The position numbers were made by a program, and so were the translations under genes. Shown here piece after piece: positions 1 to 46,602 of a DNA stretch of 46,602 nucleotides. Location of the stretch: the IMG/VR virus record IMGVR_UViG_2724679140_000012; one strand, 5' to 3'. The notes under the pieces were generated by a model that made no database searches, had not been told where the DNA came from, and worked only from the letters and a program-made list of their open reading frames with translations. Position 1 is the first letter of the stretch, and each line of letters begins with the position of its first letter. This DNA is from a virus. Its lineage: Duplodnaviria > Heunggongvirae > Uroviricota > Caudoviricetes.

Positions 1-1284
1 TTACTTCTTCGCCTCTGCAACCACTTTACTACCCACGCCGCGGTTATTGTATTCCCACATGCGGTTGTAGTTAGTGTCATTCAGATTGCGCTGTATTTCG
101 TCGTTATCATCTACGCTGCCGGTATTACCCGCAAACGGACGATTAGAGATCACCGCATCGGCCCACGGTTTAGCCGTGTTAAAACCTTCGTTGATGGCGC
201 TATCACGGATCACCACCTGACCGTTGGTATTGGCATCAACATCCAGCGAGCGGCCCAGTTGCGCCACACCATCACCGAAAGCATTGAAACGGCTGTTTAC
301 GGCGAGGAAACCGTAGTAAATGTTGGACAGCGTAGCCGGTGCAAACACATACGCTTCTTGCTGAGTACGTGAGTTCACCACGCGGAATTCGGTGTTATCG
401 AACACCACTGCGCCGCGACCAGAAACGATATCCACATCCCCTTCAATGTAGCTGTTGGTCACCAGCGTACGCGGCTGACGGTTGGTTTCCAGACGGTTCT
501 GCACACCGCTGTTGGTGACAAAGAAGGTGTTCTGACGACCGAGAATGTTAACGTTGTTAATCTGTACCTGGTCACCATCAGTACGCAGTGCCACCGCCGG
601 ATGGTTACCTGCATCTACGCTATCGCCCAGCGTGTTTTCGATGGTCAGATTTTGCAGTTGCAGGCCATTGTTTTGTGACCAGAAGACCGCAGAGCAGAGA
701 ACACCGATACTGTCGCTGCGTTTGCTCTGGCAGCTATCGTACATATACCACGCTGGTTTACCTGGCATATATTTGCCGCGCGGGTTGACGTCGTGACGCC
801 AGTCGGCAGGGCTCATGCCACCATCAAGGGAAAGCCCAATCTTCACATCAATCGGTTTTTCACCTGTACCGTACAGAGTAATTCCACCCGGAGCGGCAGG
901 GACATATACCGTTCCCTGATACTCACCAGGCATCACGGCAATATACTGGCGCTTGTTGGTACGCTTGATAATTGCCGCATCTACCGCCGCCTGAATCGTG
1001 GTATGCGTTACACCTTGAGTGCCCGCTGGGCCGACAACAAAGTCAGGTTGCGCAGGCAGGGTAATCGGGGAAGGATTCCACGCTGCAGCACCTGGTGTCA
1101 GGGATGCAAAATAGTGTTGAGCATCGAAATTCTGCGCTTCTTTTGCCGACAGAATCGGGCGAGAAGAGGTACCAGGCGCGGTTTGATCAGAAGGACGTTG
1201 ATCGGGCGGGGTTGAGCTACAGGCGGTCAGCGTCACGCCAAAAGCCAATGCCAGCGCCAGACGGGAAACTGAAAATGTGTTCAC
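1..1284 (-). CDS. ybhC: Host gene: YbhC-type lipoprotein (pectinesterase-family / acyl-CoA thioesterase), 427 aa
   Basis: Complete 427-aa minus-strand ORF ending at TAA 1-3; N-terminal signal with LTAC lipobox; recognised as the gene that flanks attB-lambda on the gal side in E. coli. Confidence 0.85.
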   Translation of the reverse strand: MNTFSVSRLALALAFGVTLTACSSTPPDQRPSDQTAPGTSSRPILSAKEAQNFDAQHYFASLTPGAAAWNPSPITLPAQPDFVVGPAGTQGVTHTTIQAAVDAAIIKRTNKRQYIAVMPGEYQGTVYVPAAPGGITLYGTGEKPIDVKIGLSLDGGMSPADWRHDVNPRGKYMPGKPAWYMYDSCQSKRSDSIGVLCSAVFWSQNNGLQLQNLTIENTLGDSVDAGNHPAVALRTDGDQVQINNVNILGRQNTFFVTNSGVQNRLETNRQPRTLVTNSYIEGDVDIVSGRGAVVFDNTEFRVVNSRTQQEAYVFAPATLSNIYYGFLAVNSRFNAFGDGVAQLGRSLDVDANTNGQVVIRDSAINEGFNTAKPWADAVISNRPFAGNTGSVDDNDEIQRNLNDTNYNRMWEYNNRGVGSKVVAEAKK

Positions 1285-1330
1285 AGGTTGCTCCGGGCTA
1301 TGAAATAGAAAAATGAATCCGTTGAAGCCT

Positions 1331-1425
1331 GCTTTTTTATACTAAGTTGGCATTATAAAAAAGCATTGCTTATCAATTTGTTGCAACGAACAGGTCACTA
1401 TCAGTCAAAATAAAATCATTATTTG
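1331..1425. other. attL prophage junction: lambda 15-bp core GCTTTTTTATACTAA (1331-1345) followed by the lambda P' arm with arm-type Int sites
   Basis: Core read directly at 1331-1345; flanking B-side sequence CCGTTGAAGCCT and P'-arm sequence GTTGGCATTATAAAAAAGCATTGCTTATCAATTTGTTGCAACGAACAGGTCACTATCAGTCAAAATAAAATCATT match lambda attB/attP as I recall them. Confidence 0.9.
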
Positions 1426-2489
1426 ATTTCAATTTTGTCCCACTCCCTGCCTCTGTCATCACGATACTGTGATGCCATGGTGTCCGACTTATGCCCGAGA
1501 AGATGTTGAGCAAACTTATCGCTTATCTGCTTCTCATAGAGTCTTGCAGACAAACTGCGCAACTCGTGAAAGGTAGGCGGATCCCCTTCGAAGGAAAGAC
1601 CTGATGCTTTTCGTGCGCGCATAAAATACCTTGATACTGTGCCGGATGAAAGCGGTTCGCGACGAGTAGATGCAATTATGGTTTCTCCGCCAAGAATCTC
1701 TTTGCATTTATCAAGTGTTTCCTTCATTGATATCCCGAGAGCATCAACATGCAATGCTGTTGGGATGGCAATTTTTACGCCTGTTTTGCTTTGCTCGACA
1801 TAAAGATATCCATCTACGATATCAGACCACTTCATTTCGCATAAATCACCAACTCGCTGCCCGGTAACAACAGCCAGTTCCATTGCAAGTCTAAGCCAAC
1901 ATGGTGATGATTCTGCTGCTTGATAAATTTTCAGGTATTCGTCAGCCGTAAGTCTTGATCTCCTTACCTCTGATTTTGCTGCGCGAGTGGCAGCGACCGG
2001 GTTTGTTGTTATATGGCCTTCAGCTATTGCCTCTCGGAATGCATCGCTCAGTGTTGATCTGATTAACTTGGCTGATGCCGCCTTGCCCTCGTCTATGTAT
2101 CCATTGAGCATTGCCGCAATTTCTTTTGTGGTGATGTCTTCAAGTGGAGCATCAGGCAGACCCCTCCTTATTGCTTTAATTTTGCTCATGTAATTTATGA
2201 GTGTCTTCTGCTTGATTCCTCTGCTGGCCAGGATTTTTTCGTAGCGATCAAGCCATGAATGTAACGTAACGGAATTATCACTGTTGATTCTCGCTGTCAG
2301 AGGCTTGTGTTTGTGTCCTGAAAATAACTCAATGTTGGCCTGTATAGCTTCAGTGATTGCGATTCGCCTGTCTCGGCCTAATCCAAACTCTTTACCCGTC
2401 CTTGGGTCCCTGTAGCAGTAATATCCATTGTTTCTTATATAAAGGTTAGGGGGTAAATCCCGGCGCTCATGACTTCGCCTTCTTCCCAT
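1419..2489 (-). CDS. int: Tyrosine integrase, lambda Int (356 aa)
   Basis: Protein MGRRRSHERRDLPPNLYIRNNGYYCYRDPRTGKEF... recognised as lambda Int; adjacent to attL. Confidence 0.97.
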   Translation of the reverse strand: MGRRRSHERRDLPPNLYIRNNGYYCYRDPRTGKEFGLGRDRRIAITEAIQANIELFSGHKHKPLTARINSDNSVTLHSWLDRYEKILASRGIKQKTLINYMSKIKAIRRGLPDAPLEDITTKEIAAMLNGYIDEGKAASAKLIRSTLSDAFREAIAEGHITTNPVAATRAAKSEVRRSRLTADEYLKIYQAAESSPCWLRLAMELAVVTGQRVGDLCEMKWSDIVDGYLYVEQSKTGVKIAIPTALHVDALGISMKETLDKCKEILGGETIIASTRREPLSSGTVSRYFMRARKASGLSFEGDPPTFHELRSLSARLYEKQISDKFAQHLLGHKSDTMASQYRDDRGREWDKIEIK

Positions 2490-2685
2490 TTCTGATCCTC
2501 TTCAAAAGGCTACCTGTTACTGGTCGATTTAAGTCAACCTTTACCGCTGATTCGTGGAACAGATATTCTCTTCCATCCTTAACCGGAGGAGGGAATATCC
2601 TGCATTCGCGCACCCATCGACGAACTGTTTCAAGGCTTCTTGGGCGTCGCTGGCGAGCGTTCCACTCCTGAAGTGTCAAGTACAT
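2467..2685 (-). CDS. xis: Excisionase, lambda Xis (72 aa)
   Basis: Protein MYLTLQEWNARQRRPRSLETVRRWVRECRIFPPPVKDGREYLFHESAVKVDLNRPVTGSLLKRIRNGKKAKS; overlaps int start as in lambda. Confidence 0.95.
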   Translation of the reverse strand: MYLTLQEWNARQRRPRSLETVRRWVRECRIFPPPVKDGREYLFHESAVKVDLNRPVTGSLLKRIRNGKKAKS

Positions 2686-2724
2686 CGCAAAGTCTCCGCA
2701 ATTACACGCAAGAAAAAACCGCCA

Positions 2725-2892
2725 TCAGGCGGCTTGGTGTTCTTTCAGTTCTTCAATTCGAATATTGGTTATGTCTGCATGTGCTATCTGCGCCCATATC
2801 ATCCAGTGGTCATAGCAGTCATTGATGTCCTCTGCTTCGATAACTCTGTCGAATGGCTCTCCATTCCATTCACCTGTGACTCGGAAGTGCAT
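2725..2892 (-). CDS. Hypothetical small protein, 55 aa (MHFRVTGEWNGEPFDRVIEAEDINDCYDHW...)
   Basis: ATG at 2892-2890 with GGAG 8 nt upstream; TGA at 2727-2725; below the 60-aa cutoff of the ORF track, translated by hand. Confidence 0.5.
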   Translation of the reverse strand: MHFRVTGEWNGEPFDRVIEAEDINDCYDHWMIWAQIAHADITNIRIEELKEHQAA

Positions 2893-2989
2893 TTATCATC
2901 TCCATAAAAAACCGCCGTAGCGAGTTCAGATAAAAGAAATCCCCGCGAGTGCGAGGATTGTTAGTTGCGATCTGCTGCTGCCATGGTCA

Positions 2990-3079
2990 TTACCATATCC
3001 ACCCAATTTCACCAGACATGATTCTCGCAATCACTATCATCACCAAAGTGATAATCACAACTTTAACTGGCGGCATCAT
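2990..3079 (-). CDS. Possible 29-aa hydrophobic micro-ORF (MMPPVKVVIITLVMIVIARIMSGEIGWIW)
   Basis: ATG overlaps the TGA stop of the upstream 406-aa gene (ATGA overlap); single predicted TM helix; no other support. Confidence 0.25.
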   Translation of the reverse strand: MMPPVKVVIITLVMIVIARIMSGEIGWIW

Positions 3080-4296
3080 TCACCATCCTGCTCCGGCGGT
3101 TCTGGCAGCGGCATCCAGTCGGTTACATTGCGACTCTGTGTTTCGAAAAATTCATCACCATTGCGGACAATATCGAAAAACTCTCCGTCTCGATATTGCG
3201 CATAAAGAACGAATGCGCCATCACATAAAATAATTACGTGCTGACCATCATCTGGCATCCGCTCACTACAGCTTATCCAACCATCCGGAATTACCGGAGA
3301 ATTGCCATTTACCAAGTCAGCTCGAACATATAGCGTGTCATCATGGTGCTGATTGTGGCTGCACCACGTTAATTCGCTTAACTCGCCATCTTCTGGCCAT
3401 ACTCCAGCTGTTTGCAGCCAGATATGAGCTGGCGCATCCTGGCAAGGTGTATTAACTGGAAACTTGTAAGTTTGGCTTACAGGTTGGCTACCCTGAAGCA
3501 TGGCAGCGTGGCAGGCATACTCAACGCCCTTAACTGCATCTGCGCAGTAGTTATAGCGATTGCATTCCACTAATTTCCGTTTGAGTTTTTCAATTGCCTG
3601 CGCGACATCAGCCTGTATTACAGGAACTGGCGGAACGGCTGTTTGCTCTCGAACGTCATTAGTCGCTATCGGTTCTGCTGCCAACTGACTGGCATATTTG
3701 TTAATGGTAACGATAAGCTCTTGCTCAGCCTCATCCAGACAATCACCGATACCTCGCCTGTCACCGTCAAAATCATCGAAATCGGCACGAATCTTGGCAA
3801 CCTTCAGGATTGCGGACAACACCTCACTAGGAATTACCGGATAGTTGGTTGACGTTTCCGCGATTTCCCGAAAATTATTGGTTGACGAATTCTTGTTTTC
3901 CCGAAAGTTTCCGGACTGAAGCATGGCGGCGCGGCAGGCGTTCCAGCCTCTCACCTCTGCAATAGCGGCAACAGCATCAACCGCGTACATGCTAAGAGGA
4001 TTAGGCATTGGTTTTTCTTCCGGTACTACTGGCGCTGGAGGGGCGGCGTAAATGCCCTCTATCACTAAATGTTTGCGCTCAAAATCATCTGGCTCTCGAT
4101 GATATACGTAACTCCAATCACCAAGGTTATCATTGCGCCTGCAACGGAAACCTATCGGCTCGACTTCCAGCGCTGCCAGAGCAATTCGTGCCAGTTCTTC
4201 CGCTTCTTCTGCTGGCAGTACAACGTTGCTACCAGGTCCGTATGTTTCGCGCCACTGCTTGATTGTCAGCAGTCGCTCTTTGGTAATAGTGGTCAT
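3076..4296 (-). CDS. Hypothetical prophage protein with C-terminal DUF551-like domain, 406 aa
   Basis: Long minus-strand ORF; C-terminal WISCSERMPDDGQHVIILCDGAFVLYAQYRDGEFFD region resembles DUF551 from memory; internal duplicated motif A(D)AV..AAMLQ(S)G. Confidence 0.8.
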   Translation of the reverse strand: MTTITKERLLTIKQWRETYGPGSNVVLPAEEAEELARIALAALEVEPIGFRCRRNDNLGDWSYVYHREPDDFERKHLVIEGIYAAPPAPVVPEEKPMPNPLSMYAVDAVAAIAEVRGWNACRAAMLQSGNFRENKNSSTNNFREIAETSTNYPVIPSEVLSAILKVAKIRADFDDFDGDRRGIGDCLDEAEQELIVTINKYASQLAAEPIATNDVREQTAVPPVPVIQADVAQAIEKLKRKLVECNRYNYCADAVKGVEYACHAAMLQGSQPVSQTYKFPVNTPCQDAPAHIWLQTAGVWPEDGELSELTWCSHNQHHDDTLYVRADLVNGNSPVIPDGWISCSERMPDDGQHVIILCDGAFVLYAQYRDGEFFDIVRNGDEFFETQSRNVTDWMPLPEPPEQDGE

Positions 4297-4298
4297 AG

Positions 4299-4490
4299 CT
4301 ATTTCACCTTAATCTCAACATTTCGCAGCTTTAGCTCTACTGGCAGGTCTGACTTTCCTGTTAATGCTAATGCGAGATTTTCAGGAGTAATGAGAGCAGT
4401 TATTGTTTTCCCCATCTCCAGACGAATAATCATTCGTATCTCGCGATCGTCACATGCTCCTGGTCGAACAATTGATATTTGTCCGTTCAT
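4299..4490 (-). CDS. Hypothetical protein, 63 aa
   Basis: ATG at 4490-4488 preceded by AGGAGA within the repeated linker (see findings). Confidence 0.6.
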   Translation of the reverse strand: MNGQISIVRPGACDDREIRMIIRLEMGKTITALITPENLALALTGKSDLPVELKLRNVEIKVK

Positions 4491-4491
4491 C

Positions 4492-4989
4492 TCACTCTCC
4501 TTTGATGCGAATGCCAGTGGTACTCATTCTCCTGATTTCCCAGAGCACACGAGGAACACCACCGTTTCCGACCGGATCGCGTTTACTCCGCAGGGCGACG
4601 CTTGATTCCGCCCAGCTTTTTCTTGGAGGAAGCTCTTTCACACGAACAAAACCAGCTGCGCGGAGAGATGCTCCTGATTCATCTGCCTGGGTGTACGTAA
4701 TACAACGTTGATAACCCATAGCCTTTGCTGCCCGCCAGACAGCACCATAAAGCGCGCTGTTAGCGTTGCGTTCTCCTGTGGTACATGTGCGATTTACTTC
4801 AAGCGTTAATCCATCGTCCAAATGTCGTGCAACAGGTCTACCGGCTGTCGCCACACCTATCAATTCTCCGGCATCATTTCTCAGACCAATGCTGAATTTA
4901 TGCCCCACCGGGGGTTTATTGTGTCGGTGATGTCTGGATATAAACGCCTTCGCAACACGAAGAGTAACCGGTGAAATCTGCACTCTCAC
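4492..4989 (-). CDS. Hypothetical protein, 165 aa (GTG start)
   Basis: ORF starts GTG at 4989-4987 with AGGAGA 4-5 nt upstream; C-terminus GIRIKGE identical to the upstream gene's C-terminus. Confidence 0.65.
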   Translation of the reverse strand: MRVQISPVTLRVAKAFISRHHRHNKPPVGHKFSIGLRNDAGELIGVATAGRPVARHLDDGLTLEVNRTCTTGERNANSALYGAVWRAAKAMGYQRCITYTQADESGASLRAAGFVRVKELPPRKSWAESSVALRSKRDPVGNGGVPRVLWEIRRMSTTGIRIKGE

Positions 4990-5852
4990 TCTCCTTTGAT
5001 GCGAATGCCAGCAAGCCAGTTTCTTATGCCGATATATTCAGCGTTCCTGAAACCACTTTTTACATATATAAATGGCAAGCGAAGATTGTGACCATTGACT
5101 GCCAGGTAATCTTTACAACCCTGTTCGGTGAAACAGCAGGTAACGAATTCATCAATATCTTTCACAGCAACGCGCCGCCACTTTTCTGGTGGCTCTCGAA
5201 AGTTTTCGTGAAGTAGTTCGAGACGACGACTTTGGCGTTTATTGGCTTCATTGCCATCTTCATCAACCCAGACAATCCGGTCATAGTCATAATCAGCATC
5301 AACAACGATTTCGCGCTTTTGATACACACAAAACATAGGGTCTGACGTTATTCGATTATCCTGTGTTCGAATATTTTCACCGATGATGCCAAACGAATCT
5401 GGTGCAGATTTTGTCTGCAACTCTTCGATACGTTCAGCCATCGCAGCACACTCTTCAAAGTTGCTTAATGCTTTTCGCTCCCATTCAGCGCATTGTTTTC
5501 TAAGCTCTGCAATCAGCTTGTCTTTGCCTTCAAGCTCAACGCGCAGCTTCCCTACCGTTAGCGCAATATCCTCGTTCTCCTGATCGCGGCGTTTTATGTA
5601 TTGCTGGTTTCTTTCCCGTTCATCCAGCAGCGCCTGCACTACTTCAGGGTTGAAAGCTGCGATATAACGAGCATTAGCAGCAGCTTTTTTCTGTCCATCA
5701 AACCCAGGCCATTTGATAACATCTTCGCATCGTTTATCACCTGGCGTATGCACCGCATACGTACCAGTACCCGGCGAAATAAATGCGACCCATTCGCCCT
5801 GTGTTGCCTGTTTTGCTAACTCACGCAGTGCCTGATAGTCAATCTTGCTCAC
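4986..5852 (-). CDS. Ea22-like early-region protein, 288 aa
   Basis: N-terminus MSKIDYQALRELAKQATQGEW is the Ea22-family signature as I recall it; coiled-coil middle. Confidence 0.8.
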   Translation of the reverse strand: MSKIDYQALRELAKQATQGEWVAFISPGTGTYAVHTPGDKRCEDVIKWPGFDGQKKAAANARYIAAFNPEVVQALLDERERNQQYIKRRDQENEDIALTVGKLRVELEGKDKLIAELRKQCAEWERKALSNFEECAAMAERIEELQTKSAPDSFGIIGENIRTQDNRITSDPMFCVYQKREIVVDADYDYDRIVWVDEDGNEANKRQSRRLELLHENFREPPEKWRRVAVKDIDEFVTCCFTEQGCKDYLAVNGHNLRLPFIYVKSGFRNAEYIGIRNWLAGIRIKGE

Positions 5853-6520
5853 TGGTTGCCTCCTTTGCGAAGCTCTGCGGCGAACTCGTTAAGTGATATG
5901 TAGCAATCTCCAAATGTTAACGAACCGCTCGACTGCATATGCTCCATAGCCATCTCCACGCCCTGCGCCCGTACTTCAGCCAGGAAAGCATCTGTTGCCG
6001 GAGTTTCAGGAATCCGTCTCCTCATCCGTTCTACTGCATGATTGAACCCGAAGTCTTCCGCGAGAGATACGTCATCCATATTGTCATTGTCATCCTCAAT
6101 ATCCCGTGGTTCTGGAATTGCAGACTTTATTCCCGCATTCTCCGCCGCCAGCGCCGCGCGATTACCCTCCAGCTCTGCAATGCGCTGTTTTGCGGTATCA
6201 AGTTCAATCGATAATTTTTCCAACTGCTCTTTATGCTTCTTGTATTCCTGATATGCGTGCCAGGACTGACCTTTGCGCACACTATCAGTAATATCAGTAA
6301 TCTGTTCTGGTGTTAGCGTAGTCAGTGGCTGTGCTGGGAAAATCAGCACTTTCCCGGAATCCCAATCAAAACCAGCGTGAATTGACTGAACCTCAATTGA
6401 AGGTGTTGAACCAACGCTGCCAGGCGAATGAACAACGATCGTTACATCCATATCGCGACGATGGCTGTGGTTATTGGACAAAATACGATTCACCAACTCA
6501 GAAAATTTGGAGAATTTCAT
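5849..6520 (-). CDS. Hypothetical coiled-coil early protein (Ea22-like module), ~223 aa
   Basis: ATG at 6520-6518 with GAGG 6 nt upstream (the track's upstream start at 6532 is TTG); shares TDAFLAE(V/I)RA and ALAAENA motifs with ORF 6936..7544. Confidence 0.7.
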   Translation of the reverse strand: MKFSKFSELVNRILSNNHSHRRDMDVTIVVHSPGSVGSTPSIEVQSIHAGFDWDSGKVLIFPAQPLTTLTPEQITDITDSVRKGQSWHAYQEYKKHKEQLEKLSIELDTAKQRIAELEGNRAALAAENAGIKSAIPEPRDIEDDNDNMDDVSLAEDFGFNHAVERMRRRIPETPATDAFLAEVRAQGVEMAMEHMQSSGSLTFGDCYISLNEFAAELRKGGNQ

Positions 6521-6528
6521 GCGGAGCC

Positions 6529-6939
6529 TCAATATGCAAAATAGACAGTTGCCACACCGTTATAGTGATCAAACGATACGGCGTTTACTTCATAGCTGGC
6601 AGGAAGCTTCGAGCCGAGAACGTATCCGGGCCACGTTTTCCATGGAATTTCTCTACTCTCACTATCCCCATATACCGTACATCCAAGCGAACCTACAGCC
6701 TCGTCAGAACGTTTGCCGCATGTTATGAAACCTATATTTTTCTTGCTGGCCTTAATGGCGATTGGGTGAACACTGGCTGATGCATTGGCAGCACGCTGTG
6801 ACTGTTGGTTTGCGATATTCGCAGAGTTCGCAGCAGCTACAGCAGCCGTGGTCGCGGCGGTAGATGCCACAATAACTGCTGAAGCCTGCGCCTGTTGGGT
6901 AATGGTCAGCAATGCCGCCACAAAAATCATCTTCTTCAC
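6529..6939 (-). CDS. Exported hypothetical protein with cleavable signal peptide, 136 aa
   Basis: N-terminus [19 protein letters not shown] is a textbook Sec signal (K-rich n-region, hydrophobic core, AQA cleavage site); GTG start with GGAG 7 nt upstream; two Cys in mature part. Confidence 0.7.
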   Translation of the reverse strand: MKKMIFVAALLTITQQAQASAVIVASTAATTAAVAAANSANIANQQSQRAANASASVHPIAIKASKKNIGFITCGKRSDEAVGSLGCTVYGDSESREIPWKTWPGYVLGSKLPASYEVNAVSFDHYNGVATVYFAY

Positions 6940-7544
6940 TTGTCAGCTCCTTTGCGAATCTGTTCCGCCCATTCTTCAAGGGATTTCTCCGCATATTCAC
7001 CGGACAGGCCATCAATCGGGTGCGATTCATTAGCCAACTCTTCTTTCGCTGACAGAATCATGCGCGTAACGTCGAAAACTTCACGTAAAGACTTATTGAT
7101 AAATCCGTGGTTGAAAGCAGCAGCAAGACGGCTTGCGGTATAGTTAATCCCCTCGTTGCGAGCCTCCGCACGAATTTCAGCCAGGAAAGCATCGGTGACT
7201 GGGGGTTTGATTTCGTTAAGCGCATCACTGAATCCACCTCTCTCCATACCTAGCTCTGCTTCGTAATCGGCATCGAATGCAGCGTCTTTGCAGAACTTCT
7301 TCAGCTTTGCATTCTCCGCTGCCAGCGCCGAAAACTTCTCGTGTGCCAACTTAACAGCCGAATCAGCCTGCTTAATTGACTCAATCGCTTTCTGTTGGTC
7401 TTCGGACAGAGCTGAAATTTTGGCCTCCGCTTCAGCAAATTTACGCACCAGATATTCAGCGTTTGTTTCGTTAACCTTTAAATCTCGTGGGATGCATTTA
7501 CCTTTCAGAAATCCATCCATCTCAATTAGTGACATTTGTTTCAT
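6936..7544 (-). CDS. Hypothetical coiled-coil early protein (Ea22-like module), 202 aa
   Basis: ORF with coiled-coil heptads; shares [10 protein letters not shown] motif with ORF 5849..6520. Confidence 0.7.
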
Positions 7545-7723
7545 TTTTCCCCACTCCGTAACATCGCATTCAGATATTTGTTTTGATTCACTGATGGAAA
7601 AGAATTTATCTTAAGCAATTCCTCTATCGATGGCATTGGCTTTACGCGTTGGCGAATAATCATTTCTGCCGGAAGAATGCCGGGATTGTATGCAAGTCCT
7701 CTCATGGTAAATTCCTCAGTCAT
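7541..7723 (-). CDS. Possible small protein, ~60 aa (start uncertain)
   Basis: ATG immediately after the upstream stop; no convincing RBS; the track ORF 7541..7858 overlaps the upstream gene. Confidence 0.3.
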
Positions 7724-8012
7724 TACTGATAGCGCCATAACGTGAGCGGTAATTACGAAGGCGCGGGTCGATATATTCAGGGAAGTGGGTATATGTGGCT
7801 TTGCGGAATGGTCGGATTGATGTCTGGTAAATTCGCTCGCGTTCTTCTTTCTCTGCAAGCCATATACAATGGCGAAATTCCTTTTCCTCTTTCGTTTCCT
7901 GCGGTAGAGACATTATCCGGTCGTAGTTTTTTCTGAATTTATCCAGCACCTCCGATATGGAATTGCCGGAACAGCGGCGCGGGTCATCCGCACCATACAG
8001 AGGCGCTGGCAT
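7716..8012 (-). CDS. Hypothetical protein, 98 aa
   Basis: ATG at 8012-8010, weak AAGG upstream; basic C-terminus. Confidence 0.55.
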
Positions 8013-8035
8013 AATGGGAGCCTTATTTTCAATAA

Positions 8036-8623
8036 TCAGAAAGGAGGGTAATCGTTCTGGCTGTAACCATAATCATCTGCATGATTCTGGCTTACGTTTT
8101 TAGAGCGATTGTCTTTATCTTTGAGGCTGAAAACCATGTTGGCGATAGTTTCTGGTTGCTTGCCTTCCGCCTTTTCTTTAAGTGTTTGGCCTGTTTGTGC
8201 AATAAACGGGATGCGTATTTCCATCTGGTAACTGTCTGCACCAGTCTTTTTGTTTGTGGTTAATACTTTCTGTAGCACTAACCCGATTTTCTTTCCGTGA
8301 AACTCAGGAGCAACAAATTTACTGGCGGAAACCATATGCTGCGTTAATTGTCCAATCCCGGCACACCCCATCATGGCGTGAACGACATTTGCGCCAAATT
8401 TGTTTTCCGTTCCGTCATTTTTCTGAACACAGACGCTAAGATATTGGATTTTACGTCCGTCGTCGGATTCGCCAGAAAACTCAATAAATTTGGCTCCTTT
8501 TTCTGATTGCTTTAGTTCTGCTTCAGTAATGGTAATGATATGAGCGCCAGTTTCGTTAATAAAACCACCTTGCCCTGCGGTCAGTGCTGCTTCTTCGTTA
8601 TAAGTAAAAATCACGTTGCTCAT
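8036..8623 (-). CDS. Putative phage SSB-like protein (DUF669-type partner of Sak4), 195 aa
   Basis: Immediately downstream of and overlapping the Sak4-like gene; acidic C-terminal tail DDYGYSQNDYPPF resembles the SSB acidic tip; family assignment from memory. Confidence 0.55.
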   Translation of the reverse strand: MSNVIFTYNEEAALTAGQGGFINETGAHIITITEAELKQSEKGAKFIEFSGESDDGRKIQYLSVCVQKNDGTENKFGANVVHAMMGCAGIGQLTQHMVSASKFVAPEFHGKKIGLVLQKVLTTNKKTGADSYQMEIRIPFIAQTGQTLKEKAEGKQPETIANMVFSLKDKDNRSKNVSQNHADDYGYSQNDYPPF

Positions 8624-9300
8624 GCGGCGTTTTCCTTAATTTGATGAACATTATTGATGCCGTAGTAATCACAAACAGTGGCATCGACGAAAGAGAGATC
8701 GTTATCAATCTCATTGGAATCAAACATTCCCATTGGGGATTTAACAGTGTCTGCACCGTTGTTTTTCGTGGTGAAAAAGAACTGGTCATCGCGGGTAAGA
8801 GTGCGAAGAACTATAGTAAACATGCCTTCGACAGTGATTTTCTCGTCCAGCATTTTGCCGATAGTTTTCATTTTCACGCGCCCCATAGGGGTTTCTTCGG
8901 TGTGCGCAAGAAAATAGACTCTCAGGTCATCAGGTGCATCCTGTGCAGCCTTAATCACCTCCCATGCGTGGCGGCCTATCTCAGTAAATTTATCAAACGA
9001 TTTTTCTTCTGAGCGGCGCATAAACTCATTGCTCATCACATACTGGAAGTCATCAACAATAACGATTCTTTTCCCGTATTCGTGAGCACGCTTAATTACG
9101 GCAACTATTACGTCCCATTTGTCAGTGGTAACTACGGTTCCTTTTTTTGCTCTGGCATCCCATGCCAGCCAGTCTTTTGATTTAAATGGAAGCGGCTTGC
9201 CTATTGGTTTTATAAGTATTGCTTCCTCTGGATTGATATTTCTCATGCTGGTTGATTTTCCGGTGCCAGACTCACCGAGTATTAATGTCGCAGTTCCCAT
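8620..9300 (-). CDS. Sak4-like RecA-fold ATPase (single-strand annealing recombinase), 226 aa
   Basis: Walker A GESGTGKST near N-terminus and Walker-B-like hydrophobic stretch ending in DD; occupies the recombination slot where Red genes sit in lambda. Confidence 0.7.
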   Translation of the reverse strand: MGTATLILGESGTGKSTSMRNINPEEAILIKPIGKPLPFKSKDWLAWDARAKKGTVVTTDKWDVIVAVIKRAHEYGKRIVIVDDFQYVMSNEFMRRSEEKSFDKFTEIGRHAWEVIKAAQDAPDDLRVYFLAHTEETPMGRVKMKTIGKMLDEKITVEGMFTIVLRTLTRDDQFFFTTKNNGADTVKSPMGMFDSNEIDNDLSFVDATVCDYYGINNVHQIKENAA

Positions 9301-9308
9301 AATTTGCC

Positions 9309-9497
9309 TCAGAATGGTAATTTGGATGGGGAGGAAAGAAACTCGCGCTCATTCATGCGCTCTCTTTGTGCCTGCCATAAACAAAGTTGTTTCTTTGATT
9401 TATCTCCCGCTTTACGCCAGTAACGAGCCTCAGCAATGTGATATTCTCTTTTTAATCGACTTAACTCTGGAGTTTTCGCCAGTTCTACCGGAATCAT
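9309..9497 (-). CDS. Hypothetical small protein, 62 aa
   Basis: ATG at 9497-9495 with GGAGG 7 nt upstream, overlapping the kil stop (ATGA). Confidence 0.5.
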   Translation of the reverse strand: MIPVELAKTPELSRLKREYHIAEARYWRKAGDKSKKQLCLWQAQRERMNEREFLSSPSKLPF

Positions 9498-9607
9498 TTT
9501 GACCTCCATTTCCTATAGGCTTCGACGGCCTCACGAAACATCTTTTCATCGCCAATAAAAGTGGCGATAGTGAATTTAGTCTGGATAGCCATAAGTGTTT
9601 TATCCAT
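9494..9607 (-). CDS. kil: Kil-like host cell-division inhibitor, 37 aa
   Basis: MDKTLMAIQTKFTIATFIGDEKMFREAVEAYRKW closely resembles lambda Kil as I recall it; ATG at 9607-9605 with AGGAG 9 nt upstream. Confidence 0.75.
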   Translation of the reverse strand: MDKTLMAIQTKFTIATFIGDEKMFREAVEAYRKWRSK

Positions 9608-9803
9608 TTTTGGGAACTCCTGGCTGATTAAGTATGTCGATAAGGCGTTTCCATCCGTCACGTAATTTACGGGTGATTCGTTCAAGTAAAGATTCGGAAG
9701 GGCAGCCAGCAACAGGCCACCCTGCAATGGCATATTGCATGGTGTGCTCCTTATTTATACATAACGAAAAACGCCTCTAGTGAAGCGTTATTGGTATGCA
9801 TAT

Positions 9804-9827
9804 AAAAAAGCCCTCACATTGGAGGGC
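9804..9827 (-). terminator. Intrinsic terminator (tL-like) between early-left genes
   Basis: Minus-strand hairpin GCCCUC-loop-GAGGGC followed by a 6-U run. Confidence 0.6.
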
Positions 9828-9961
9828 AAAGAAGATTTCCAATAATCAGAACAAGTCGGCTCCTGTTTAGTTACGAGCGACATTGCTCCGTGTATTCACT
9901 CGTTGGAATGAATACACAGTGCAGTGTTTATTCTGTTGTTTATGCCAAAAATAAAGGACGA

Positions 9962-10585
9962 TTATGCGACCTCGGAAGGAAGTCCAATCATCTTATTCAA
10001 ATCTTCTACCCGTAAAGCAGGAAGTGCTGCACTTGCTTTATCTGCTTCTTTTGGTAGCAACTCTTTGCTTTCAGGCCAGACCTCAATAAGTCGCTTAACT
10101 GTTGTGACTGAGTTCAAAGCAGCCCATACATTTGATTCGATATCCTTTTTCCTGGCTTCAAGTTTTTGTTGCAATGCGCAGATTTCATCAAACCTTTTTG
10201 TTATTTTGTGTTCTGCGTCAAACATGCATTTATCTTGGTCGGGGGTAGGGAGCAATATATCTTCACCGTTGCCGTCTTTTCCGTATGAATGCCAGCCAAC
10301 CCTTCTTCCTGATACAGTCAGATAAATCGAACTTGAACGGGCATCGCATGAGTAAAATGAACATCCCAGCTTTTCAAGTTCTTCGCTTATAGCCATTAAC
10401 TTGGATGCCAGCTGGTCCACTTCCTCAGTTTTCTTTTTCCCGCCAAACGCAACAACTCTGGCATCAAGTGCAAGCTGGTTCTTTAACTTTGTTACTTCTT
10501 CAAGTTCAGTGAATACCCCGGACTTAATTAAAGCGTTGCGTGCTATTACTTCTTTTATTGTCGTAGTTAAGCGGATTGATGACAT
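9962..10585 (-). CDS. Hypothetical protein, 207 aa
   Basis: ATG at 10585-10583 with GAGAGGA upstream; the track's longer ORF has an N-terminal extension without RBS. Confidence 0.7.
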   Translation of the reverse strand: MSSIRLTTTIKEVIARNALIKSGVFTELEEVTKLKNQLALDARVVAFGGKKKTEEVDQLASKLMAISEELEKLGCSFYSCDARSSSIYLTVSGRRVGWHSYGKDGNGEDILLPTPDQDKCMFDAEHKITKRFDEICALQQKLEARKKDIESNVWAALNSVTTVKRLIEVWPESKELLPKEADKASAALPALRVEDLNKMIGLPSEVA

Positions 10586-10721
10586 ATTAATTCCTCTCAA
10601 ATAAGTGGTTTGCTGCCTAATTTCATTTTCTGGCGACCAACACAAGTCACACCCATTTCACTGCGTGGCTTGCGGTAGTAAATACGGTTATTTATGTCAT
10701 TAAAAACCAGCATGAGCGTGG

Positions 10722-10988
10722 TTATTTTTTCTTTCCAAGAGATGGAAGCCCTCCAGAATAATCTGGACCACTTGAACGATGCATTTGATACAATATTGCG
10801 TTTTTGTTGGCGTTTAGTGGCTTTGTTGCGAAAGAAATTTTTTCTCGTTTTACATCTCTTATCATCATCAACTCACGTTCTGATGCTTTTGGATGATAAT
10901 CATTGATATGCTTCCATGCTGCCTTGGCGCTGAATTTTCTTCCACATAAAGGGAAATAGCATTTATATGCTACTTGTTTGCTAGTCAT
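10722..10988 (-). CDS. Hypothetical small protein with C2H2-like Cys/His motif, 88 aa
   Basis: ATG 2 nt after the N stop; motif C-x4-C-x11-H-x4-H (CYFPLCGRKFSAKAAWKHINDYH). Confidence 0.6.
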   Translation of the reverse strand: MTSKQVAYKCYFPLCGRKFSAKAAWKHINDYHPKASERELMMIRDVKREKISFATKPLNANKNAILYQMHRSSGPDYSGGLPSLGKKK

Positions 10989-10990
10989 TT

Positions 10991-11299
10991 CTATCTCGCC
11001 GTAATTGATTTCATTGACCTGTAACCAGCAGCATACAGTGCAACTTCAGGCAAACAAACGCTTCCGCCATTCGCATCTGTATTTGATTTACTGATGATGC
11101 CGAGTGATATTGCTTTTTCAGAAAGACTTAAACGCTTTCTCGGTTCTTCCTGAACAGCTTCCTCACTGTCTGTGCCGAAGATCGAATCGATGATGTTGCA
11201 GATGGAATCACGCTCGATAGCCAGCTTTCTGCGCCGCTCATGACGGCGAGTTTTGGCATTTCCTGCAAATGTTGATTTTCCGTACACGATTACCGTCAT
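10991..11299 (-). CDS. N: N-type transcription antiterminator, P22 gene-24-like
   Basis: N-terminal arginine-rich motif GNAKTRRHERRRKLAIERD matches the P22 N ARM peptide; ATG at 11299-11297 with GAGGAA 6 nt upstream; matching boxB upstream. Confidence 0.9.
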   Translation of the reverse strand: MTVIVYGKSTFAGNAKTRRHERRRKLAIERDSICNIIDSIFGTDSEEAVQEEPRKRLSLSEKAISLGIISKSNTDANGGSVCLPEVALYAAGYRSMKSITAR

Positions 11300-11418
11300 G
11301 ATGTTTTCCTCATGTGAAATGGCTTTGGTGGTGATGCGCCAGGTGCTGATCTTCTGGTTGCTGTCGTTGCAGCTGCAATTCACATCACCGCCAAACCCAT
11401 CTCGTTTGGTATCTGTTT

Positions 11419-11454
11419 GCGCTTTGTCAGCGCCCCATCGAAGTTAAAGAGCCT
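11419..11454 (-). promoter_or_regulatory. nutL: boxB hairpin (RNA GCGCUGACAAAGCGC, 11433-11419) preceded by boxA-like GCUCUUUAA (11452-11444)
   Basis: Minus-strand boxB matches the P22 boxB sequence as I recall it; boxA matches the CGCUCUUUAA consensus; lies between pL and N. Confidence 0.8.
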
Positions 11455-11479
11455 GCCAATCTGTTCCGTTTGGCTTCCA

Positions 11480-11700
11480 GCTTCCTGCTGATGGCGATAA
11501 TAATGAACCAATAGTTCGACATTATCAAGAACTATTGGTACGAAAATTTTGTGATTTATTAACTCTACGAAATATGATTTTGATATATAAGGAAATTTAT
11601 TTTTGTAAATGTTGCGGATGAAGGTTATGCGGCAGGGATCAGAATTTCGTGGTTTAGCAAGTTGTATCTATCAATTTTTCAATAAATACAATTGGTTGTG
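11480..11700 (-). promoter_or_regulatory. pL/oL region (exact promoter and operator positions not resolved)
   Basis: AT-rich intergenic region upstream of nutL and N; candidate -35 TTTACA / -10 TATATC on the minus strand; GTACGAAA-type motifs shared with oR. Confidence 0.4.
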
Positions 11701-11727
11701 TGTTTTTAGGTGGGGCGATCGTGAGGC

Positions 11728-11753
11728 AAAGAAAACCCGGCACTGAGGCCGGG
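11728..11753 (-). terminator. Intrinsic terminator ending the cI-side cassette before pL
   Basis: Minus-strand hairpin CCCGGCCUCAGUGCCGGG followed by UUUUCUUU. Confidence 0.65.
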
Positions 11754-11764
11754 TTATGTAGGCA

Positions 11765-11866
11765 TTATGCGGCTTTTTTGGTGTGTGCTGACGAGCGAGC
11801 CAGAATCTCGTTAATGAGAGATCTCAGGGTCATTGCATCTTTGTGCAGAGTGGACATGGTTTTCAT
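11765..11866 (-). CDS. Possible 33-aa peptide (MKTMSTLHKDAMTLRSLINEILARSSAHTKKAA)
   Basis: ATG at 11866-11864 with GAGGAA 5-6 nt upstream; TAA at 11767-11765; terminator immediately downstream. Confidence 0.45.
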   Translation of the reverse strand: MKTMSTLHKDAMTLRSLINEILARSSAHTKKAA

Positions 11867-11935
11867 TGCGTTTCCTCGGTTTATTTTATGGTACTAGCCT
11901 AGTTCAAATAGACTATATGAAATCTTGATTTACTA

Positions 11936-12316
11936 TTAAGGCCATTGGGTTGGTGGAAGATCGTGGGTTTTTATCTGCGTATTTGCTTCCACACATTTAT
12001 CATAGTCTAATTTCTCTACAGCAAGCAATAGTGATTCAGCATACATCAATCCTTGTTTGATGTTCATAACATTTATGCTTGCACTTGCGGCATCCATATC
12101 CTTTGCTGTCTCTACCATGTGCTCAAAGCTTTGAGCAATAGAGTCAACACCGTTTTTCATCCTTGTAAACACTAATTTTAGCTCATCAAGGCTTGGATTC
12201 GTTAGATCATACATCCCATGCATTCCATGTGCTTCGAATAACTCTGACAACGATCTAAGGGCGAAGTTCACAGAATCAATAACTTGGTCGTACTTTTTCT
12301 TATCAAGATCATTCAT
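11936..12316 (-). CDS. Hypothetical protein in the rexAB-equivalent slot, 126 aa
   Basis: AT-rich ORF between cI and pL, same orientation as cI; no TM segments; no resemblance to RexA/RexB/Nun that I can recognise. Confidence 0.75.
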   Translation of the reverse strand: MNDLDKKKYDQVIDSVNFALRSLSELFEAHGMHGMYDLTNPSLDELKLVFTRMKNGVDSIAQSFEHMVETAKDMDAASASINVMNIKQGLMYAESLLLAVEKLDYDKCVEANTQIKTHDLPPTQWP

Positions 12317-12433
12317 TAAAAATATAACCTTTTAACTATTTGATATTGCTGCATTTATATCAATATATGCATTTCACATATATCACCAAAACGTCTCTTC
12401 AGGCCACTGGTTACCAGCTATGTGACGATGAAG

Positions 12434-13141
12434 TCACGAATTTTTCAGCCACTCCCTTGCCTCGATGTCATCCAGATGACGAGATTGCTTCAGAATACCA
12501 GCCACATACTCCACCTTTGCTACTTGATGATAAGGCAACGTTATTGGCCTGTGGTCTTGGTTGATGCTTGTAAACTGGTATTCTCCATCTCTGTCATAGC
12601 CAAGAATCTTGATCATGTTGTGTCCTTCGATGGTTCTGACAAACACCTCATCACCCGGGAAGACTTTGGTGTTAGGCTCAATGAGTACATATTCTCCTGA
12701 TTTTATTCTGGGCCACATGCTGTCTCCTTTCACACGAAGACCAAAGGCATCAGGATCATCGCTATAAATTTTGAGCCACCCATCGCGCTCTTCGGTCATC
12801 TCGATGGCACCATCAACACCAAGAATTGCCTCACCAACCACGCGCACTAACCCTTTTTTTAATTTGCCAACAAATGAAAGAGTATCTTCATCATTCGCTC
12901 CATTTAACGAAGTGCCGTGCTGAAGCCAAACAACATCAACGTTTAGAAATTTCGCAAGCGCATTCATTTTTTCCTGACGCGGTAAAGACTCAGCATTAAA
13001 CCATTTGCTAACGCCTTTGGACGAAAGAGAAAGGGCACGGGCTATGGCCATCCCCCTACCATGTTCATCAAGACCAGCTTCTTTACAGGCTTGCGCTAGC
13101 CGCTGGGCGAATTCTTTGCGCACTTTTTCATTCTGAACCAT
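12434..13141 (-). CDS. cI: CI-type prophage repressor (HTH + S24 LexA-like peptidase domain), 235 aa
   Basis: C-terminal GDSMWPRIKSGEYVLIEP autocleavage-domain motif; N-terminal HTH; divergent from cro across an operator region. Confidence 0.9.
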   Translation of the reverse strand: MVQNEKVRKEFAQRLAQACKEAGLDEHGRGMAIARALSLSSKGVSKWFNAESLPRQEKMNALAKFLNVDVVWLQHGTSLNGANDEDTLSFVGKLKKGLVRVVGEAILGVDGAIEMTEERDGWLKIYSDDPDAFGLRVKGDSMWPRIKSGEYVLIEPNTKVFPGDEVFVRTIEGHNMIKILGYDRDGEYQFTSINQDHRPITLPYHQVAKVEYVAGILKQSRHLDDIEAREWLKNS

Positions 13142-13219
13142 GAGTACGATACTAAAGCACTTGCAAAAACTTTCAGTTCAACCATAATGCGTACTGAAAG
13201 TACGAAAAAGGATATTCCT
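13142..13219. promoter_or_regulatory. oR / pR / pRM region
   Basis: pR candidate -35 TTGCAA (13161-13166), 16-bp spacer, -10 CATAAT (13183-13188); inverted repeats ACTTTCAGT / ACTGAAAGT and repeated GTACGA motifs as operator candidates; cI appears leaderless. Confidence 0.65.
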
Positions 13220-13447
13220 ATGCAAAATCTTGATGAGCCGATTAAAGGTGTCGGCATCCCTGAAGTTGCGAAGGCTTGTGGAGTTAGCGAAAGGGCTGTC
13301 TATAAGTGGCTCAAAAACGGCTTCCTCCCTAAGACTGAGTTTTTTGGGAAAACTAAATACGCATCAAAAATCGAAGAGATTTCTGGTGGCAAATATCAAG
13401 CAAGCGAAATGCTTGAAATAAGCAAAAAGAACCTTCTGGCTGCATAA
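13220..13447 (+). CDS. cro: Cro-like repressor, 75 aa
   Basis: ATG at 13220 with AAAGGA upstream; HTH motif VAKACGVSERAVYKWLKNG; divergent from cI. Confidence 0.85.
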   Translation: MQNLDEPIKGVGIPEVAKACGVSERAVYKWLKNGFLPKTEFFGKTKYASKIEEISGGKYQASEMLEISKKNLLAA

Positions 13448-13454
13448 GTAACAC

Positions 13455-13489
13455 CGCTCTTTATCAATCTGCACCGCCGACAACGCGGT
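13455..13489 (+). promoter_or_regulatory. nutR candidate: boxA CGCTCTTTATCAA plus boxB-like hairpin with GACAA loop
   Basis: boxA at 13455-13467; imperfect stem around CGACAAC at 13473-13489; just downstream of cro. Confidence 0.5.
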
Positions 13490-13501
13490 AACTAATTAAG
13501 C

Positions 13502-13533
13502 ACTCATCGAAAGATGAGTATTAGTGATTATTT
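13502..13533 (+). terminator. Hairpin ACTCATC-GAAA-GATGAGT followed by U-rich tract (tR1-like candidate)
   Basis: Perfect 7-bp stem with GAAA tetraloop at 13502-13519 followed by ATTAGTGATTATTT. Confidence 0.4.
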
Positions 13534-13553
13534 ACCTATGGAAATAGTAAGAA

Positions 13554-13850
13554 ATGGAACAAACAAGTTACAGCAAACTATCACAGCGCGACGTTGATCG
13601 CGCAGAAACAGATTTACTCATCAACCTGTCAACGCTTACCCAGCGCGGTCTGGCAAAGATGATTGGCTGTCATGAATCGAAGATAAGCAGAACGGACTGG
13701 AGATTTATTGCTTCGGTCTTGTGTGCTTTCGGAATGGCATCAGACATCAGTCCGATTAGCAGGGCTTTTAAGTATGCGCTTGATGAAATCACAAAGAAAA
13801 AATCCCCGGCCGCCACCGAGGATTTTAAGCAAATTGATATGCAATTCTGA
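13554..13850 (+). CDS. cII: CII-like transcriptional activator, 98 aa
   Basis: HTH (LAKMIGCHESKISR) and C-terminus KKKSPAATEDFKQIDMQF parallel lambda CII KKRPAATERSEQIQMEF. Confidence 0.85.
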   Translation: MEQTSYSKLSQRDVDRAETDLLINLSTLTQRGLAKMIGCHESKISRTDWRFIASVLCAFGMASDISPISRAFKYALDEITKKKSPAATEDFKQIDMQF

Positions 13851-13882
13851 GGGAATTACTGGATCAATCCACAGGAGTAATT

Positions 13883-14044
13883 ATGACAAAACGTCGTAAG
13901 AAATACCAGGAAAAAGAAGAGATTCGACACCCTGATTCACCTGAGGGATTAGTGGTAGCCGCAGCAAATAACAGGACGTTCGCAGAGCGCCTTGTTGGTG
14001 TTTACAGACTAGCCAAAGCAGGAGTGAAACATGGGTGTCGTTAA
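13883..14044 (+). CDS. Possible small protein, 53 aa (MTKRRKKYQEKEEIRHPDSPEG...)
   Basis: ATG at 13883 with CAGGAG upstream; overlaps the 14031 start of the O-like ORF. Confidence 0.4.
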   Translation: MTKRRKKYQEKEEIRHPDSPEGLVVAAANNRTFAERLVGVYRLAKAGVKHGCR

Positions 14045-14921
14045 GTTAGCTGATTACAGGCATAACCCTGTACAACATCAGGAGGCATCCAGTATGGGGT
14101 ATGTCTCTATACACCGCCAGTTTATGGACAGCAGGCTCTATAAGGACTCTCAGGCAGTACATCTTTGGCTTCACTTAATCCTCAAGGCTAATCACGAATC
14201 TACTGTCGTCAATACGGATATCGGGCCGATAACTGTTGATCGCGGTCAGATGATAACTGGACGCCCGTCGCTGGTCAGAGAAACATTCATCCCAGACAAC
14301 AAAGTTCGGAGCTTATTACGGACTTTTGAGTCGAAAGGGATGCTTAATATTTGCTCGATGGGGAAGAAATTTAGCCTGTTTACAATCGTTAAATATGACG
14401 ATTTTCAGGCAAAAAATTGTCCAACGGTTGTCCAACGGTTGTCCAACGCAAACACCAGTAATGGCGCGGCTCTCAGCGGAGATTGTCCAACGGTTGTCCA
14501 ACGGTTGTCCATAAACAATAATATAAATAATATCTCTAATACTGACGTATTAGAGAGTACCGCAGCAGACAAAAAGTCTGACAAGAAAAAACCTTCCGTT
14601 AGCTGTCAGGATGTTGTCGATGCTTACCACGAAATCCTTCCTGAAGCGCCAAAAATCCGCGCACTGAATGACAAGCGTAAAAACCAGATCCGAACGTTCT
14701 GGCGCAAAGCCGGAGTGATAACCCGCCAGCTTGACGGGCATGGGTTCACGATGCAGGACTGGAGAAATTATTTGAGCTACGTAGGCGAAAATTGCCGATG
14801 GATGTTCGAAGAGCGTCCAAACCATCAACGCGGAACCGTCTGGCACAAAAAGGGATTTGATTTCCTGCTTAACGACAATACCTACCTGAAAGTTCGTGAG
14901 GGTGAACACGATGACCGATAA
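14031..14921 (+). CDS. Replication initiator, lambda O / P22 gene-18-like (alternative start at 14094)
   Basis: Contains the origin iterons inside the coding sequence (encoding repeated CPTVVQRLS peptide), as in lambda O; both candidate starts have Shine-Dalgarno sequences. Confidence 0.85.
   Translation: MGVVKLADYRHNPVQHQEASSMGYVSIHRQFMDSRLYKDSQAVHLWLHLILKANHESTVVNTDIGPITVDRGQMITGRPSLVRETFIPDNKVRSLLRTFESKGMLNICSMGKKFSLFTIVKYDDFQAKNCPTVVQRLSNANTSNGAALSGDCPTVVQRLSINNNINNISNTDVLESTAADKKSDKKKPSVSCQDVVDAYHEILPEAPKIRALNDKRKNQIRTFWRKAGVITRQLDGHGFTMQDWRNYLSYVGENCRWMFEERPNHQRGTVWHKKGFDFLLNDNTYLKVREGEHDDR
14417..14556. repeat. Replication origin: two blocks of three TTGTCCAACGG iterons followed by an AT-rich region
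   Basis: Direct repeats at 14417-14449 and 14482-14512, then AAACAATAATATAAATAATATCTCTAATA. Confidence 0.85.
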
Positions 14922-17376
14922 TTTTTATGCGCCGCCCCATAGCATCGAGGCAGAGCAGGCGGTGATTGGTGGATTGCTTCTGGATGATGACAGCAGTGAG
15001 CGCGTCCAGAAAGTTCTGGCGATGCTGAAGCCTGATTCATTTTACAGCCGACCACACAAAATCCTTTTCGAAGAAATAACCTGAATGCACCGGGAGCAAA
15101 AGCCAGTAGATGGCCTGACGCTTTTCGATGAACTGGAGCGTAAATCGTTAACGGCGTCTGTTGGCGGTTTTGCTTATATCGCTGAGATCGCAAAGAACAC
15201 GCCAAGCGCAGCAAACATCGTTGCTTATGCAATGCAGGTTCGCGAAACCGCAATGGAACGCTACGCCATCAACCGCATGACTGAAGCGACGGAATTGCTC
15301 TATTCCCGCAACGGAATGACTGCAACGCAGAAGTACGAAGCTATTCAGGCGATTTTCACGCAACTGACAGACCATGCAAAAACCGGATCGCGTCGCGGCC
15401 TTCGCTCATTTGGTGAGGTCATGGAAGACTGGGTTAGCGACCTTGAGAAGCGATTTGACCCGTCAGGCGAACAACGAGGAATGAGCACAGGGATCCCATC
15501 GCTGGACAGGATGCTGTCACCGAAAGGTCTGGTGAAAGGCTCTCTGTTCGTCATTGGCGCTCGCCCTAAGATGGGGAAAGCGCAACCGCTTAATTCACGC
15601 ATTTTGCTTGCTGATGGTTCATGGACAACATTTCGTGACGTATGTGTTGGAGATTCCCTAGCATCAGTGGATGGACAACCATCATTCGTGTCTGGAGTTT
15701 TTCCTCAAGGGGAGCGAGATATTTACCGAGTTACGTTCTCTGACGGAAGAACCGTTGATTGCGCGGATGATCATTTGTGGGAAATTCATAGTAACCGTAT
15801 TACCGGTGGCGTTGATGTTGTAGACACCTGCCGCCTACGGGACATGATGGAATGCGTTCGCTATCAAAGCCGCATTCATGTTCCTGGTATTAGCGGTGAC
15901 TTCGGATTGCCTGTTGATTTAGGGATTAGCCCATGGCTGTTAGGTGCGTTACTTGGCGATGGAAATCTTGCAGGTACGCCACGAATCAGCATGACGGAAC
16001 CATACATCATTGAGCGAGTAAGATCTGAAGTGGGTGACGATATTGAAGTCAGGCATGTTTCTGGCTGCGATTACTCCCTATCTCACAAGTTTAGCCGCAA
16101 ATTATCTCTTACGCGGGTTATGCAACGGCTTGGTATCTACGGCCGGATGTCAGAGATTAAAATTATCCCGGATATTATTTTTTCTGCTGATAAGCAAACT
16201 CGTATTGATGTTCTATGCGGATTACTTGAAACCGATGGTTGGGTTGAAGGAAATAATGCCCTGCGCTTTAGCTCGGCAAGCAAGTTCCTGTCAGATGGTG
16301 TAAAGCGGCTGGTGCATTCTCTTGGTGGCGTGTGTCGTATGACAACCAAACAGGAGCCGAAATTCAGTTATAAGGGAGAAATGCGCAAAGGTATGGATGC
16401 CCATATTTGCGCAATCAGGTTGCCTGATGAGGTTCTATCACACATAAAATCTCCACGCCTGAAGCAAAAATTCACTGCAAAACGCATCAAAACAAGTGCG
16501 CCTGTTATCACGTCGGTTGAGTATATTGGACGTGAAGAGTGCATTTGCATCATGGTATCCCACGAGAGACATTTGTATGCAACTGACGGATACATTCTAA
16601 CCCACAACACCACGCTATACAGCCAGATGGCAATCAATTGCGCAGTGCATGAGAAAAAGCCCGCTCTGATGTTCAGCCTTGAAATGCCAGGTGATCAGAT
16701 ACTGGAAAAACTGGTAGGGCAGAAGTCTGGTGTTAACCCGAATATTTTTTACCTTCCGGCGACAAATGACGCCGATGACGGCTATCAGGGTGATTACGAT
16801 GGTGACTTCAACAGGGCGATCGAAACAGCCAATCGCTTGAGTGAAATCGACATGCTTTACATCGACGACACGCCGGGATTATCTCTGGCTCAAATCGTCA
16901 GCGAAAGCCGTCGAATCAAGCGAGAAAAAGGATGTGTTGGCATGATTCTGGTCGATTACCTGACACTAATGACCGCTGAGAAGGCCGATCGCAACGACCT
17001 TGCTTACGGCATGATCACCAAAGGACTGAAGAACCTTGCCAAAGAGCTTGATTGCGTTGTTGTGCTTCTGACACAGCTTAACCGCGCACTGGAAAGCCGA
17101 ACCAATAAACGCCCATTACCAAGTGACTCACGAGATACAGGGCAGATTGAACAGGATTGCGATTATTGGGTCGGGATCCATCGTGAAGGCGCTTTTGATG
17201 ACAGTGTTCCACCTGGGGAAACTGAACTAATCCTTCGTCTCAATCGTCATGGCAATACCGGCACGGTGTATTGCATTCAGGCAAATGGCTCTATTTATGA
17301 CACAGACCAACAGTCCGCTGAAATGCGCCGCCGTGAACGCGAGGAACCGCAATCCAAGAAGAAAGGAGGATTCTGA
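14911..17376 (+). CDS. DnaB-family replicative helicase (P22 gene-12-like) containing an intein; reading frame interrupted by in-frame TGA at 15082-15084
   Basis: N-terminal PPHSIEAEQAVIGGLLLDD and VGGFAYIAEIAKNTPSAANI align with E. coli DnaB; Walker A GARPKMGK is split from TTLYSQ by a 343-aa insertion; ORF track shows 14896..15084 and 15085..17376 in the same frame separated by TGA. Confidence 0.85.
15580..16608 (+). other. Intein (343 aa) with LAGLIDADG homing-endonuclease domain inserted in the helicase P-loop
   Basis: Insertion directly after GK of Walker A; ends THN followed by extein Thr; two LAGLIDADG-like motifs (LLGALLGDGNL, LCGLLETDGWV); first residue Ala; Trp in block B (DHLW), Cys in block F (CICIMV), Thr before HN. 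Confidence 0.8.
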
Positions 17377-17405
17377 TGACCATCTACATCACTGAGCTAA
17401 TAACA

Positions 17406-17433
17406 GGGGCTATTTACACAGTAGCCCTTTTTT
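17406..17433 (+). terminator. Intrinsic terminator after the helicase gene
   Basis: Hairpin GGGGCTA-loop-TAGCCC followed by TTTTTT. Confidence 0.7.
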
Positions 17434-17460
17434 ATTGGATTAAGAACGAGGGGGATCCTG

Positions 17461-17664
17461 GTGGACACCGTTAACGGAATGTGTTCAGACGCACCGCGTG
17501 CCAAAAAATGTAAATGCGGAAAATCACCGACAATATTCGACATGGAGAACGGATGCCAAATCTACTGCGCTAACCACGCTGCTGTGGCTGCCGCGAATTA
17601 TCGCAGTGCGGTAACGGAGTGGAATAACCTGAAATCTGTTAGAGATGGAAGTCATGAATCTTGA
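17461..17664 (+). CDS. Hypothetical small Cys-rich protein, 67 aa (GTG start)
   Basis: GTG with GAGGGGGA upstream; KKCKCGKS...CQIYC suggests a zinc-ribbon. Confidence 0.5.
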   Translation: MDTVNGMCSDAPRAKKCKCGKSPTIFDMENGCQIYCANHAAVAAANYRSAVTEWNNLKSVRDGSHES

Positions 17665-17836
17665 CGAGCAAGATGCACAAACTATTAGCTCATACATAAG
17701 GGCATCAAGACCAGATTACAAAGGTCCGGTATTCGTAGATTTATCTCGCCTTGAGGAGATTTACATGTGGGAAGCAAAGCTACGTACGCATCTTTTTATT
17801 CGCAAGATGACTAGCAACATTACAAAACCAATGTAA
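17645..17836 (+). CDS. Hypothetical protein, 63 aa
   Basis: ORF in nin-region spacing; weak RBS. Confidence 0.45.
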   Translation: MEVMNLDEQDAQTISSYIRASRPDYKGPVFVDLSRLEEIYMWEAKLRTHLFIRKMTSNITKPM

Positions 17837-17850
17837 CTGGAGAGGTGAAT

Positions 17851-18066
17851 ATGAGCACACTAGCAGACCTTATTCATGCCGATATGGCGGAAGATGGAGC
17901 AAGGCGTAATAGGTACTGGAAATCATCAATCCTTCCAGTTTGTGAAAGATTCAACCACAGGCCAAAACCAAAACGTAGTCGAAGAGACAAGGTGTTGAAA
18001 AAACTCATGCAAATTAACATGGCTGGTTTTGTCAGATTCGTGAGTGAAACGATTAACGGGGATTGA
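17851..18066 (+). CDS. Hypothetical protein, 71 aa
   Basis: ATG at 17851 with GGAGAGG upstream. Confidence 0.5.
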   Translation: MSTLADLIHADMAEDGARRNRYWKSSILPVCERFNHRPKPKRSRRDKVLKKLMQINMAGFVRFVSETINGD

Positions 18067-18067
18067 T

Positions 18068-18256
18068 ATGGACGATAACTTAGAGAGATTTGAAGATTGG
18101 TGCGCTGATGAACTTGGTGTCTCCGCTTGCTTCATTCGACAAATGCGAAGCAAGAATATTTTGGGCGTGATTGTGTATAAACGAGTTGAAATAAACAAGA
18201 GATACAGGGCTTGGATGGCCGCAGTTCGCGCTGCTGGAGTCAAAGTGAAGGAGTAA
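18068..18256 (+). CDS. Hypothetical protein, 62 aa
   Basis: ATG at 18068 two nt after upstream stop; GGGGA upstream. Confidence 0.5.
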   Translation: MDDNLERFEDWCADELGVSACFIRQMRSKNILGVIVYKRVEINKRYRAWMAAVRAAGVKVKE

Positions 18257-18258
18257 CG

Positions 18259-18669
18259 ATGAAGCAAACAATCTTCCTCCGAAGTAAGCAACAACAGCAA
18301 GCCGCAATAAATGCCATCCTCTCAACTCCTCTCGATAAAGACAAGCCAGTCACCATCCGCATTACTGACTACAAGCGCAACCTTGACCAGAACGCAAAAT
18401 TTCACGCGATGGTCGCAGATATCGCTAGGCAAGTTCAGTGGCGCGATAAATGGTTAAAACCAGAACAATGGAAGGTTTTGTTGATCAGCGGTCATGCAGT
18501 GGCAACAAAGCAGGAAGCTGATGTTTTGCCCGGCCTTGAAGGTGAATACGTCAACATTCGCGAAAGCAGCGCACAGATGAGCGTGAAGCGCATGGCAAGC
18601 CTGATTGAGTACACGACAGCATGGGCTATTGGTCAGGGTGTCAGATTTACAGACAGGAGGTACGAATGA
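18259..18669 (+). CDS. ninB: NinB recombination protein, 136 aa
   Basis: [21 protein letters not shown]...[19 protein letters not shown] resembles lambda NinB. Confidence 0.9.
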
Positions 18670-18842
18670 GACGACAGCGACGAAGTATCACCGACATAAT
18701 CTGTGAAAACTGCAAATACCTTCCAACGAAACGCTCCAGAAATAAACGCAAGCCAATCCCAAAAGAATCTGACGTAAAAACCTTCAACTACACGGCTCAC
18801 CTGTGGGATATCCGGTGGCTAAGACATCGTGCGAGGAAATGA
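18666..18842 (+). CDS. ninE: NinE-family protein, 58 aa
   Basis: [58 protein letters not shown]; ATG overlaps ninB stop (ATGA); AGGAGG upstream. Confidence 0.8.
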
Positions 18843-18844
18843 CA

Positions 18845-19246
18845 ATGCTTTTAATTCAACCTGGATTTGGCCTTAGCATCAAAAAAGGGCACATGTTTGG
18901 CGAGAAAGAGTCTCAACGAAAAATGGTGTCTATCCAGTTGCCATTTATCAGTATTTATTGGCTAAACAGGGAGGCAACAAATTATTGGTATACATGCGCC
19001 AGAGCAGCATTTAACGACCCTGACTGGTTTGTGAAAAACCACCACGCAGTTCGTCAGGCAAAGAGAAAGGCCAATACGACATACATGAAGGCATATCGAA
19101 AAGCATGGAAAGAACACCGCGATCGATACCAGCAAGACATGGAAAAGCTTGAATCAGAAAACATGGAATTAAGACGAAAGCTTGGTGAAGCAAAACGAGA
19201 CATTGATGCTTACAAGCGACTTTTTAATGGTGAAAGCCATGCTTAG
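18845..19246 (+). CDS. Hypothetical protein inserted between ninE and ninF, ~133 aa (start uncertain)
   Basis: ORF between two recognisable nin genes; basic coiled-coil C-terminus; GAGGAA 7 nt upstream of ATG 18845. Confidence 0.6.
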   Translation: MLLIQPGFGLSIKKGHMFGEKESQRKMVSIQLPFISIYWLNREATNYWYTCARAAFNDPDWFVKNHHAVRQAKRKANTTYMKAYRKAWKEHRDRYQQDMEKLESENMELRRKLGEAKRDIDAYKRLFNGESHA

Positions 19247-19415
19247 TCCATCCCAATCTCTTCAATACCAGAAAGAAAGCGTCGAGCGGGCTTTAACGTG
19301 CGCTAACTGCGGTCAGAAGCTGCATGTGCTGGAAGTTCACGTGTGTGAGCACTGCTGCGCAGAACTGATGAGCGATCCTAATAGCTCGATGCACGAGGAA
19401 GAAGACGATGAATGA
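19239..19415 (+). CDS. ninF: NinF, 58 aa
   Basis: MLSPSQSLQYQKESVERALTCANCGQKLHVLEVHVCEHCCAELMSDPNSSMHEEEDDE matches lambda NinF as I recall it. Confidence 0.85.
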   Translation: MLSPSQSLQYQKESVERALTCANCGQKLHVLEVHVCEHCCAELMSDPNSSMHEEEDDE

Positions 19416-20130
19416 GTTAATAAATGGCAATGCCATCAAAATGACAAGCATTGAAATTGCTGAGTTGGTTGGTAAGCGTCATGACAATGTGAAACGTACC
19501 ATCGAAACGCTGGCTAAAAATGGTGTTATCCGACTTCCTCAAATTGAGGATTGTGGAAGAATCAATGGGTTAGGCTTAAATCAAAGTTTTTGTGTGTATG
19601 TATTCGAAGGCGAACAAGGAAAGCGAGACAGTATTGTCGTTGTAGCCCAGTTGTCGCCGGAATTCACCGCTCGTCTTGTTGACCGTTGGCGAGAGCTTGA
19701 AGAAACTGCGGTTAATATCCCCAAAACGTTACCGGAAGCGTTGCGCCTTGCTGCTGATCTTGCTGAGCAGAAAATGCAACTGGAAAACCAGCTCGCAATT
19801 GCCGCACCTAAAGTTGAGTTTGCCGATCGAGTTGGCGAGGCCAGCGGAATTTTGATTGGAAACTTTGCAAAGGTTGTCGGTATTGGTCCAAACAAACTGT
19901 TTGCGTGGATGCGCGATCACAAAATACTTATTGCTTCAGGTTCCCGGCGCAATGTGCCAATGCAGGAATATATGGAGCGCGGCTATTTCACAGTGAAAGA
20001 AACAGCGGTCAACACAAATCACGGAATACAGATATCGTTCACCACAAAAATCACCGGGCGTGGCCAACAGTGGCTGACCAGAAAGCTGCTCGATAACGGA
20101 ATGCTGAAAGTAACAGGGGAGGCTGCTTAA
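19408..20130 (+). CDS. Rha-family regulatory protein / antirepressor with KilA-C-type C-terminal domain, 240 aa
   Basis: N-terminal MTSIEIAELVGKRHDNVKRTIETL (Rha-like) and C-terminal FAKVVGIGPNKLFAWMRDHKIL (KilAC-like). Confidence 0.75.
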   Translation: MNELINGNAIKMTSIEIAELVGKRHDNVKRTIETLAKNGVIRLPQIEDCGRINGLGLNQSFCVYVFEGEQGKRDSIVVVAQLSPEFTARLVDRWRELEETAVNIPKTLPEALRLAADLAEQKMQLENQLAIAAPKVEFADRVGEASGILIGNFAKVVGIGPNKLFAWMRDHKILIASGSRRNVPMQEYMERGYFTVKETAVNTNHGIQISFTTKITGRGQQWLTRKLLDNGMLKVTGEAA

Positions 20131-20420
20131 TGGCTAACCTACGCAAAGAAGCGCGCGGAAGAGAATGCCAGGTACGTATTTACGGCGTATGCAATGGCAA
20201 TCCTGAAACCACAGTTCTGGCACATTACCGGATGGCTGGAATTTGCGGAACGGGAATGAAGCCTGACGACCTGATCGGCGCATGGGCTTGTAGCGCGTGT
20301 CACGATGAAATCGACCGACGCACCCATAACCTCGACAACAAAGACGCCAGACTTTACCACCTCGAAGGCGTAATCAGGACGCAGGCGATACTGCTGAAGG
20401 AGGGGAAGATTAAGTCATGA
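20130..20420 (+). CDS. DUF1364-type Cys-rich nin-region protein, 96 aa
   Basis: Conserved Cys/His pattern (CQVRIYGVCNG...CSACHDEID) typical of a small nin-region family. Confidence 0.7.
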   Translation: MANLRKEARGRECQVRIYGVCNGNPETTVLAHYRMAGICGTGMKPDDLIGAWACSACHDEIDRRTHNLDNKDARLYHLEGVIRTQAILLKEGKIKS

Positions 20421-20779
20421 ACGAATATCAGTTTGTGCTTCCATACCCGCCGTCGGTGAACACCTACTGGCGAAGACGGGGAAGCCAATACTACATCAGC
20501 GATAAAGGCCAGAAATACCGAAAAGACGTTCAGCAAATCATCCGCCAACTCAAGTTAGATATTTTCACCAAATCACGACTCCGCATCAAAGTCATCGCAG
20601 ACGTTCCAGACTCCCGCCGCCGAGACCTCGATAACATCCTGAAAGGTTTACTCGACTCCCTTATCCACGCCGGATTTGCGGAAGACGACGAGCAATTCGA
20701 TGACATTCGCGTAATTCGTGGCGTGAAAGTACCAGGCGGAAGGCTTGGAATAAAAATCACCGAACTGGAGAACGCATGA
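20417..20779 (+). CDS. rusA: RusA Holliday-junction resolvase, 120 aa
   Basis: MNEYQFVLPYPPSVNTYWRRRG... and acidic catalytic residues (DLDNILK); nin-region position. Confidence 0.9.
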   Translation: MNEYQFVLPYPPSVNTYWRRRGSQYYISDKGQKYRKDVQQIIRQLKLDIFTKSRLRIKVIADVPDSRRRDLDNILKGLLDSLIHAGFAEDDEQFDDIRVIRGVKVPGGRLGIKITELENA

Positions 20780-20964
20780 ACGCCACAATTCAAACGATAC
20801 CAGAGCTTCTTATCCAGACACGAGGCAATCAGACCGAAGTGGCAAGGATGCTTTCCTGCGCAAGAGGAACAGTGCTCAAGTACAACCGAGACAGCAAAGG
20901 CGAGCGTCATGTAATAGTTAACGGCGTCCTGATGGTCAAACACGGCAAGAGGGGAAGACGATGA
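20776..20964 (+). CDS. ninH: NinH-like protein, 62 aa
   Basis: TIPELLIQTRGNQTEVARMLSCARGTVLKY parallels lambda NinH. Confidence 0.85.
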   Translation: MNATIQTIPELLIQTRGNQTEVARMLSCARGTVLKYNRDSKGERHVIVNGVLMVKHGKRGRR

Positions 20965-21584
20965 GACTCGAAAGCGTAGCTAAATTTCATTCGCCAAAAA
21001 GCCCGATGATGAGCGACTCACCACGGGCTACGGCTTCTGACTCTCTTTCCGGTACTGATGTGATGGCTGCTATGGGGATGGCGCAATCACAAGCCGGATT
21101 CGGAATGGCTGCATTCTGTGGTAAGCACGAACTCAGCCAGAACGACAAACAAAAGGCTATCAACTATCTGATGCAATTTGCACACAAGGTATCGGGGAAA
21201 TACCGTGGCGTGGCAAAGCTTGAAGGAAATACTAAGGCAAAGGTACTGCAAGTGCTCGCAACATTCGCTTATGCGGATTATTGCCGTAGTGCCGCGACGC
21301 CGGGCGCAAGATGCAGAGATTGCCACGGTACAGGCCGTGCGGTTGATATAGCCAAAACGGAGCAGTGGGGGAGAGTTGTTGAGAAAGAATGCGGAAGATG
21401 CAAAGGTGTCGGCTATTCAAGAATGCCAGCAAGCGCCGCATATCGCGCTGTGACGATGCTAATCCCAAATCTTACCCAACCCACCTGGTCACGCACTGTT
21501 AAGCCGCTGTATGACGCTCTGGTGGTGCAATGCCACAAAGAAGAGTCAATCGCAGACAACATTTTGAATGCGGTCACACGTTAG
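20961..21584 (+). CDS. Q: Late-gene antiterminator Q (lambda-type), 207 aa
   Basis: MRLESVAKFHSPKSPMMSDSPRATASDSLSGTD... appears near-identical to lambda Q; followed by lambda-like pR'. Confidence 0.95.
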   Translation: MRLESVAKFHSPKSPMMSDSPRATASDSLSGTDVMAAMGMAQSQAGFGMAAFCGKHELSQNDKQKAINYLMQFAHKVSGKYRGVAKLEGNTKAKVLQVLATFAYADYCRSAATPGARCRDCHGTGRAVDIAKTEQWGRVVEKECGRCKGVGYSRMPASAAYRAVTMLIPNLTQPTWSRTVKPLYDALVVQCHKEESIADNILNAVTR

Positions 21585-21626
21585 CAGCATGATTGCCACG
21601 GATGGCAACATATTAACGGCATGATA

Positions 21627-21655
21627 TTGACTTTTTGAATAAAGTTGGGTAAATT
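21627..21655 (+). promoter_or_regulatory. Late promoter pR' (-35 TTGACT, 17-bp spacer, -10 TAAATT) with qut region immediately downstream
   Basis: Sequence AAAGTTGGGTAAATTTGACCCAACGATGG parallels the lambda pR'/qut region. Confidence 0.8.
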
Positions 21656-21690
21656 TGACCCAACGATGGATAAATGCACTCGTTAAATAA

Positions 21691-21720
21691 AGCCCTGAGT
21701 TAATAGCTCGGGGCTTTTTG
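21691..21720 (+). terminator. tR'-like intrinsic terminator of the short pR' transcript
   Basis: Hairpin AGCCCUGAG-loop-CUCGGGGCU followed by UUUUU, about 30-60 nt downstream of the predicted start. Confidence 0.75.
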
Positions 21721-22019
21721 CGTTTTAAGCACGGCCTTTCTGAAAGCACATCAAACCAAATACCAGACAGACAAAAATAATCACCTTATCCGCTGTGGCT
21801 ACGGTGCGGTGTGCTTTGCATAAAAGAAAACCAGCTCAATGGCTGGCTTCGTGAAAGCGGGTGGCAAGAGGTTGCGCTAACAACCTCCTGCCGTTTTGCC
21901 CGTGCATATCGGTCACGAACAAACCTGATTACTAAACACAGTAGCCTGGATTTGTTCTATCAGTAATCGACCTTATTCCTAATTAAATAGAGCAAATCCC
22001 CTCAATGAAGGGGTAGAGC

Positions 22020-22223
22020 ATGTACCGTATGGACAAAATCAGAGAATGGTTCAGTTACAGCTTCGGAGGACTGACTGCGATGGGTGGCATTCTCTCCCTG
22101 AATGACTGGGCTGTCATCATTGGTATTCTTTGTACTGTCGGCACATTTGGCATCAACTGGTACTACAAGCGCAAAGAGCGCGAGGACAGATTGAATGGCA
22201 ATGTCACCGGCACTACGAAATAG
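22020..22223 (+). CDS. Holin, class II (two TM segments) with dual-start motif MYRM, 67 aa
   Basis: Two hydrophobic segments; Met1 and Met4 separated by Tyr-Arg; directly upstream of endolysin; upstream sequence lambda-like. Confidence 0.8.
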
Positions 22224-22698
22224 CGTAATAGCGGCGATAAGTGGCGGGGCTATTGCTATAGCATCTGTGTTAATCACTGGACCGAGTGGTAACGATGGTC
22301 TGGAAGGTGTCAGCTACATACCATACAAAGATATTGTTGGTGTATGGACTGTATGTCACGGACACACTGGAAAAGACATCATGCTCGGTAAAACGTATAC
22401 CGAAGCAGAATGCAAAGCTCTCCTGAATAAAGACCTTGCCACTGTTGCCAGACAAATTAACCCGTACATCAAAGTCGATATACCGGAAACAACGCGCGGC
22501 GCTCTTTATTCGTTCGTCTATAACGTGGGCGCAGGCAATTTCAGAACATCGACGCTTCTTCGCAAAATCAACCAGGGCGATATCAAGGGCGCATGTGACC
22601 AGCTACGTCGCTGGACATACGCTGGCGGTAAGCAATGGAAAGGCCTGATGACTCGTCGTGAGATTGAGCGTGAAGTCTGTTTGTGGGGGCAACAATGA
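22195..22698 (+). CDS. SAR-endolysin (lysozyme with N-terminal signal-anchor-release domain), phage-21 R-like, 167 aa
   Basis: N-terminal Gly/Ala-rich weakly hydrophobic segment [15 protein letters not shown] followed by a lysozyme domain; resembles P21 R as I recall it. Confidence 0.88.
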
Positions 22699-23162
22699 GC
22701 AGAGTAACCGCGATTATCTCCGCTCTGGTTATCTGCATCATCGTCTGCCTGTCGTGGGCGGTCAATCATTACCGTGATAACGCCATCGCCTACAAAGAAC
22801 AGCGAGATAAAAAAGTCAGTGAGCTGAAGCAGGCGACCGCCACCATTACTGACATGCAGCAGCGCCAGCGTTCTGCTGATGCACTCGATGCTAAATACAC
22901 GAAGGAGTTAGCTGATGCGAAAGCTGAAAATGATGCTCTTCGGCGCAAGCTTGATAATGGTGGTCGGGTGTTCGTCAAAGGAAAATGCCCTGTGCCATCC
23001 TCAGCCGAAACCTCCAGCGCCTCCGGCATGGGCAATGATGCCACCGTCGAACTCTCTCCAGTTGCTGGACGAAACGTTCTCGGTATCCGGGACGGAATTA
23101 TCCGCGACCAAACAGCACTGAGAACGCTTCAGGAATACATCAGGACGCAATGCCTTCGATGA
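22695..23162 (+). CDS. Rz: Rz i-spanin, 155 aa
   Basis: [40 protein letters not shown] parallels lambda Rz; N-terminal TM plus coiled-coil. Confidence 0.92.
22915..23121 (+). CDS. Rz1: Rz1 o-spanin lipoprotein embedded in Rz (+1 frame)
   Basis: Lipobox VVGCSS and Pro-rich segment [11 protein letters not shown], nested within Rz as in lambda. Confidence 0.85.
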
Positions 23163-23302
23163 TAGCGATAATTTTACTCATCATCCTTCACATCTGGCTC
23201 TGTAGACAGGATGGTGATCACTTCTGGAGTGAATCCAGATTAAACATCTCATTGCTGATGCTTGATATTGAGCATCTTGCGCGCGGTAAGGGGCTGCGTT
23301 GA
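23159..23302 (+). CDS. Possible 47-aa membrane protein coupled to Rz ([23 protein letters not shown]...)
   Basis: ATG overlaps the Rz stop (ATGA); N-terminal TM helix; below the ORF-track cutoff, translated by hand. Confidence 0.3.
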
Positions 23303-23336
23303 GATAAGAGCCAGTCATTACAAATACCAGGATTTA

Positions 23337-23359
23337 GCCTCGCATTCGCGGGGCTTTTT
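23337..23359 (+). terminator. Intrinsic terminator after the lysis cassette
   Basis: Hairpin GCCUCGC-AUUC-GCGGGGC followed by UUUUU. Confidence 0.6.
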
Positions 23360-23362
23360 ATT

Positions 23363-23406
23363 GCCATTATCAAAGCCACTCCCTACAGAGTGGCTTTGAT
23401 AATGGC
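23363..23406. repeat. Perfect 19-bp inverted repeat GCCATTATCAAAGCCACTC / GAGTGGCTTTGATAATGGC with 6-nt spacer
   Basis: Read directly; lies 60 bp upstream of the terminase small-subunit gene. Confidence 0.9.
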
Positions 23407-23468
23407 TTATACCCTACACGGGATAACTTAACTGATATCCCTTTTAACGGATAAACGGAGCACAAATA

Positions 23469-24059
23469 ATGGCAAAGCTCACCGACAAACAAGAGCTGTT
23501 TGCCCGTGAGTACCTGAAAGATCTGAACGGCACACAGGCAGCTATCAGGGCGGGCTACAGCGAGAAGACCGCCAATGAGCAGGCATCTCGACTATTAGCA
23601 AATGTTAATGTTCAAAAATTCGTTGCTGAACTTAAATCCGCCCGCGTTGAACAGACGGGCATAGATGCCGCCTATGTTCTTCGTAGATTGGTTGAAATCG
23701 ACCAGATGGATGTGCTTGACATTCTCCTGCAAAACGGTGAGCTAAAACCCATTAAAGACTGGCCTAAAGTATGGCGCACAACGCTATCAGGAATGGATGT
23801 CGTGGAGATGGCATCCGCAGATAGCGCCGCACTTCTGAAGAAAATTAAATGGCCTGATAAGGTCAAAAACCTCGAACTTCTTGGTAAGCATGTTTCTGTT
23901 CAGGCGTTTAAAGAGCAAACATCTACAGAAATAACTGGAGCTGATGGCGGACCTGTTCGTTATGCCGATATGTCAGAAGAGTTACTTGAAGAGAAACTGA
24001 AGGAGCTTGGTAATGGCAGGCGCTCCAATCAGCTTGAATCGAAACGCTCAGATTTATGA
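23469..24059 (+). CDS. Terminase small subunit, 196 aa
   Basis: N-terminal MAKLTDKQELFAREYLKDLNGTQAAIRAGYS is the typical small-terminase HTH signature; immediately upstream of the large subunit. Confidence 0.85.
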   Translation: MAKLTDKQELFAREYLKDLNGTQAAIRAGYSEKTANEQASRLLANVNVQKFVAELKSARVEQTGIDAAYVLRRLVEIDQMDVLDILLQNGELKPIKDWPKVWRTTLSGMDVVEMASADSAALLKKIKWPDKVKNLELLGKHVSVQAFKEQTSTEITGADGGPVRYADMSEELLEEKLKELGNGRRSNQLESKRSDL

Positions 24060-25533
24060 GTTGCACAAAGAGCTGGCTATCCGATCAGCAAGAAAAAACC
24101 TTCTCGATTTCACTTTGTACACTAATCCGCAATACGAAACAGGTTGGTTTAACGAGCTGCTTTGTGCTGAGCTAGATCACTTTCTGGATGAAGTTAAAGC
24201 CGGAAACATGCCTAGGCTAATGGTGTTTGCCCCTCCGCGCTCAGGAAAGAGTGAGTTGTGCTCTCGCCGCTTCCCAGCGTATGTGTTAGGACAGCATCCA
24301 TCATGGAACATTATTTCGTGCTCATATTCTTCTGACCTGTCAGACCGAATGAGCCGTGACGTTAAACGCATTATCACCTCTGACAAGTACGCTGATGTTT
24401 TCCCTGACGTGAAAATACCTTCAGGACGTAGTTTGGCGGGAGGCATCAACAAAACCGAGCTATGGGAACCAGTGGATGCCAAAGGCGAACTACACGGCGG
24501 CTCATATCGTTCTGCTGGTGTTAACGGTGGTATCACCGGTCAGGGTATGAACATTGGGGTTATTGATGACCCCGCGAAAGATTACAAAACCGCATCGTCT
24601 CCAATTTACCAGGAAGCGGTGATGGACTGGTATGACACGACATTCTTCACTCGTGTTGACCCGAAGATAAACGGCATCGTCATCATCCTGACACGCTGGC
24701 ATCAAAACGATCTCGCCGGACAGTTATTAAAACTGGCAGAAGAAGGCGGGGAACGCTGGCGCGTAGTTAGCTTCCCTATGGAAGCTGAAAAGGAAGAGAT
24801 TCATGAGCTCAACGGTAAAGTATATCGACTGCGCAATCCCGGTGAAATTCTGTTCCCTGAGCGCATGCCGAGAGAGTTCGTAGAGAAATGCAAACAACGC
24901 GGTTCCCTTGTATGGAATGCTCTTTATCAGCAAAGACCAACCGCCAAAGGCGGGCGGCTTATTAAGTCTGAATGGTTTGGTGAATATTCGGTACTCCCTC
25001 CCATGCAATGGCGTGCCGTCTATGGAGACACCGCACAGAAAACAAAAGAGGTCAACGACTTCTCAGTATTCGAGCACTGGGGGCTTGGTACTGACGGGTA
25101 CATCTATCTGATCGATATGATTCGCGGTAAATGGGAGGCCGATGAATTACAACGCCGTGCTGTTGCATTCTGGGAAAAGTGCAAAACTCTGAAGAATGGG
25201 CCGCTTCGCCACATGGCGATAGAGGACAAGTCATCTGGCACAGGCCTGATACAGAACATCCGTAAAAAAGCGATATGCCCCATCAAAGCAATTCAGCGCG
25301 ATAAGGATAAGTACACGCGACTGATGGACGTACAGGGTTATATCGAGTCCGGTTACATCAAGTTGCCCAGCAGCGCACCATTCATCAACGACTTCCTCGT
25401 TGAGATGGAAGCCATTAATCCTGATTTCAATACGCACGACGACCAGCTTGATCCGATGATGGATGCCATCGATGAGATGAAAAATGGCAATGGTCCGTTA
25501 CGTATATCTGAAGACCTTTTGAGGCTCGCATAG
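24007..25533 (+). CDS. Terminase large subunit, ~508 aa (start 24007 or 24013)
   Basis: Walker A PPRSGKSE, ATPase and nuclease-domain acidic motifs; position after the small subunit. Confidence 0.9.
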
Positions 25534-27068
25534 TGTTTAATTTTTTGAGAAAGAAAAAATCTGAGCCTCAGAAAGAAGAGGCGAAACAGCCAATGTCTCT
25601 GGCGAATGTTCTTGCGATTATTAACGAACAGGAGCGAATTAAAAATGAAGGCGAGGCATTGCGTAGAATTGAGAGATACGTACCCCCGCCAGGCGTTATT
25701 CCTGAACATATTGAGGAGTCAGCTCTGGCGATGGACTCCACGCCGTACAGTTACCTTAACTCAGCAAACATCACCGCATATGGCTACGGTGGATTTCCTG
25801 GCTACCCATATCTGTCTCAACTTGCTCAGTTGCCGGAGTATCGCAAGATTACTGGCACGATAGCAGAAGAGATGACGCGAAAATGGATTGAGCTGAAACA
25901 TGTAGGTAAAGACGATGGTGACGACAAGGCCGATAAGATTCGCCAGCTTGACGACGCATTAAAGCGTTTCAGAGTGCGAGAGAAGTTTCGCGAGGCGGCG
26001 GAACATGACGGTTACTTCGGGCGCGGACAGATTTATATCGACGTGAAGACGCCAAGCGGTAACTCAGCCTGGCTGGTTCCCGACGAACTGGATAAGAAGC
26101 TCTATATCAGCCCGCGCAAGATTACCAAAGGAAGCCTGAATGGTTTCCGCGTTATCGAGGCCATGTGGACATACCCTGGTGTGTATAACGCTGATAACCC
26201 TCTCAGTCCTGATTTCTTCAATCCATCTGAATGGTATGTCATGGGGCGCACGGTTCACGCCAGCCGTATGTTGACAATGATTTCTCGACAGGTGCCAGAC
26301 ATTCTCAAAGCTGCGTACAACTTCGGCGGCTTGTCGCTGAGTCAGATGGCAGAGCCATACGTGCAGAACTGGTTGAGAACGCGTGACAGCGTTAGCGATC
26401 TGGTTCATTCGTTTGTGGTCTATGGGCTGAAGACGAACATGCAGAGTGCCTTGTCTGGAATTGCAGACCCAAACCTGTTTATGCGTGCCGAGCTCTTTAA
26501 TAAGGTTCGCGACAATCGCGGAATGTTCCTTATTGATAAGGATGGAGAAGAATTCTTCCAGTTTGTGACAAGTCTGTCCGGAGTTGATGCTCTTCAGGCG
26601 CAAGCGCAGGAACAAATGGCATCGGTATCAAGCATTCCTCTGGTTAAGCTCCTTGGCATCACTCCTAACGGGCTAAACGCTTCATCTGATGGCGAAATCC
26701 GCGTCTTCTATGACTCAATACACGCCATGCAGGAGAATCTGTTCAGGGTGCCGCTGAAAACAGTGCTGGATGTTATCCAGTTGAATGAATTTGGCGAGAT
26801 TGACCCTGACATTGATTTTGAATTCCTGCCGCTGTACGAGCTTACAGAAGCAGAGAAAGCCGAGATCATGAAACATCAGTCTGAGGCTGATAAGAACTAT
26901 GCCGAAGCTGGCGTGTTCGACCTTGATGCAATAAGAAGCATGCGCCAGTCGGATAAGGCCAGCCCATACCACATGATGGAATCTGAATATGACGAAGAAG
27001 AGTACGAAAACGAGTCCATCGAAGAAGGATTCGAAGACACGGAAAACCCTTCGTCCAGTCAGAGCTAA
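25533..27068 (+). CDS. Portal protein, 511 aa
   Basis: Large ORF directly after terminase with acidic C-terminus; synteny. Confidence 0.8.
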
Positions 27069-27807
27069 CGCCGGAGTTCATGAGTGGTATCGCTCTGAGC
27101 TTCTCAAGCTGGTCAGTGAGATGAATAAGTCTTACCGGTACTGGCTTGAGGCTGCATACAAAGACAGCATGGCGATGGATGCCAGCCCCGCAAATGAATT
27201 GAAGCGCAGGCTGGCTAATCTTGGCAAGCAGTGGGAGCATAAATTCAATGAACTGGCTAAGAAACTGGCTGATCGCTTCGTTGATAAGACACTGCGCAAC
27301 ACCGACGTTTCGTTACACTCAGCGTTAAAGGCTGGCGGATTTACCGTTAAGTTCACAATGAATGACGAGCTTAAGAACGTGATGCAGGCTGTCGTTAACG
27401 AGAACGTCAACCTGATTAAATCCATACCTGAACACTATCACACACAGGTTGAGACGATAGTCATGCAGTCTGTCAGCCGTGGTCGTGACCTTAGCTATCT
27501 CACTGATGAACTGGTTAAGCGATATGGCATTACACGCAGACGCGCTGAGACGATTGCACGCGATCAGAACAACAAAGCTACAGCAGTAATTCAGTCTGAA
27601 CGGCAGAAGAAGTTAGGAATCACCAAAGGAATCTGGCGTCACTCACACGCCGGGAAGCAGCCAAGGCCATCCCATGTGAAAGCTGACGGTAAAGAGTTCG
27701 ACCTCGATAAAGGGCTGTATCTCGATGGTGAATGGGTGCTGCCGGGAGAGGCTATCAACTGCCGTTGTGCGTGGTCTCCTGTTATCCCTGGGATAGATAG
27801 AAAATGA
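26989..27807 (+). CDS. Head morphogenesis protein, Mu F / SPP1 gp7 family (start uncertain), ~272 aa
   Basis: C-terminal NCRCAW motif and position after portal; track start overlaps portal by 80 nt. Confidence 0.75.
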
Positions 27808-27896
27808 TTGAGGTTTTATGGTCTCTGGGCTTAGTGTTGATTTTTGGTTGCTTAATGATTGCACTACTGAAAATAGCTATGCCCAAGAGGAAATAA
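27804..27896 (+). CDS. Possible 30-aa hydrophobic micro-ORF ([30 protein letters not shown])
   Basis: ATG overlaps the MuF-like stop (ATGA); single TM helix; followed by a terminator. Confidence 0.3.
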   Translation: MIEVLWSLGLVLIFGCLMIALLKIAMPKRK

Positions 27897-27898
27897 TG

Positions 27899-27918
27899 GC
27901 CGCTACTGCGGCTTTTTT
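27899..27918 (+). terminator. Intrinsic terminator within the late operon
   Basis: Hairpin GCCGC-UACU-GCGGC followed by UUUUUU. Confidence 0.6.
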
Positions 27919-27941
27919 ATTGCCTGCCGAAAGGTAAATGC

Positions 27942-29168
27942 ATGCCATTACGCAAAGTTAAAGGCGACTGGCAATGGGGATATCACGGATTGGCATTCGA
28001 CAAGGCAACGGTGCGCTCCTTTGATAAGGATGGGCGTTTGCATATCGAAGTGACGCCAATCAGTAAGGCTAACGTTTGCCCTTATTATGGACGCGAAATC
28101 CCTAATTACAGATCGCTAGGTTTACAGCCTGACAAAGTTTACTACCTGCTTCGCGACCCGAAAGAGTTAGCCAAAGCAGCATCTACATTCAACAACATCC
28201 CGCTCCTTAACGAACACATTCCGGTTACTGCTTCAGACCCTCAGAAGATGGCTGTGGTTGGTTCTACTGGTACTGATGCTGAGTTTGACGGGACTTATCT
28301 CAAGAATTCGCTTGTTGTCTGGGACGCAGATTCTATCTCTGGAATCGAGACAGACGAGAAGAAAGAACTTTCGTCGGCCTACAGATATGTAGCTGACATG
28401 ACCCCCGGCGTGCATGAAGGACAGCCATACGATGGTGTAATGCGCGATATCGTCGGGAACCACGTTGCTCTCGTAACAGAGGGAAGAGCCGGATCCGACG
28501 TTGTTGTCGGGGATTCAATACCAACAGGAATGAAATCAATGTCAGAACTTGCTAAAAAGTTGATGGCAGTTATCACGCCGATGCTGGCCAGTGATGAGAA
28601 GCCAGAAGAAGTGGAAAAGAAAGTGCAAAAGGTTGTTGAAGACGAAGCCACTCAGGCTGAGAGAGATAATGAGTCAGAAGCAGAGCGTCTGAAACGTGAA
28701 GAGGATGAACTAAAAGAGCGTGAAGAACGTGAGCGAAAGGATCGTGATCGTGACCGCAAAGAAGCGGAAGACGAAAATGATGACGGCAAGGATAAAAAGA
28801 CTGCCGAGGATGAAGACGATGATGAGAATAAAGCAGCTATGGATGCCGCATTGATTCGAAAAGCTGAAGAGAATGTGATGGGGCGTATCCGTCAAGCCAA
28901 TGAGGCTCGAGAATGCGTTCGCCCTCTGGTAGGCGATGTGAGCCTGGTAGCAATGGATTCCGCAGAGTCTATTTACCGATTCGCTCTTGATTCAATCGGT
29001 GCAGAACATAAAGGAGTTCATCCTTCAGCACTTAAATCGATGGTTGAATTCGCTATCAGCCAGAAAGCGGTAGTTCGCAAACCATCTCATGGTATGGGTA
29101 TGGATGCTGCCGCAACCAATTCTTTCGCCAAGGCATTTCCTGGCGCAACTAAACTGAAACGGAGCTAA
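27942..29168 (+). CDS. Putative prohead scaffold/protease (DUF2213-like) with highly charged E/K/D/R-rich central region, 408 aa
   Basis: Position between MuF-like and capsid genes; low-complexity charged coiled-coil typical of scaffolds. Confidence 0.65.
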
Positions 29169-29171
29169 GAA

Positions 29172-29651
29172 ATGAGTGGCTTTCAAAGTGTAATTAATCA
29201 GCAACAGGCGCCGGGAGTTGAAGGCGATTTCGCTTCGGCTAACCCTAAAGCAAGTCTTCTTGCAGGTGAGGGCGCTCTTGTTGCCGGTGCAAATGGGGTT
29301 GTTGTGGGTCGCTTTGCATGGGTAAGCAATGGTGTTGTCAATAACACTGGAACCGGTGCTCCTGCCGGTTTCGTTCATCGGGAAGGGCAGGCGTCTGTCA
29401 CCACATGGCTTGGTGAGTCATCTATGACTATTCAGCCTGGAGTTCAGATGACATTGATGACTGCTGGTGACTACTGGGTGAAAACTGCCGGTGCGGCAAC
29501 CGTAGGACAGAAGATTTTCGCCAAGCTGTCAGATGGAACTATTACCGCTGGCGATGCCGGGGCGTCAATTTCGGATTACGTTGAAACAAAATTTGTCGTT
29601 GGCAGTGCTGGCGAGGCTGGCGAGTTGATTCAGATGGGCACCTGGAGCTAA
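29172..29651 (+). CDS. Putative head structural/decoration protein, 159 aa
   Basis: Gly/Ala-rich small protein immediately upstream of the major capsid gene. Confidence 0.6.
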   Translation: MSGFQSVINQQQAPGVEGDFASANPKASLLAGEGALVAGANGVVVGRFAWVSNGVVNNTGTGAPAGFVHREGQASVTTWLGESSMTIQPGVQMTLMTAGDYWVKTAGAATVGQKIFAKLSDGTITAGDAGASISDYVETKFVVGSAGEAGELIQMGTWS

Positions 29652-29654
29652 TAC

Positions 29655-30695
29655 ATGAATAACGCAGAATTTTTACAACATAAAGCTATGGCTGAGCGAG
29701 ATTACGGTGTAATCCTTCCGGAAGCCAAAGCCTATCTGACGGATGCTGTTGCTAATAGCTATTCCTATGCAATGGACTCTCAGCCTTCACTGGTAACAAC
29801 CAGCAACTCTGGCATTCCATGGTACTTCACTAATTACGTTGACCCGGAACTGATTCGCATCCTTGTCACTCCGATGAAAGCGGTGGAAATTCTTGGGGAA
29901 ACGAAGAAGGGAGACTGGACCACCATGACCGCACAATTCCCGGTTGTGGAATCAACGGGTCAGGTTTCCAGTTATGGTGACTACAACAATAATGGGCAGG
30001 TAAATGCTAACGTCAACTGGGTTGCTCGTGAGTCCTATCTGTACCAGACCATTACTCAGTGGGGTGAGCTGGAGCTTGACCGTTACGGTGAAGGCCGCAT
30101 TGCATGGGCTCAACAACTGAATACGGCTTCTGCGCTGACCCTGAATAAGTTTCAGAACAAGTCCTACTTCTTCGGCGTTGCTGGTCTGAAGAACTACGGC
30201 ATTCTGAATGACCCTAACCTTCCGGCATCAATCACCCCGGGCGCAACGGGTACTGGCAGTGGAACTACCTGGGCAACTAAAGACGGTCAGGCGGTGTATG
30301 ACGATATCCAGGCGCTTTACATGCAGTTAGTGAAGCAGACCAAGGGGTACGTTGAGCGAGACAGCAAGATGACGCTGGCGATGAGTCCAGAGTCAGAAGC
30401 AAATCTGACCAAGACCAACATGTACAACGTCAACGTGTCTGATCAGCTGAAGAAAAACTTCCCGAACCTGCGCGTTGTTACTGCTGTCGAGTACAAAACC
30501 GAATCCGGCGAACTGGTTCAGTTGATCGCCGACGATCTGGATGGTCAGGACACCGGATACTGCGCATTTACCGAAAAAATGCGTGCACATCCGGTTGTAG
30601 TTGATCTGTCCGCGTATAAACAAAAGAAAACCGGTGGCACCTGGGGCGCAATCATTCGCCAGCCGCTGGCATTTGCAAGCATGTTGGGAGTTTAA
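29655..30695 (+). CDS. Putative major capsid protein, 346 aa
   Basis: Size and position after scaffold and decoration genes with strong RBS; family inferred from synteny. Confidence 0.7.
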
Positions 30696-30698
30696 TTC

Positions 30699-31046
30699 AT
30701 GGCAGAAATGGTAAGCGTTGGCTGCAAATTGCCAAATGGCCTTCAGGTAACTCTGGATGGCAAAACAGTAATCCTGAACGGGGCGGCAACAACCGCCCTC
30801 CGTGGTCTTGATGGTGCAATTCCTGAGGGGGCTTTCGGAGTTACCATGGTCGAGAAAGACTTCATGGATAAGTTCATCGAGACCTATAAGGATGCTGCGT
30901 ATATTCAGAACAATGCAATCTTCATTCAGAAAGATATTCGCAGTCTGAATGCGCAGGGTAAAGATCTGAAAGAATCAAAAACTGGCCTCGAAGGCCTTGA
31001 CCCGGAAAATCCGGCTCCGGGCGTAAAAAAGGCTGACAAAAAATAG
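30699..31046 (+). CDS. Hypothetical head-associated protein, 115 aa
   Basis: ORF tightly packed after the capsid gene. Confidence 0.6.
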   Translation: MAEMVSVGCKLPNGLQVTLDGKTVILNGAATTALRGLDGAIPEGAFGVTMVEKDFMDKFIETYKDAAYIQNNAIFIQKDIRSLNAQGKDLKESKTGLEGLDPENPAPGVKKADKK

Positions 31047-31058
31047 CAGGAGCAGCAA

Positions 31059-31490
31059 ATGGGCGTCGTAATATTTGACCCCTCCGCATTTAAGCTACGC
31101 TATCCTGAATTCTCATCCGTCGACGACGCACTTCTTCAGCAGTATTTCACGCAAGCAACCATTTATCTCGATAACACAGACACAAGTCGTGTGTCGGATT
31201 TGGCTGTACGCTCAATGCTGCTGAATATGCTGGTTGCCCATATCGCCTGTTTGTATTCAGGAGCGAATGGGCAGTCTCCATCCGGATTGGTTGGAAGAAT
31301 CGACAGTGCTTCAGAGGGTTCGGTTAGCGTTCATGCCGATATGCCAGTGGTAACAGCAAATTCAGCATGGTACATGCAAACAAAGTATGGGGCTGATTAC
31401 TGGAATGCTACGGCGCCGTTTCGCACCTTCCAGTATATAAGCGGGCATTCTCCATCAAATTACCCGTATGGGTATTACCGGAGGTACTGA
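31059..31490 (+). CDS. Putative head-tail connector/adaptor protein, 143 aa
   Basis: Synteny between capsid and tail genes. Confidence 0.55.
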
Positions 31491-32056
31491 TGGATAAGGT
31501 GATGGAGTTCCTTGATTCAGTTGGTAGTGAGTTGTCCTCAAAGCAATTGAAGGTCGGGTTTCTTGAAGATGCCACCTATCCAGATGGTACTTCTATGCCA
31601 ATGGTTGCAGCATCTAACGAATTTGGTAACCCGGCAAGTGGAAGTCCGCCAAGGCCATTCTTCAGGAATGCTATAGCTTCTAAATCTGAAGAGTGGTCAG
31701 AAAAGGTCGAAAAGATCATGAAATCGCATGACGGAGATACGGATACTGTTCTGAATCTTATCGGCGAGATCATAAAAGCAGACATTCAGGATTCCATTCG
31801 AACTATTCAAGAGCCGCCATTAAGCCCGGTAACAGTACTTCTAAGAAGTAGATTCCCTAATAACAGGGCGGAAATGACCAAGTGGGATGTAGTGAAGGCC
31901 AGAGAAGATGTTTTTGGTGGTCCGGGCTATTTCGGCCCGGTGAAAAAGGTTGATGTTGATATGAGCAACAACAAGCCTCTCATATGGACCGGGGACATGT
32001 TAAGGGCTATTGATTATGAGGTAGGTGAAATTGAATCTTCGACAGATAGCCAATAA
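31490..32056 (+). CDS. Putative head-tail joining / virion morphogenesis protein, 188 aa
   Basis: Synteny; start overlaps upstream stop. Confidence 0.55.
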   Translation: MDKVMEFLDSVGSELSSKQLKVGFLEDATYPDGTSMPMVAASNEFGNPASGSPPRPFFRNAIASKSEEWSEKVEKIMKSHDGDTDTVLNLIGEIIKADIQDSIRTIQEPPLSPVTVLLRSRFPNNRAEMTKWDVVKAREDVFGGPGYFGPVKKVDVDMSNNKPLIWTGDMLRAIDYEVGEIESSTDSQ

Positions 32057-32402
32057 CGCGATCACAAGCATTAACCCCAACATCCCGGCAATCCTGAAAA
32101 AGTATGCAGGTGAAACTATCGGCCCCGGTCGCAAGCCGATTCCGTCTTATCTCCCTGACCAGAACGTTACCATTCAACTACAGCCAATCAGTCGCGGCGA
32201 CATGCAACACGTCGATGGATTGAATATTCAGGGGCTGGCAAAAGTGATTTACGTCAATGGTAATTACTTCAGTGTGCAGCGAGAACTGGAGCAGGGCGGA
32301 GATATCTTCGTGATTAACGGGGAACAATGGCTTGTTGTTGAGCCAATAGAGTTGTGGCCTGACTGGTGCCGGCTGATTGCCGTGTTGCAGGTAAGCCCAT
32401 GA
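32025..32402 (+). CDS. Hypothetical virion protein, 125 aa (start uncertain)
   Basis: ORF overlapping neighbours at both ends. Confidence 0.5.
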   Translation: MKLNLRQIANNAITSINPNIPAILKKYAGETIGPGRKPIPSYLPDQNVTIQLQPISRGDMQHVDGLNIQGLAKVIYVNGNYFSVQRELEQGGDIFVINGEQWLVVEPIELWPDWCRLIAVLQVSP

Positions 32403-32914
32403 ATGATTTCACTGTCGATAATATTATCGATGTACTTGCTGGCTACATAGAACCTATCGCTGGTAAATGCCTGCAGGCTCAGGCTAACCGTGTACCAATG
32501 CCCAAAGATCAGTTCTGCATCCTGACCCCTTTGCGATTCACCAGACTATCCACGACGAGAGAGCTTAAACAAGATACCGGCTCTCCGGACACAAGCGCCA
32601 TGGGATATACGGAAGTTCGCCAGGCTGATATTCAGGTAGATATCTATGGTCAGGGTGCAGGGGATAGAGCTATTGCACTGGAAACAACATTCACCAGTGG
32701 ATATGGCTACGACATCATCAAGGCTATTGATGCACGGCTTGCGCCGCTTTACTCATCTCCTGCCATTCAGGCGCCGATGATCAACGCCGAGAGTCAGTGG
32801 CAGGAGCGTTACACGTTAACTCTTTCCCTGCAAGCACACATCACCGTGTCGTTCCAGCAGGACTATTTCGACAAAGCAGAAATTTCAACTGAACAGGTGG
32901 ATAACCGCCCATGA
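32399..32914 (+). CDS. Putative tail completion/terminator protein, ~171 aa
   Basis: Start at internal ATG 32399 (MNDFTVDNIID); position immediately before the sheath gene. Confidence 0.55.
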   Translation: MNDFTVDNIIDVLAGYIEPIAGKCLQAQANRVPMPKDQFCILTPLRFTRLSTTRELKQDTGSPDTSAMGYTEVRQADIQVDIYGQGAGDRAIALETTFTSGYGYDIIKAIDARLAPLYSSPAIQAPMINAESQWQERYTLTLSLQAHITVSFQQDYFDKAEISTEQVDNRP

Positions 32915-34401
32915 GCACAATTCCTTTATCTGTAGATTTTAATATCACGCCCAATGTCGTTACGCCTGCCGGTTCTGCGGTTGATGCTAACGGCCTGATG
33001 TTGACCGATAACGAGCTTATCCCGGTTGGCGCGGTACAATCTTATTACTCCTCATCTGATGTATCAGCTTTGATGGGGAGTGAATCGAAAGAATTCCTCG
33101 CAGCACAACAGTATTTTAACGGATACGAAAACTCATCTGTTATTCCTGGTGAACTGCTGATGTATCGTATTGTTACTTCACCAGTGGCTGGGTATCTTCT
33201 GTCCGGCAACCTGAAAGGTGTTACCCTGGCAACACTGAAAGCTATTCCAGCAGGAACAATCACCCTTTCCATTGACGGTGAGTCGACTACCAGCACATCA
33301 ATTGATTTGTCCACAGCCACAAGTTTTAGTGATATTGCGTCCAAGTTGCAGGTTGGAATTGGTGCAAGCAAGGTGGTGGTTGAATGGTTGCCAATCGCTA
33401 ACCGATTCATCATTCGCTCTGCCACTACTGGCGCAGAGAGTGAAGTGTCTTATGCCTCTGCTGGCGCTCTGGCTACCGGCTTGTTACTGACGCAGGATTC
33501 CGCAGCGATTGTATCACCGGGTTCTGATGCGGTAACTCTGACAGACACGATGAACAACATCATCAACGTCAACCAGAACTGGATCCTGTTTAACTCGCTG
33601 GTCGAACTGACCGATGACCAGAAAACAGAATTGTGCGCATGGGCAAGCAGCAGTAAAAACCGATTTGGATATGTTGTTCACGACACCACTTCAGCAGGAA
33701 CGGTAGCCAATAATGCCAATTGCTTTGTGCAGAAAGTGGTTGTGGCAAATGGCTACGAGAACATTTTTCCGGTGTACGGAACATACCTGTATAGCGTTAC
33801 AGCACTGGCATATGCCGCATCGGTCGACTTCGCTCGCACTAATGGACGCATCTCGTTCAAGTTCCGTGGATTCCCAGGGCTGACGCCTAACGTGAGCGAC
33901 CTGGCTACGGCTCAGGCTCTGAAATCAAACGGTTACAACTTCTACGGCTCATACAGCCTGAACAAAACAATGGCGCAGTACGCATCTGATGGTGCCATTA
34001 CTGGCAAGTTTGTATGGCTGGACAGTTTTATTAATCAGGTATGGATTAATGCCAATCTGGTTAGTGCTTTTGCCAACCTGTTCACCAATAACCAGTCTTA
34101 CCCGTTCAATGAGACAGGATACGGCGCAGTGTCTGCCGCTGTTATTGATGTTGCTGAACAGGCTCTCAATTTCGGGGCTATTCAGCGTGGCGTGAAACTT
34201 GATAATGCGCAAACCAGAATTGTGAATAACACAGTTGGAAAAGATATCTCATCGACGCTGTATTCACAGGGCTGGTTCCTGTACATCCCGACACAGTCAG
34301 GCTCTGCACGCATTGAGCGCGACCTGAAAGGTGTCATTTTTTATTATGTCGATGGGCAACTTATTCAGTCCATCACAATGTCCTCAACCGCGATTTTATA
34401 A
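32911..34401 (+). CDS. Putative contractile tail sheath protein, 496 aa
   Basis: Large ORF directly upstream of a ~140-aa tube-size gene, a chaperone pair and the tape measure gene. Confidence 0.75.
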   Translation: MSTIPLSVDFNITPNVVTPAGSAVDANGLMLTDNELIPVGAVQSYYSSSDVSALMGSESKEFLAAQQYFNGYENSSVIPGELLMYRIVTSPVAGYLLSGNLKGVTLATLKAIPAGTITLSIDGESTTSTSIDLSTATSFSDIASKLQVGIGASKVVVEWLPIANRFIIRSATTGAESEVSYASAGALATGLLLTQDSAAIVSPGSDAVTLTDTMNNIINVNQNWILFNSLVELTDDQKTELCAWASSSKNRFGYVVHDTTSAGTVANNANCFVQKVVVANGYENIFPVYGTYLYSVTALAYAASVDFARTNGRISFKFRGFPGLTPNVSDLATAQALKSNGYNFYGSYSLNKTMAQYASDGAITGKFVWLDSFINQVWINANLVSAFANLFTNNQSYPFNETGYGAVSAAVIDVAEQALNFGAIQRGVKLDNAQTRIVNNTVGKDISSTLYSQGWFLYIPTQSGSARIERDLKGVIFYYVDGQLIQSITMSSTAIL

Positions 34402-34412
34402 GGGAATAAATC

Positions 34413-34847
34413 ATGCCTATCGATATTACCTCGGCAAACAGTAAGCTGCGAATCGTCGTACCCGCTTACTACCCTGGCGGTTTTGATGTTGACGACTACG
34501 CAGCTGATAACATGTTTGAAACTGGTGCGTTACAGAACAAAGAAGACATGATGTCAGCGGACGGTAAATACCATGCTGGTTTTATCTTTAACCCGACAGA
34601 GTTCACCATCAACCTGATGCCCACATCCAATGCTGGCTCGCTGATTGATGACTGGTATGCAGCGGAGAGAACCGCAATTTCAGCGTTTCAGTGTAATGCG
34701 GTGCTTACAGTTCCGGCTCTCGGCGCGAAGTGGAATTTTGTGAACGGGGTTCTTTATACATGGACTCCAACCCCTCCGGGTCGGCGCGTACTGCAACCAC
34801 GCCCGGCAGTATTTCACTTTGAGTCTGTAACACGGAGCACTATCTGA
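34413..34847 (+). CDS. Putative tail tube protein, 144 aa
   Basis: Synteny between sheath and chaperone/tape-measure genes. Confidence 0.7.
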   Translation: MPIDITSANSKLRIVVPAYYPGGFDVDDYAADNMFETGALQNKEDMMSADGKYHAGFIFNPTEFTINLMPTSNAGSLIDDWYAAERTAISAFQCNAVLTVPALGAKWNFVNGVLYTWTPTPPGRRVLQPRPAVFHFESVTRSTI

Positions 34848-35254
34848 TGGCACGTAAAGAAATCCCCTTTATCGTGGAAGACGATAATCGCGACAATGGG
34901 AAAGAGTTCATTATCACAGAGATGTCGGCATGGGATGCCGACGAACTGGCACAGGATTTATTCCGCTCCATGGGGGAATCGGGATTCTCTGGTATTCCTG
35001 CTGATGTGATTGCCATGGGGTGTGCTGGCCTTGCCACCCTTGGTCTGAATGTTCTTTCTGCCGCATCGCCGGAAGTCGCCAGAAAACTTCGTGATCGCCT
35101 GATGTCAACTGTGCAAATTGTGATTACACACGAAGGCAGCAGACAGGTGCGAACCGTGAAGCCTGTCGACTTTGAAGAGGTATCAACCATTCGTCAGGTA
35201 ATGGATAAGGTATTTAAAGTCAATTTTGATTTTTTAACGATCGCCGGAGAGTGA
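34847..35254 (+). CDS. Tail assembly chaperone (G-like), 135 aa
   Basis: Acidic small protein immediately upstream of the tape measure gene; slippery heptamer near the 3' end. Confidence 0.7.
   Translation: MARKEIPFIVEDDNRDNGKEFIITEMSAWDADELAQDLFRSMGESGFSGIPADVIAMGCAGLATLGLNVLSAASPEVARKLRDRLMSTVQIVITHEGSRQVRTVKPVDFEEVSTIRQVMDKVFKVNFDFLTIAGE
35230..35236 (+). promoter_or_regulatory. Candidate -1 programmed frameshift slippery site T_TTT_TTA
   Basis: Heptamer fits X_XXY_YYZ in the zero frame of the chaperone ORF; the -1 frame is open from here into ORF 35251..35469. Confidence 0.5.
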
Positions 35255-35469
35255 AGTACCCGTTCATGGAAGAGGAGACTCTTCCGGCAAAACTCGTTAG
35301 CCCCGTAAACGTCACACCATCAATGAACGCCATTATCTGTTCAGGAAAAGCCACTTATACCGATTTGCAGGAACGGTTATCTGTTCGTGATATGTATAAC
35401 CTTCTGGAAATTATCTCGGTGGAATCATTTAACAAGCGGGTCTGGAATAAACATCAGGAGCAGCGATGA
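35251..35469 (+). CDS. Frameshift extension of the tail assembly chaperone (GT-like), -1 frame
   Basis: ORF in the -1 frame relative to the chaperone, overlapping its stop and ending at the tape measure start. Confidence 0.6.
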   Translation: MKYPFMEEETLPAKLVSPVNVTPSMNAIICSGKATYTDLQERLSVRDMYNLLEIISVESFNKRVWNKHQEQR

Positions 35470-37283
35470 TTATCAATGAGTTGGCCTACAAGGTCACAAT
35501 TAAGGCCGATGAATTCCTGAATGGAAAACGGAAAGTAAAAGATGAAGTTAGTAAATTAAACAAAGATCTTTCCAGGGCTGAGAAGGAAAGGCTAAAGGAA
35601 CTTGAAAAACAGCGGCAGGAAACGGAGAGGTTCGGTAAAACCGCTGTTTCAGCTTTCCGCAACGTGACAACAGCAGCCGCTGGATTTTTGGGAATTGGCG
35701 CCGGGTTGTATGGAATCAAGCAACTTTTTACATCTACTGCCAACGAAATCGTGAGAGCCAGTCAACAGGCCAAGTTTTTCGGTTCTGATGTTAATAAGAT
35801 GTTTGGTGTTCAGCGGGGATTTCGCCAGGCTGGTCTTAACGGTGACTCGTTCATTTCATCTTCTGGGAATGCCAGAATGGCTTTGGCAAATATTGCCGAT
35901 CCAACTGTTATGGGAGGGCTTACTGGCGCTGCCCAAAATTTGCTGGTTCTTGGCGCTCGTACCGGATTAGATATCAATAAGCTCGGCGACCCAAACAAGG
36001 CTCTTGCTGAGTTTTCTCGCTATGGCAAGACTCATTCTCAAGAAAACCTGATGCAGGTGATGGCTGCCGCAGGGTTCGATCCGACAGATGCCGCTAAAAT
36101 AAAATCAGGGGAACTTAAGCAGCTTGTCGATTCAGAAACAAAGAAATCCCGTATTACAGCACAGCAGGTAAAAGAGCAGGAGAAGGTTGCTGCCACTCTT
36201 GGGCAACTTGATTCAGAGTTTTCCCGATTAAAGCAAAATTTAGCCATGGCATTCGCTCCAGACGTTATTGACGGGATGAAGGCTTTTGGTTCCTGGATTG
36301 AGAAACATCATGGCGACATCATTGGCTTTTTCAATGACGCCGGGAATATGACGAAGCAATTCACAAAGGCAGTTGGTGGTGCGGAAGAGGCTCTGAAGCT
36401 ATTGGCAGCAGCATATGTAGGAAGCAAACTTACAGGCGGTGCCCTTCCTCCATGGTTGGCTGGGTTAATAGCATATGGTTTGTACCTCTACAATGACAGG
36501 GAAAACATTGAGGGTGCAGCTAAAGGATCGTTTGATTACTCTAAGCGTGAACTTGGAGATACCATGCGCAGCATGGGGTTTGAAACCGATTTTGGGCGTA
36601 GGGGAGATGAGATTTATGGCAATAACATTCAGCCAGATATCCCTCTCCCTGACGGAGTAAAGCCTGTAAGCATGGATTCTCTTCTTGATGCCATTCGTGA
36701 GGTGGAATCGAGTGGTGGTAAAAAACTTTACAGCCCGAAAGGTGCTGTTGGTCCGTATCAGTTCATGAAGGATACTGCCATAGCGTACGGGTTAAAGGTC
36801 GGTGATGGGATTGATGAGCGTCTTGATGAGGTAAAATCTCGCGCTGCTTCTGAAAGGTTCATGAGGGATTTGCTAAAGCACTATAAAGGCAATGTTAACC
36901 ATGCGCTGATGGCTTATAACTGGGGAATGGGCAATGTAGACAAAAAGTTAAAATATATATCCAGTGCCGGGTTTGATTCACCATCATCCAAATACTGGAA
37001 CACCCTGCCGAAAGAAACGCGAGAATATGTACCAAAGATTCGCGCCGCTCTTAATGCAAAAGAAAACGAGACGCTGGCTTACTATCAGCAGCAGCAACGC
37101 ATCGCTTCAACACCAAGCCAGACAACATCAAAAATTGACAACAGCCGTAGCAGCAGTACAACTATTGGCACGGTAGTTGTTAACAGTAACCCGACAACAG
37201 TTGATGCTCTTACCAGAAGTGTCAATCAGCAAGTTAGCCGGGTGTCAACAAACGCGGCATTTTCTAGTGGCGTAACACCTTAA
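35466..37283 (+). CDS. Tail tape measure protein with C-terminal lytic transglycosylase (SLT) domain, 605 aa
   Basis: Coiled-coil N-terminal half; SLT motifs EVESSGG, GPYQF, AYNWG in the C-terminal half; position after the chaperone pair. Confidence 0.85.
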   Translation: MIINELAYKVTIKADEFLNGKRKVKDEVSKLNKDLSRAEKERLKELEKQRQETERFGKTAVSAFRNVTTAAAGFLGIGAGLYGIKQLFTSTANEIVRASQQAKFFGSDVNKMFGVQRGFRQAGLNGDSFISSSGNARMALANIADPTVMGGLTGAAQNLLVLGARTGLDINKLGDPNKALAEFSRYGKTHSQENLMQVMAAAGFDPTDAAKIKSGELKQLVDSETKKSRITAQQVKEQEKVAATLGQLDSEFSRLKQNLAMAFAPDVIDGMKAFGSWIEKHHGDIIGFFNDAGNMTKQFTKAVGGAEEALKLLAAAYVGSKLTGGALPPWLAGLIAYGLYLYNDRENIEGAAKGSFDYSKRELGDTMRSMGFETDFGRRGDEIYGNNIQPDIPLPDGVKPVSMDSLLDAIREVESSGGKKLYSPKGAVGPYQFMKDTAIAYGLKVGDGIDERLDEVKSRAASERFMRDLLKHYKGNVNHALMAYNWGMGNVDKKLKYISSAGFDSPSSKYWNTLPKETREYVPKIRAALNAKENETLAYYQQQQRIASTPSQTTSKIDNSRSSSTTIGTVVVNSNPTTVDALTRSVNQQVSRVSTNAAFSSGVTP

Positions 37284-37303
37284 CGATCATGTCATAATGA
37301 CGA

Positions 37304-37705
37304 TTATTTTTTATTATCAAGACCGCCATTATGGTATATGTAATACCCTACCTGAATGGCGGAAAGAACTAGCCCGGTTCTGTTCTCGGTATTTTTTTTG
37401 CTTTCTCCTTGAAGATTTTTCTTTTGTTTTTTGGCGCTTGATAAAACCTCTCTTTCAATGTCCTCATACTGCATGCCATCGTAAGCGTTTTGGTATGCAC
37501 CTTGGCATACGCGGGATATTGTCTGTATGAGGTCCATCCTTTTGGACTCCTGCAATGGAACGTCCTTTTCATAGGAGCTAACCAAGGACGATGAAGCTCT
37601 GTTGCAATCCACTAAAACTTGATGTGAAGTAAGGCCGCCAGACGAGAAGCACACGGAAGGGCTTAGCAGAAAGAGGATTGAGATGGTAGATTTTAAGATG
37701 TTCAT
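37304..37705 (-). CDS. Hypothetical exported/membrane protein, 133 aa (moron gene C)
   Basis: N-terminal signal-like MNILKSTISILFLLSPSVC; AT-rich; opposite strand to flanking tail genes; weak RBS. Confidence 0.6.
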   Translation of the reverse strand: MNILKSTISILFLLSPSVCFSSGGLTSHQVLVDCNRASSSLVSSYEKDVPLQESKRMDLIQTISRVCQGAYQNAYDGMQYEDIEREVLSSAKKQKKNLQGESKKNTENRTGLVLSAIQVGYYIYHNGGLDNKK

Positions 37706-37769
37706 TTTAGAGATCCGTATTGGTTATTTCAATTACCCATTAAATGAAGAAAAAACACGCAACACCCAC

Positions 37770-38120
37770 TCAGGTGGGCTTGTCATCATTATTGACAACG
37801 ATATGATCTTGACATTCGCTCAGTAAGGCGCCTATTTCACGATGATTAAACCCTTCAGCGATGAATCTTTTCCCGTCGTTAGTTTGTATCTCTAGCTTTT
37901 CCCCCTTGTTTCTGGCGACGAAATATCCAATTGCAGCAGATAAACAATTCATTGCCGCAGGGCTTGTTATTCCGTTAACAATTACTTGCACCCACTCTGG
38001 TGGAGACGAGCTGTCGAATGCGAGTGTTACATGTGGCTTATGTTCTAGCCCCCATGTTTGCATTGCTTCGTTCAATGATTCAACATCTTCTTGTCGGACG
38101 GTAAAAATGAAACTTTCCAT
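37770..38120 (-). CDS. Hypothetical protein, 116 aa (moron gene B)
   Basis: ATG at 38120-38118 with GGAG 8 nt upstream; hairpin CCCAC-CUGA-GUGGG overlapping the stop then a U-run. Confidence 0.6.
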   Translation of the reverse strand: MESFIFTVRQEDVESLNEAMQTWGLEHKPHVTLAFDSSSPPEWVQVIVNGITSPAAMNCLSAAIGYFVARNKGEKLEIQTNDGKRFIAEGFNHREIGALLSECQDHIVVNNDDKPT

Positions 38121-38346
38121 CGTTTACACTCCATCGTTAAAAAATATTGGTAATGCCTTTAGCCTAATCTGGGGTGGGATATCATTGCTTCTCGGGAGAG
38201 AGGTCTCTATCGAGAGTGATATTACCCCAACAGAATTCACCAAAATGGTGGTCGATGATCTTCGCCGGCAAGCAAAGAGCGGAGAGTTGAAAATGACTCA
38301 AGAAGAGTTGCGCACTTCGCTGCTTGCTGCTCTTGATGGAAATTAA
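38107..38346 (+). CDS. Possible small protein, 79 aa, in the gap between moron genes A and B
   Basis: Open frame filling the 235-nt gap; weak RBS; 5' end overlaps the start of gene B on the other strand. Confidence 0.3.
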   Translation: MKLSIVYTPSLKNIGNAFSLIWGGISLLLGREVSIESDITPTEFTKMVVDDLRRQAKSGELKMTQEELRTSLLAALDGN

Positions 38347-38355
38347 TTGCTACTA

Positions 38356-38823
38356 TCAAGAGTTTTTTAATCCTGGAATTATGGGTCTAGATAAACATCC
38401 ACACCCTACAAGTTGTCCTGGGTGGATGTACTTGAAAAAACCGATCCTGATTCCTTTACGAATAGAGTACTTTTTGCCATTGAGATTGCGGTGACTGGGA
38501 TGTTTACATAGGAAATCCTCAAACACCCACGCTGCCTCAGTGATCTTAATCTTTAATCGGCGTGCCGCCTCAACCTCAGGATTAGTGATAGACCAAAGGA
38601 TCATAGCAAGACGGCCAGATATCTTTTCGCTAAGTCCGGTTTCTTGAATGATGTTATTCTTTGAGTTGTACAGGTTTCGACCATGCTTTACGACATCTTG
38701 GTATAGCCCTTTATGGTTCTTAACATCGATAATTAATTTCTTGATTATCAACAACTCATCTGCTGATGCTTTTTTAAATTCTACATTGATGATTTCATTT
38801 TCTTCCTTGCTAAGACATGCCAT
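38356..38823 (-). CDS. Hypothetical protein, 155 aa (moron gene A), immediately downstream of mnt
   Basis: ATG at 38823-38821 with GAGG 6 nt upstream, 23 nt after the mnt-like stop; AT-rich, Lys/Ile/Asn-rich. Confidence 0.65.
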   Translation of the reverse strand: MACLSKEENEIINVEFKKASADELLIIKKLIIDVKNHKGLYQDVVKHGRNLYNSKNNIIQETGLSEKISGRLAMILWSITNPEVEAARRLKIKITEAAWVFEDFLCKHPSHRNLNGKKYSIRKGIRIGFFKYIHPGQLVGCGCLSRPIIPGLKNS

Positions 38824-38846
38824 AGCAACCTCGTAATATCGTCTTC

Positions 38847-39089
38847 TTACTTGATGTTTGCTTCCTTAATGGCTGCAACCTCTCTCTCAAGAGCTATTAA
38901 TCTTTCGGTTAAGGAAGAAAGGCTAAGCGAGTGAACATGTTTATTTTCTCCTGCCCATGCACTTAGAGCTGCAACCATTTCTGCATTTAAAGATCTGCCA
39001 TTCGCCTCAGCTAACGCGGTTAGGCGATCCTTTATCTCCACAGGAAGTCGAAGATTAACTTGTGGGTTCTTGTACCTGCGTTCAGACAT
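38847..39089 (-). CDS. mnt: Mnt-like ribbon-helix-helix repressor, ~80 aa
   Basis: N-terminal NLRLPVEIKDRLTALAEANGRSLNAEMVAAL parallels the P22 Mnt RHH motif (EANGRSMNSELLQIV); divergent from arc/ant. Confidence 0.8.
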   Translation of the reverse strand: MSERRYKNPQVNLRLPVEIKDRLTALAEANGRSLNAEMVAALSAWAGENKHVHSLSLSSLTERLIALEREVAAIKEANIK

Positions 39090-39095
39090 CAGCAT

Positions 39096-39194
39096 ATCCT
39101 GAATAATTTTTTACCACAGGATATGTAGGTATCTATTGACTATCAATGCGTACCTACATACTATGTATGCGTACCGCATACCAAAGGAGCGAAA
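39096..39194. promoter_or_regulatory. immI-type divergent control region: Pant candidate (-35 TTGACT 39136-39141, -10 TACTAT 39159-39164) and operator-like palindromes
   Basis: Inverted repeats TGTAGGTA/TACCTACA (39124-39131 and 39151-39158) flanking the -35, and GTATGCG-TAC-CGCATAC (39164-39180) over the start region. Confidence 0.6.
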
Positions 39195-39341
39195 ATGAAA
39201 GTAAAAACGTTAAGGATGCCAGAATGGCTCGAAAAAGCTTTGGAGCAGTCAGCGAAAAAGGATGATCGGTCATTCAGCAATGAGGTGTTGAGGAGGCTTA
39301 AGGAGTCGGTAGCTAAGGACGGGATTGTTTGTCCAGAATGA
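39195..39341 (+). CDS. arc: Arc-like ribbon-helix-helix repressor, 48 aa
   Basis: ATG at 39195 with AAGGAG upstream; RHH-sized protein with SFSNEVLRRLKESV; position upstream of ant as in P22. Confidence 0.75.
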   Translation: MKVKTLRMPEWLEKALEQSAKKDDRSFSNEVLRRLKESVAKDGIVCPE

Positions 39342-39407
39342 GTAAAGCCCCAGATATTGCGAGTATCTAGGGCTTAAATCGCCAGTAAGTATTGAGGAAA
39401 AACTGAC

Positions 39408-40337
39408 ATGAAAAGTATAGCAACAGCGGTATCTACTATCAACGTACCATTCCACGGCGCAGAGCTTTATGTTGTCAATCACAACGGCGAACCGTACACC
39501 CCAATGAAACCTATCGTTGAGGGAATGGGTATGACTTGGCAGTCTCAACACCGCAAGTTGATGGAGAGATTTAAGACCTGCATCATCGAAATGATGATTC
39601 AGCTCCCCGGTGATACTCAGCGTCGTCTGGTTATCTGTCTTGCTTTACGTAAACTTGCAGGCTGGCTGCAAACCATCAGCCCTAACAAAGTCCGTCCTGA
39701 AATCCGCGACAAGGTAATCCAGTATCAGGAAGAGTGTGACGATGTGCTCTATGAGTACTGGACTAAAGGCCATGTGGTTAATCCACGCAAAGCTAAAAAG
39801 GCGTTGCCGGGCAAAATCACCACTGAACAGCAGGAAGCCATTAAACAACTTGTCATGAGTCGTGGTCAGTCTCTGCCAAAAGAAAAACAGGCGAAGGCGA
39901 TGATCACCATGTGGTCGTCACTGAAATCCCATTTTGGATGTTCGTACAAAGAAATCAGTGAGGAGCAGTTTACCGAAGCACTGTCACTTGCAGCTCGAGT
40001 TCCACTTGAAGGTGAGTTCATTAGCAAGCAAGAGAAGAAAGCAAACGAGCTTTCTGCAAAAGAAGCAAACAGCCTTGTATGGTTATGGGATTATGCCAAC
40101 CGCTCACAGGCATTATTCCGCGAACTGTATCCGGCATTAAAACAAATTCAATCGAACTATTCCGGCAGATGCTACGACTACGGTCATGAGTTCTCGTATG
40201 TTATCGGAACGGCGAGAGACGTTTTAATCAACCACACACGAGATGTTGATATCAATGAGCCAGACGGACCAACAAATCTTTCTGCATGGATAAGGCTTAA
40301 GAATAAAGAATTGCCGCCTTCTGTTCATCTGTATTAA
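39408..40337 (+). CDS. ant: Antirepressor (Ant-like), 309 aa
   Basis: Position downstream of arc and divergent from mnt; N-terminal domain resembles phage antirepressor N-domains from memory. Confidence 0.75.
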
Positions 40338-40344
40338 TGACGCA

Positions 40345-40384
40345 TCTGGCGGTGAAAAAAACCGCCAGTGTGCTGCTGGCGGCC
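40345..40384. terminator. Hairpin cluster after ant (alternative stems among CTGGCGG / CCGCCAG / CTGGCGG)
   Basis: Three mutually complementary 7-mers; A-run on plus strand means the T-run follows the hairpin only on the minus strand. Confidence 0.4.
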
Positions 40385-40420
40385 TATGTCACACCCTTAC
40401 TACCACATAAGGAATGCTTA

Positions 40421-41146
40421 ATGACTTTTAAGAATGTAGCAAACATCGGATCCGTTGTCACGGATAAAACCATTGACAGCCAGCGCCTTCTTGAGATGGT
40501 AAATCAGGCTCGTAGACAGTGCGGTGAGCCATCAGTACGTAACAACAAATTCATCGAGAAAATTGAGGATGAATTGGAGGGCGAGACCTACACAAAAAGT
40601 GTAGGTCGGAAAAACGGGGCTGACATTGATGTTATCTCCATGACTATCAAGCAGGCGCTTCGTGTTGCTGCTCGCGAATCTAAAGCAGTTCGCCGAACAC
40701 TTGTAGACAAACTTGAAAGTATGCAGGAAGCGCACATTAAAAGCGGTAAATCGTCGAGTGGACTTGTTGAGTATCGCCAGGCGCGAACATTGAAAATGAC
40801 GGTTGAAGCTGTTACCAATCTGTTCGATTTGATGCCAAATCTTGCGCCGGAAGCAAAGCAGACTGCGGCCGCAAGCATAATCAACCCGATCGTTGGTTTT
40901 AATGCAATACCCCTTCCGGCAATAGAAGAGCATTACTACTCAGCAGGGGAGGTTGCAGAGCAGCTTGGAGTAACGGCAAACAAGATTGGTCGCATTGCTA
41001 ACGCAAACAACCTCAAAACTGAGCAGTACGGGAAGTTCTTCCTGGATAAATCTGCGCATTCCAGCAAACAGGTGGAAGCATTCCGCTACAACTCAAAAGG
41101 AGTTGAAGTATTGAGAAATCTAGTTAATGTTTCTACCGCAGCCTAA
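40421..41146 (+). CDS. Second antirepressor-like / DNA-binding regulatory protein, 241 aa
   Basis: ATG at 40421 with AAGGA upstream (track ORF begins earlier at 40337); followed by a strong terminator; function inferred from position only. Confidence 0.6.
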   Translation: MTFKNVANIGSVVTDKTIDSQRLLEMVNQARRQCGEPSVRNNKFIEKIEDELEGETYTKSVGRKNGADIDVISMTIKQALRVAARESKAVRRTLVDKLESMQEAHIKSGKSSSGLVEYRQARTLKMTVEAVTNLFDLMPNLAPEAKQTAAASIINPIVGFNAIPLPAIEEHYYSAGEVAEQLGVTANKIGRIANANNLKTEQYGKFFLDKSAHSSKQVEAFRYNSKGVEVLRNLVNVSTAA

Positions 41147-41165
41147 TTAAATCTTTTTATAAAAA

Positions 41166-41193
41166 CCAACCCAGCTTCGGCTGGGTTTTTGTT
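41166..41193 (+). terminator. Intrinsic terminator closing the immI-like insertion
   Basis: Hairpin AACCCAGC-UUCG-GCUGGGUU followed by UUUUUGUUU. Confidence 0.75.
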
Positions 41194-41206
41194 TAATGGA
41201 GAGTAG

Positions 41207-42022
41207 ATGGGCATAATCGATTTAAACACAGCAGACATATTCAATGCTATCGGTGGTGGCTCTCCGCTTTCGATCATCGACAGCGTTCTGCATCCCCAGT
41301 ATGTGATTCGTGACAGGGAAACTGGCGAGGTTGCTCTTGAGTTCAGTGGTATGGCATCCGTACAGCCAAGTGGAAGGGCGCAAATAACAAACGCTCCGGT
41401 GGAGAAAGGGAAATACCAGTCCATCAACAAAGTTAAAGAACCTGCCAGGGTAAGGTGCGCAATCATCGTAAATGGTCTTACTGGTTTTTCCGGCAACATC
41501 CCGAATATTTTCGATCTAACATTCACAAGCCAAAACAGCACGCTGAACACAATCAAAACGATGCTGTCCTCTGCAAAAACATACGACATTGAAACGCCAA
41601 AGGAAACTCTGGAGAGTTTCGACCTTGTTGACCACTATTACGAAGTTAACTCTCAAAAAGGGGTGACTCTTCTGACGGTTTATCTTGATTTTCAGGAGGT
41701 CATTCAACAAATGGAGGTTATCCTCTCTGGATCTCAGTCAGAACAGAAGCCAACGGATAACAATAAGTCACAGGGAGATGTAGGAGTTGATCCACAAATA
41801 ACCAATGGCGGAGCCAGGGAATCTACTGTCGATGAGCTAAGTAAATCATGGTCATCACTGAAGTCATCTGTTGGCGGAATCACTGGAAAAATCTCCGGTA
41901 CAATCAAGACTGAATTTCATAGTGCTCTTGATACAGTGTCCAAACCAATACTCGAAGTTACAAACAGCGCAACAAAAAAAGCGGCAGATATTGCAAAAAA
42001 TATAGTTAAGGCGAGTACATGA
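41207..42022 (+). CDS. Putative tail/baseplate protein, 271 aa
   Basis: ATG with GGAGAG upstream; resumes the tail module after the insertion. Confidence 0.6.
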   Translation: MGIIDLNTADIFNAIGGGSPLSIIDSVLHPQYVIRDRETGEVALEFSGMASVQPSGRAQITNAPVEKGKYQSINKVKEPARVRCAIIVNGLTGFSGNIPNIFDLTFTSQNSTLNTIKTMLSSAKTYDIETPKETLESFDLVDHYYEVNSQKGVTLLTVYLDFQEVIQQMEVILSGSQSEQKPTDNNKSQGDVGVDPQITNGGARESTVDELSKSWSSLKSSVGGITGKISGTIKTEFHSALDTVSKPILEVTNSATKKAADIAKNIVKAST

Positions 42023-42321
42023 TTACAGTATCTGTTCTTCCCAGCAAATCTCAGTCCATTTCGGTAAGTCTGGCTGGTCAGCAATGTAATATAAAACTTG
42101 TTCAGCGACAGAGTTTTATGTACATGGATTTAACTGTTAATGAAGTCCCAATTATGCAGGGCGTTCCATGTCTGTATGGGAATAAGATGGTAAGATACTC
42201 CTACCTTGGATTTAAGGGAGACCTTATTTTCATTGATAATGATGGGGAATCGGACCCTCAATGGGAAGGCTTGGGTAGCCGTTACTTGCTGTACTACATC
42301 GAGGAAAACGAGCTTGTATAA
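42019..42321 (+). CDS. Putative baseplate/tail protein, 100 aa
   Basis: Tightly coupled ORF in the tail module. Confidence 0.55.
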   Translation: MITVSVLPSKSQSISVSLAGQQCNIKLVQRQSFMYMDLTVNEVPIMQGVPCLYGNKMVRYSYLGFKGDLIFIDNDGESDPQWEGLGSRYLLYYIEENELV

Positions 42322-43195
42322 AAATCACAGTCTTCGGTTTGACTTCACGAATGAATCATCAGCATTTGATAAAAATGGAAACAATAAAATCTCCATCAGA
42401 AATGTTAAGTCAACAGTATCCCTGAACTTTGTTACCGGTCGGGGAGGTGCTCAGGCTGATATATCTCTTTACGGCTTAGGAATTGAAAGACTTGCTGATA
42501 TATCAGGGAAGGCTGATGGTATTGTTGGGGAAGGTCAGAAATTAAATGTTGAGGTATTTGCTGATGATTCTCTTGTTTTCTCCGGCACGATGCTTTCATC
42601 AATAGCAAACATGAATTCTGCTCCTGAAAGCAGTTTGATGATAACAGCCTCTTCTAATGTTGATTTACAGAACATGCCAGCAAGTCCGTTTACAGCGCAG
42701 GGTGCGCAAAGTGTTGAAGATGTCATCTCATCCATTTGTGCAAGTGCAGGTTATGAGGCTGTGTTTAATAATGTAAAAGGGATGACAACATCAGGAAGTC
42801 CGCATTTTGAAGGAAGTGTTTTTGAGCAACTTTATAGGATCTGTTCAGATTATGGACTGGCGATGTCAGCCACGCCACCGACAAAAGTAGAGTTCTGGCC
42901 TTCAGAAAAAAACAGAGACGATGTGATTCCGTTTATATCCAGAGAATACGGACTTGTTGGATATCCTGTATTTTCAAATGGGGGGCTGATGTTTCAGACG
43001 CAATATTCATCTCTCCTTTGCATTGGAAGATATGTGGATATCAAAACAGAACTACCACATGCAAGCGGAAGGTATAAGTTAACCTCCGTTCGGCATGAAT
43101 TATCATCATGGATGCCAAATGGTTCATGGCACTCAATATGTATTGCCGCCAGAACAGCGGAACAAAGAGCAGAGGCGCAACAGAATAATGGATAA
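42314..43195 (+). CDS. Putative baseplate hub/tail protein, ~293 aa (TTG start or frameshift fusion)
   Basis: Open frame has no ATG before residue ~120 of the track ORF; TTG at 42314 preceded by GAGGAA. Confidence 0.55.
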   Translation: MYKNHSLRFDFTNESSAFDKNGNNKISIRNVKSTVSLNFVTGRGGAQADISLYGLGIERLADISGKADGIVGEGQKLNVEVFADDSLVFSGTMLSSIANMNSAPESSLMITASSNVDLQNMPASPFTAQGAQSVEDVISSICASAGYEAVFNNVKGMTTSGSPHFEGSVFEQLYRICSDYGLAMSATPPTKVEFWPSEKNRDDVIPFISREYGLVGYPVFSNGGLMFQTQYSSLLCIGRYVDIKTELPHASGRYKLTSVRHELSSWMPNGSWHSICIAARTAEQRAEAQQNNG

Positions 43196-43880
43196 GCAAC
43201 TATTTACTCCAACGCCTGCTCAGGTAAGTGAGGCTCAATCTCAGGAATATATTTTTGAGATGCTGATGTCTGGATATTTCTTCATTGAGTTAGCGAGAGT
43301 TCAGGAAGTCAGGGGGGAAGCACCGGATTTAGTTGTTGACACTCTTCCTTTACTAACCAGAACAGACCGTACAGGAAAAATGATTTCTAACTCGGTTTTA
43401 TATGATCTTCCCGTATGGCGGTTGCAGAGAGGAAACAGCGCTGTAATTATGGACCCTGTGGCGGGTGATATTGGTCTGATTGCGGTCTGCGACAAAGACA
43501 CATCACTGGTAAGAAAAAATCGTAAAGAATCAGTACCCGGAAGCAAAAGAAGACACAGTAAATCTGATGCAATTTATCTTGGTGGGGTATTAAACATTGC
43601 GCCCACTCAATTTATTGAATTCGCTGACGGTGCAATAAACATAACCACGCCTAACCCACTAAATATTAAATGTTCATCGTTAAATATTGATGCTCCTGAT
43701 GGAGTCAACATGAATACTCATTTACTTAAAGTTAGCGGTGATATTCAGGATAACGCAAGTTCACAGTCATCTACTGTTAAAAATTTAAGGGACAACTATA
43801 ACAATCACAAACATTCTGTTTCAGGAGTACAAAGTGGTGGGTCAACAATAAATTCCAATGCAACGGATAAACCGACATGA
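43188..43880 (+). CDS. Putative baseplate spike protein (P2 gpV-like), 230 aa
   Basis: Position V-W-J-I-H upstream of W/J/I homologs; ATG at 43188. Confidence 0.6.
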   Translation: MDKQLFTPTPAQVSEAQSQEYIFEMLMSGYFFIELARVQEVRGEAPDLVVDTLPLLTRTDRTGKMISNSVLYDLPVWRLQRGNSAVIMDPVAGDIGLIAVCDKDTSLVRKNRKESVPGSKRRHSKSDAIYLGGVLNIAPTQFIEFADGAINITTPNPLNIKCSSLNIDAPDGVNMNTHLLKVSGDIQDNASSQSSTVKNLRDNYNNHKHSVSGVQSGGSTINSNATDKPT

Positions 43881-44236
43881 CATACAGAACTATGCAACTT
43901 GACACTTCTACGTGGGACTTGACGCTTGACGGAAATGGCAATCTGGCGATCGCAGAAGAATCATATTCTGTTGCTCAGGATGTCGCCAGTGCGTGCCTGG
44001 TGTTTTCTGGAGAGTGTTATTACGACAATACGCTTGGGATTCCATGGAAGGCAGAAGTTCTTGGCAGGCGACCATCTCCTGGTTTTATTGCTCAGAAAAT
44101 GCAAGCTGAAGCACTCAAATTACCCGTCGTTGAGGATGCTCTGGCATCAGTTTTCTTTGACAAGAATACACGCACAACTCGCGGCACAATCCGCGTTACA
44201 GATATCAATGGTAATATTGCACAGGCCACCTTATGA
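43877..44236 (+). CDS. Putative baseplate wedge protein (P2 gpW / T4 gp25-like), 119 aa
   Basis: Size and position immediately upstream of the J-like gene. Confidence 0.65.
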   Translation: MTYRTMQLDTSTWDLTLDGNGNLAIAEESYSVAQDVASACLVFSGECYYDNTLGIPWKAEVLGRRPSPGFIAQKMQAEALKLPVVEDALASVFFDKNTRTTRGTIRVTDINGNIAQATL

Positions 44237-45462
44237 CGATATTAAATACGGCTGTTCCTGATGTAACCATCACTGAAAACGGCCTTTCAGTCCCCGATAT
44301 AGCAGATGTATTGGCGGGAAGACTTACAGACATGTCAACGGCCCTTGGCGGTGGCGCAAGTCAGTCACTGAGTTCACCGCAAGGGCAGATCGCCCAGTCT
44401 GACACTGAAATTATCGCTCAGGAATACGACAAGCTTCTTTGTTTGTTTAATCAAATTAATCCTGACTTTTCAACTGGCAGATTCCAGGACGGGATTGGCC
44501 GGATTTACTTTATGGAACGGATCGCTGCTCAGGGGACAGTTGTTACGGCAACATGCATTGGTCAGGTTGGAACGACAATCCCCGCGGGAAGCACAGCCAT
44601 TGATACCAATGGATATATTTACCGGTCTATCGACATCGCAACAATACCAGCATCAGGAAGCATTGATGTTCAGTTTGTAAATAACACAACCGGACCAATA
44701 CCCTGTGCAGCAGGTGCATTAAATCAGATTTACCGTGCAGTATCTGGATGGGATGCGATCACAAACGCGAGCCCAGGCGTTGTTGGCGTTGATGTTGAAT
44801 CACGTATTGCATTTGAAACACGTCGCAAGCAGTCGGTCGCGAGAAATAGCCGCAATCAGGACGCATCGACACTATCTGCCTTGCTGGCTACGAATGGTGT
44901 GCTGGATGCCTATGTATGGTCAAACAGAACTGCAGCCACAGTAAATCAGGGAGCTACTAACTTCCCTGTGGTGGCGCACTCTATTTACATCTGTGTGTAT
45001 GGTGGAACTGATGAGGATGTAGCGGAGTCAATTTTCCAGACGTACAACCCTGGAGCAAATCTGAACGGAGATACCTCGTACACGGTTTACGACAATGTTA
45101 ACTATCTACCTCCATACCCTTCCTATGTAATGCAGTGGCAAAAAGCAACTCCGACGAGGGTTTATTTTAGCGTTGAGCTGGATAGCTCTCTTAATCCACC
45201 TAGTGATATCACATCACAAGTGAAAAGCATGATCGTATCAGTTTTCAATGGTGGTTATGAGGGGATCGGGAAGGCAAGGATAGGCTCTACCATTAACGCC
45301 GGTAAGTATTATGCTCCGGTTATTTCAATATCACCTGACACCGTTGGGATTTTATCGCTTGAAGTCTCCATTGATGGATCAGCCTATGGGCCAGCAATAA
45401 CAATGGGTATCGACCAGGTTCCGACAATTCAGGAATCAGATATTACCGTAACTCTATCGTGA
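44233..45462 (+). CDS. Baseplate J-like protein, 409 aa
   Basis: Size and position in V-W-J-I order. Confidence 0.7.
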   Translation: MTILNTAVPDVTITENGLSVPDIADVLAGRLTDMSTALGGGASQSLSSPQGQIAQSDTEIIAQEYDKLLCLFNQINPDFSTGRFQDGIGRIYFMERIAAQGTVVTATCIGQVGTTIPAGSTAIDTNGYIYRSIDIATIPASGSIDVQFVNNTTGPIPCAAGALNQIYRAVSGWDAITNASPGVVGVDVESRIAFETRRKQSVARNSRNQDASTLSALLATNGVLDAYVWSNRTAATVNQGATNFPVVAHSIYICVYGGTDEDVAESIFQTYNPGANLNGDTSYTVYDNVNYLPPYPSYVMQWQKATPTRVYFSVELDSSLNPPSDITSQVKSMIVSVFNGGYEGIGKARIGSTINAGKYYAPVISISPDTVGILSLEVSIDGSAYGPAITMGIDQVPTIQESDITVTLS

Positions 45463-45472
45463 GGGGTGAGGT

Positions 45473-46111
45473 ATGTGGGAAGACACAATACTTACCCAAT
45501 ACTCAGCAAGTAAAAAATTATTGTCCATCATAGACACATTTAACCAGGCTGTGAGTCTTGATGATTTCACTGAGGAATTCATTAAAAAGGTATGGGATTT
45601 AACTACCTGCGAAACATTCGGGCTTGATATGTGGGGGAAAATTGTTGGCATAAGCAGATATATTGTTGCGCCAATAGATAGCGATTCATTTGGATTTAGC
45701 GAAGCAGATGATGGGAGTACTGATTACCCGGCACCATTTAATAATTCTCCGTTTTACGGCGGCATTCAGAAAACAACGAATGTCAGGCTTGGGGATGATG
45801 CTTACAGAACATTAATACTCTGCAAGGCTTTTACTAACATCAGTGTGGCAACCATTCCTGATATAAATAAATTCCTTAAAATACTTTTTTATCAACGAGG
45901 CAGAGCATATTGTGTCAATTACAGAGATATGACCATTGGTATAAATTTTGAGTTCTCACTTGCTCCCTACGAAGAATCGATTTTAACAAATTACGATGTG
46001 ACTCCTGTACCAAGTGGAGTTCAGGTAAATATCAAACAAATTGTAAGCCCATACTTTGGTTTTGCTACAGATGCATATCCATTTAATGACGGCACATTTT
46101 ATAGGAATTAA
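45473..46111 (+). CDS. Putative baseplate protein (P2 gpI-like), 212 aa
   Basis: Position between J-like and tail-fibre genes. Confidence 0.6.
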   Translation: MWEDTILTQYSASKKLLSIIDTFNQAVSLDDFTEEFIKKVWDLTTCETFGLDMWGKIVGISRYIVAPIDSDSFGFSEADDGSTDYPAPFNNSPFYGGIQKTTNVRLGDDAYRTLILCKAFTNISVATIPDINKFLKILFYQRGRAYCVNYRDMTIGINFEFSLAPYEESILTNYDVTPVPSGVQVNIKQIVSPYFGFATDAYPFNDGTFYRN

Positions 46112-46113
46112 GC

Positions 46114-46602
46114 ATGAATCGTTCTGACTCACCTAAAAAACAACCTAAGCCATTTGGAGTTAATGGACAGAGAGGGGCAATATTGCCAACCACCCCTGCA
46201 GGTGATAACTCAGCATCGTATGAACAGGGGTTTCCTCCAATAACAATGATCCTGAAATCTGCTGGCGGTTTGCCGCCAAAAGGCCAGGATATGAACCAAA
46301 TTTTATACGAACTTTCTGCTCTGGGGAGGTGGTCGAGCACCGGGGCGCTGAATACTTTTGATTCTGAATTTGCTTCGGAGATTTCTGGATATCCGTCAGG
46401 GGCGATGCTCATCTCAGACGATGGGGAAAAAATATTCATTAATACAACAGAAGGAAATCTATCTGATCCTAACAACAATGGCTCCGGGTGGAAAGATGCT
46501 TTTTCATATCTTGGTTTGGGAACGGCGGCAACGAGTAACATTGGAACAGGTACCGGGCAAGTACCAGATATGAGTAGTTTCACAACGGGGTACTCTGGAG
46601 CA
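46114..46602 (+). CDS. Tail fibre protein, N-terminal part (3' end beyond window)
   Basis: ATG at 46114, open to the window end (163 codons without stop); position after baseplate I-like gene. Confidence 0.6.
   Translation, partial: MNRSDSPKKQPKPFGVNGQRGAILPTTPAGDNSASYEQGFPPITMILKSAGGLPPKGQDMNQILYELSALGRWSSTGALNTFDSEFASEISGYPSGAMLISDDGEKIFINTTEGNLSDPNNNGSGWKDAFSYLGLGTAATSNIGTGTGQVPDMSSFTTGYSGA

Follow-up and report, generated by a model that had tools for sequence, protein, structure and literature searches.

Conserved boundary sequences, or 'linkers', between the modules of lambdoid phages reportedly go back to the modular theory of Botstein (1980), and Clark et al. (2001, J Mol Biol 311:657) are said to have taken up the boundary or linker sequences of lambdoid phages in connection with HK620. 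A model ascribed to Hendrix and Juhala reportedly derives mosaics from illegitimate recombination at any position, followed by selection that retains the joints in which gene ends are preserved. Morons, by the account attributed to Juhala et al. (2000), are said to be single-gene insertions between conserved phage genes, with a promoter and terminator of their own and no flanking repeats. Whether mosaics owe their origin to short conserved junctions or to illegitimate joining at random is a long-standing question, described as still under debate (PMC3945230). Mosaics among temperate phages of E. coli and defective prophages have been attributed to relaxed homologous recombination, in which phage recombinases act on short or diverged homology and can use tracts of ~23-34 bp (Martinsohn et al. 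2008, PMC2327257; De Paepe et al. 2014, PMC3945230); Red-beta is reported to need a pairing segment of at least 23-27 bp, and RecA one of 31-34 bp (PMC3945230). The PeSL 'mobile regulatory cassettes' of T4-type phages consist of an early promoter and a stem-loop terminator; recombination between their copies gives insertion, deletion and replacement, and neighbouring copies yield mini-circles (Arbiol et al. 2010, PMC2839356).

The locus considered here lies in a 46.6-kb window, by which we mean the whole stretch of viral DNA that was analysed, and centers on the 27-mer CTCACTCTCCTTTGATGCGAATGCCAG, present at 4491-4517 and 4985-5011 on the plus strand and nowhere else in the window, where no further copies with up to 3 mismatches were found; none of 100 dinucleotide shuffles contained it. 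Counting one extra base, the exact direct repeat is 28 bp (4490-4517 and 4984-5011), beyond which the flanks of the two copies are unrelated, and by simple arithmetic some 1e-8 exact 28-mer pairs would be expected by chance in 46.6 kb. Read on the minus strand the repeat is CTGGCATTCGCATCAAAGGAGAGTGAGA, which encodes (A/T)-G-I-R-I-K-G-E-stop and contains AAGGAG(A). At copy 1 (4984..5011, minus strand) a 288-aa Ea22-like gene thus ends in (A)GIRIKGE and its TGA, and an XF1762/Mom-like gene receives its AAGGAG; at copy 2 (4490..4517, minus strand), identical to it, the XF1762/Mom-like gene ends in (T)GIRIKGE and its TGA, and a 63-aa gene receives AAGGAG and the first base of its ATG. The first-pass annotation had reported the 27-bp repeat at both positions and had read each copy as GIRIKGE-stop plus a Shine-Dalgarno sequence for the next gene, and in both respects it proved exact. 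We also considered the linker as an RNA element and rejected this: an Rfam search of 2500-8000 at E<=1 gave a single sub-threshold flpD match, lying elsewhere than the linker, and both linker copies and the bare 28-mer folded no better than shuffled sequence (z -0.25 to -0.75). Neither dyad symmetry nor a hairpin was found in the linker, nor a promoter or terminator at it.

The genes joined in this way are of quite different kinds. The 288-aa ead/Ea22-like gene (4986..5852, minus strand) matches Pfam PF13935 (Ead_Ea22) over residues 2-125 with 124.8 bits against a cut-off of 27, and is made up of an N-terminal and coiled-coil part of Ea22 type, a module at the C-terminus that we call type C3 (a class seen in 15 loci) and the shared tail. 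The gene between the repeats (4492..4983, minus strand) encodes a 163-aa protein that matches NCBIfam NF045478 (XF1762) with 204.7 bits against a cut-off of 50 (E 5e-61) and PHROG 1384 'Mom-like' at 4e-42, while its match to Pfam Mom (22.4 bits, 1e-4) lies under the cut-off of 27.1; we call it a putative, Mom-like DNA-modification gene, a label that stops short of the Mom family proper and of an established modification activity. The earlier statement that two unrelated genes end alike therefore holds for their families, Ead_Ea22 in Pfam and XF1762 in NCBIfam, but not for the length of 165 aa given to the second, which is that of the maximal frame, from a GTG at 4989 that overlaps the preceding stop. 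The start is likely the GTG at 4983, 7 nt after GGAG, which gives 163 aa; the identical gene of phage PhiR44_2 has ATG at this position. The final 11 residues of the protein, MSTTGIRIKGE, form an extension absent from its 72% identical homologue, gp36 of Pectobacterium phage ZF40, which ends ...WEVRR, and alignments to the remaining homologues reach only residue ~150. Because these homologues are without it, the GIRIKGE tail is, judging from the alignments, an add-on to the XF1762 protein.

Downstream of the second linker copy lies the 63-aa gene (4299..4490, minus strand; PHROG 1222, function unknown), which represents the commonest downstream gene of the linker and is here called D1, and after it a 406-aa gene with a DUF551 domain (3076..4296, minus strand; Pfam PF04448) of type D3, genes of which directly follow the linker in other phages (the downstream class in 14 loci). 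A second gene-junction island was picked up by a k-mer and flank-diversity scan at 5820..5874 (minus strand), where ...LRKGGNQ-stop overlaps the GTG start of MSKIDYQALRE; in other loci it too is conserved between unrelated flanks. Several further short conserved islands occur in the region, some of them within genes. Among the proteins encoded in the window are an annealing protein similar to Sak4 and the anti-RecBCD protein Abc2, and its only tyrosine recombinase is a lambda-type prophage integrase (1419-2489).

The middle gene has an empty-site counterpart. Eleven loci carry C3, one linker and then D1, and are exactly 494 bp shorter than the window, to which their flanks are 93-99% identical; the unit that is present or absent is thus a unique part of 466 bp (4518..4983, minus strand) plus one linker copy. 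In agreement with this, a match to an E. coli genome covers the query in 2 pieces within 407 bp, the value of 901 minus 494. An identical cassette stands at equal spacing in locus L111, and in locus L101 the XF1762 gene follows a different Ea22 tail. In a P2-like phage/prophage the XF1762 gene has 99.2% DNA identity, the homology ends at the linkers and other genes lie on both sides, and the gene is found again in an STY4528-type genomic island, between linker versions. These comparisons support the view that the gene is a cassette for which an empty-site allele exists, and likewise that this cassette moves between phage types bounded by versions of the linker.

Far from being peculiar to this phage, the 27-mer is the exact 3' end of ea22 of phage lambda. 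Of 5426 complete E. coli genomes at least 1122 contain it, at 1398 places in all, with no more than 5 in any one genome and 70 on plasmids, and it is found likewise in 149 phage records and in at least 120 viral contigs, in all three sets at a stop/start junction. At the 120 viral-contig loci eight C-terminal modules, mutually unrelated by BLAST, lie upstream of it (seven in Ea22-like genes, the eighth being XF1762) and twelve unrelated gene families lie downstream; for three pairs of modules all four combinations are present. The linker does therefore stand at many other gene boundaries of related phages, and it stays constant while the genes on either side vary, the two observations to which the first-pass annotation had looked. 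These contigs were selected by an exact match to the 27-mer, and many of them are prophages of E. coli that may share ancestry; their counts should therefore not be taken for numbers of independent events. On its upstream side the linker is not general but almost confined to one gene family, since 117 of the 120 upstream genes, that of lambda included, are ead/Ea22-like, with only the XF1762 gene and a single 104/132-aa family as exceptions; part of the spread is therefore a matter of shared ancestry of the ea22 3' end.

Related tails also exist in other versions, among them NIGIKGE, NIRIKGE, GIKEESE and VIHIKGE. One diverged relative (L122), on a contig labelled Chryseobacterium that is possibly a contaminant, ends in GIALDTGE and keeps only the 5' part of the tail. 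A 'short' linker, …AACATTGGCATCAAAGGAGAGTGAG, was for a time read as a 6-bp deletion of the long one, a reading we dropped because the variant of locus L208, AACATTCGCATC…, fits a gapless alignment better; so aligned, the short linker gives the tail N-I-[G/R]-I-K-G-E and has its 3' 18-22 nt in common with the long one. A search of genome contigs with the 63-aa protein returned 2 loci, too few for a taxonomic range.

Homology begins and breaks off at the linker. BLAST matches, to phage and to E. coli alike, end at query positions 215-217 or start at 681-686, which are the linker positions, and in a sample drawn not by the motif but by way of the 63-aa gene downstream, nucleotide diversity drops from 0.6-0.7 to 0.02 at the linker's 5' edge. 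Loci that differ on both sides have an exact tract of 27-43 bp in common (median 32), whose right-hand extension is 3-4 nt, the downstream genes being joined precisely at the ATG. Varied flanks, breakpoints at the edges and a cassette with an empty allele together lend support to the first-pass reading of a portable linker of the kind that makes mosaics. Our preferred reading, to which we give a probability of roughly 0.7, is that the 28-mer is a dual-purpose junction, at once gene end and ribosome-binding site, at which short homology permits crossover; we infer the recombination step from the comparative patterns.

In detail, the 28-mer would belong, as a junction module, to the leftward early (exo-xis / 'ea') accessory region of temperate phages of Escherichia. 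It closes the upstream frame in cis with ...G-I-R-I-K-G-E and TGA and places a strong Shine-Dalgarno sequence, AAGGAG, 7-8 nt ahead of a start codon that lies 1-5 nt past the stop; since the linker supplies the Shine-Dalgarno sequence, any gene that follows should be translated, probably by coupling to the gene upstream. As a tract of 27-43 bp recurring at many junctions of co-infecting phages and resident prophages, it would also offer a possible site for short-homology crossover, its length being at or just over the minimum for efficient pairing by phage annealing recombinases and near that of RecA, though the minimal-pairing figures stem from Red-beta and RecA and the window's recombinase appears to be of the Sak4 type, not Red-beta. 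With a single crossover in the linker, the left arm from one phage would be joined to a second phage's right arm, so that Ea22 C-terminal modules would be reshuffled on the left and accessory genes on the right; crossing 'X - linker - XF1762 - linker - D1' with 'Ea22(C3) - linker - D1' would give the arrangement of the window. If the two direct copies recombined, the gene would be lost, the empty site restored and a 494-bp circle freed that could re-enter at any linker. That homologous recombination lies behind the joints, and which recombinase would be involved, we infer alike, and the first joining of a new gene to the linker presumably came about through an illegitimate or microhomology-based joint, with selection then favouring those that gave a working start.

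A bolder version would make the linker the cis-element of an integrase-free system of cassette exchange, and so more than passive homology; we put it forward tentatively, as an unlikely extension. Small genes that carry or adjoin a linker copy (the Mom-like XF1762, a DpdA-like transglycosylase, a ClpX-zinc-finger protein and others), accessory or anti-restriction in nature, would leave as mini-circles through annealing recombination between linkers and return at any linker, with traffic among lambdoid phages, P2-like phages, phage-plasmids and genomic islands, and the built-in translational coupling would guarantee their expression at the landing site.

The alternative to the crossover reading that survives best, which we consider rather improbable, is that the linker is a passive relic, an inherited ea22 3' end with an efficient ribosome-binding site that is kept for the translation of the next gene, while joints form anywhere by illegitimate recombination and those that preserve gene ends are retained, the linker marking the boundaries with no causal role. 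The predominance of Ea22-like genes upstream is in keeping with this, as is the 3' half of the linker, a canonical arrangement of Shine-Dalgarno sequence, stop and start, and the exact joining of downstream genes at the ATG looks like functional selection. Nor did we find the linker to be hyper-conserved relative to its neighbours (pi 0.025, against 0.035 for the adjacent D1 gene). In the diverged L208 lineage 4 of its 27 positions have changed, giving G->V and R->H in the tail plus changes in the Shine-Dalgarno sequence, against 11% for the cassette gene of that lineage; it drifts there as the cassette does, and nothing therefore indicates selection for it as a recombination device. The linker may perhaps simply be the sole homology available. 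Illegitimate joints, however, should not repeatedly leave 27-43 bp of nucleotide identity between eight upstream modules and twelve downstream genes, an identity that takes in synonymous sites and the 14 bases outside the Shine-Dalgarno sequence. Likewise at odds with a mere boundary mark are the bounding of the cassette on both sides by linker versions in lambdoid phages, P2-like phages and the island, the difference of exactly one repeat unit between filled and empty alleles, and the experimental formation of lambda mosaics mainly via recombinase-dependent homologous exchange over short or diverged homology (PMC3945230).

Identical final residues (7-9) on proteins with otherwise unrelated C-terminal domains could also mean that GIRIKGE is a selected C-terminal tag of Ea22-like proteins, for example for partner binding, degradation or oligomerisation, which the XF1762 protein has acquired, the DNA identity being a consequence of selection on the peptide. 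This strikes us as very improbable, as what is conserved is the nucleotide sequence itself, synonymous differences being almost absent from the E. coli phage pool, and among the few variants non-synonymous ones (I->T, R->S) are as frequent as synonymous ones. Related tails differ in sequence, from NIGIKGE to GIALDTGE, XF1762 homologues in other phages do without the tail, and the paper on the structure of lambda Ea22 places the dimer interface and a candidate ligand loop at other residues (PMC10834534). We give hardly any credence to a site-specific or transpositional element, with the copies as an att/attC-like recombination site or as a target-site duplication left by an enzyme of its own. 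A single-gene insertion between direct repeats, with an existing empty site, is what such an element would leave, but the linker lacks the symmetry or hairpin of such a site, neither a transposase nor an integron integrase lies beside it, terminal inverted repeats are absent, the cassette contains one XF1762 ORF only, and more than 1000 sites have the linker within resident genes and no cassette. A length of 28 bp also far exceeds that of known target-site duplications. A local tandem duplication confined to this genome, which the first-pass annotation had set against its own reading and which two identical copies 494 bp apart might suggest, can practically be dismissed, the DNA between and around the copies not being duplicated and the linker separating differing gene pairs widely, with finds in at least 120 viral contigs, 1122 E. 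coli genomes and 149 phage records.

For the argument over the origin of mosaics the locus makes a compact bench test case: its tract of 27-43 bp is at the threshold of recombinase pairing and present in lambda, empty and filled alleles exist naturally, and one cassette is found in four kinds of mobile element. For research on Ea22, all variants of the C-terminal domain share one nucleotide-identical tail, which is apparently unreported; the paper on its NMR structure mentions the mosaic C-terminal domains and not the tail (PMC10834534). The locus also suggests a route by which Mom-like and DpdA-like anti-restriction genes spread among E. coli prophages.

Set beside the known systems, the linker is an instance of an established idea, that of short shared junctions where phages swap genes, and a good example of it because the same stretch separates many unrelated gene pairs in E. 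coli phages; this particular junction appears to be undescribed, a literature search for it and for the tail sequence having found no description. With the lambdoid boundary sequences it has in common that it is short, is shared at module boundaries with different modules on each side, and coincides with breakpoints of homology; it differs from them in being partly coding (the last 7-9 codons) and in including the ribosome-binding site of the next gene, in being tied mainly to the ea22 family, and in occurring twice in one genome around a single-gene cassette. The studies of relaxed recombination found a median mosaic length of 404-494 bp, to be compared with the 494 bp of the cassette unit (PMC2327257, PMC3945230), though they measured exchange in longer diverged regions rather than at the 28-mer, and the recombinase here is Sak4-like, not Red-beta. 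As with PeSLs, repeated short regulatory sequences flank small accessory genes in plastic regions, insertions and deletions are bounded by the copies, and the PeSL mini-circles parallel the 494-bp circle predicted for the linker, which in contrast has neither promoter nor terminator and instead forms a gene end and Shine-Dalgarno sequence within an operon. Integron cassettes and their attC sites resemble the arrangement in the promoterless single gene, the repeated sites, the occupied and empty states and the expression from an upstream promoter; the linker, however, is no imperfect palindrome, lies inside coding sequence and is accompanied by a lambda-type integrase only, not by IntI. Like a moron, the Mom-like gene is a single accessory gene present or absent at one position among relatives, but the XF1762 cassette has no promoter or terminator of its own and is bracketed by a 28-bp direct repeat.

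Read on the minus strand, which is the gene strand, the repeated linker is CTGGCATTCGCATCAAAGGAGAGTGAGA. An exact-match count finds two copies of the 27-mer in the window (4491-4517 and 4985-5011), as the first-pass annotation had it. Identity between the copies is exact over 28 bp (4490-4517 vs. 4984-5011) and the flanking sequences are unrelated; no third copy with up to 3 mismatches occurs in the window, and the 27-mer was absent from 100/100 dinucleotide shuffles of it (present in 0/100). Copy 1 (4984-5011, minus) supplies the C-terminus ...LAGIRIKGE-stop of a 288-aa ead/Ea22-like ORF (4986-5852, minus; Pfam PF13935, 124.8 bits), and copy 2 (4490-4517, minus) the C-terminus ...TTGIRIKGE-stop of a second ORF (4492-4983, minus) of the XF1762 family (NCBIfam 5e-61). 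The GIRIKGE-stop gene end proposed for each copy is thus present on the minus strand, the proposed Shine-Dalgarno is found in both as AAGGAG directly before the following start codon, and the two genes with identical ends are indeed unrelated. The 165 aa given for the second gene has to be revised: the GTG at 4983 is its most likely start, which predicts 163 aa, since GGAG precedes this codon by 7 nt and phage PhiR44_2, with the identical gene, has ATG at that position. PHROGs and RefSeq phage records label the XF1762 family "Mom-like DNA modification protein"; the protein matches the Pfam Mom model below the cut-off only.

The window itself is a lambdoid prophage, with a lambda-type integrase (1419-2489), a P22-type Abc2 anti-RecBCD protein (7716-8012), a Sak4-like annealing protein (8620-9300), N (10991-11383) and a CI-like repressor (12434-13141). 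The linker pair sits within the leftward early accessory region that separates int from the recombination genes, the counterpart of the exo-xis ("ea") region in lambda and P22. Elsewhere in the early left operon a 227-aa protein (9962-10645, minus) strongly matches Pfam Nmad5 (nucleotide modification associated domain 5; 4e-69). A 136-aa ORF between two Ea22-like genes (6529-6939, minus) has a signal-peptide-like N-terminus and no Pfam match, and could be an insertion of the moron type. The 11-bp unit TTGTCCAACGG occurs in tandem and dispersed copies at 14416-14505, inside a 296-aa ORF (14031-14921); these probably represent iterons of an origin that lies within an O-like replication gene.

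The linker is by no means peculiar to this DNA. It is the extreme 3' end of lambda ea22 (NC_001416, complement 29846-29872), and an exact-match scan for the 27-mer at other gene boundaries located it in at least 120 viral-contig loci. Counts in E. coli and phage records were made with a 31-nt version (the linker plus ATG), which occurs in 1122 of 5426 complete E. coli genomes (1398 sites, up to 5 per genome, 70 of them on plasmids) and in 149 deposited phage genomes, nearly all from Escherichia phages (lambda, HK633 and many Stx phages). On one 110-kb plasmid the linker separates an Ea22-like gene from a ClpX-zinc-finger gene. Two records of non-enterobacterial phages, OQ055246.1 (Xanthomonas phage vB_XooS_NR08) and one from a Campylobacter phage, also have the lambda ea22 linker without a mismatch, under the annotation "Ea22 protein", probably through lambda DNA contamination or chimeric assembly.

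The ORFs on both sides of the linker were classified among the viral-contig matches listed. As had been anticipated, the flanks vary while the linker is constant, with seven Ea22 classes and XF1762 upstream and twelve unrelated gene families downstream. The upstream ORF is Ea22-like in 117/120 of these matches and the XF1762 gene in 3/120. The Ea22-like genes have only their N-terminal and coiled-coil half in common; their last 60 residues fall, among the matches listed, into seven classes (C1-C7, with lambda Ea22 as C5) that are mutually unrelated by BLAST, and the same tail closes every class. The downstream families include a 63-aa protein (D1), a 251-aa DpdA-like protein (D2; PHROG 887 "queuine tRNA-ribosyltransferase", 2e-103), DUF551 proteins (D3) and a ClpX-zinc-finger protein (D4). 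Among the matches listed, C1 is followed by D1, D2, D3 or D7, C2 by D1, D2, D9 or D12, and C4 by D2, D3, D4 or D10, and for three module pairs all four combinations are seen. D2 (loci L002 and L073, for example), the second commonest gene after the linker among these matches, is likely another DNA-modification gene, so anti-restriction functions may be over-represented in the cargo adjoining the linker.

To keep the motif itself from biasing the sample, 82 loci were also gathered through the downstream 63-aa D1 protein. The exact 27-mer is present in 50/82, about 12/82 have 1-2 substitutions, synonymous and non-synonymous alike, 19/82 have a 5'-diverged version (...NIGIKGE-stop), and 1/82 has only the ribosome-binding part in common. 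Among the unique sequences, nucleotide diversity stands at 0.6-0.7 upstream and drops to 0.02 at the linker's 5' edge; the linker and the D1 gene, at 0.025 and 0.035, are about equally conserved, and the linker is not the more conserved of the two. When window 4300-5200 is compared by BLAST with phages and E. coli genomes, alignments stop at query 215-217 or begin at 681-686, the linker positions. Where loci are unlike in both upstream module and downstream gene, the exact common tract is 27-43 bp (median 32). L122 (CACSKA010000005.1) bears the label Chryseobacterium sp., which looks doubtful as the host of an enterobacterial-type prophage region; its homologue of the 63-aa gene (76% identity) comes after the tail ...IRAAGIALDTGE-stop, in which the linker's 5' part alone is kept.

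The middle gene of the window, judged from these comparisons, behaves as a cassette. Eleven loci have an empty site, with a C3-type Ea22 end like the window's, one linker and D1 directly after; each lacks exactly 494 bp of the window (466 unique bp and one linker), and flank identity to the window is 93-99%. The identical filled arrangement occurs in one metagenomic viral contig (L111/L124) and in 0/5426 complete E. coli genomes, where empty-site and partial arrangements are common. The gene is also found, at 99.2% DNA identity, in the P2-like phage PhiR44_2 and in P2-like prophages (one in ST131), between the replication and portal genes; there homology to the window ends at the linkers, beyond which the neighbours are different: a 104-aa gene (...NIGIKGE-stop) upstream and an 87-aa gene downstream. 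An STY4528-type genomic island (L208) likewise has it flanked by linker versions; this cassette is 89% identical, and its 3' linker (tail ...TTVIHIKGE, Shine-Dalgarno altered) has drifted to a similar extent, with 4/27 changes, which argues that the linker is under no exceptional constraint. This putative DNA-modification (anti-restriction?) gene is near-identical in lambdoid prophages, P2-like prophages (ST131 too) and the STY4528-type island (L205, L206, L208). The GIRIKGE tail is not native to the XF1762 protein: gp36 of Pectobacterium phage ZF40 (72% identical) stops at ...WEVRR-stop, and alignments with more distant homologues reach only about residue 150. In L101 the gene follows a different Ea22 tail, ...AAGIKEESE-stop. 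The 11-residue extension of the XF1762 protein opens (4518-4535, minus) with ...AGGAGA ATG AGT ACC ACT (R-R-M-S-T-T). This resembles a ribosome-binding site with the MTT/MST start usual in DUF551-type genes, which are often found after the linker, and one might speculate that it is the fossil of a fusion event.

By its sequence the linker ends one ORF and gives the next its Shine-Dalgarno and close stop/start spacing, and the comparative data fit homologous exchange inside the common 27-43 bp. Such a tract equals or slightly exceeds the shortest segment quoted for efficient pairing by Red-beta (23-27 bp) and comes near that of RecA (31-34 bp), and the dependence of lambda-by-prophage mosaics on such recombinases has been demonstrated experimentally (PMC3945230). 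A passive relic, in which the ea22 end and ribosome-binding site are simply inherited and the joints are illegitimate, is an unlikely alternative; it accounts poorly for a nucleotide-identical tract among so many unrelated partners and for one cassette bounded on both sides in four kinds of element. Selection for a functional C-terminal peptide is less probable still, as conservation lies at the nucleotide level, non-synonymous changes and differing tails occur among the variants, and the tail is missing from XF1762 homologues. The purely local duplication that had been set against the linker reading is effectively excluded, and so is a site-specific or transposon origin. No transposase or integron integrase lies near the linker, which shows no dyad symmetry, promoter or terminator, matches no Rfam family and folds no better than shuffled sequence (z -0.25 to -0.75).

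Nor is the linker unique in kind, since a flank-diversity scan of 3000-7700 revealed several further short islands conserved between unrelated flanks. In a second gene-junction island (about 5820-5874, minus), the stop of ...LRKGGNQ overlaps the GTG from which the next Ea22-like gene (MSKIDYQALRE) starts; the island is common to unrelated flanks in other loci, and the LRKGGNQ tail also closes other ORFs in L101. The others are intragenic, at domain boundaries of Ea22-like and DUF551 genes (5957-5992 and 7168-7197; 6132-6156 and 7309-7330; 3916-3949; 3461-3504; 3260-3300), and have unrelated flanks elsewhere. They include TDAFLAE(V/I)RA and AALAAENA, both from a pair of paralogous Ea22-like genes, and the DUF551 domain start; an 18-mer is repeated at 5975 and 7176. 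These islands suggest domain-level shuffling by the route proposed for the linker.

The concept is an established one, familiar from the modular theory and the boundary sequences of lambdoid phages, as well as from relaxed homologous recombination and PeSL cassettes. Our literature search found no description of this tail or linker, nor the string GIRIKGE. The Ea22 structure paper (PMC10834534) describes mosaic C-terminal domains that "bear no similarity" except for one 16-aa segment, with no mention of the tail or linker. The linker makes a compact case for testing and is found in lambda itself. Downstream genes are always joined to it at their ATG, and a new gene's first joining probably took an illegitimate or microhomology event and then selection. 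One crossover in the linker would combine the left arm of phage A with the right arm of phage B, and the window's arrangement could have come from a cross of "X - linker - XF1762 - linker - D1" with "Ea22(C3) - linker - D1". Exchange between the direct copies would bring back the empty site, with a 494-bp circle as the other product, in parallel with the PeSL mini-circles of T4-type phages (PMC2839356).

Follow-up and report, generated by a model that had tools for sequence, protein, structure and literature searches.

The window, by which we mean the whole 46,602-nucleotide stretch of phage DNA that was analysed, carries on its minus strand a short open reading frame (ORF) at 6529-6939. An earlier note on this DNA had quoted a 136-residue product for this interval, and the frame was present on the minus strand with a translation exactly as quoted. 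The gene lies on the same strand as a cI-type repressor, the N antiterminator, Abc2, three Ea22-like genes, and a lambda-type integrase, and the region is therefore the early-left operon of a lambdoid prophage, the setting in which the gene had originally been placed. The coordinates of these genes, and of the features within the ORF and around its start, are collected in the table below. The plus-strand ORFs that overlap the same interval are by-products of the minus-strand frame.

The flanking genes had been described as Ea22-like, and this holds on both sides, on different grounds. The downstream gene is recognized directly by Pfam, as is the gene that follows it. The probable ATG start of the immediate downstream gene, at 6520, lies 9 nt past the stop codon of the gene under study, and the same start is found in the RefSeq homologue (locus L005). 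The upstream gene had no Pfam match; it was assigned as a paralogue by PHROG membership and BLASTP. It shares PHROGs 614, 368, and 492 with Ea22-like genes, it is 32% identical to the product of 5849-6532 over the C-terminal module, and its equivalent on a RefSeq plasmid is annotated as ead/Ea22-like.

Features of the locus and its surroundings in the window (residue numbers refer to the 136-residue product)
Feature	Position	Strand	Description or basis
Lambda-type integrase	1419-2489	-	
Second downstream Ea22-like gene	4986-5852	-	Pfam Ead_Ea22, E 5e-36
Downstream Ea22-like gene	5849-6520	-	ORF 5849-6532; Pfam Ead_Ea22, E 1.6e-8
Putative mobile cassette	6510-6953	-	444 bp comprising the Shine-Dalgarno sequence, the ORF, and 19 nt; all that the window shares with Mu-like prophages
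ORF of the predicted exported protein	6529-6939	-	136 codons plus TGA stop at 6529-6531; GTG start; PHROG 8805 member
Conserved C-terminal domain, residues 67-136	6532-6741	-	Three family alignments; AlphaFold2; dN/dS 0.05-0.14
Cys-bounded loop	6679-6720	-	Cys74 (6718-6720) to Cys87 (6679-6681); invariant alignment columns
Low-complexity tether, residues 20-66	6742-6882	-	17 of 47 residues Ala; Ser, Thr, and Asn enriched; from composition
Predicted signal peptide, residues 1-19	6883-6939	-	MKK / MIFVAALLTIT / QQAQA; from hydropathy profile and n/h/c architecture
Upstream Ea22-like gene, 202 aa	6936-7544	-	PHROGs 14548/614/368/492; stop overlaps the start of the predicted exported-protein gene
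Shine-Dalgarno sequence AAGGAG	6947-6952	-	7 nt upstream of GTG; read from the sequence
Abc2 (anti-RecBCD)	7716-8012	-	
N antiterminator	10991-11383	-	
cI-type repressor	12434-13141	-	

The GTG start (6937-6939) and the TGA stop of the upstream Ea22-like gene share bases as GTGA, an overlap that points to translational coupling. Both the GTG and a Shine-Dalgarno sequence were kept in all seven of the homologous loci compared, which represent four phage types; the latter reads AAGGAG(G/A) and lies 6 to 8 nt upstream of the start. In phage Av-05, the in-frame ATG at codon 4 has become ATC, leaving GTG as the only start available nearby. We also estimated dN/dS by the Nei-Gojobori method for the window ORF against its prophage homologues. 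The ratio was 0.11-0.18 for the whole ORF and 0.05-0.14 for the C-terminal domain, indicating that the ORF is under purifying selection, and it was 0.25-0.5 for the linker. The Av-05 copy evolves faster, its ratio reaching 0.46 for the domain and about 1.1 for the linker. The conserved start and ribosome-binding site, the loss of the alternative ATG in Av-05, and the low dN/dS agree with the proposal that the frame is translated from its GTG, and 6529-6939 is almost certainly a genuine, translated gene. Translation would begin at the GTG, coupled to that of the upstream Ea22-like gene.

The product matches PHROG 8805 over its full length (E 7.4e-86, 286 bits, residues 1-136 against profile positions 1-136 of 136), and this PHROG record carries no functional annotation. 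Divergent relatives match the same profile at E values from 1e-17 to 6e-45, and they match no other PHROG meaningfully. Neither Pfam nor NCBIfam gave a match for the window protein. When all 37 aligned members were compared with Pfam at E values of up to 10, only low-complexity noise was returned (New_glue and Alanine_zipper), and PADLOC-DB defence profiles yielded zero families for the window protein and six neighbours at E values of up to 0.01. The literature searched contained no paper mentioning PHROG 8805 or its members and nothing relevant on Ea22 combined with a signal peptide.

Searching 5.8 billion proteins by word index yielded 56 clusters, every one of which came from Escherichia, Salmonella, Shigella, or Citrobacter. 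When the C-terminal 80 residues were run exhaustively with HMMER against 1.84 billion representatives, 19 hits emerged, about ten of which are real; the hits also included nine long eukaryotic repeat proteins, which we rejected as spurious since their repeats match the GF[IV]xCG region. A profile search widened the family to 103 clusters. It now includes a subfamily of 134 to 142 aa, frequent on P1-like phage-plasmids, as well as shorter proteins of 109 to 122 aa from contigs of about 45 kb. The family is thus small and confined to phages of Enterobacterales.

The earlier note had called the product a Sec-exported protein with a signal peptide, and the architecture of its N terminus is in keeping with that description. 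The basic MKK is followed by an 11-residue hydrophobic core and a c-region with alanine at positions -3 and -1, and signal peptidase I is predicted to cleave after residue 19 (AQA|SA), which would leave a mature protein of about 117 aa. By a rule-based call (a basic n-region, an h-region of 7-15 residues or more, and small residues at -3/-1), each of the 34 diverse members examined begins with a basic n-region, continues with a hydrophobic core of 9 to 18 residues, and has a small-x-small site at about position 19 to 23. This architecture is retained even where the sequence of the signal has fully diverged, as expected if selection acts on export rather than on sequence. Others have read family members in the same way: a member appears in one source as "Prophage exported protein," and a signal peptide was annotated by the authors of KLB16. 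Judged by these sequence features, the protein is very likely exported to the periplasm. Residues 1-19 would route it to the Sec translocon for export, after which signal peptidase I would free a soluble mature protein into the periplasm.

Alternatively, the signal could stay uncleaved, as a type II signal-anchor in the inner membrane, or some relatives could be lipoproteins, with the protein acting at the membrane surface. We consider this improbable; a membrane-anchored form would be compatible with the functional hypotheses discussed below and does not exclude them. The segment after the cleavage site (SAVIVASTAATTAAVAAA) is mildly hydrophobic, with a 19-residue Kyte-Doolittle mean of up to 1.7, and a lipobox-like LSAC occurs in part of the 134-aa subfamily (P0057, P0079, and P0082). 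Against an anchor, the hydrophobic core spans only 9 to 18 residues and runs into a canonical A-x-A site in all members, and in distant homologues a hydrophilic, Pro-rich linker takes the place of the Ala-rich stretch, which is thus not a conserved membrane segment. We ruled out a second transmembrane segment within the Ala-rich stretch on the same grounds. Against a lipoprotein, LSAC is polymorphic with LSAS inside the same subfamily, and the window protein contains no lipobox ([LVI][ASTVI][GAS]C) and no cysteine before residue 74, so that its signal is devoid of the residue that a lipobox requires.

The predicted mature protein consists of two dissimilar parts. The tether varies in length and sequence across the family, with indels, a low pLDDT in the full-length AlphaFold model, and the higher dN/dS noted above; it is rich in Ala, Thr, Ser, Asn, and Gln in the window protein and is short, Pro-rich, and hydrophilic in distant members. 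The C-terminal domain follows the consensus GF[IV]TCG-x(8-13)-SLGC ... IP[WY]..[WYFL]PGYxLG..[LI]PASYxV..[IV]SFDxYN..AT[VI]YFxY, in which the last Tyr is usually the C terminus. The two cysteines that had been pointed out in the mature part, C74 and C87, are the only two in the protein and are invariant in the family; in all 34 diverse members, the mature domain contains exactly two cysteines, 11 to 15 residues apart. The interior of the loop between them differs among subfamilies. Presumably, a C74-C87 disulfide closes this loop in the periplasm. DsbA would oxidize the pair, and the compact α/β domain of 70 aa, with its 12-residue loop closed in this way, would hang from the flexible, Ala-rich tether.

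AlphaFold2 modelled residues 57-136 with a pLDDT of 87 and a pTM of 0.74 when given the diverse 37-sequence alignment; a full-length AlphaFold model from a shallow alignment (relatives of at least 74% identity) had a pLDDT of 49.5. The predicted topology of the domain is ββββαββ, with strands IGFITC, EAV, GCTVY, and SREIP, a short helix (WPGYVLGSK), and strands EVNAVSFD and VATVYFA. In this model, the two cysteines would sit at the ends of the first hairpin, as for a disulfide clamp. Foldseek found no match supporting homology in the PDB (best E value, 0.17), and its only match in BFVD was a family member. In a profile search of PDB sequences, the E values were all 0.89 or higher. The modelled fold could be new, or it could be a divergent small α/β unit. 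We also considered membership in the DUF1471/YhcN family (PF07338) and rejected it at the level of sequence and profile: alignment with six E. coli K-12 paralogues by hhalign gave a probability of 2.3% over 19 columns, confined to the last hairpin, and none of the 37 members matched PF07338 in Pfam at E values of up to 10.

The gene is rare. Of 5426 complete E. coli genomes, 63 carry it, at 46 places on chromosomes and 19 on plasmids, and 5 of the 50,697 phage records searched contain it. Its contexts are diverse. In addition to lambdoid early-left operons (this window and L005), it is carried by circular plasmids of about 92-97 kb with Ref, Icd, Ash, tail, and baseplate genes alongside; those bearing the 134-aa subfamily have, additionally, Hot-like theta, HumD-like S24 peptidase, and Phd/Doc-like genes. 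From this gene content, we infer that the plasmids are P1-like phage-plasmids. In Mu-like prophages, the gene occupies a slot between DUF2786/Gp11_C genes and gp16(GemA)/Mor, and Mu-like members at only 36-43% identity occupy the same slot. The syntenic slot of phage Mu holds no exported protein, as gp12, gp13, and gp14 are without signal peptides. A homologue is also found in the early region of the virulent Vequintavirinae phage Av-05 (rV5-like). Finally, in 45-kb phages of E. coli and Klebsiella, which are not known to be virulent, the gene adjoins a Dcm methylase just upstream of the terminase. Distant PHROG 8805 homologues occur in 45-kb siphophages.

No neighbour is conserved across the different phage contexts. 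Comparing the window with four Mu-like prophages by blastn, we found homology with boundaries at exactly 6953 and 6510 and an identity of 87-89% in between, and the unit of exchange is thus a single gene. It appears, then, that a single-gene cassette is traded among lambdoid, Mu-like, P1-like, rV5-like, and 45-kb enterobacterial phages, and that it would always settle among early accessory genes.

The earlier note had grouped the gene with the morons. The gene is indeed accessory and horizontally mobile; the moron label itself finds no support. Morons, as described by Hendrix and Juhala, are said to be defined by a promoter and terminator of their own and often to deviate in GC content. A crude consensus scan of the minus strand from 4964 to 8694, which leaves room for a weak internal promoter, found no sigma-70-like promoter and no intrinsic terminator. 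The gene has a GC content of 0.494, against 0.457 for the early-left region, the excess coming from the Ala-rich linker, and its GC3 of 0.453 falls within the 0.41-0.47 of its neighbours. The start codon is coupled to the upstream gene in the window, and in the Mu-like loci the upstream stop even falls inside the Shine-Dalgarno sequence. The gene also sits in operons that are repressed in lysogens (the lambdoid pL operon and the Mu-like early region), and it is present in a virulent phage. Coupling, the lack of a promoter and terminator in the scan, ordinary base composition, and homologues in virulent phage and repressed regions all argue for early lytic expression, and we infer that the gene is probably expressed as part of the early lytic transcript and not in the resting prophage.

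These observations bear directly on the possibility that the gene serves lysogenic conversion, that is, that it is expressed from the resting prophage and alters the cell surface (exclusion, serum resistance, or colonization) to the benefit of the lysogen. Its nature as a mobile single-gene accessory unit, the predicted export of its product, and a distribution weighted toward prophages and phage-plasmids of E. coli, both pathogenic and commensal, and of Salmonella would suit this role. As the absence of detectable signals of its own, the overlapping start, the matching composition, the repressed operons, and the Av-05 copy all speak against it, we regard conversion as quite unlikely. The lambdoid morons bor and lom resemble the present gene in being accessory, nonessential, exchanged single genes with an envelope-located product; it differs from them in showing neither its own promoter and terminator nor deviant GC.

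For a small protein that is predicted to be exported, action at the envelope is a natural and plausible expectation. The best explanation overall, to which we assign a probability of roughly 0.35, is that the protein is an early periplasmic effector protecting the envelope of the infected cell. Made early in lytic growth, it would bind a conserved target, whether a component of the enterobacterial envelope or periplasm or a part of the incoming virion, and an already infected or induced cell would be shielded from secondary infection or from outside damage. Superinfection exclusion is the tentative form we give to this protection, by analogy with known phage proteins: exclusion would take effect as the periplasm is crossed, much as with T4 Spackle or P1 Sim, by a protein whose fold is unrelated to theirs. 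Because receptors and injection routes differ among the carrier phages, a receptor-specific block is unlikely. Also, no sequence or fold similarity to known exclusion or defence proteins was detected with PADLOC, Pfam, and NCBIfam.

The strong purifying selection on the C-terminal domain does not look like the outcome of an arms race with variable phage proteins; the very low dN/dS fits a conserved host target better. For this reason, protection of the infected cell lies close to a second reading, in which the protein modulates host envelope physiology in the service of the phage cycle by inhibiting or activating a conserved enterobacterial enzyme or sensor in the periplasm. Candidates are a protease (DegP, DegS, or Prc), a peptidoglycan hydrolase, or an envelope-stress sensor, and the effect would be a stabilized envelope or a set lysis timing. 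The selection on the domain suggests a conserved, probably host, target; the restriction of the family to phages of Enterobacterales also speaks for this reading, as does carriage by virulent phages, in which lysogenic conversion is irrelevant. Additionally, a disulfide-bounded loop with a variable interior may reflect a common inhibitor design. Set against this are the failure of the DUF1471 link in the profile-profile test and the absence of a Pfam match among the 37 members. The rarity of the gene indicates that it is dispensable for all carrier phage types, and there is no conserved lysis-gene neighbourhood, the gene lying in early regions and not in lysis cassettes. We would put such host modulation on the unlikely side. 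It is less probable that the protein counters host defence or exclusion by neutralizing an envelope barrier of the host or of a resident prophage (e.g., a periplasmic nuclease or a DNA-entry gatekeeper), to the benefit of co-infecting or progeny phage or of the replication of an induced phage. Defences that act on DNA entry in the periplasm are on record (PMC13128918). The early accessory regions carrying the gene lie near anti-host functions (Abc2 in the window, the Dcm methylase in the 45-kb phages, and the Gam/Kil regions in Mu-like phages), and the gene is spread over unrelated phage types, as anti-defence genes often are. However, a protein made after entry cannot protect the passage of its own genome through the periplasm, no homology to known anti-defence proteins was found, and association with a particular defence system was not observed. 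We therefore hold counter-defence to be improbable and keep protection of the infected cell envelope as the preferred reading.

To our knowledge, phage proteins with a periplasmic site of action are seldom understood; the exceptions are mainly T4 Spackle and RI, P1 Sim, and the Cor/Llp lipoproteins. PHROG 8805 is compact and strongly conserved, with a confident, if predicted, structural model, and it was acquired independently by at least five unrelated phage lineages, virulent ones included, which implies that it is of use whatever the receptor, tail type, or lifestyle. If the protein indeed blocks secondary infection or manipulates a conserved envelope component, it would expose a general vulnerability in the way phages cross the enterobacterial envelope, with a bearing on phage-therapy host range and on resistance conferred by prophages in pathogenic E. 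coli and Salmonella. Otherwise, it is one more small accessory phage protein. Taken together, by sequence this is a plain member of PHROG 8805, a small phage accessory protein, predicted to be exported, with an unusually broad spread across lineages. It is not surprising in itself, and it offers a clean, tractable candidate for a generic periplasmic phage function.

It is also important to compare the protein with systems that are better described. The DUF1471/YhcN proteins (BhsA, McbA, YjfN, YdgH, and SrfN) are small enterobacterial periplasmic stress proteins; unlike the window protein, they are without an N-terminal disulfide-closed hairpin and a conserved Cys pair, and the helix predicted for the window protein is about half as long as theirs. 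Cor (φ80/T1/N15) and Llp (T5) are, like the putative mature product considered here, small exported phage-encoded envelope proteins. They are receptor-blocking exclusion lipoproteins with a lipobox cysteine, whereas the signal of the window protein ends in an A-x-A site for signal peptidase I and is free of cysteine, and no PADLOC or PHROG cross-match to Cor or Llp was found for the window protein. A lipoprotein or Cor-like identity is ruled out for the window protein, as it has no lipobox.

By analogy, the protein resembles small periplasmic phage proteins of the Spackle type. T4 Spackle is made from an early gene, measures 75 aa once its signal has been cleaved off, contains one disulfide, and acts in the periplasm, where it blocks the tail lysozyme of superinfecting phage (PMC7677548). 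The likeness is a functional analogy only and extends to size class, predicted compartment, a single Cys pair, and early expression context. Spackle is a flat α-helical bundle, in contrast to the ββββαββ topology predicted here, and there is no sequence similarity between the two; the predicted fold and the lack of homology set it outside the Spackle family. Moreover, Spackle targets the gp5 tail lysozyme of T-even phages, whereas PHROG 8805 is found in phages with unrelated tails, and the PHROG 8805 protein carries a long low-complexity tether. It is conceivable, as a speculative proposal, that the family represents a new class of periplasmic effectors whose fold is unique to them, with a hairpin closed by a disulfide and a small α/β unit on a tether, and that they act on a conserved step of infection or of envelope maintenance in the periplasm. 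Such an effector could, for example, block tail-tip or ejected proteins, or DNA crossing the periplasm, for many unrelated phages, by a mechanism unlike those of Spackle, Sim, Cor/Llp, and Imm.

The arrival of the exported-protein gene in the early-left operon may be explained by its immediate surroundings. The two copies of an imperfect 56-nt direct repeat around it lie at the 3' ends of two Ea22-like genes, and the segment that they enclose holds the gene for the exported protein together with the second Ea22-like gene. It is possible that these homologous Ea22 3' ends served as the crossover points through which the cassette carrying the exported-protein gene was acquired. Behind a truncated Ea22-like fragment is also where the gene is found in L001, the locus on a P1-like plasmid. 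The annotation marks many of its neighbors there as pseudogenes with a frameshift or truncation (Ref, Rha, DUF7446, PAPS reductase, Ea22, and ASCH), amid which it is itself intact.

The copy in the virulent phage Av-05 (L002) shows 87% DNA identity but only 75% protein identity, and its dN/dS values were 0.46 for the conserved C-terminal domain and about 1.1 for the low-complexity linker. Taken together, the gap between the two identities and these ratios suggest that the gene was recently acquired from a temperate phage and that its evolution has since been relaxed or adaptive.

In the 134- to 142-aa subfamily of P1-like phage-plasmids (loci L010 to L013), the signal peptide displays a lipobox-like MLSAC or, at the same position, MLSAS, as seen when two sets of variants were compared (P0057, P0079, and P0082 versus P0098, P0100, and P0102). 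Such a Cys/Ser polymorphism could determine whether the product of this subfamily is a lipoprotein or instead stays soluble in the periplasm.

Elsewhere in the window, a 165-aa gene is bracketed by the copies of an exact 28-nt direct repeat (TCTCACTCTCCTTTGATGCGAATGCCAG). The repeat encodes the C terminus GIRIKGE, which is common to the product of this gene and that of the Ea22 gene at 4986-5852, and it resembles a recombination "boundary sequence" through which a cassette of one gene was inserted. The 165-aa product gave a weak, sub-threshold match to the Pfam Mom family (E 8.6e-5). An early-left gene placed between N and the recombination/ATPase genes, matched Pfam Nmad5 (nucleotide modification associated domain 5; E 4e-69), a poorly understood domain.

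Positions of the features discussed, in the window unless another replicon is named
Feature	Position	Strand	Remarks
Pectinesterase-family ORF	1-1284	-	Reaches the left edge of the window; may be cut there
Lambda-type integrase	1419-2489	-	With Arm-DNA-binding domain
28-nt repeat	4490-4517 and 4984-5011
165-aa gene	4492-4989
56-nt repeat	5842-5897 and 6929-6984		71% identity
Nmad5 gene	9962-10645	-	227 aa
L001, plasmid NZ_CP031917.1	73363-91773		Region around the exported-protein gene copy, which is 100% identical
L002, Escherichia phage Av-05	71536-71946		Exported-protein gene copy; rV5-like phage

At the left end, the integrase adjoins the pectinesterase-family ORF, which we take to be ybhC-like host flank, and the prophage therefore probably occupies the classical lambda attachment site or a position close to it.

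Follow-up and report, generated by a model that had tools for sequence, protein, structure and literature searches.

The interval between cI and N is a hotspot of mosaic diversity that harbours rexAB and bstA, and it is transcribed from the highly active promoter of the repressor (PMC8585504). The Rex system of lambda is reported to couple RexA (279 aa), a sensor inside the cell, to RexB (144 aa), which forms an ion channel, and BstA, known from the Salmonella prophage BTP1, occurs in diverse Gram-negative prophages with its own Rho-independent terminator and a self-directed modulating element, aba (PMC8585504). BstA and the other single-gene occupants likewise lie downstream of the repressor, with which they presumably share a promoter. 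The nun gene is also found in this interval. Here, we describe a new, uncharacterised occupant of the hotspot, a two-gene cassette that is a candidate lysogen-expressed anti-phage or host-modifying module, a reading that is reasonable but unproven. It differs from BstA, where one protein is accompanied by an anti-BstA element at the DNA level, in encoding two proteins outside any Pfam family, and from Rex in that both of its products appear to be soluble, one of them being a 33-aa peptide.

The cassette was analysed in a window of 46,602 nucleotides (the whole stretch of DNA under study, from a virus of the Caudoviricetes, IMG/VR record IMGVR_UViG_2724679140_000012), where the order on the minus strand is cI, a 126-aa ORF, a 33-aa ORF and a terminator, all upstream of pL, nutL and N. 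The cI-type repressor gene (12434..13141, minus strand; Peptidase_S24, E = 4e-16, plus HTH_3; phrog_4, transcriptional repressor) is labelled 'S24 family peptidase' by PGAP. Directly downstream on the same strand lies the 126-aa ORF (gene 1, 11936..12316), and 3' of it the 33-aa ORF (gene 2, 11765..11866), followed by the terminator. A scan gave a pL-like promoter match at 11500-11528 (minus strand), and N was recognised by an N_peptide match (10991..11383); upstream of N are what we take, from known nut sites, to be the nutL elements, with boxA at about 11443-11452 and a P22-type boxB, GCGCTGACAAAGCGC, at 11419-11433. An Rfam scan of positions 11300-12600 matched no RNA family. A previous sequence-only reading of this DNA had described two ORFs on the cI strand between the repressor and pL/nutL in a conspicuously AT-rich cassette. 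Both ORFs were found where it had placed them, and the base composition agrees, with 37.4% GC for the cassette (11758-12382) against 46.3% for the whole window, among the lowest 0.2% of 625-bp windows.

The cassette shares its frame with lambda rexA-rexB, which are likewise two cI-strand genes between the cI stop codon and tIMM. On the downstream side, the intrinsic terminator (11724..11755, minus strand) consists of a hairpin, AACCCGGCCTCAGTGCCGGGTT, at 11734-11755 and a T-rich tail, TTCTTTGCCT, at about 11724-11733. The sequence directly 3' of rexB in lambda is nearly the same, and the downstream flank matches too; the terminator is lambda's own tIMM with the adjoining flank, and would close the cI-cassette transcription unit. 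Comparison with lambda indicates that this flank (11640..11723, minus strand; AACCAATTGTATTTATTGAAAAAT..GATAGATACAACT..CTAAAC) is homologous to the rexB-to-OL spacer, and it belongs to the conserved lambdoid frame, outside the cassette. A strong terminator, with hairpin and T-run, follows the peptide gene at every locus examined, in all lineages.

On the upstream side lies a 28-nt remnant (12383..12410, minus strand), the fossil 3' terminus of a lambda-type cI gene (CCAGTGGCCTGAAGAGACGTTTTGGTGA, ...SQWPEETFW*); the lambda gene itself ends in ...CAGTGGCCTGAAGAGACGTTTGGCTGA. The same sequence is the genuine cI end at loci L002 and L003, 66 nt ahead of the cassette ATG, and it evidently marks the upstream recombination joint in the window. 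In prophage L002, cI-cro is 98.3% identical to lambda and the homology ends at the cI stop codon. Since lambda homology stops there and the terminator and its flank correspond to the tIMM region, the cassette replaces rexA-rexB exactly in lambda-immunity prophages, from the cI stop codon to tIMM. Between the same joints, the related Stx phage AU5Stx1 carries a different insert and lambda carries rexAB, and the deposited immunity regions of wild lambda-immunity phages (EF120457-9) share cI-cro but not the cassette. The homology break in L002 and the match to tIMM thus support the earlier proposal of a genuine two-gene cassette in the rexAB slot of lambda, and two details of that proposal can be refined. 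The strong terminator it placed at 11728-11753 is real but was set a few bases off, and the 117-bp AT-rich spacer it described behind cI is composite, with an AT-rich leader (12317-12382) that stands and a segment (12383-12410) that is the cI fossil.

Because it lies in the cI-to-tIMM transcription unit, the cassette is most likely co-transcribed with cI in the lysogen, starting at pRM, and a leader promoter of its own may contribute; expression from pRM in the lysogen is expected for rexA-rexB as well, and for the cassette it is inferred from position. The terminator scan listed no minus-strand terminator between cI and the cassette. A hairpin overlapping the cI stop codon, GTGACttcatcGTCAC (12422..12437, minus strand, from reading the sequence), appears in that scan only as a plus-strand terminator-like site and is not expected to be a barrier to cI read-through, since it lacks a minus-strand T-tract. 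The cassette-specific leader (12317..12382, minus strand; 66 nt, 19.7% GC) is carried along with the cassette across three cI types. It contains an extended -10-like element, TGATATAAA, at 12354-12362, a TTGATA-17-AATAGT match at 12335-12363 and two inverted repeats, TTGATAT-N10-ATATCAA and ATATATG-N7-CATATAT. TGnnATAAA motifs similar to TGATATAAA occur in three other lineages, promoter-like matches being overall at chance level (5 in the region against 5.4 expected in shuffled sequence, with no excess), and the leader is a possible promoter of the cassette's own.

Gene 1 encodes WP_021539111.1, a member of the unannotated orphan family phrog_16322, which it matches from end to end (E = 8.2e-89, residues 1-126 on profile positions 1-126 of 126). 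The product is acidic (pI 4.8) and has no membrane-spanning segment (maximum 19-residue hydropathy 0.81), and its AF2 model is a helical bundle (pLDDT 89.8, pTM 0.81); we predict with confidence that it is a soluble acidic helical bundle. Residues G31, G34, P41, N85, Q88, G89, L96, D104 and C108 are conserved family-wide, and most full-length members carry a tryptophan at the C-terminal end (W125 in the window protein). When 1.84 billion representatives were searched exhaustively with an HMMER profile, 18 clusters at 50% identity were recovered; at 90% identity there are 23, with sizes of 43-134 aa across clusters and no fusions. Carriers make up 3/100,044 species representatives. The family is tiny, orphan and very rare. 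Truncation of gene 1, as suggested by widespread 74-aa database entries, was considered and rejected, these entries being alternative start calls on an intact gene.

Pfam, NCBIfam and PADLOC scans of both products gave nothing significant, in particular no likeness to a toxin or antitoxin family, and the only PHROGs match was the unannotated phrog_16322. No DNA-binding domain was found in either product with Pfam, nor a catalytic signature in the bundle protein. The same four sets of scans on Aeromonas homologues yielded no informative family; a coiled-coil-level LmuB match (E = 0.007) was the only one of an Aeromonas homologue to PADLOC-DB v2, and the window products had none. A profile search of PDB sequences with the gene 1 family found nothing better than E = 0.02, and fold searches with the gene 1 model retrieved generic helical bundles only. 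By hhalign, the family aligned to RexA, RexB and SieB with probabilities of 0.35%, 0.11% and 0.03%, respectively, and the comparison of the larger protein with TomB/YmoB, of the Hha/TomB pair, was negative. The products are thus as unlike RexA, RexB and SieB as the sequence-only reading had held, and the cassette has no sequence relationship to rexA-rexB (hhalign below 1%). Literature searches by protein accession, PHROG id and UniProt id found no paper that mentions either product, and none of the homologs, fold matches or papers ties the gene 1 family to any function.

Gene 2 encodes a basic amphipathic helix of 33 aa, MKTMSTLHKDAMTLRSLINEILARSSAHTKKAA (pI 10.5), from an ORF that PGAP leaves uncalled. 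The peptide adjoins gene 1 in 49/50 loci, down to 36% identity, and the exception (1/50) is a metagenome contig in which a homopolymer has lost 1 nt. Its length across the family is 32-37 residues, and both the peptide and its Shine-Dalgarno (SD) sequence are conserved from E. coli to Aeromonas, Proteus and Xenorhabdus. Substitutions in the gene show purifying selection in the coding frame only, with pS of 0.57-1.0 against pN of 0.14-0.40. Both ORFs are thus evidently real genes, beyond chance, given the end-to-end match to phrog_16322, the conservation of the peptide beside gene 1 and the frame-specific purifying selection. A read-through fusion of the two, which are in frame in the window, was also considered and rejected, because they are separated by four stop codons and relatives do not keep the frame relation. 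In all lineages the peptide ends in [K/R/Q][K/R][A/V]A (KKAA, QKAA, RKAA, KKVA or KRAA), a tail that seems to resemble ClpX degrons; tabulated ClpX recognition tails include those of ssrA (...LAA), RseA (...VAA) and MuA (...RRKKAI) (degron table, PMC8138137). Across the family, isoelectric points are 4.5-5.4 for the bundle and 8.3-10.6 for the peptide, and neither has a transmembrane segment.

The two genes also differ in their predicted translation. The SD sequence of gene 1, in the leader, is weak and distant, whereas that of the peptide gene is strong (GAGGA, 11873..11877, minus strand, 6-nt spacing); in 9/11 loci the SD energies are -5.6 to -8.8 kcal/mol for the peptide against -0.7 to -4.1 kcal/mol for gene 1. 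The 69-nt gap between the genes, which ranges from 59 to 84 nt across loci, contains a stem-loop (11895..11915, minus strand) that is weak in this copy (-4.6 kcal/mol). Relatives have a hairpin of different stem sequence at the same position, with 25-34 nt between its 3' end and the peptide ATG and, in some lineages, with T-runs. Such a hairpin is present in 10/12 lineages; compared with shuffled sequences the combined p is about 4e-7, with incomplete independence among the lineages. It could lower the peptide mRNA relative to that of gene 1, which would be at odds with a simple design of 'antitoxin in excess'.

The gene pair is not confined to the rexAB slot, and has been seen in six different prophage positions. 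In E. coli it accompanies at least three repressor types, in Pectobacterium it follows mnt, in Klebsiella it sits at a prophage edge, and further copies lie in a nin region and beside an O-antigen-type (MBOAT) acyltransferase. Aeromonas phage AsXd-1 has the order int-dinI-cassette, and a phage contig with the order cI-DUF3024-cassette-N carries a cassette matching that of Proteus terrae. Altogether, phages of Klebsiella, Pantoea, Pectobacterium, Proteus, Xenorhabdus and Aeromonas carry the pair, including at prophage ends. Since the same pair occurs with other repressors and at unrelated prophage positions, the region appears to be a self-contained, horizontally mobile, AT-rich moron operon, and it shows replacement in homologous genomes, a distinct base composition and its own terminator downstream.

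What such a pair might do can be approached through described systems that resemble it. Tab of Pseudomonas phage JBD26 is an 83-aa orphan moron protein that is constitutively expressed from the prophage and binds a phage protein, and its linked neutralising protein, anti-Tab, is expressed only in the lytic cycle (PMC10884400). A small non-enzymatic moron defence with a linked modulator is the type of mechanism we propose for the cassette; the likeness is one of description, and Tab/anti-Tab differ in lying in a late operon between terminase genes, in another host and phage group. Lambda CIII, the product of a lytic/early pL gene, is a small amphipathic-helix peptide that competes for the host AAA+ protease FtsH. 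It offers a lead only, in that the cassette peptide too is a short, cytoplasmic amphipathic helix, lambdoid and immunity-proximal, with a plausible host-protease contact; CIII differs in having no partner protein, whereas the cassette peptide ends in a tail like those recognised by ClpX and is a constant companion of the bundle protein.

We tentatively favour a non-enzymatic protein-peptide exclusion or abortive-infection module. Its two cytoplasmic products, always inherited together, would be a weakly translated acidic bundle and a strongly translated basic peptide; the peptide would bind the bundle protein and restrain or tune its activity, and proteolysis would keep the peptide short-lived. 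An infecting phage that disturbs host gene expression or proteolysis would then shift the peptide level and free the bundle protein, which would bind a phage or host protein stoichiometrically, not catalytically. As an outcome, the superinfecting phage would be blocked or the infection aborted, and the lysogen population protected. Complex formation, peptide lability and an anti-phage role are what we infer for the pair, the logic behind the model being charge complementarity, SD asymmetry and the invariant basic-small-Ala tail. If a degron-tailed micro-peptide does control the bundle, this would be a new design in prophage-encoded immunity and another case of a key small gene missed by automated annotation. 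In its most specific form the proposal would be an undescribed prophage immunity switch, unrelated to RexAB, BstA and catalogued defences, with a ClpXP-timed 33-residue micro-peptide as the sole restraint on a non-enzymatic bundle effector and infection altering peptide synthesis or proteolysis to bring about abortive infection or exclusion. We regard this form as improbable; were it true, the peptide would be the smallest known protein 'antitoxin'. A defence of broad use would not usually be confined to 3/100,044 species representatives. Non-defence cargo is also housed in the cI-N slot and at other moron sites, which counts against a defence reading.

A peptide-tuned bundle could instead bind a host regulator or enzyme and act in lysogenic conversion or host physiology, altering stress tolerance, biofilm, virulence or SOS and not phage sensitivity. 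Small helical modulators acting on host factors include anti-sigma factors, anti-adaptors and Hha/TomB-type proteins, and the cassette does occur where conversion genes are classically found, namely opposite tail-fibre genes at the ends of prophages, beside the MBOAT acyltransferase and beside dinI and umuDC-like genes; we hold such a role to be possible, if not particularly likely. The RecA/SOS-linked neighbours (a DinI-like gene, umuD/umuC-like genes) would also suit a pair that modulates the carrier prophage's own lysis-lysogeny switch or RecA/SOS signalling, with a protease-timed peptide giving temporal control, as would the co-orientation and contiguity with cI or mnt in three lineages. 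RexA, reported to bias the lambda switch, offers a precedent, and a preprint reports that RexA and RexB assist the lysogenic-to-lytic transition (bioRxiv 10.1101/2021.04.19.439022). However, the cassette is also found with unrelated repressors, its copies in a nin region and at prophage ends have no repressor gene near them, and neither product has a DNA-binding domain, so that a role in the switch seems unlikely.

The pair also invites comparison with type II toxin-antitoxin systems that have a protease-labile antitoxin: the two cassette genes are adjacent and obligately inherited together, the small basic product has a strong SD and ends like a degron, and the larger one has a weak SD. In a pure addiction module, growth would be inhibited by a stable bundle and rescued by its labile antidote, the peptide, which would stabilise the prophage with no anti-phage role, and the obligate co-retention of the two genes and their asymmetry in SD strength, with the degron-like tail on the peptide, would fit. 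Yet there is no homology to toxin-antitoxin families, the genes are uncoupled by a gap plus hairpin that is atypical in layout, and neither peptide genes standing alone nor toxin genes in decay were encountered. A DNA-binding domain would not fit into the 33 residues of the peptide, and classic autoregulation is unlikely; we consider pure addiction distinctly unlikely on these grounds. Finally, the small ORF, or both, might be chance reading frames or decaying, functionless remnants, as the omission of the 33-aa ORF by PGAP and annotations with only a 74-aa gene 1 could suggest. Against the end-to-end PHROG match, the conservation of the peptide and its SD from E. coli to Xenorhabdus, the synonymous excess in the coding frame only and the alternative starts behind the 74-aa entries, this is scarcely credible.

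For any of these roles, the cassette offers a cleanly delimited rexAB replacement of about 625 bp. Its joints are defined, both products are orphans, and prophages that carry it can be paired with natural counterparts that lack it; the promoter from which the interval is expected to be transcribed is among the most active in a lysogen. Being so delimited, it is a small, portable test object for a new lysogen-expressed function; should it confer no phenotype, it would be one more rare orphan moron. In one prophage, the cassette is co-resident with a SieB gene.

The cassette lies where the sequence-only reading had placed it, on the cI strand between cI and the pL/nutL region, and ORF, domain and terminator scans confirmed two ORFs closed by a terminator. 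On the minus strand, cI (12434-13141, encoding Peptidase_S24 and HTH domains) is followed by a 117-nt interval, gene 1 (126-aa ORF, 11936-12316, phrog_16322), a 69-nt gap, gene 2 (33-aa ORF, 11765-11866, conserved beside gene 1) and a strong hairpin with a T-tail. A pL-like promoter match and a P22-type nutL occur about 200 nt past the terminator, and N at 10991-11383 (N_peptide, E 1e-36). The layout first proposed thus stood, with small corrections of coordinates, the terminator hairpin being at 11734-11755. The AT-richness ascribed to the cassette was also borne out (37.4% GC vs 46.3% for the window, bottom 0.2% among windows of equal size). The window is a lambdoid prophage of E. coli; E. 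coli strain IGC_RcoliRes_1.1 is 100% identical to it across the 901 bp queried. In that strain, the PGAP annotation lists the 126-aa product as WP_021539111.1, a hypothetical protein, and leaves the 33-aa ORF uncalled.

With high confidence, the cassette occupies the rexAB frame. The window terminator and about 90 nt past it are near-identical to the lambda sequence after rexB (tIMM and the rexB-to-OL spacer). In L002, another E. coli prophage, with 98.3% identity to lambda over cI-cro, homology breaks off at lambda 37226, one base past the last base of cI (37227); 66 nt separate the cI stop from the cassette ATG. This break at the cI stop, together with the tIMM terminator, indicates that the cassette precisely replaces rexA-rexB in lambda-immunity phages, in agreement with the slot initially suggested. 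The window repressor is of a type other than lambda's cI, and a 28-nt stretch from the 3' end of a lambda-type cI gene (..QWPEETFW*) survives at 12383-12410, between the window cI and the cassette; this segment is a fossil left by the recombination through which the cassette was acquired. The AT-rich spacer of 117 nt described earlier is therefore present, but only 12317-12382 (19.7% GC) is a cassette-specific leader. The related Stx1 phage AU5Stx1 carries the same fossil and terminator around a shorter, different insert, which makes this a true swap site. That insert (L016 2535-3000, about 330 bp, with an annotated ORF of 47 aa) is a second uncharacterised occupant of the slot. The cI-N interval has been described as a mosaic-diversity hotspot that houses rexAB and bstA, transcription coming from the highly active repressor promoter (PMC8585504).

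The cassette is not confined to this slot. In E. coli, identical copies accompany at least three repressor types, and one prophage carries sieB and ral as well as the cassette. Among the more distant copies, those of a group of viral contigs (with a cassette matching the Proteus terrae one) stand between cI/DUF3024 and an N-like gene, and the Pectobacterium copy comes right behind mnt, within an arc-ant immunity region. Others are found at the edge of Klebsiella-type prophages (host genes on one side, tail-fibre or umuDC-like genes on the other), between P and Q of a nin region, close to one gene for tail-fibre assembly and another for an MBOAT acyltransferase, and, in Aeromonas phage AsXd-1, between int-dinI and tail-fibre genes. 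A strong terminator closes every copy, and the upstream sequences differ from genus to genus. We conclude with high confidence that the cassette is a mobile moron. The DUF3024 gene (4357-4698 in L042, a Proteus-type copy), between cI and the cassette, is a further uncharacterised gene of the same lysogenic transcription unit. Outside the cI slot, some neighbours are SOS/RecA-linked, namely DinI-like (L004 4386-4649, AsXd-1) and umuD/umuC-like genes (L005 5936-7622, Klebsiella prophages); together with the S24-type repressors, these may be a coincidence or may point to a connection with RecA signalling.

Over its whole length, the 126-aa protein aligns with phrog_16322, a family of unknown function (E 8e-89). 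A word-indexed search of 5.8 billion proteins gave 23 clusters (90% identity), each of them from Enterobacterales, and an exhaustive HMMER profile search, run against 1.84 billion representatives at 50% identity, gave only 18 relatives of 43-134 aa, none of them fused to other domains. With each species represented by a single genome, the family occurred in three of 100,044 (two Xenorhabdus species and Proteus terrae). The PHROG match and the few relatives in such large searches therefore indicate a real but rare orphan family.

The 33-aa ORF lies directly downstream of the large gene in 49 of the 50 loci carrying the latter, and is kept where identity of the large protein falls to 46% (AsXd-1), 39% (Xenorhabdus) or 36-37% (the contigs with the Proteus terrae-matching cassette). 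The sole exception is a metagenome contig in which an A8 run has lost one base. Both lysine codons of the peptide tail sit in this A6-A8 homopolymer (L013 ~2010-2020 vs L011 ~5545-5552, two related loci), so that the frameshift hits the degron-like tail alone; the A7 variant may stem from a sequencing error or mark a site prone to slippage. Compared in pairs, the 33-codon versions gave 0.57-1.0 synonymous vs 0.14-0.40 non-synonymous differences per site, an excess absent from shifted frames, and the peptide gene has its own strong Shine-Dalgarno (SD) sequence. We are highly confident that the operon is a real two-gene unit.

A confident AlphaFold2 model of the 126-aa protein, built from a diverse 26-sequence alignment (pLDDT 89.8, pTM 0.81), consists of four helices, three of them long (3-36, 43-71, 74-101) and the last one short (105-117). 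Conserved family-wide are G31, G34 and P41 (in the helix 1-2 loop), N85, Q88, G89 and L96 (in helix 3), D104 and C108; most full-length members also have a near-C-terminal tryptophan. Residues spaced as N-x-x-Q-G-x-x-x-A point to a face on which helices may pack tightly. The peptide is basic (32-37 aa, pI 8.3-10.6), with a heptad-like hydrophobic seam (L7, A11, L14, I18, I21), and always ends in KKAA, QKAA, RKAA, KKVA or KRAA. As a lead, this degron-like tail resembles C-terminal ClpX signals such as ssrA ..ALAA, RseA ..VAA and MuA RRKKAI (PMC8138137).

The terminator scan found no minus-strand terminator between cI and the cassette, which makes co-transcription with cI the expected default in lysogens, by analogy with lambda, where rexAB are co-transcribed with cI in lysogens. 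Overall, expression in lysogens is probable. A hairpin over the cI stop codon (12421-12438) has a T-run on the plus strand only (TGTGACGATGAAGTCACG AATTTTTCAG), and hence could stop antisense transcription through the cassette towards cI. An autonomous promoter, required because the cassette also occurs in stand-alone contexts, is plausible: the leader carries a putative extended -10-like element, TGATATAAA (12354-12362), and a TTGATA-17-AATAGT match, and TGnnATAAA recurs in three other lineages at a similar distance from the ATG, but shuffled sequence gave promoter-like matches at least as often as the window region did. In 9 of 11 lineages, SDs are strong and well spaced for the peptide gene (-5.6 to -8.8 kcal/mol) vs weak and poorly spaced for the large gene (-0.7 to -4.1). 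An intercistronic stem-loop stands at a fixed position in 10 of 12 lineages (combined p ~4e-7 vs shuffles, lineages not being fully independent), its 3' end lying 25-34 nt upstream of the peptide start codon in copies of the Enterobacteriaceae type and 16-18 nt upstream in those of the Proteus type (L042/L045); the two lineages lacking it are those with 25-27-nt gaps. Its stem sequences vary, T-runs follow it in some copies, and the window version is weak (-4.6 kcal/mol). From sequence, the hairpin could either attenuate or stabilise transcripts. In the relatives L005, L011 and L014 (each 5370-5385), the last codon of gene 1 (W), its stop and the next bases form TGGTAGAAT, a near-consensus extended -10 that could drive a separate peptide-gene transcript, much as pLIT drives that of rexB in lambda. 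The window copy (TGGCCTTAATAG) lacks it and has a TTAATA-16-TATAGT match at 11912-11939.

The obligate gene pairing, charge complementarity, strong peptide translation and degron-like tail, and the adjoining of an amphipathic peptide to a bundle with a conserved packing face, are consistent with a protein-peptide switch: a short-lived peptide would hold in check a binding protein that lacks catalytic activity. Its role would be the exclusion of other phages, favoured by the rexAB slot and by the comparable site behind mnt. Tab/anti-Tab is an example of defence by binding alone among small orphan moron proteins (PMC10884400), and the cassette might defend likewise, without catalysis. The evidence being circumstantial, we propose this combined reading tentatively, as a possibility short of an even chance. 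A factor acting on host physiology or in conversion is somewhat unlikely. Modulation of the prophage's own switch or of SOS would fit the RecA-linked cI, UmuD-like and DinI-like neighbours, but these may be coincidental, and we consider it unlikely; a pure addiction module is quite improbable, and non-function extremely so.

An accessory cassette in the cI-N hotspot is a known kind of thing, and literature and database searches found no name for either protein. Neither the gene family nor the pairing of a protein with a micro-peptide has a described counterpart; in our view there is a modest chance of the cassette being a new type of peptide-gated immunity module.

Elsewhere in the window, a DnaB-type replicative helicase gene (15085-17376, plus strand) is interrupted by an intein-like insert, its DnaB_C match falling in two stretches around a LAGLIDADG_3 domain (residues ~376-422). 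PGAP calls it an incomplete pseudogene in the identical genome, probably because of this insert. In the pL operon downstream of N, the minus strand encodes an 88-aa orphan (10722-10988, phrog_20899) with a weak zinc-finger-like signal and an Nmad5 'nucleotide modification associated' protein (9962-10645, E 4e-69).

Follow-up and report, generated by a model that had tools for sequence, protein, structure and literature searches.

The segment at positions 15580-16608 (plus strand) of the window, by which we mean the whole 46,602-nt stretch of viral DNA that was analysed, is very probably a class 3 intein with a two-motif LAGLIDADG homing endonuclease, that is, a bifunctional mobile element combining splicing and homing. 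Its host gene is an HK022/Sf6-type phage DnaB-family helicase carried by a lambda-like prophage of E. coli. The intein is real, unreported for this helicase gene and of an already known kind, and the insertion, its motifs, its fold, its conservation within the family and its pattern in the population were all observed.

Translated in the frame of the helicase, the segment gives 343 aa that begin with AQPLN and end in LTHN, after which the reading continues with TTLYSQMAINCA. It is immediately preceded by GARPKMGK, and TTLYSQ carries on the helicase behind it. At the insertion site, Sf6 gp44 and one E. coli prophage allele both have the unbroken GARPKMGKTTLYSQ, and the insertion can therefore be defined as exactly 1029 nt, in frame, at 15580-16608. 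An insertion of 343 aa between GARPKMGK and its continuation was what the earlier note had described, and the comparison with these empty-site alleles bears it out to the nucleotide. The host protein was identified with the intact allele, which scored 557.8 bits with the TIGR03600 phage_DnaB model (cutoff 498.65), and Pfam DnaB (PF00772) matches the N-extein on either side of the TGA stop codon described below. The N-extein is 98-99% identical to Sf6 gp44 and to HK022-type P genes. The GC content is about 0.44-0.49 over the intein versus about 0.48-0.53 in the exteins, and no sharp compositional boundary was seen across the intein and exteins. The coordinates of all features are collected in Table 1.

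Table 1. Features of the intein-containing helicase gene (positions in the window).
Feature	Position	Strand	Remarks
N-extein of phage DnaB-family helicase	14911..15579	+	codons 1-223: DnaB N-terminal domain, linker and first half of Walker A
TGA nonsense codon	15082..15084	+	AGA (Arg58) to TGA, strain-specific; ATG (Met59) directly after
N-terminal part of Walker A, GARPKMGK	15556..15579	+	Lys is the -1 residue; contiguous with TT in intein-less alleles
Intein, 343 aa	15580..16608	+	predicted HINT splicing domain split by LAGLIDADG homing endonuclease; 1029-nt insertion relative to empty-site alleles
Block A, AQPLNSRILLADG	15580..15618	+	Ala1 non-nucleophilic; A1 in every homologue with a DnaB or UvrD-like host protein
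Block B, GRTVDCADDHLWEI	15745..15786	+	His65 (B:10, 15772-15774) and Trp67 (B:12, 15778-15780), both invariant in family
Block C, first LAGLIDADG motif, WLLGALLGDGNL	15934..15969	+	residues 119-130; Asp127
Block D, KIIPDIIF	16159..16182	+	Lys194 and Pro197 invariant
Block E, second LAGLIDADG motif, VLCGLLETDGWV	16210..16245	+	residues 211-222; invariant D219; aligns to PI-SceI
Block H, KFLSDGVKRLVHSLGG	16282..16329	+	SLGG (residues 247-250) invariant
Block F, ECICIMVSHERHLYA	16537..16581	+	Cys323 (F:4, 16546-16548), predicted initiating nucleophile; Cys321 at F:2
Block G, TDGYILTHN, plus Thr+1	16582..16611	+	Thr341 G:5, His342 G:6, Asn343 G:7; Thr+1 is ACC, 16609-16611
C-extein of helicase, TTLYSQ...	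16609..17376	+	RecA-like ATPase domain (Pfam DnaB_C 182 bits); stop codon included

The insert carries the full sequence signature of class 3 inteins, which is defined together with the class 3 mechanism in PMC2807308 and PMC3196547. Position 1 offers no Ser, Thr or Cys nucleophile, since it is Ala1 (GCG, 15580-15582). The DHLW motif occupies intein residues 64-67, and in phmmer alignments to 6bs8, 6rix and 6riz, H65 and W67 fall on the His and Trp of class 3 inteins; W67 is aligned with Trp67 of Msm DnaBi1 and with the engineered W65 of gp41-1_WCT. The ECICIMV motif contains both Cys321 and Cys323, of which the latter corresponds in the alignment to Cys118 in Msm DnaBi1 and to Cys107, an engineered residue, in gp41-1_WCT. 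No homologue covering these positions (27-52% identity) departs from H65, L66, W67, C323, T341, H342, N343 or T+1, whereas C321 varies; the hosts of these homologues are DnaB, PhoH-like, UvrD-like and other P-loop ATPases. Among solved structures, the best sequence matches were gp41-1_WCT (6riz), Msm DnaBi1 (6bs8) and Mch DnaB1 (6rix/6riy), which include class 3 DnaB inteins but also the class 1 gp41-1.

Taken by kind, the features that mark an intein are found here as empty-site homologues, a HINT fold, splicing blocks A, B, F and G that include His B:10, an Asn as the last residue and a nucleophilic +1 residue, and those that mark class 3 as a non-nucleophilic residue 1, the WCT triplet (W67, C323 and T341) and Thr at +1. 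The motifs and fold of the insert, and the existence of empty-site alleles, ruled out an unrelated, non-intein domain insertion. The earlier proposal of a LAGLIDADG intein within Walker A, the P-loop of a DnaB-family helicase encoded by a prophage, was upheld. All the motifs that it had named (Ala1, DHLW, ECICIMV, THN followed by Thr, and two LAGLIDADG motifs) are present, a match far outside what chance would give, and its suggestion of a WCT signature is supported residue by residue through alignment to characterised class 3 DnaB inteins. From these residues we infer that the insert splices the helicase precursor and that it does so by class 3 chemistry. However, the signature by itself is not proof of activity: a class 1 intein that was given the WCT triplet failed to splice (PMC7664689), and Arth_1007, a class 3-like intein in an Arthrobacter prophage remnant, turned out to be dead (PMC3196547).

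The endonuclease blocks C, D, E and H are all intact, and both Asp127 and Asp219 are retained, which is consistent with an active endonuclease. Comparison with Pfam, which had been suggested as a check, gave a divided result: LAGLIDADG_3 matched at block E (25.1 bits vs 22.5 cutoff), but none of the dedicated intein splicing-domain models reached its threshold (Hom_end_hint 20.8 bits vs 32.1 cutoff). In an AF2 model of the intein (pLDDT 91.3, pTM 0.91), the chain is predicted with high confidence to fold as an intein plus a LAGLIDADG endonuclease. Foldseek searches with this model recovered PI-SceI and other intein-endonucleases with E-values from 1e-17 to 1e-10 and TMq up to 0.75, the whole-chain matches being PI-SceI, PI-PfuI and the TliVMA and PhoVMA inteins. 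The splicing domain matched class 3 mini-inteins with TMt 0.80-0.85 (Msm DnaBi1 0.85), and matches to many other inteins, the Hedgehog autoprocessing domain and BIL domains were also obtained.

The helicase gene had been treated as intact in the earlier note, which does not hold for the window copy. Codon 58 is an in-frame TGA, located 498 nt upstream of the intein, and with it the window copy is unable to make the full precursor. The same codon is AGA in eight other intein-containing alleles and in two intein-less alleles. A TGA common to intein-containing alleles, as programmed recoding or a linked defect, was therefore ruled out (AGA in 8/8 others). The prophage of the window copy also has an IS element in terL and is defective, and the intein in the window is most likely the still-pristine passenger of a recently inactivated helicase gene. 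PGAP labels its N-extein a partial pseudogene, and in all nine intein-containing records with annotation that were examined, both helicase halves are called pseudogenes by RefSeq/PGAP. Since the ends of the PGAP features coincide exactly with the intein borders, these pseudogene calls can be regarded as an annotation artefact.

Among 5426 complete E. coli genomes, 16 have the insertion, and the same helicase gene occurs without it in about 355-375 E. coli genomes and in 87 phage records. Only about 4% of the E. coli genomes with this helicase (16/~370) thus have the intein, and any homing has not been a fast sweep. Apart from the window copy, the eight other intein-containing E. coli alleles are uninterrupted 821-aa ORFs. 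An exact look-up placed the precursor in a 90%-identity cluster of 449 members, in which every named member listed is called 'helicase DnaB'; all 13 further members that were fetched are 821 aa long. One of them is from Salmonella, and in this allele the intein protein is identical while the exteins have several substitutions. In the nine intein-containing alleles, segregating sites are about 8-fold fewer in the intein (8/1029) than in the flanking exteins (38/669 and 48/768; Fisher p=4e-13), and nucleotide diversity is 0.24% in the intein as against 1.6% and 2.0% in the exteins. Six of the eight intein polymorphisms are synonymous, and those of the exteins are mainly synonymous too. The +1 codon is ACC in 9/9 intein-containing alleles, whereas the empty sites of 354 genomes have ACG and no empty site with ACC was found among the genomes searched, the counts being made with two 40-mers. 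The 66-nt junction stretch of the window's own exteins contains window-specific SNPs. The low diversity of the intein fits recent homing, for which it is indirect support together with the linked ACC +1 codon, but it could also come from a single recent insertion combined with ordinary recombination of the flanks, for which endonuclease-driven homing is unnecessary.

For an intact allele, we propose that translation would give an 821-aa precursor whose ATP-binding site is disrupted. With His65 and Trp67 of block B as its activators, Cys323 (F:4) would attack the peptide bond between Lys(-1) and Ala1 and form a branched intermediate through a block F thioester, from which the N-extein would then move onto the side chain of Thr+1. 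Cyclisation of Asn343 would free the 343-aa intein, and an O-N shift would restore GARPKMGKTTLY and thereby the active 478-aa helicase. The freed intein would serve as a LAGLIDADG endonuclease, with the empty site ATGGGGAAA/ACGACGCTA of intein-less helicase alleles as the putative target of its cut, and repair of the cut allele would copy the intein in. Such homing is the proposed reason why a nearly invariant intein is found in diverged prophage helicase alleles of E. coli and Salmonella. A more far-reaching version, which is speculative and distinctly unlikely, is that a currently active, homing class 3 intein is being passed among lambdoid prophages of E. coli and Salmonella in their HK022/Sf6-type helicase gene and that its splicing may be conditional, for example on redox state or zinc at Cys323 and the neighbouring Cys321 (CxC), so that the state of the host cell would gate prophage replication after induction at the post-translational level. 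Conditional splicing under redox or zinc control has reportedly been shown for the mycobacterial P-loop DnaB intein.

Several other explanations can be weighed against splicing combined with homing. It is possible, though somewhat unlikely, that the intein is splicing-competent with an endonuclease that is now inactive, and that it is inherited vertically or by ordinary recombination among lambdoid prophages. Lambdoid phages are notoriously mosaic, and this mosaicism favours such inheritance, as does the small share of carriers (about 4%) given above. In addition, extein polymorphisms are found 10-27 nt from both junctions (15570, 15558 and 16635), so near that either co-conversion tracts would be very short or recombination would dominate. 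However, the endonuclease keeps all four blocks and both catalytic Asp residues intact, and these are invariant across the family, the deficit of segregating sites in the intein is 8-fold relative to both flanks, and the Salmonella allele combines an identical intein protein with substituted exteins, all of which weigh against a decayed endonuclease.

It is very unlikely that the insert is a dead remnant without splicing, with a helicase that is non-functional in all carriers and prophages that are cryptic or use another helicase. The pseudogene calls for both halves in 9/9 examined records would agree with this, together with the nonsense codon of the window copy, the IS element in terL of its prophage and the existence of a truncated intein-fusion variant (P0002), and Arth_1007 is a precedent for a dead class 3-like intein in a prophage remnant (PMC3196547). 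Against it, the calls are explained by PGAP ending its features at the intein borders, and full 821-aa ORFs are present in 8/9 alleles examined at the DNA level and in 13/13 cluster members fetched. The catalytic residues are all kept, whereas Arth_1007 is without His B:10 and Cys F:4, and the polymorphisms of intein and exteins are mostly synonymous. Splicing by a route other than that of class 3, such as a direct attack of Thr+1 on the N-terminal junction as in class 2 (KlbA-like) inteins, is extremely unlikely. Ala1 is also the first residue of class 2 inteins (PMC3196547), and a sequence gives no certain mechanism, but class 2 inteins, known so far from KlbA alone, have no WCT triplet (PMC3196547), while the full triplet is present here and invariant across the family, and class 3 DnaB inteins are the solved structures closest to it in sequence.

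Compared with known inteins, the closest precedent in E. coli is that of replication protein P of the Stx2 phages Min27 and phi24B (vB_EcoP_24B), which has been in the literature as an intein since 2012 (PMC3430580) and has an orthologue in a Shigella flexneri prophage. It is 46% identical over the whole 343 aa, it likewise consists of a HINT domain and a two-motif LAGLIDADG endonuclease, and it shares the signature A1, DHLW, ECLCIMV and THN/T, as read directly from its sequence. It also follows the P-loop Lys (GVNGHGK/A...THN/TEV) of a replication protein encoded by a lambdoid phage of E. coli. The earlier note had expected a replication-gene intein of this class to be notable in an enterobacterial prophage, which in view of this precedent is not supported in the sense of a first; Shigella prophage primase inteins without an N-terminal nucleophile had also been reported by Tori et al. 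in 2010 (PMC2807308). The host of the Min27/phi24B intein joins a TOPRIM primase to a gp4-type helicase, whereas the present host is an unrelated DnaB-family helicase. As the flanking DNA differs, the endonuclease targets would differ as well, and with only about half of the residues identical, the two inteins belong to separate lineages. At the same insertion point of the same helicase family (GARPKMGK/A...THN/TTL), inteins with the same class 3 residues are found in prophage DnaB-like helicases of Leminorella grimontii and Aeromonas piscicola and in the metagenomic P0001, P0004, P0006 and P0007. These are from other genera, 48-52% identical and thus about 50% diverged, and the search for related loci, which used two peptide patterns, gave at least two species. 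No description of these same-site inteins was found in the literature. They mark the intein lineage as an old one, with the E. coli/Salmonella variant as one of its branches.

No description of the HK022/Sf6-type helicase intein itself was found in the literature searched, and in reviews, inteins are described as apparently absent from E. coli and Salmonella (PMC5050341). Prophages of both carry an intact, apparently mobile intein, which the bare name 'helicase DnaB' and the partial-pseudogene flanks in RefSeq keep hidden by annotation. It would be a class 3 intein native to enterobacteria, with Thr+1 and a predicted internal Cys nucleophile, and as such it could serve protein engineering in E. 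coli and possibly help studies of class 3 chemistry outside Actinobacteria. With a near-invariant intein, exteins that have diverged and empty sites conserved in their hundreds, the population also offers a natural setting for studies of intein homing between well-known lambdoid phages. The knowledge of intein classes and mechanisms is left unchanged by it.

More distant relatives share parts of this design. The DnaB inteins of M. smegmatis (Msm DnaBi1), M. chimaera (DnaB1) and M. leprae are class 3 WCT inteins in the P-loop of DnaB (6bs8, 6rix; PMC6195587), and in those of Msm and Mch, His65 and Trp67 are numbered alike and the catalytic Cys is aligned. They differ in being mini-inteins without an endonuclease in the cellular DnaB of Actinobacteria, and sequence identity is low, with about 28% in the N-terminal splicing region. 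At B:7, Msm DnaBi1 has Asp where the prophage intein has Ala62, and the Msm redox partner Cys48 has no established equivalent here. The DnaB intein of mycobacteriophage Bethlehem, the class 3 prototype, for which splicing and the need for the block F Cys were demonstrated experimentally (PMC2807308), is alike by description: it lies in a phage helicase, is about 341 aa long and has a LAGLIDADG endonuclease, a non-nucleophilic residue 1, WCT and Thr+1, but it differs in its Pro1 after Gln(-1) and its actinophage host. The best whole-chain structural match is PI-SceI, the yeast VMA1 intein (TMq 0.74), which combines an intein and a LAGLIDADG endonuclease in two domains, as here, and aligns by sequence at block E. 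It belongs, however, to class 1 (Cys1 and Cys+1) and has an additional region for DNA recognition, and the two inteins are about 15% identical.

The 343-aa segment at 15580-16608 interrupts the Walker A motif of an HK022/Sf6-type prophage helicase. Its translation is exactly the segment described in the earlier note, with AQPLNSRILLADG at the start, YILTHN at the end, GARPKMGK directly before and TTLYSQMAINCA directly after. In Sf6 gp44 and one E. coli prophage allele, the motif is unbroken (GARPKMGKTTLYSQ), which makes the intein borders exact to the nucleotide, and the earlier reading that the insertion splits Walker A agrees with both the translation and these empty-site alleles. In the window helicase, Pfam DnaB_N was matched on both sides of 15082 and DnaB_C with 182 bits. 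For the intact allele of another strain, the NCBIfam model TIGR03600 ('phage replicative helicase, DnaB family') gave 557.8 bits (cutoff 498.65) in two stretches split around residues 224-566. Using megablast, the helicase gene was found in 390 of 5426 complete E. coli genomes; 16 of the 390 showed full query coverage including the intein, and the others showed 59% coverage in two pieces, which means that the 1029 nt are absent. The 1029 nt were also absent from all 87 matching phage records, including Sf6, HK620, HK75, HK633 and several Stx phages.

Features of the helicase gene, the intein and the surrounding prophage, with sequence diversity among nine intein-containing alleles (intein residues numbered from Ala1)
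Feature	Position	Strand	Details
DnaB-family helicase gene	14911-17376	+	Pfam DnaB_N, DnaB_C
N-extein	14911-15579	+	segregating sites 38/669; nucleotide diversity 1.64%
Intein	15580-16608	+	segregating sites 8/1029; nucleotide diversity 0.24%
C-extein	16609-17376	+	segregating sites 48/768; nucleotide diversity 2.04%
Nonsense codon 58, AGA to TGA (Arg58 to stop)	15082-15084		strain-specific; splits helicase N-terminal domain
Block B	within CADDHLW		His65 (B:10), Trp67 (B:12)
Block F	within ECICIMV		Cys321, Cys323
Block G	intein end		Thr341-His342-Asn343, then Thr+1
LAGLIDADG motif 1	intein residues 119-130		Asp127
LAGLIDADG motif 2	intein residues 211-222		Asp219
terL (terminase large subunit), split by IS element	~24013-28119		NZ_CP054662.1 3516635-3520741
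IS21-family ISEc12 (istA/istB)	about 25478-27780		inside terL
Gene annotated 'Nmad5 family putative nucleotide modification protein'	~10028-10651		NZ_CP054662.1 3534103-3534726; early-left region

Class 3 inteins are defined by the absence of Ser/Thr/Cys at position 1 and by a Trp(B:12)-Cys(F:4)-Thr(G:5) triplet (WCT), usually with Ser or Thr at +1, and most of them interrupt the ATPase P-loop of a helicase-like protein (PMC2807308; PMC3196547), as DnaBi1 interrupts that of DnaB (PMC6195587). The window intein has every one of the sequence features that the literature gives for this class. When all PDB chains were searched by sequence, the top matches were gp41-1_WCT (6riz), M. smegmatis DnaBi1 (6bs8) and M. 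chimaera DnaB1 (6rix/6riy), of which the latter two are class 3, and PI-SceI aligned to the endonuclease region. HLW fell in these alignments onto the class 3 inteins' His and Trp, and the second Cys, C323, onto the catalytic Cys118 of DnaBi1, which bears out the WCT pattern recognized earlier. The AlphaFold2 model built with a homologue alignment (mean pLDDT 91.3, pTM 0.91) matched PI-SceI over the whole chain (Foldseek vs PDB; E 3e-17, TMq 0.74), as well as the TliVMA and PhoVMA inteins and PI-PfuI. The splicing domain of the model matched the class 3 mini-inteins Msm DnaBi1 (TMt 0.85) and Mch DnaB1 (TMt 0.80), and also many class 1 mini-inteins, the Hedgehog autoprocessing domain and BIL domains. 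The comparison with Pfam models proposed in the earlier note was positive in part: LAGLIDADG_3 was above its cutoff (25.1 vs 22.5 bits), but Hom_end_hint, for the splicing domain, was below (20.8 vs 32.1 bits). Only sub-threshold matches were obtained with intein-containing NCBIfam models, and the profile libraries give the splicing domain weak support.

A database search with the intein as query gave homologues at 27-52% identity in phage-type and cellular-type DnaB, PhoH-like ATPases, UvrD-like helicases and other P-loop proteins. H65, L66, W67, C323, T341, H342, N343 and the +1 Thr are the same residue in every homologue covering the column, and Asp127, Asp219 and blocks D and H are also conserved. 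Ala stands at position 1, with the PhoH-hosted group (Ser) as the sole exception; the inteins of this group (P0009, P0012, P0014, P0016, P0019, P0021 and P0022 from the homologue search; MRGR|S...THN|TF) carry the full WCT and belong to the ambiguous 'WCT with N-terminal nucleophile' group of Tori et al. 2010. The residue at the Cys321 column varies (A, M, T or C), so Cys321 is not the conserved nucleophile. The Cys-x-Cys at F:2 and F:4 (residues 321-323, window 16540-16548) is common to the enterobacterial and PhoH-hosted clades, and the cellular-DnaB clade has A, M or T at F:2; the pair could be relevant to how the catalytic Cys responds to redox state or metals.

By analogy with the class 3 literature, Cys323 would attack the Lys(-1)-Ala1 amide with the aid of His65 and Trp67, the N-extein would be transferred to Thr+1, and cyclisation of Asn343 and an O-N shift would restore the Walker A sequence. 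Since the P-loop is interrupted before splicing, the helicase should be inactive until then, as proposed by analogy with P-loop inteins (PMC6195587). The excised intein would be a putative LAGLIDADG endonuclease acting on the empty site.

The closest INPHARED relative in a translated search was the intein of replication protein P (primase-helicase), with 46% identity over all 343 residues, which is carried by the Stx2 phages Min27 and phi24B and many Stx2a phages. This protein P intein (GVNGHGK|ACPLNEPILLADG...DHLWE...ECLCIMVDHPRHLY...ATHN|TEV) shares the class 3 signature and likewise lies at a P-loop. Its identification as an intein was published in 2012 (PMC3430580), and Tori et al. 2010 (PMC2807308) refer to primase inteins of Shigella prophages that lack an N-terminal nucleophile. 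The insertion site of the window intein (GARPKMGK|A...THN|TTL) is also used, at the identical position, by inteins about 50% identical to it; their hosts are prophage DnaB-like helicases of Leminorella grimontii and Aeromonas piscicola, as well as several metagenomic proteins. Our literature search found no paper describing an intein of the HK022/Sf6-type helicase, and one review-type statement describes inteins as apparently absent from E. coli and Salmonella (PMC5050341). On sequence, structure prediction and comparative data, the earlier observation and its core interpretation hold, and the predicted class 3 assignment is as strong as such data can make it; the novelty claimed for it was too high, because the Stx-phage protein P intein is a precedent. 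The main value of this element is that it is a natural intein of E. coli and Salmonella prophages that had been overlooked, that annotation conceals it, and that it offers a tractable system for the study of class 3 splicing and homing.

This concealment can be seen in the records themselves. PGAP calls each extein a partial pseudogene of its own ('missing C-terminus', 'missing N-terminus') that ends at the intein border, with no annotation on the 1029 nt in between, both in the genome of the window and in all eight other intein-containing RefSeq genomes opened. GenBank submitters give the protein no name beyond 'helicase DnaB', so that the annotation of these records shows no sign of the intein.

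The window matches E. coli strain IGC_RcoliRes_1.1 (NZ_CP054662.1) with 100% identity and forms there a lambdoid prophage whose integration adjoins ybhC. Codon 58 is AGA in the eight other intein-containing alleles, all unbroken 821-aa ORFs, and in both intein-less alleles compared. The split terL and a partial antirepressor gene elsewhere indicate that the prophage is defective independently of the helicase, and together with the TGA codon they place the element of this strain in a gene that was recently inactivated, within a defective prophage. The helicase gene of the window copy is, by its reading frame as sequenced, a pseudogene, and the intein coding sequence is unblemished. We speculate that a full precursor could arise only via UGA read-through, and that reinitiation at Met59, whose ATG directly follows the stop (TGAATG), might give a truncated one.

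By exact look-up, the 821-aa precursor falls into a cluster built at 90% identity, which comprises 449 sequences from E. coli and from Salmonella enterica serovar Alachua and for which all displayed source names were 'helicase DnaB'; the Salmonella protein has an intein identical to that of the window and several substitutions in the exteins. By Fisher's test (p=4e-13), the nine E. coli alleles, compared at the DNA level, differed significantly in segregating sites between intein and exteins; most polymorphisms in the intein (six of eight) were synonymous. The carriers differ in upstream and downstream genes, including various O-type initiators and nin-region genes. In all nine alleles the Thr+1 codon is ACC, its third base lying at window 16611; a 40-nt empty-site probe with G (ACG) matched 354 E. 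coli genomes and the same probe with C (ACC) none, and no precise intein loss was detected. The perfect association of ACC with the intein could be due to co-conversion of a base from the donor, or it could mark a single origin. The pattern fits one young intein sequence entering diverged helicase alleles with at least the adjacent base, and the diversity and +1 codon pattern do not by themselves prove endonuclease-driven homing. Extein polymorphisms lie as near as 10-27 nt to the junctions, so either co-conversion tracts were short or later recombination has been frequent. In a 565-aa ORF on a 235 kb contig (P0002; NCBI and Logan), the helicase N-extein is followed by the first ~110 residues of the intein (99% identical) and then by a fused phage stabilisation-type protein (PF11134); this ORF seems to be a deletion derivative in which the intein allele is decaying.

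Follow-up and report, generated by a model that had tools for sequence, protein, structure and literature searches.

A single A→T change at position 15082, private to one strain, most probably (at roughly 0.85) converts AGA (Arg58) to TGA (R58*) in the helicase gene of an otherwise intact lambdoid prophage. The prophage sits beside ybhC in E. coli 'atEc', a commensal of the mouse gut, and the window (the whole stretch of DNA that was analysed, 46,602 nucleotides) is taken from the assembly of that strain. The mutation is an ordinary one of the knock-out or strongly weakening type.

The interrupted helicase gene and its prophage

The gene encodes a DnaB-like replicative helicase of the 'P' type found in HK620, HK022 and VT2-Sakai. 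It extends from 14911 to 17376 on the + strand, and its 821 codons, 343 of which form an intein, are interrupted once, at codon 58. Direct reading and translation of the DNA give an ATG at 14911, 57 sense codons, a TGA (opal) at 15082-15084 and then, as codon 59 of the same frame, an ATG at 15085-15087, just where an earlier, sequence-only reading of this DNA had placed them. Beyond codon 58 the frame remains open to the stop at 17374-17376, and translation reveals exactly one internal stop.

The piece upstream of the stop (14911-15081, + strand) corresponds to the initial half of the DnaB N-terminal domain and begins at a codon with reasonable predicted Shine-Dalgarno (SD) pairing (see below). 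It matches Pfam PF00772 at positions 2-47 of 103 (E = 6e-13), as expected from the previous description of these 57 codons as DnaB-like. The downstream ORF (15085-17376, + strand; 763 codons plus the stop) supplies the remaining half of the N-terminal domain, then the linker, and then the ATPase domain with the intein inside it. Within it the PF00772 match resumes at positions 50-103 (E = 2e-11) and is followed by PF03796 (DnaB_C; E = 2e-53). The stop splits the Pfam domain at position 48-49 of 103, that is, in mid-domain. Both parts of a DnaB protein, the N-terminal domain and then the C-terminal, RecA-like ATPase domain, are present, with the former divided over two ORFs. The single uninterrupted reading frame that marks a functional gene is absent here and present in the relatives; the uninterrupted 821-aa genes of two of these, L005 and L006, are 99.4-99.5% identical to the gene in the window.

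When the intein is removed and R58 is restored, the sequence matches E. coli DnaB (6bbm) in the PDB with E = 1.5e-83. In the phmmer alignment codon 58 lies opposite an Arg of E. coli DnaB (6bbm_A), about R74 when counted from that alignment, in agreement with the original proposal that the TGA sits where DnaB has Arg. This position is not invariant in DnaB, being Arg in E. coli and Ser in the 9dls chain. The gene is a DnaB-family helicase by descent and a pseudogene or hypomorph by state.

The surrounding phage genes appear undamaged. The O-like replication initiator gene (14031-14921, + strand; 296 aa), which shares its last 11 nt with the start of the helicase gene, aligns over its full length, at 98-99% identity, with the relatives' 'DNA replication protein' (L005) or 'hypothetical protein' (L006). 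Integrase, O, the nin genes, Q, the lysis genes, terminase, portal, capsid, sheath, tape measure, and baseplate are likewise full-length relative to their counterparts, without stops or frameshifts. Additional 'stops' in the tblastn comparisons arose only from spurious ORFs annotated in non-coding frames of the relatives. No other disruption was found in phage genes having relatives within the window, which stops at a contig end that cuts the right end of the prophage, and the multiple lesions or module deletions that mark a cryptic or degraded prophage are not seen there. Among the phage genes of the window, the helicase stop is the sole disruption that could be detected. The lesion is probably recent, given that the prophage is otherwise undecayed.

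Codon 58 in relatives and the distribution of the TGA allele

In every relative read at the site, codon 58 is AGA (Arg) and is followed by the same ATG (Met59). This is so in mEp235, VT2-Sakai, E. coli HS, PCP06173, MS20674, strain 631, and E6; two relatives with AGA carry the same intein in one open 821-codon ORF. The relatives include the isolated phages mEp235, HK620, and HK75; among the functional ones with a sense codon are plaque-forming or inducible phages, mEp235 and VT2-Sakai/Sp5, the latter of which replicates, is packaged, and is transferred (PMC2669165). Comparison of these sequences shows AGA to be the ancestral codon. Thus, the sense codon anticipated by the sequence-only reading is indeed found in relatives, but as AGA rather than as the predicted CGA or TGG, and the intact related phages that might have shared the TGA instead have AGA.

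The TGA itself has been found in one place only. A 30-nt megablast query, in which each 28-mer seed spans the TGA, matched nothing among 5,426 complete E. coli genomes and 50,697 phage records; this query was used since an earlier 68-nt megablast had yielded no 100% match and could not resolve where the mismatch lay. The exact TGA-spanning 28-mer was not found in GTDB species representatives, IMG/VR, or JGI metagenomes. Likewise, records of the 763-aa product of the downstream ORF lead to a single contig, LRBX01000027.1 of E. coli 'atEc', which is the source of the window and in which position 82213 corresponds to window position 15082. Other records of the identical 57-aa fragment were considered as further TGA alleles and rejected, all of them being genes cut at contig ends: at five loci codon 57 is followed by further bases, 'A' or 'AG', which fit AGA, and among the records without a readable site the contig ends at codon 57 in two and the 15-nt anchor was not found in two. 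These searches show the allele to be private to one strain or assembly among the sequences searched. It is not the gene's only rare variant. Three others, near the 3' end, are absent from the six relatives compared, and the best complete-genome match to the 146 bases that hold them still has 2 differences; consequently, the TGA cannot be placed last in the order of changes.

The ATG that abuts the stop is common to all the relatives as the native Met59 codon and for this reason is not a designed signal. There are 290 ways for a single-base change to produce a stop in the helicase gene, in 8 of which (2.8%) ATG would come next, and the TGA-ATG adjacency, on this count and alignment, is attributable to chance beside an ordinary Met codon. 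A stop followed directly by ATG can arise in this way, which calls for caution in interpreting such junctions.

Origin of the stop and its expected consequences

An error in sequencing, assembly, or manual curation, in which case the strain truly has AGA and an intact helicase, is unlikely as the source of the T at 15082. The allele is present in only one draft assembly, for which the authors merged contigs by manual curation using PCR-based long reads (PMC5482719), and in many assemblies a contig break lies no more than a few codons from the site, suggesting a repeat or variant-rich spot at which reads from sister prophages could be mixed. However, the genome, of 5.24 Mb, was sequenced by Illumina MiSeq to a total of 1.72 Gb (PMC5482719), and an error is disfavoured because the depth is about 330x and the change is a substitution, specifically a transversion, rather than a homopolymer indel. 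In addition, about 45 kb of phage genes show no other stop or frameshift versus the relatives, and a collapsed repeat would still need T-bearing reads, whereas no known copy has T. Two further readings take the stop to be real and functional. As an evolved split gene, the 57-aa peptide and a reinitiated 763-aa protein would reassemble, or the truncated protein would work alone. The geometry is suited to translational coupling, with 0 nt between the stop and the start and a fully open frame downstream, and reinitiation does work at overlaps or very short distances (PMC6728339, PMC10666635). However, the split is conserved in no relative, the break falls inside a domain rather than at a domain border, and the ATG is ancestral. 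Furthermore, no SD sequence precedes ATG 15085: its anti-SD pairing is -1.0 kcal/mol versus -6.2 kcal/mol at the natural start at 14911, and 71.5% of the ATGs in the window score equally well or better. For 4 out of 5 pairs of E. coli genes, taking away the SD lowers reinitiation by 60-90% or eliminates it (PMC6728339). A split gene of this kind is highly improbable and was rejected. Improbable in the extreme, and also rejected, is programmed recoding, whether by selenocysteine insertion or by stimulated readthrough. Either process uses UGA, and the Sec machinery is present in E. coli; however, the stop is not conserved among orthologues, which have AGA with an identical sequence downstream, arguing that no recoding signal has been selected. 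Rfam gives no match at E ≤ 1 over 14700-15500, and the local RNA fold (15060-15160) is no better than that of shuffled sequences (z = 0.28 for the downstream 80 nt). Consequently, among the four options listed by the sequence-only reading, the nonsense mutation gains support from the AGA of the relatives and the private allele, and the recoded stop and the designed split gene do not. Separately, the mutation was considered as a creator of a promoter; this was rejected, as there is no promoter-like site in 14900-15300.

If R58* is a nonsense mutation, most ribosomes would stop at codon 58 and free a 57-aa fragment. A few percent might read UGA-A with tRNA-Trp to give an 821-aa Trp58 precursor and, after intein splicing, a 478-aa helicase. 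Some might restart at the adjacent AUG, whose use would be unassisted, to give a product without residues 1-58 (763 aa, or 420 aa once spliced); lacking half of the N-terminal domain, this product is probably inactive as a helicase. Traces of product may thus come from incidental readthrough together with some reinitiation. Since the output would be mostly the 57-aa fragment, with scant full-length or restart protein, the prophage is expected to be replication-defective or strongly hypomorphic.

How far expression falls depends on the leakiness of the stop. It is possible, although rather doubtful, that readthrough supplies enough Trp58 helicase to leave the prophage hypomorphic rather than dead. 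UGA readthrough in K-12 is about 2% at 37 °C, against 4% at 25 °C (PMC10570021), and a UGA followed by A, as here, is especially prone to misreading by tRNA-Trp (PMC5289835). The variability of residue 58 (Ser in 9dls) suggests that a Trp58 product might work, and the rest of the prophage is intact. However, the helicase is a hexamer and each lytic cycle uses many origins, so a drop in supply of about 50-fold or more would likely be limiting; moreover, there is no sign of selection for the stop, which is private to one strain. The K-12 values may also overestimate readthrough in wild isolates, perhaps owing to the RF2 variant of K-12. A stronger form of this idea, in which an opal codon that is tolerated, or indeed favoured, acts as a "throttle" such that UGA-A readthrough sets the supply of helicase and hence replication, is very improbable. 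Were it true, replication would vary with the temperature and cAMP state that affect readthrough, readthrough and intein splicing would form two post-transcriptional gates on lytic replication, and the lysogen would rarely yield phage yet would keep the prophage's other genes.

The intein and comparison with known systems

The intein (15580-16608, + strand; 343 aa) lies in the Walker A loop (GARPKMGK / A…THN / TTLYSQ), with boundaries taken from the intein-less mEp235 protein. The Walker A motif (GxxxxGKT/S) reads GARPKMGK, intein, TT, and would be restored only upon splicing. The insert contains a LAGLIDADG endonuclease (Pfam LAGLIDADG_3 and Hom_end_hint), and its sequence matches in the PDB are the class 3 DnaB inteins 6bs8 and 6rix, with which phmmer aligns the signature blocks. 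Class 3 inteins lack an N-terminal nucleophile (Ala1) and have a WCT triplet, a C-terminal His-Asn, and Ser, Thr, or Cys at +1 (PMC6195587). The triplet consists of the block B Trp, the block F Cys, and the block G Thr, and splicing in this class goes through a branched intermediate at block F. All of these residues can be read in the sequence (A…DDHLW…ECICIMV…ILTHN, then T at +1). Judged by these features, the intein is of a known kind, class-3-like and located at the P-loop site. It shares insertion in Walker A with the class 3 inteins at DnaB site b (P-loop), such as M. smegmatis DnaBi1 and that of mycobacteriophage Bethlehem (PMC6195587, PMC2807308), as well as Ala1, the block B DxxH-x-W, the block F Cys, the block G T-H-N, and Thr at +1. 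In contrast to Msm DnaBi1, which is a mini-intein, it has the LAGLIDADG endonuclease domain, and unlike those examples it resides in an enterobacterial lambdoid prophage.

At the nucleotide level the intein has one silent difference from that of L005 and none from that of L006. A 90%-identity cluster of 449 proteins, some of them from Salmonella, contains the open 821-aa allele, and 17 complete E. coli genomes carry DNA that matches an intein-spanning query over at least 80% of its length. The upkeep of this allele may speak, indirectly, for splicing of the class 3 type. It had been pointed out that two unusual events are needed to make the helicase intact. This is literally true, but the two are unrelated: the intein is an ordinary allele, widespread and intact in relatives, and the stop is a one-off lesion.

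Classical nonsense (amber or opal) mutants in phage replication genes include λ Oam and Pam and the P22 gene 12 amber. As in the window, a one-base change in these mutants places an early stop in a replication gene, and the shared expectation is that phage DNA synthesis fails or is severely reduced in a non-suppressing host, with some leakiness being typical of opal codons. The classical mutants came from laboratory mutagenesis, whereas the stop in the window arose naturally in the resident prophage of a wild commensal. In addition, the affected gene encodes a DnaB-type helicase like P22 gp12, unlike the helicase loader of the λ P type, and it also carries an intein. The helicases of the HK620/HK022/VT2-Sakai 'P' type are a close comparison, with 99% nucleotide identity outside the intein, the same O-P overlap, and the same genomic position. 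There the frame runs unbroken through 478 codons, or through 821 where the intein is present, while the window copy has the TGA. Natural pairs of genes coupled by termination and reinitiation (PMC6728339, PMC10666635) resemble the window in having an adjacent stop and start, where a local restart is possible. However, such pairs are conserved and usually have an SD inside the upstream gene, whereas the junction in the window is a one-off mutation beside an internal Met, without an SD.

Inactivating lesions in essential genes, including replication genes, are likewise present in the pool of defective prophages of E. coli, for example among Sp1-Sp18 of O157 Sakai (PMC2669165). Such prophages are still open to induction, to complementation, and to rescue through recombination with lambdoid prophages in the same cell (PMC2669165). 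Most Sakai prophages have multiple defects; in contrast, the one in the window has a single detectable lesion and looks like the very first step of decay, of which it offers a clean example in an otherwise intact element. Beyond annotation the mutation has little significance. In the atEc prophage the helicase is to be annotated as a pseudogene (R58*) and the element treated as probably replication-impaired, a matter relevant only to studies of phage release from this mouse commensal. A practical annotation issue also affects intein-bearing helicases, which the NCBI pipeline annotates as two pseudogene halves.

The interrupted helicase frame and codon 58 in relatives

The helicase gene is broken by a private nonsense codon. 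Inspection of positions 14700-15400, together with translation of 14911-17376, places the start of the helicase frame at the ATG at 14911, from which 57 sense codons lead to a TGA at 15082-15084 (codon 58). An ATG (15085-15087, codon 59) lies directly after this stop in the helicase frame, which is then open to the stop at 17374-17376; the TGA is the only internal stop in the 821 codons. In the ORF list, the region appears as two pieces, a 62-aa ORF with an upstream GTG start and a 763-aa ORF. The upstream 57 residues match positions 2-47 of the 103-position Pfam profile for the DnaB N-terminal domain (E = 6e-13), and the 763-aa ORF matches the same domain again from position 50 to 103, with DnaB_C following (E = 2e-53). 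A phmmer alignment to E. coli DnaB (6bbm_A, E = 1.5e-83) has Arg at codon 58, about R74 by count. The sequence-only reading, which had described a TGA followed immediately by ATG at the place of a DnaB Arg, was accurate throughout in its coordinates, frame, alignment, and residue.

Among lambdoid phages, the gene belongs with the DnaB-like "P" helicases of the HK620/HK022/VT2-Sakai group. At 95% identity or more, a 651-nt query around the stop hit 379 records in 378 of the 5,426 complete E. coli genomes; of its 113 matches in the phage collection, 87 reached that identity. When the window was aligned at the stop with phage mEp235, VT2-Sakai, E. coli HS, and PCP06173, position 15082 was T in the window versus A in the other four, so the ancestral codon 58 is AGA (Arg). 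The ATG for Met59 is present in all five sequences. In the nearest intein-bearing relatives, E. coli MS20674 and strain 631, the helicase is a single uninterrupted 821-codon ORF with AGA at codon 58, and the change is therefore a single A-to-T transversion. Although CGA or TGG had been expected as the ancestral codon from the sequence alone, the relatives compared carry AGA instead. Among these, the AGA-bearing Sp5/VT2-Sakai gene (99.1% identical over the compared 651-nt stretch) belongs to a phage that replicates, is packaged, and transfers (PMC2669165).

The lesion is already known in kind: its action is like that of the classical opal mutants of phage replication genes, and it resembles the first hit in prophage decay. 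By descent the window gene is a member of the HK620-type DnaB-like helicases, but it departs from that type in being interrupted.

Privacy of the TGA allele and the source assembly

A 68-nt query centred on the stop gave no 100% match among 336 E. coli, 82 phage, and 1 plasmid records. Since this query is silent on where a mismatch lies, the search was repeated with a 30-nt query (15064-15093), each 28-mer seed word of which spans the TGA; it had zero matches in the complete E. coli genomes and the phage collection, even at E <= 10. Nor was the exact TGA-spanning 28-mer found in GTDB species representatives, IMG/VR, or JGI metagenome contigs. In an index of 153 billion genes, a single contig, LRBX01000027.1, encodes the 763-aa product. 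The identical 57-aa fragment is encoded on ten further contigs, and in all ten the gene runs off the contig end. Five of the fetched loci have bases beyond codon 57, either "A" or "AG", as in AGA; two others stop exactly at codon 57, and in two the anchor was not found.

Many draft and metagenome contigs break within 1-2 bases of helicase codon 57 (window ~15081-15083; L010, L012, and L014-L018 are such loci), and the helicase protein cluster holds many "partial" fragments of 57-70 aa. These breaks probably reflect an assembly-graph breakpoint at which co-resident prophage copies diverge, for example through the G/T polymorphism at 15093. In protein databases, they look like a truncated gene.

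The window comes from contig LRBX01000027.1 of assembly GCA_001596865.1, with, by arithmetic, position 1 at contig position 67132 and the T of the stop at 82213. The source strain, LRBX00000000, is a commensal from the mouse gut described as "atypical" E. coli, atEc (Nat Commun 2016, PMC5482719). Its genome was sequenced by Illumina MiSeq (1.72 Gb of reads for a 5.24-Mb genome) and assembled with GS Assembler and CLC, after which PCR-based long reads were merged in by manual curation (PMC5482719). The T at 15082 could in principle be a consensus error, the true strain codon being another. However, division of these figures gives a read depth of about 330x, at which a substitution error in the consensus is improbable, and the T is a substitution rather than an indel of the type that troubles some platforms; an error here is thus unlikely.

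Recoding, reinitiation and the expected consequence

Two designs would make the stop functional, programmed recoding and an evolved, translationally coupled split gene. Recoding was rejected because the TGA is not conserved and there is no RNA signal: no Rfam family was found in 14700-15500 at E <= 1, and shuffled sequences fold just as well as the RNA at and beyond the stop (z = 0.28). A coupled split gene was rejected because the arrangement is not conserved, a Shine-Dalgarno (SD) sequence is lacking, and the cut is mid-domain. By Pfam, the stop divides the N-terminal domain about halfway along instead of separating two domains. Predicted anti-SD pairing is -1.0 kcal/mol at ATG 15085 versus -6.2 at the true helicase start, with eight other gene starts at -3.3 to -8.3 kcal/mol; 71.5% of the ATGs in the window pair as well as or better than ATG 15085. 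No promoter-like site was found near the stop. The adjoining ATG is a modest coincidence: 290 single-base changes could create a stop in the helicase gene, and 8 of these (2.8%) would have ATG next. On the minus strand within the helicase N-terminal region, two terminator-like matches (hairpin plus T-run; 15102-15119 and 15198-15210) were seen against 0.3 expected from shuffles; with their short 5-bp stems, they are probably due to chance.

With a nonsense codon at position 58, most ribosomes would terminate there, releasing a 57-aa fragment. Of the three stop codons, UGA is the leakiest: K-12 reporters show readthrough of about 2% at 37 °C, against 4% at 25 °C (PMC10570021), and UGA followed by A has been noted as especially prone to misreading by tRNA-Trp (PMC5289835), so that low-level production of the full-length precursor, with Trp58, is plausible. 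Position 58 varies in DnaB, being Ser in 9dls. The adjacent AUG would geometrically permit reinitiation. Termination-reinitiation requires overlaps or very short spacers, and of five E. coli pairs, four lost 60-90% or all of it when the SD was removed (PMC10666635, PMC6728339). A restart product would be without half of the N-terminal domain. Since this domain of DnaB is required for helicase activity and for interaction with primase, the product is expected to be inactive. From established translation biology, the prophage would be left replication-null or, if not, strongly hypomorphic. Lambdoid prophages resident in the same cell could make good the lesion by complementation or repair, by analogy with E. 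coli O157 Sakai, in which both are documented (PMC2669165). It is highly improbable that the leaky opal codon instead serves, on top of intein splicing, to throttle lytic replication.

The intein and the rest of the prophage

The 343-aa intein (15580-16608, + strand; bounds from the intein-less mEp235 protein) interrupts the Walker A loop between its K and T (GARPKMGK / A…THN / TTLYSQ) and matches Pfam LAGLIDADG_3 and Hom_end_hint. Its first residue is Ala, block B contains DDHLW, block F a Cys (ECICIMV), and block G T-H-N followed by Thr; its PDB matches are the class 3 DnaB inteins 6bs8 and 6rix/6riy, and also gp41-1. It has the sequence features of class 3 inteins, and its P-loop position corresponds to "site b" in mycobacterial DnaB inteins (PMC6195587). 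Seventeen complete E. coli genomes contain DNA matching 80% or more of a 1,201-nt intein-spanning query, and clustering at 90% identity puts the 763-aa downstream product into a group of 449 proteins, some of them from Salmonella. Homologues at about 46% identity occur in replication proteins of Stx2a-converting phages (φ24B, Min27, 49 Stx2a records), where the extein differs, being a primase/helicase ("toprim domain") protein, and others are present in 165 mycobacteriophage records; this distribution suggests that a single intein family has spread among phage replication proteins that are not related to each other. The nucleotide sequence of the intein differs by one silent change from L005 and by none from L006, both intein-bearing relatives. 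It is a normal, known kind of element, unrelated to the TGA.

RefSeq gives the helicase of L005, L006, and a third intein-bearing complete E. coli genome (L007) as two "incomplete" pseudogene halves, named as N-terminal and C-terminal domain proteins, with the intein unannotated; in L005 these halves are 2412-3080 and 4110-4877, counterparts of window 14911-17376. The same two feature names underlie all 17 complete-genome intein matches. The L005 and L006 genes are each one open 821-codon frame; the halves are an annotation artefact and not gene decay.

The window begins in ybhC; the prophage adjoins this gene in the λ attB neighbourhood (1-1400) and extends through integrase, the immunity and replication region, nin genes, Q, lysis genes, and a head and contractile-tail module. 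All stop-to-stop ORFs of at least 80 aa from four relatives were compared with the window by tblastn. Every real gene with a relative aligned over its full length with no stop or frameshift, the helicase TGA excepted, which is the sole in-frame stop in a genuine gene. The intact genes include integrase, O, KilAC antirepressor, RusA, and Q, and those for terminase large subunit (506 aa), portal (491), capsid (346), sheath-like protein (496), tape measure/transglycosylase (605), and baseplate J (409). Other stop-containing alignments were rejected as lesions, their source being spurious alternative-frame ORFs.

Among the window and six relatives, the helicase gene has 56 variable sites, four of them private to the window: the TGA and three near the 3' end (17217, 17290, 17316), of which two are synonymous and one is A794S. 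The 146 bases holding these three have no exact match in complete E. coli genomes; since the best differ at two positions, the helicase lineage is slightly diverged, and from the sequences this looks like genuine evolution rather than noise. A near-identical whole prophage is absent from the complete E. coli genomes; at the best place, coverage is 46% for the left 24 kb and 92% for the right 24 kb.

The early region of the prophage is λ-like and its late module is of the contractile-tail/baseplate (gp47-like) kind; the window end (46602) is the contig end, within the tail-fibre region. In the early left arm, between the cIII/kil genes and the N gene, ~9960-10580 (L008 878-1501, minus strand) encodes a 207-aa protein with a Pfam Nmad5 match (PF18757).

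Follow-up and report, generated by a model that had tools for sequence, protein, structure and literature searches.

Control of the late genes of lambdoid phages is usually described in terms of the promoter pR' and antitermination by Q, and little is known about what happens to the late transcript post-transcriptionally. Among the described RNA structures that come closest to the locus considered here, the RNase III sites in the polycistronic mRNAs of phage T7 each form a stem of some 20 bp that is divided by a small internal loop, itself conserved; the put sites of HK022, a phage without N, follow shortly after the early promoters and are cis-acting antiterminators.

Here, we analyse a palindrome found directly upstream of the terminase genes in a caudoviricete record of 46,602 nucleotides (IMG/VR record IMGVR_UViG_2724679140_000012), the whole of which is referred to below as the window. 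The palindrome, designated HP1, is usually accompanied by a second hairpin, HP2, with which it makes up the element under discussion. Our overall explanation, in which we place about even confidence, is that the palindrome encodes an RNA hairpin conserved in the lambdoid late transcript, at the boundary between the lysis and head genes.

HP1 resembles the R1.1-type RNase III hairpins of T7 and those of the lambda N leader and sib in its intercistronic position, in its stem of about 20 bp, in the presence of related copies at module boundaries, in an internal loop that splits the stem into a 7-bp lower and a 9–10-bp upper part, and in stems that drift with compensation. It differs from them in that its internal loop is a symmetric 2 × 2 CA/GA loop, whereas that of the T7 sites is larger and asymmetric, in that its stem falls slightly below two helical turns, and in that the copy in the window has no internal loop. 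The two adjacent stem-loops, about 90 nt in total and located in a nascent lambdoid transcript, are also reminiscent of the HK022 put RNAs, but HP1 and HP2 lie deep in a Q-antiterminated operon, and no relationship to put was found in sequence or in Rfam. RNase III accommodates a duplex of about 22 bp, and the sites it uses in vivo are over-represented between genes of a common transcript (PMC6212723). The HP1 stem, with 19 stacked positions, approaches this length and falls slightly short of it; in the consensus, these positions comprise 7 bp, the 2 × 2 loop and 10 bp, and in the window all of them are paired. HP1 belongs to the enriched class of location, being intergenic between the lysis cassette and terS on the strand of the late operon. 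Published RNase III maps are uninformative on HP1, since lambda and the E. coli K-12 prophages do not carry the element.

Two further comparisons concern the position of the element. The ‘boundary sequences’ (bsq) of the Sf6 record are likewise short conserved non-coding segments flanking exchangeable modules, and mosaic joints map to the HP1 element; however, the HP1 segment is not annotated as bsq in Sf6 or HK620, and what is conserved in it is RNA pairing rather than mere sequence. Intrinsic terminators that close morons are similar in that HP1 can directly follow the stop codon of an inserted gene or the lysis cassette, and the Ayreon record labels the element in this way; HP1 differs from them in its lack of a U-tract, its conserved internal loop, and its position beside a true terminator in the window and in 35 other copies.

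Known small RNAs provided no match. No Rfam family reached its gathering score, and apart from STnc560 the hits were chance matches to miRNA precursors; STnc560 (RF01407) was rejected at 21.3 bits against a gathering score of 55 and as a chromosomal locus, being an sRNA of the ydeI/ydeE intergenic region (PMC2515195). The anti-sRNAs AgvB/AsxR, found near pR' at an insertion site that separates Q from the lysis genes (PMC4104026), and 24B_1 of Phi24B, encoded on the opposite strand in the interval from lom to vb_24B_43 (PMC4426718), were set aside for their different positions in the phage genome. No RNA at the position of HP1 appears in a 2025 review of phage sRNAs, and no description of the HP1/HP2 element was found in a literature search outside of which many older phage genome papers fall. 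Curated records leave the element blank, label it as a terminator (Ayreon) or overlay it with open reading frames (P22 orf25, ST64T orf-118). The latter two look like annotation artefacts: orf25 is drawn over HP1/HP2 (L170/L171), and orf-118 (L176 1164–1520) appears over-extended, the 80-aa DUF2560-type gene having its own Shine–Dalgarno sequence and an ATG at L176 1279. The HP1 element is a very common, structured part of lambdoid late operons and is apparently undescribed.

The palindrome and its surroundings

The features of the locus are collected in Table 1. An inverted-repeat search recovered the palindrome with exactly the coordinates, the 19/19 complementarity and the 6-nt spacer given by the sequence-only reading; its arms are GCCATTATCAAAGCCACTC and GAGTGGCTTTGATAATGGC, and its loop is CCTACA. 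Folded as + strand RNA, it forms a 19-bp hairpin of −32.7 kcal/mol, and the 171-nt region around it reaches −59.2 kcal/mol (z = −7.1 relative to shuffles). The same reading had judged such a palindrome unlikely to arise by chance, and this was borne out: no HP1-like inverted repeat occurred in 100 dinucleotide-preserving shuffles with three mismatches tolerated, no other perfect inverted repeat of hairpin type in the window reaches 14 nt, and the arms of HP1 covary among relatives (see below). HP1 is a real, non-random feature. The other hairpin-type inverted repeat found in the window, at 39122–39160, has 18-nt arms that are 83% complementary and a 3-nt spacer.

Table 1. Features at the lysis/head boundary, in window coordinates
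Feature	Coordinates	Strand	Remarks
50-aa small ORF	23150..23302	+	Last gene of the lysis cassette; homologue of Sf6 gene 65 and epsilon34 gp67
TCATTACAAA, apparent remnant of an HP1 left arm	23315..23324	+	Alignment columns common with the Sf6 hairpin-only copy
Terminator-like hairpin	23336..23359	+	Stem 23336–23343 / 23348–23355, loop ATTC, T-run up to 23359
HP1 palindrome	23363..23406	+	Arms 23363–23381 and 23388–23406, loop 23382–23387
Derived TC (family consensus CA)	23370..23371	+	Closes the 2 × 2 loop, making the palindrome perfect
HP2, second hairpin	23407..23454	+	RNAalifold consensus
Shine–Dalgarno sequence GGAG and terS start codon	23457..23471	+	GGAG 23457–23460, start codon 23469–23471; directly 3' of HP2
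terS, Terminase_2-type small terminase	23469..24059	+	Pfam PF03592, E = 8.6e-38; first gene 3' of the element

The genes around HP1 are those of a standard lambdoid late region. Upstream lie the Q antiterminator (20961–21584), pR'/tR'-like sites, holin, lysozyme, Rz/Rz1 and the 50-aa ORF; terS is followed by a Terminase_6 large subunit (terL, Terminase_6N/6C in Pfam), a Phage_portal_3 portal and a Mu-F-like protein. Just downstream of Q, a promoter-like TTGACT and TAAATT separated by 17 nt (21627–21655) precede a 13-bp terminator-like hairpin (21689–21717), as expected for the pR'/tR' pair of a late operon, and no sigma-70-like promoter was found on either strand in 23300–23470. The 50-aa ORF has no Pfam family, and its homologues are annotated as coding sequences in Ayreon, mEp460, Sf6, Kapi1 and epsilon34; conserved non-coding sequence starts after its stop codon. 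At the position aligned to 23315, where the window retains the apparent left-arm remnant, a complete hairpin-only HP1 begins in Sf6, L167 and ST64T. A mini-ORF starting in the right arm (ATG 23402, 9 codons, MAYTLHGIT) was rejected as non-coding, its start being lost in L012 and conservation being at the nucleotide level.

The hairpin that precedes HP1 looks like an intrinsic terminator, as the sequence-only reading had proposed for this position after the lysis genes. Its stem, AGCCTCGC-ATTC-GCGGGGCT, is 8 bp long with six G-C pairs and is followed by the tail TTTTATTGCC; it has a ΔG of −13.6 kcal/mol, a T-score of 3.86, and a d-score of +18.9 by a crude formula that gives a negative value even for the tR'-like hairpin at 21689 and serves as a secondary argument only. 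The homologous hairpin of epsilon34 is annotated as a Rho-independent terminator. Q-modified polymerase is expected to read through a terminator-like hairpin of this kind. HP1 begins three bases past the T-run, and 62 nt separate its 3' end from the ATG of terS.

HP2 consists of an outer helix, in which UUAU.CC (23407–23413) pairs with GGAUAA (23449–23454), and an inner helix, in which GGGAUA.C (23420–23427) pairs with G.UAUCCC (23434–23441). No covariation was detected in HP2 within the anchor-selected set, which is nearly invariant there; this conservation is partly a product of the search anchor, which covered part of HP2. The outer helix is retained around a different interior in P22 and in CCCAACAAGCGGAUAAA variants, and HP2 is mostly deleted in ST64T and is dispensable in ST64T-type phages, these being too few lineages for a covariation test of HP2. 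HP1, usually with HP2, forms a modular non-coding unit of about 95 nt.

Copies of the element and their contexts

A BLAST search of the window against phage genomes gave homology that spans the lysis cassette and the palindrome and ends just before or at the terS start codon, and the partners that share the lysis cassette and palindrome carry quite different packaging modules. Using a conserved 16-mer just 3' of the palindrome as an anchor, we searched IMG/VR contigs, phage records and Escherichia genomes and obtained 128 copies, which represent 63 distinct 127-nt variants; a covariance model built from 33 variants was used to find further copies. The 105-nt element occurs at 3,414 places in 2,546 of the 5,426 complete E. 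coli genomes (47%). It is present in HK97, HK022, HK620, Sf6, CUS-3, Stx2 phages, mEp460, Ayreon, epsilon34, ST64T and P22, and so spans phages of Escherichia, Shigella and Salmonella; the P22 copy is diverged (52.9 bits with the covariance model). The same model found no copy in lambda or in the K-12 cryptic prophages DLP12 and Qin, and a 16-mer scan of bacterial genomes gave mostly chance matches outside Escherichia.

Every copy is oriented with the downstream late genes, follows either the lysis genes or inserted accessory genes, and precedes the gene that comes first in the head region, be it DUF2560, HNH, terS or another. An 80-aa DUF2560 gene follows in 64 copies, the window-type terS in 10 and a few other genes elsewhere, and 37 mEp460-type copies are followed by a stretch without an adjacent ORF or start codon. 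The spacing from element to start codon is constant in 10/10 copies before the window-type terS and in 64/64 before DUF2560. In HK97, the element precedes gp74 (HNH); in Stx2 phage 1717, it stands after KilA-N-type genes and before HNH and terS; in HK620 and epsilon34, it precedes hkbM/DUF2560; and in Sf6, HK620 and P22, genes of the DUF2560 type are followed by a P22-type terS. On the upstream side, 35 copies have a T-run terminator, 43 a conserved spacer of about 155 nt and the rest the stop codon of an inserted gene. The 35 upstream terminators comprise at least four unrelated stems at the same position, and the genes that end immediately before the element include Sf6 gene 66, HK620 hkbL and KilA-N-type genes. 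All four E. coli prophages examined that have the window's terS keep the element, whatever accessory gene (Rha, KilA-N or Gp49) has been inserted upstream. The element is independent of terminase type, and joints of mosaic recombination coincide with it or lie inside it.

HP1 also occurs without HP2. Such hairpin-only copies (CATTACAAAGCCyATCTACnGGTGGGCTTGATAATG) lie after the lysis cassette or inserted genes, 250–600 nt upstream of the full element, in L003 (Sf6; ~1690–1725), L167 (1610–1668), L165 (2778–2835), L176 (ST64T; 1018–1053) and more than a dozen IMG/VR loci, so that Gp49 and similar accessory genes are bracketed by two copies of HP1. The spacer of about 155 nt is conserved between the hairpin-only copy and a type-C HP1 in L165 (2836–2976), L170 (P22; 1680–1809) and L176 (1054–1210); a possible 27–28-aa ORF in it, MNL(L/Q)PYGKKDSLWWRTDGKTSVIAEAI(Q), crosses the left arm and ends within the HP1 loop.

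Two of these loci contain relatives of window genes. In P22 (L170, NC_002371 38500–41724), a decayed fragment at ~2245–2330 resembles the N-terminus of the window's Terminase_2-type terS (GTGGCACTCACCGACAAGCAAGAAATGTTCTGTCATGAGTACCTC...) and lies 3' of the P22 element, past a bidirectional terminator and an opposite-strand gene; this suggests that the ancestral order was element, then terS. In L165 (E. coli STEC299), RefSeq presents a homologue of the window's portal at 5146–6261, beside an IS100-type element, as a partial pseudogene named ‘anti-CBASS protein Acb1 family’, which is probably the result of truncation plus a naming artefact.

Covariation and the window's perfect form

Across 58 distinct HP1 variants, 85.6% of the cells of the alignment are paired, and both sides have changed in 10 of the 19 pairs. 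The covariation score of 0.361 exceeds a shuffled mean of 0.220 (reached in 0/500 shuffles) and drops to at most 0.154 when the pairing is slid by one to three columns. Covarying pairs include 12-33 (GC in 40 variants, AU in 18), 18-27 (UA in 30, CG in 26) and 13-32, which occurs as CG (26), GC (19), GU (6), AU (5) and UG (2). An alignment of 33 variants and an independent RNAalifold fold agree with the structure obtained from the 58. The variants represent about four or five lineages and thus few independent compensatory events, though several pairs changed at each split.

Read on the + strand, the 33-variant subset has G·U in 73 cells at nine positions as opposed to A·C in six cells at two positions, and wobble-rich variants are more stable on that strand (e.g. 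−21.4 vs −10.2 kcal/mol on the − strand). The length of the loop is 3, 4 or 6 nt depending on the lineage. HP1 behaves as a + strand RNA hairpin on the grounds of this covariation, the excess of G·U over A·C and the variable loop; formally, a hairpin in + strand single-stranded DNA would be expected to have the same asymmetry, with G·T in place of G·U. We consider it highly probable that HP1 is a + strand hairpin maintained by selection rather than a signal for packaging.

Between the two parts of the stem, a 2 × 2 internal loop of 5'-CA opposite 5'-GA is found in 31 of the 33 variants, stem positions 8 and 9 are unpaired in 56–57 of the 58, and the CA/GA loop is conserved among lineages with diverged stems. 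The perfect form is limited to the window and L112 among the 128 copies, and the best full-length matches to the window's element in complete E. coli genomes are 98.1% identical, with two mismatches. Judged against its relatives, the perfect 19/19 form of the window is a rare derivative in which CA has become TC. Adjacent substitutions that perfect the arms of a quasi-palindrome are the expected signature of template switching, an established mutational mechanism. As these two adjacent substitutions make the arms exactly complementary, a single template-switching event within the quasi-palindrome is the most likely origin of the change.

The perfect sequence is also not tied to the packaging module. 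L112 matches 22241–23455 of the window at 98.2% and then diverges. L041 matches 23364–28000 at 97.1% (4.6 kb, with the same terS, terL and portal) and has an imperfect type-D HP1 with different arms and loop. From these ranges, the window is a mosaic with a joint inside the element. L119 and L055, which have the window's type of terminase, carry a type-C HP1. The sequence-only reading had looked to near-identical relatives for conservation of the palindrome: the perfect sequence is absent from them and the hairpin is retained.

Possible roles of the element

That the palindrome might belong to a packaging recognition region, or be a DNA site for a protein, was suggested by the sequence-only reading, and both proposals are contradicted by the comparison with other phages. 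SPP1-type terminases do use sequences around the 5' end of terS, and a pac region recognized by a Terminase_2-type terminase, or a palindromic operator bound by a protein dimer, would fit an element that sits directly upstream of terS, at the same distance in all 10 copies with the window-type terS, and that is kept in the four E. coli prophages examined. The same element, however, accompanies unrelated packaging systems, namely cos/HNH-type (HK97, Stx2 phage 1717), P22-type (Sf6, HK620, P22, epsilon34), SPP1-type (Terminase_2) and other modules, usually with other genes before terS, and L041, with packaging genes at 97% identity, has a different HP1. A symmetric operator is further contradicted by arms that covary at 10 pairs, by a loop of 3, 4 or 6 nt and by mismatches that are strand-asymmetric. 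We regard any such DNA-level site as extremely improbable, and the palindrome can be removed from the candidate pac sites of the window phage. The strand asymmetry also bears on the idea that HP1 has no function and is a self-maintaining quasi-palindrome or recombination boundary, in which template-switch repair homogenizes the arms and mimics covariation. The window's variant looks like just such a correction, two adjacent changes having perfected the arms, mosaic joints coincide with the element or lie inside it, and its copies flank inserted genes. But correction of this kind yields Watson–Crick arms and would erase the internal loop and the G·U pairs, both of which persist in the proportions given above, and the element has lasted in 47% of E. 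coli genomes and across the phages of three host genera; we find this account very improbable.

Two further accounts assign HP1 a role in the transcript. As a second terminator, which the sequence-only reading also entertained, or as a weak or auxiliary terminator or pause hairpin, it would block transcripts of lysogen accessory genes before the head genes and be passed by Q-modified RNA polymerase. It closes the lysis cassette on the 3' side or comes right after the stop codons of inserted genes, the Sf6-type hairpin-only copy sits where the window has its canonical terminator, the depositors of Ayreon annotated the element as a terminator, and the strong hairpin is followed by UUAU. Yet there is no U-tract after either form, the tail being UUAUACCC in full copies (T-score 2.2) and AAACCG in hairpin-only copies (T-score 0.08); the d-score, for what its crude formula is worth, is negative in every HP1 variant (−5 to −70); a conserved internal loop is not a feature of terminators; and HP1 is maintained with covariation although 35 copies have a proper T-run terminator directly upstream. 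The case for termination is a weak one, and we rate it as unlikely. Alternatively, HP1, with or without HP2, may be a protein-bound RNA operator or a switch governing how the first gene of the head region is translated. The conserved CA/GA loop and the near-invariant HP2 suggest sequence-specific recognition, and the spacing to the Shine–Dalgarno sequence and AUG of DUF2560 and terS is fixed. In the switch version, the left arm would pair alternately with the start-codon region: UUGCCAUUAU (23361–23370; the 5' half of the left arm being TTGCCATTAT) is perfectly complementary to AUAAUGGCAA/ATAATGGCAA (23466–23475), which spans the terS AUG, and the right arm (23399–23406) repeats AUAAUGGC/ATAATGGC (23466–23473), so that an alternative pairing may mask the start codon. 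This complementarity is lost by inspection with other downstream genes (e.g. in the MSDIYQ context) and mostly reflects a common AAUGGC motif. Against regulation of this kind more generally, the 37 mEp460-type copies have no adjacent start codon, the downstream genes are unrelated with no single autoregulator evident, and ST64T lacks HP2; we consider it improbable.

Our own preference, a tentative one held with clearly less than even confidence, is for HP1 as a processing or stability hairpin. It would be transcribed within the rightward, Q-dependent late transcript and act post-transcriptionally as an intercistronic hairpin similar to an RNase III site. Cleavage at or near HP1 would uncouple the decay of the lysis mRNA from that of the morphogenesis mRNA and leave protective hairpins at the new mRNA ends, and HP2 would shield the ribosome-binding site of the gene that follows from the variable sequence upstream. 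Such insulation would not be a universal role, given the 37 mEp460-type copies without an adjacent start codon. Should HP1 be a substrate of RNase III, cleavage of the window's perfect form would be expected in both strands and not in one.

For annotators, an element that is currently blank, labelled as a terminator or covered by spurious ORFs receives a concrete fix. It also marks a recurrent recombination joint, which helps to account for the shuffling of lysis cassettes, accessory genes and packaging modules. HP1, alone or together with HP2, is possibly, though with somewhat less than even confidence on our part, an undescribed cis-regulatory RNA motif that partitions the late transcript of about 20 kb between lysis and assembly genes, by processing, differential stability or translational control, with the CA/GA loop as the feature that a nuclease or another protein would specifically recognize. 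A covarying hairpin that stands between the lysis and morphogenesis genes in classic model phages and in the prophages of about half of E. coli genomes would offer a cheap and testable entry to the processing of lambdoid late mRNA.
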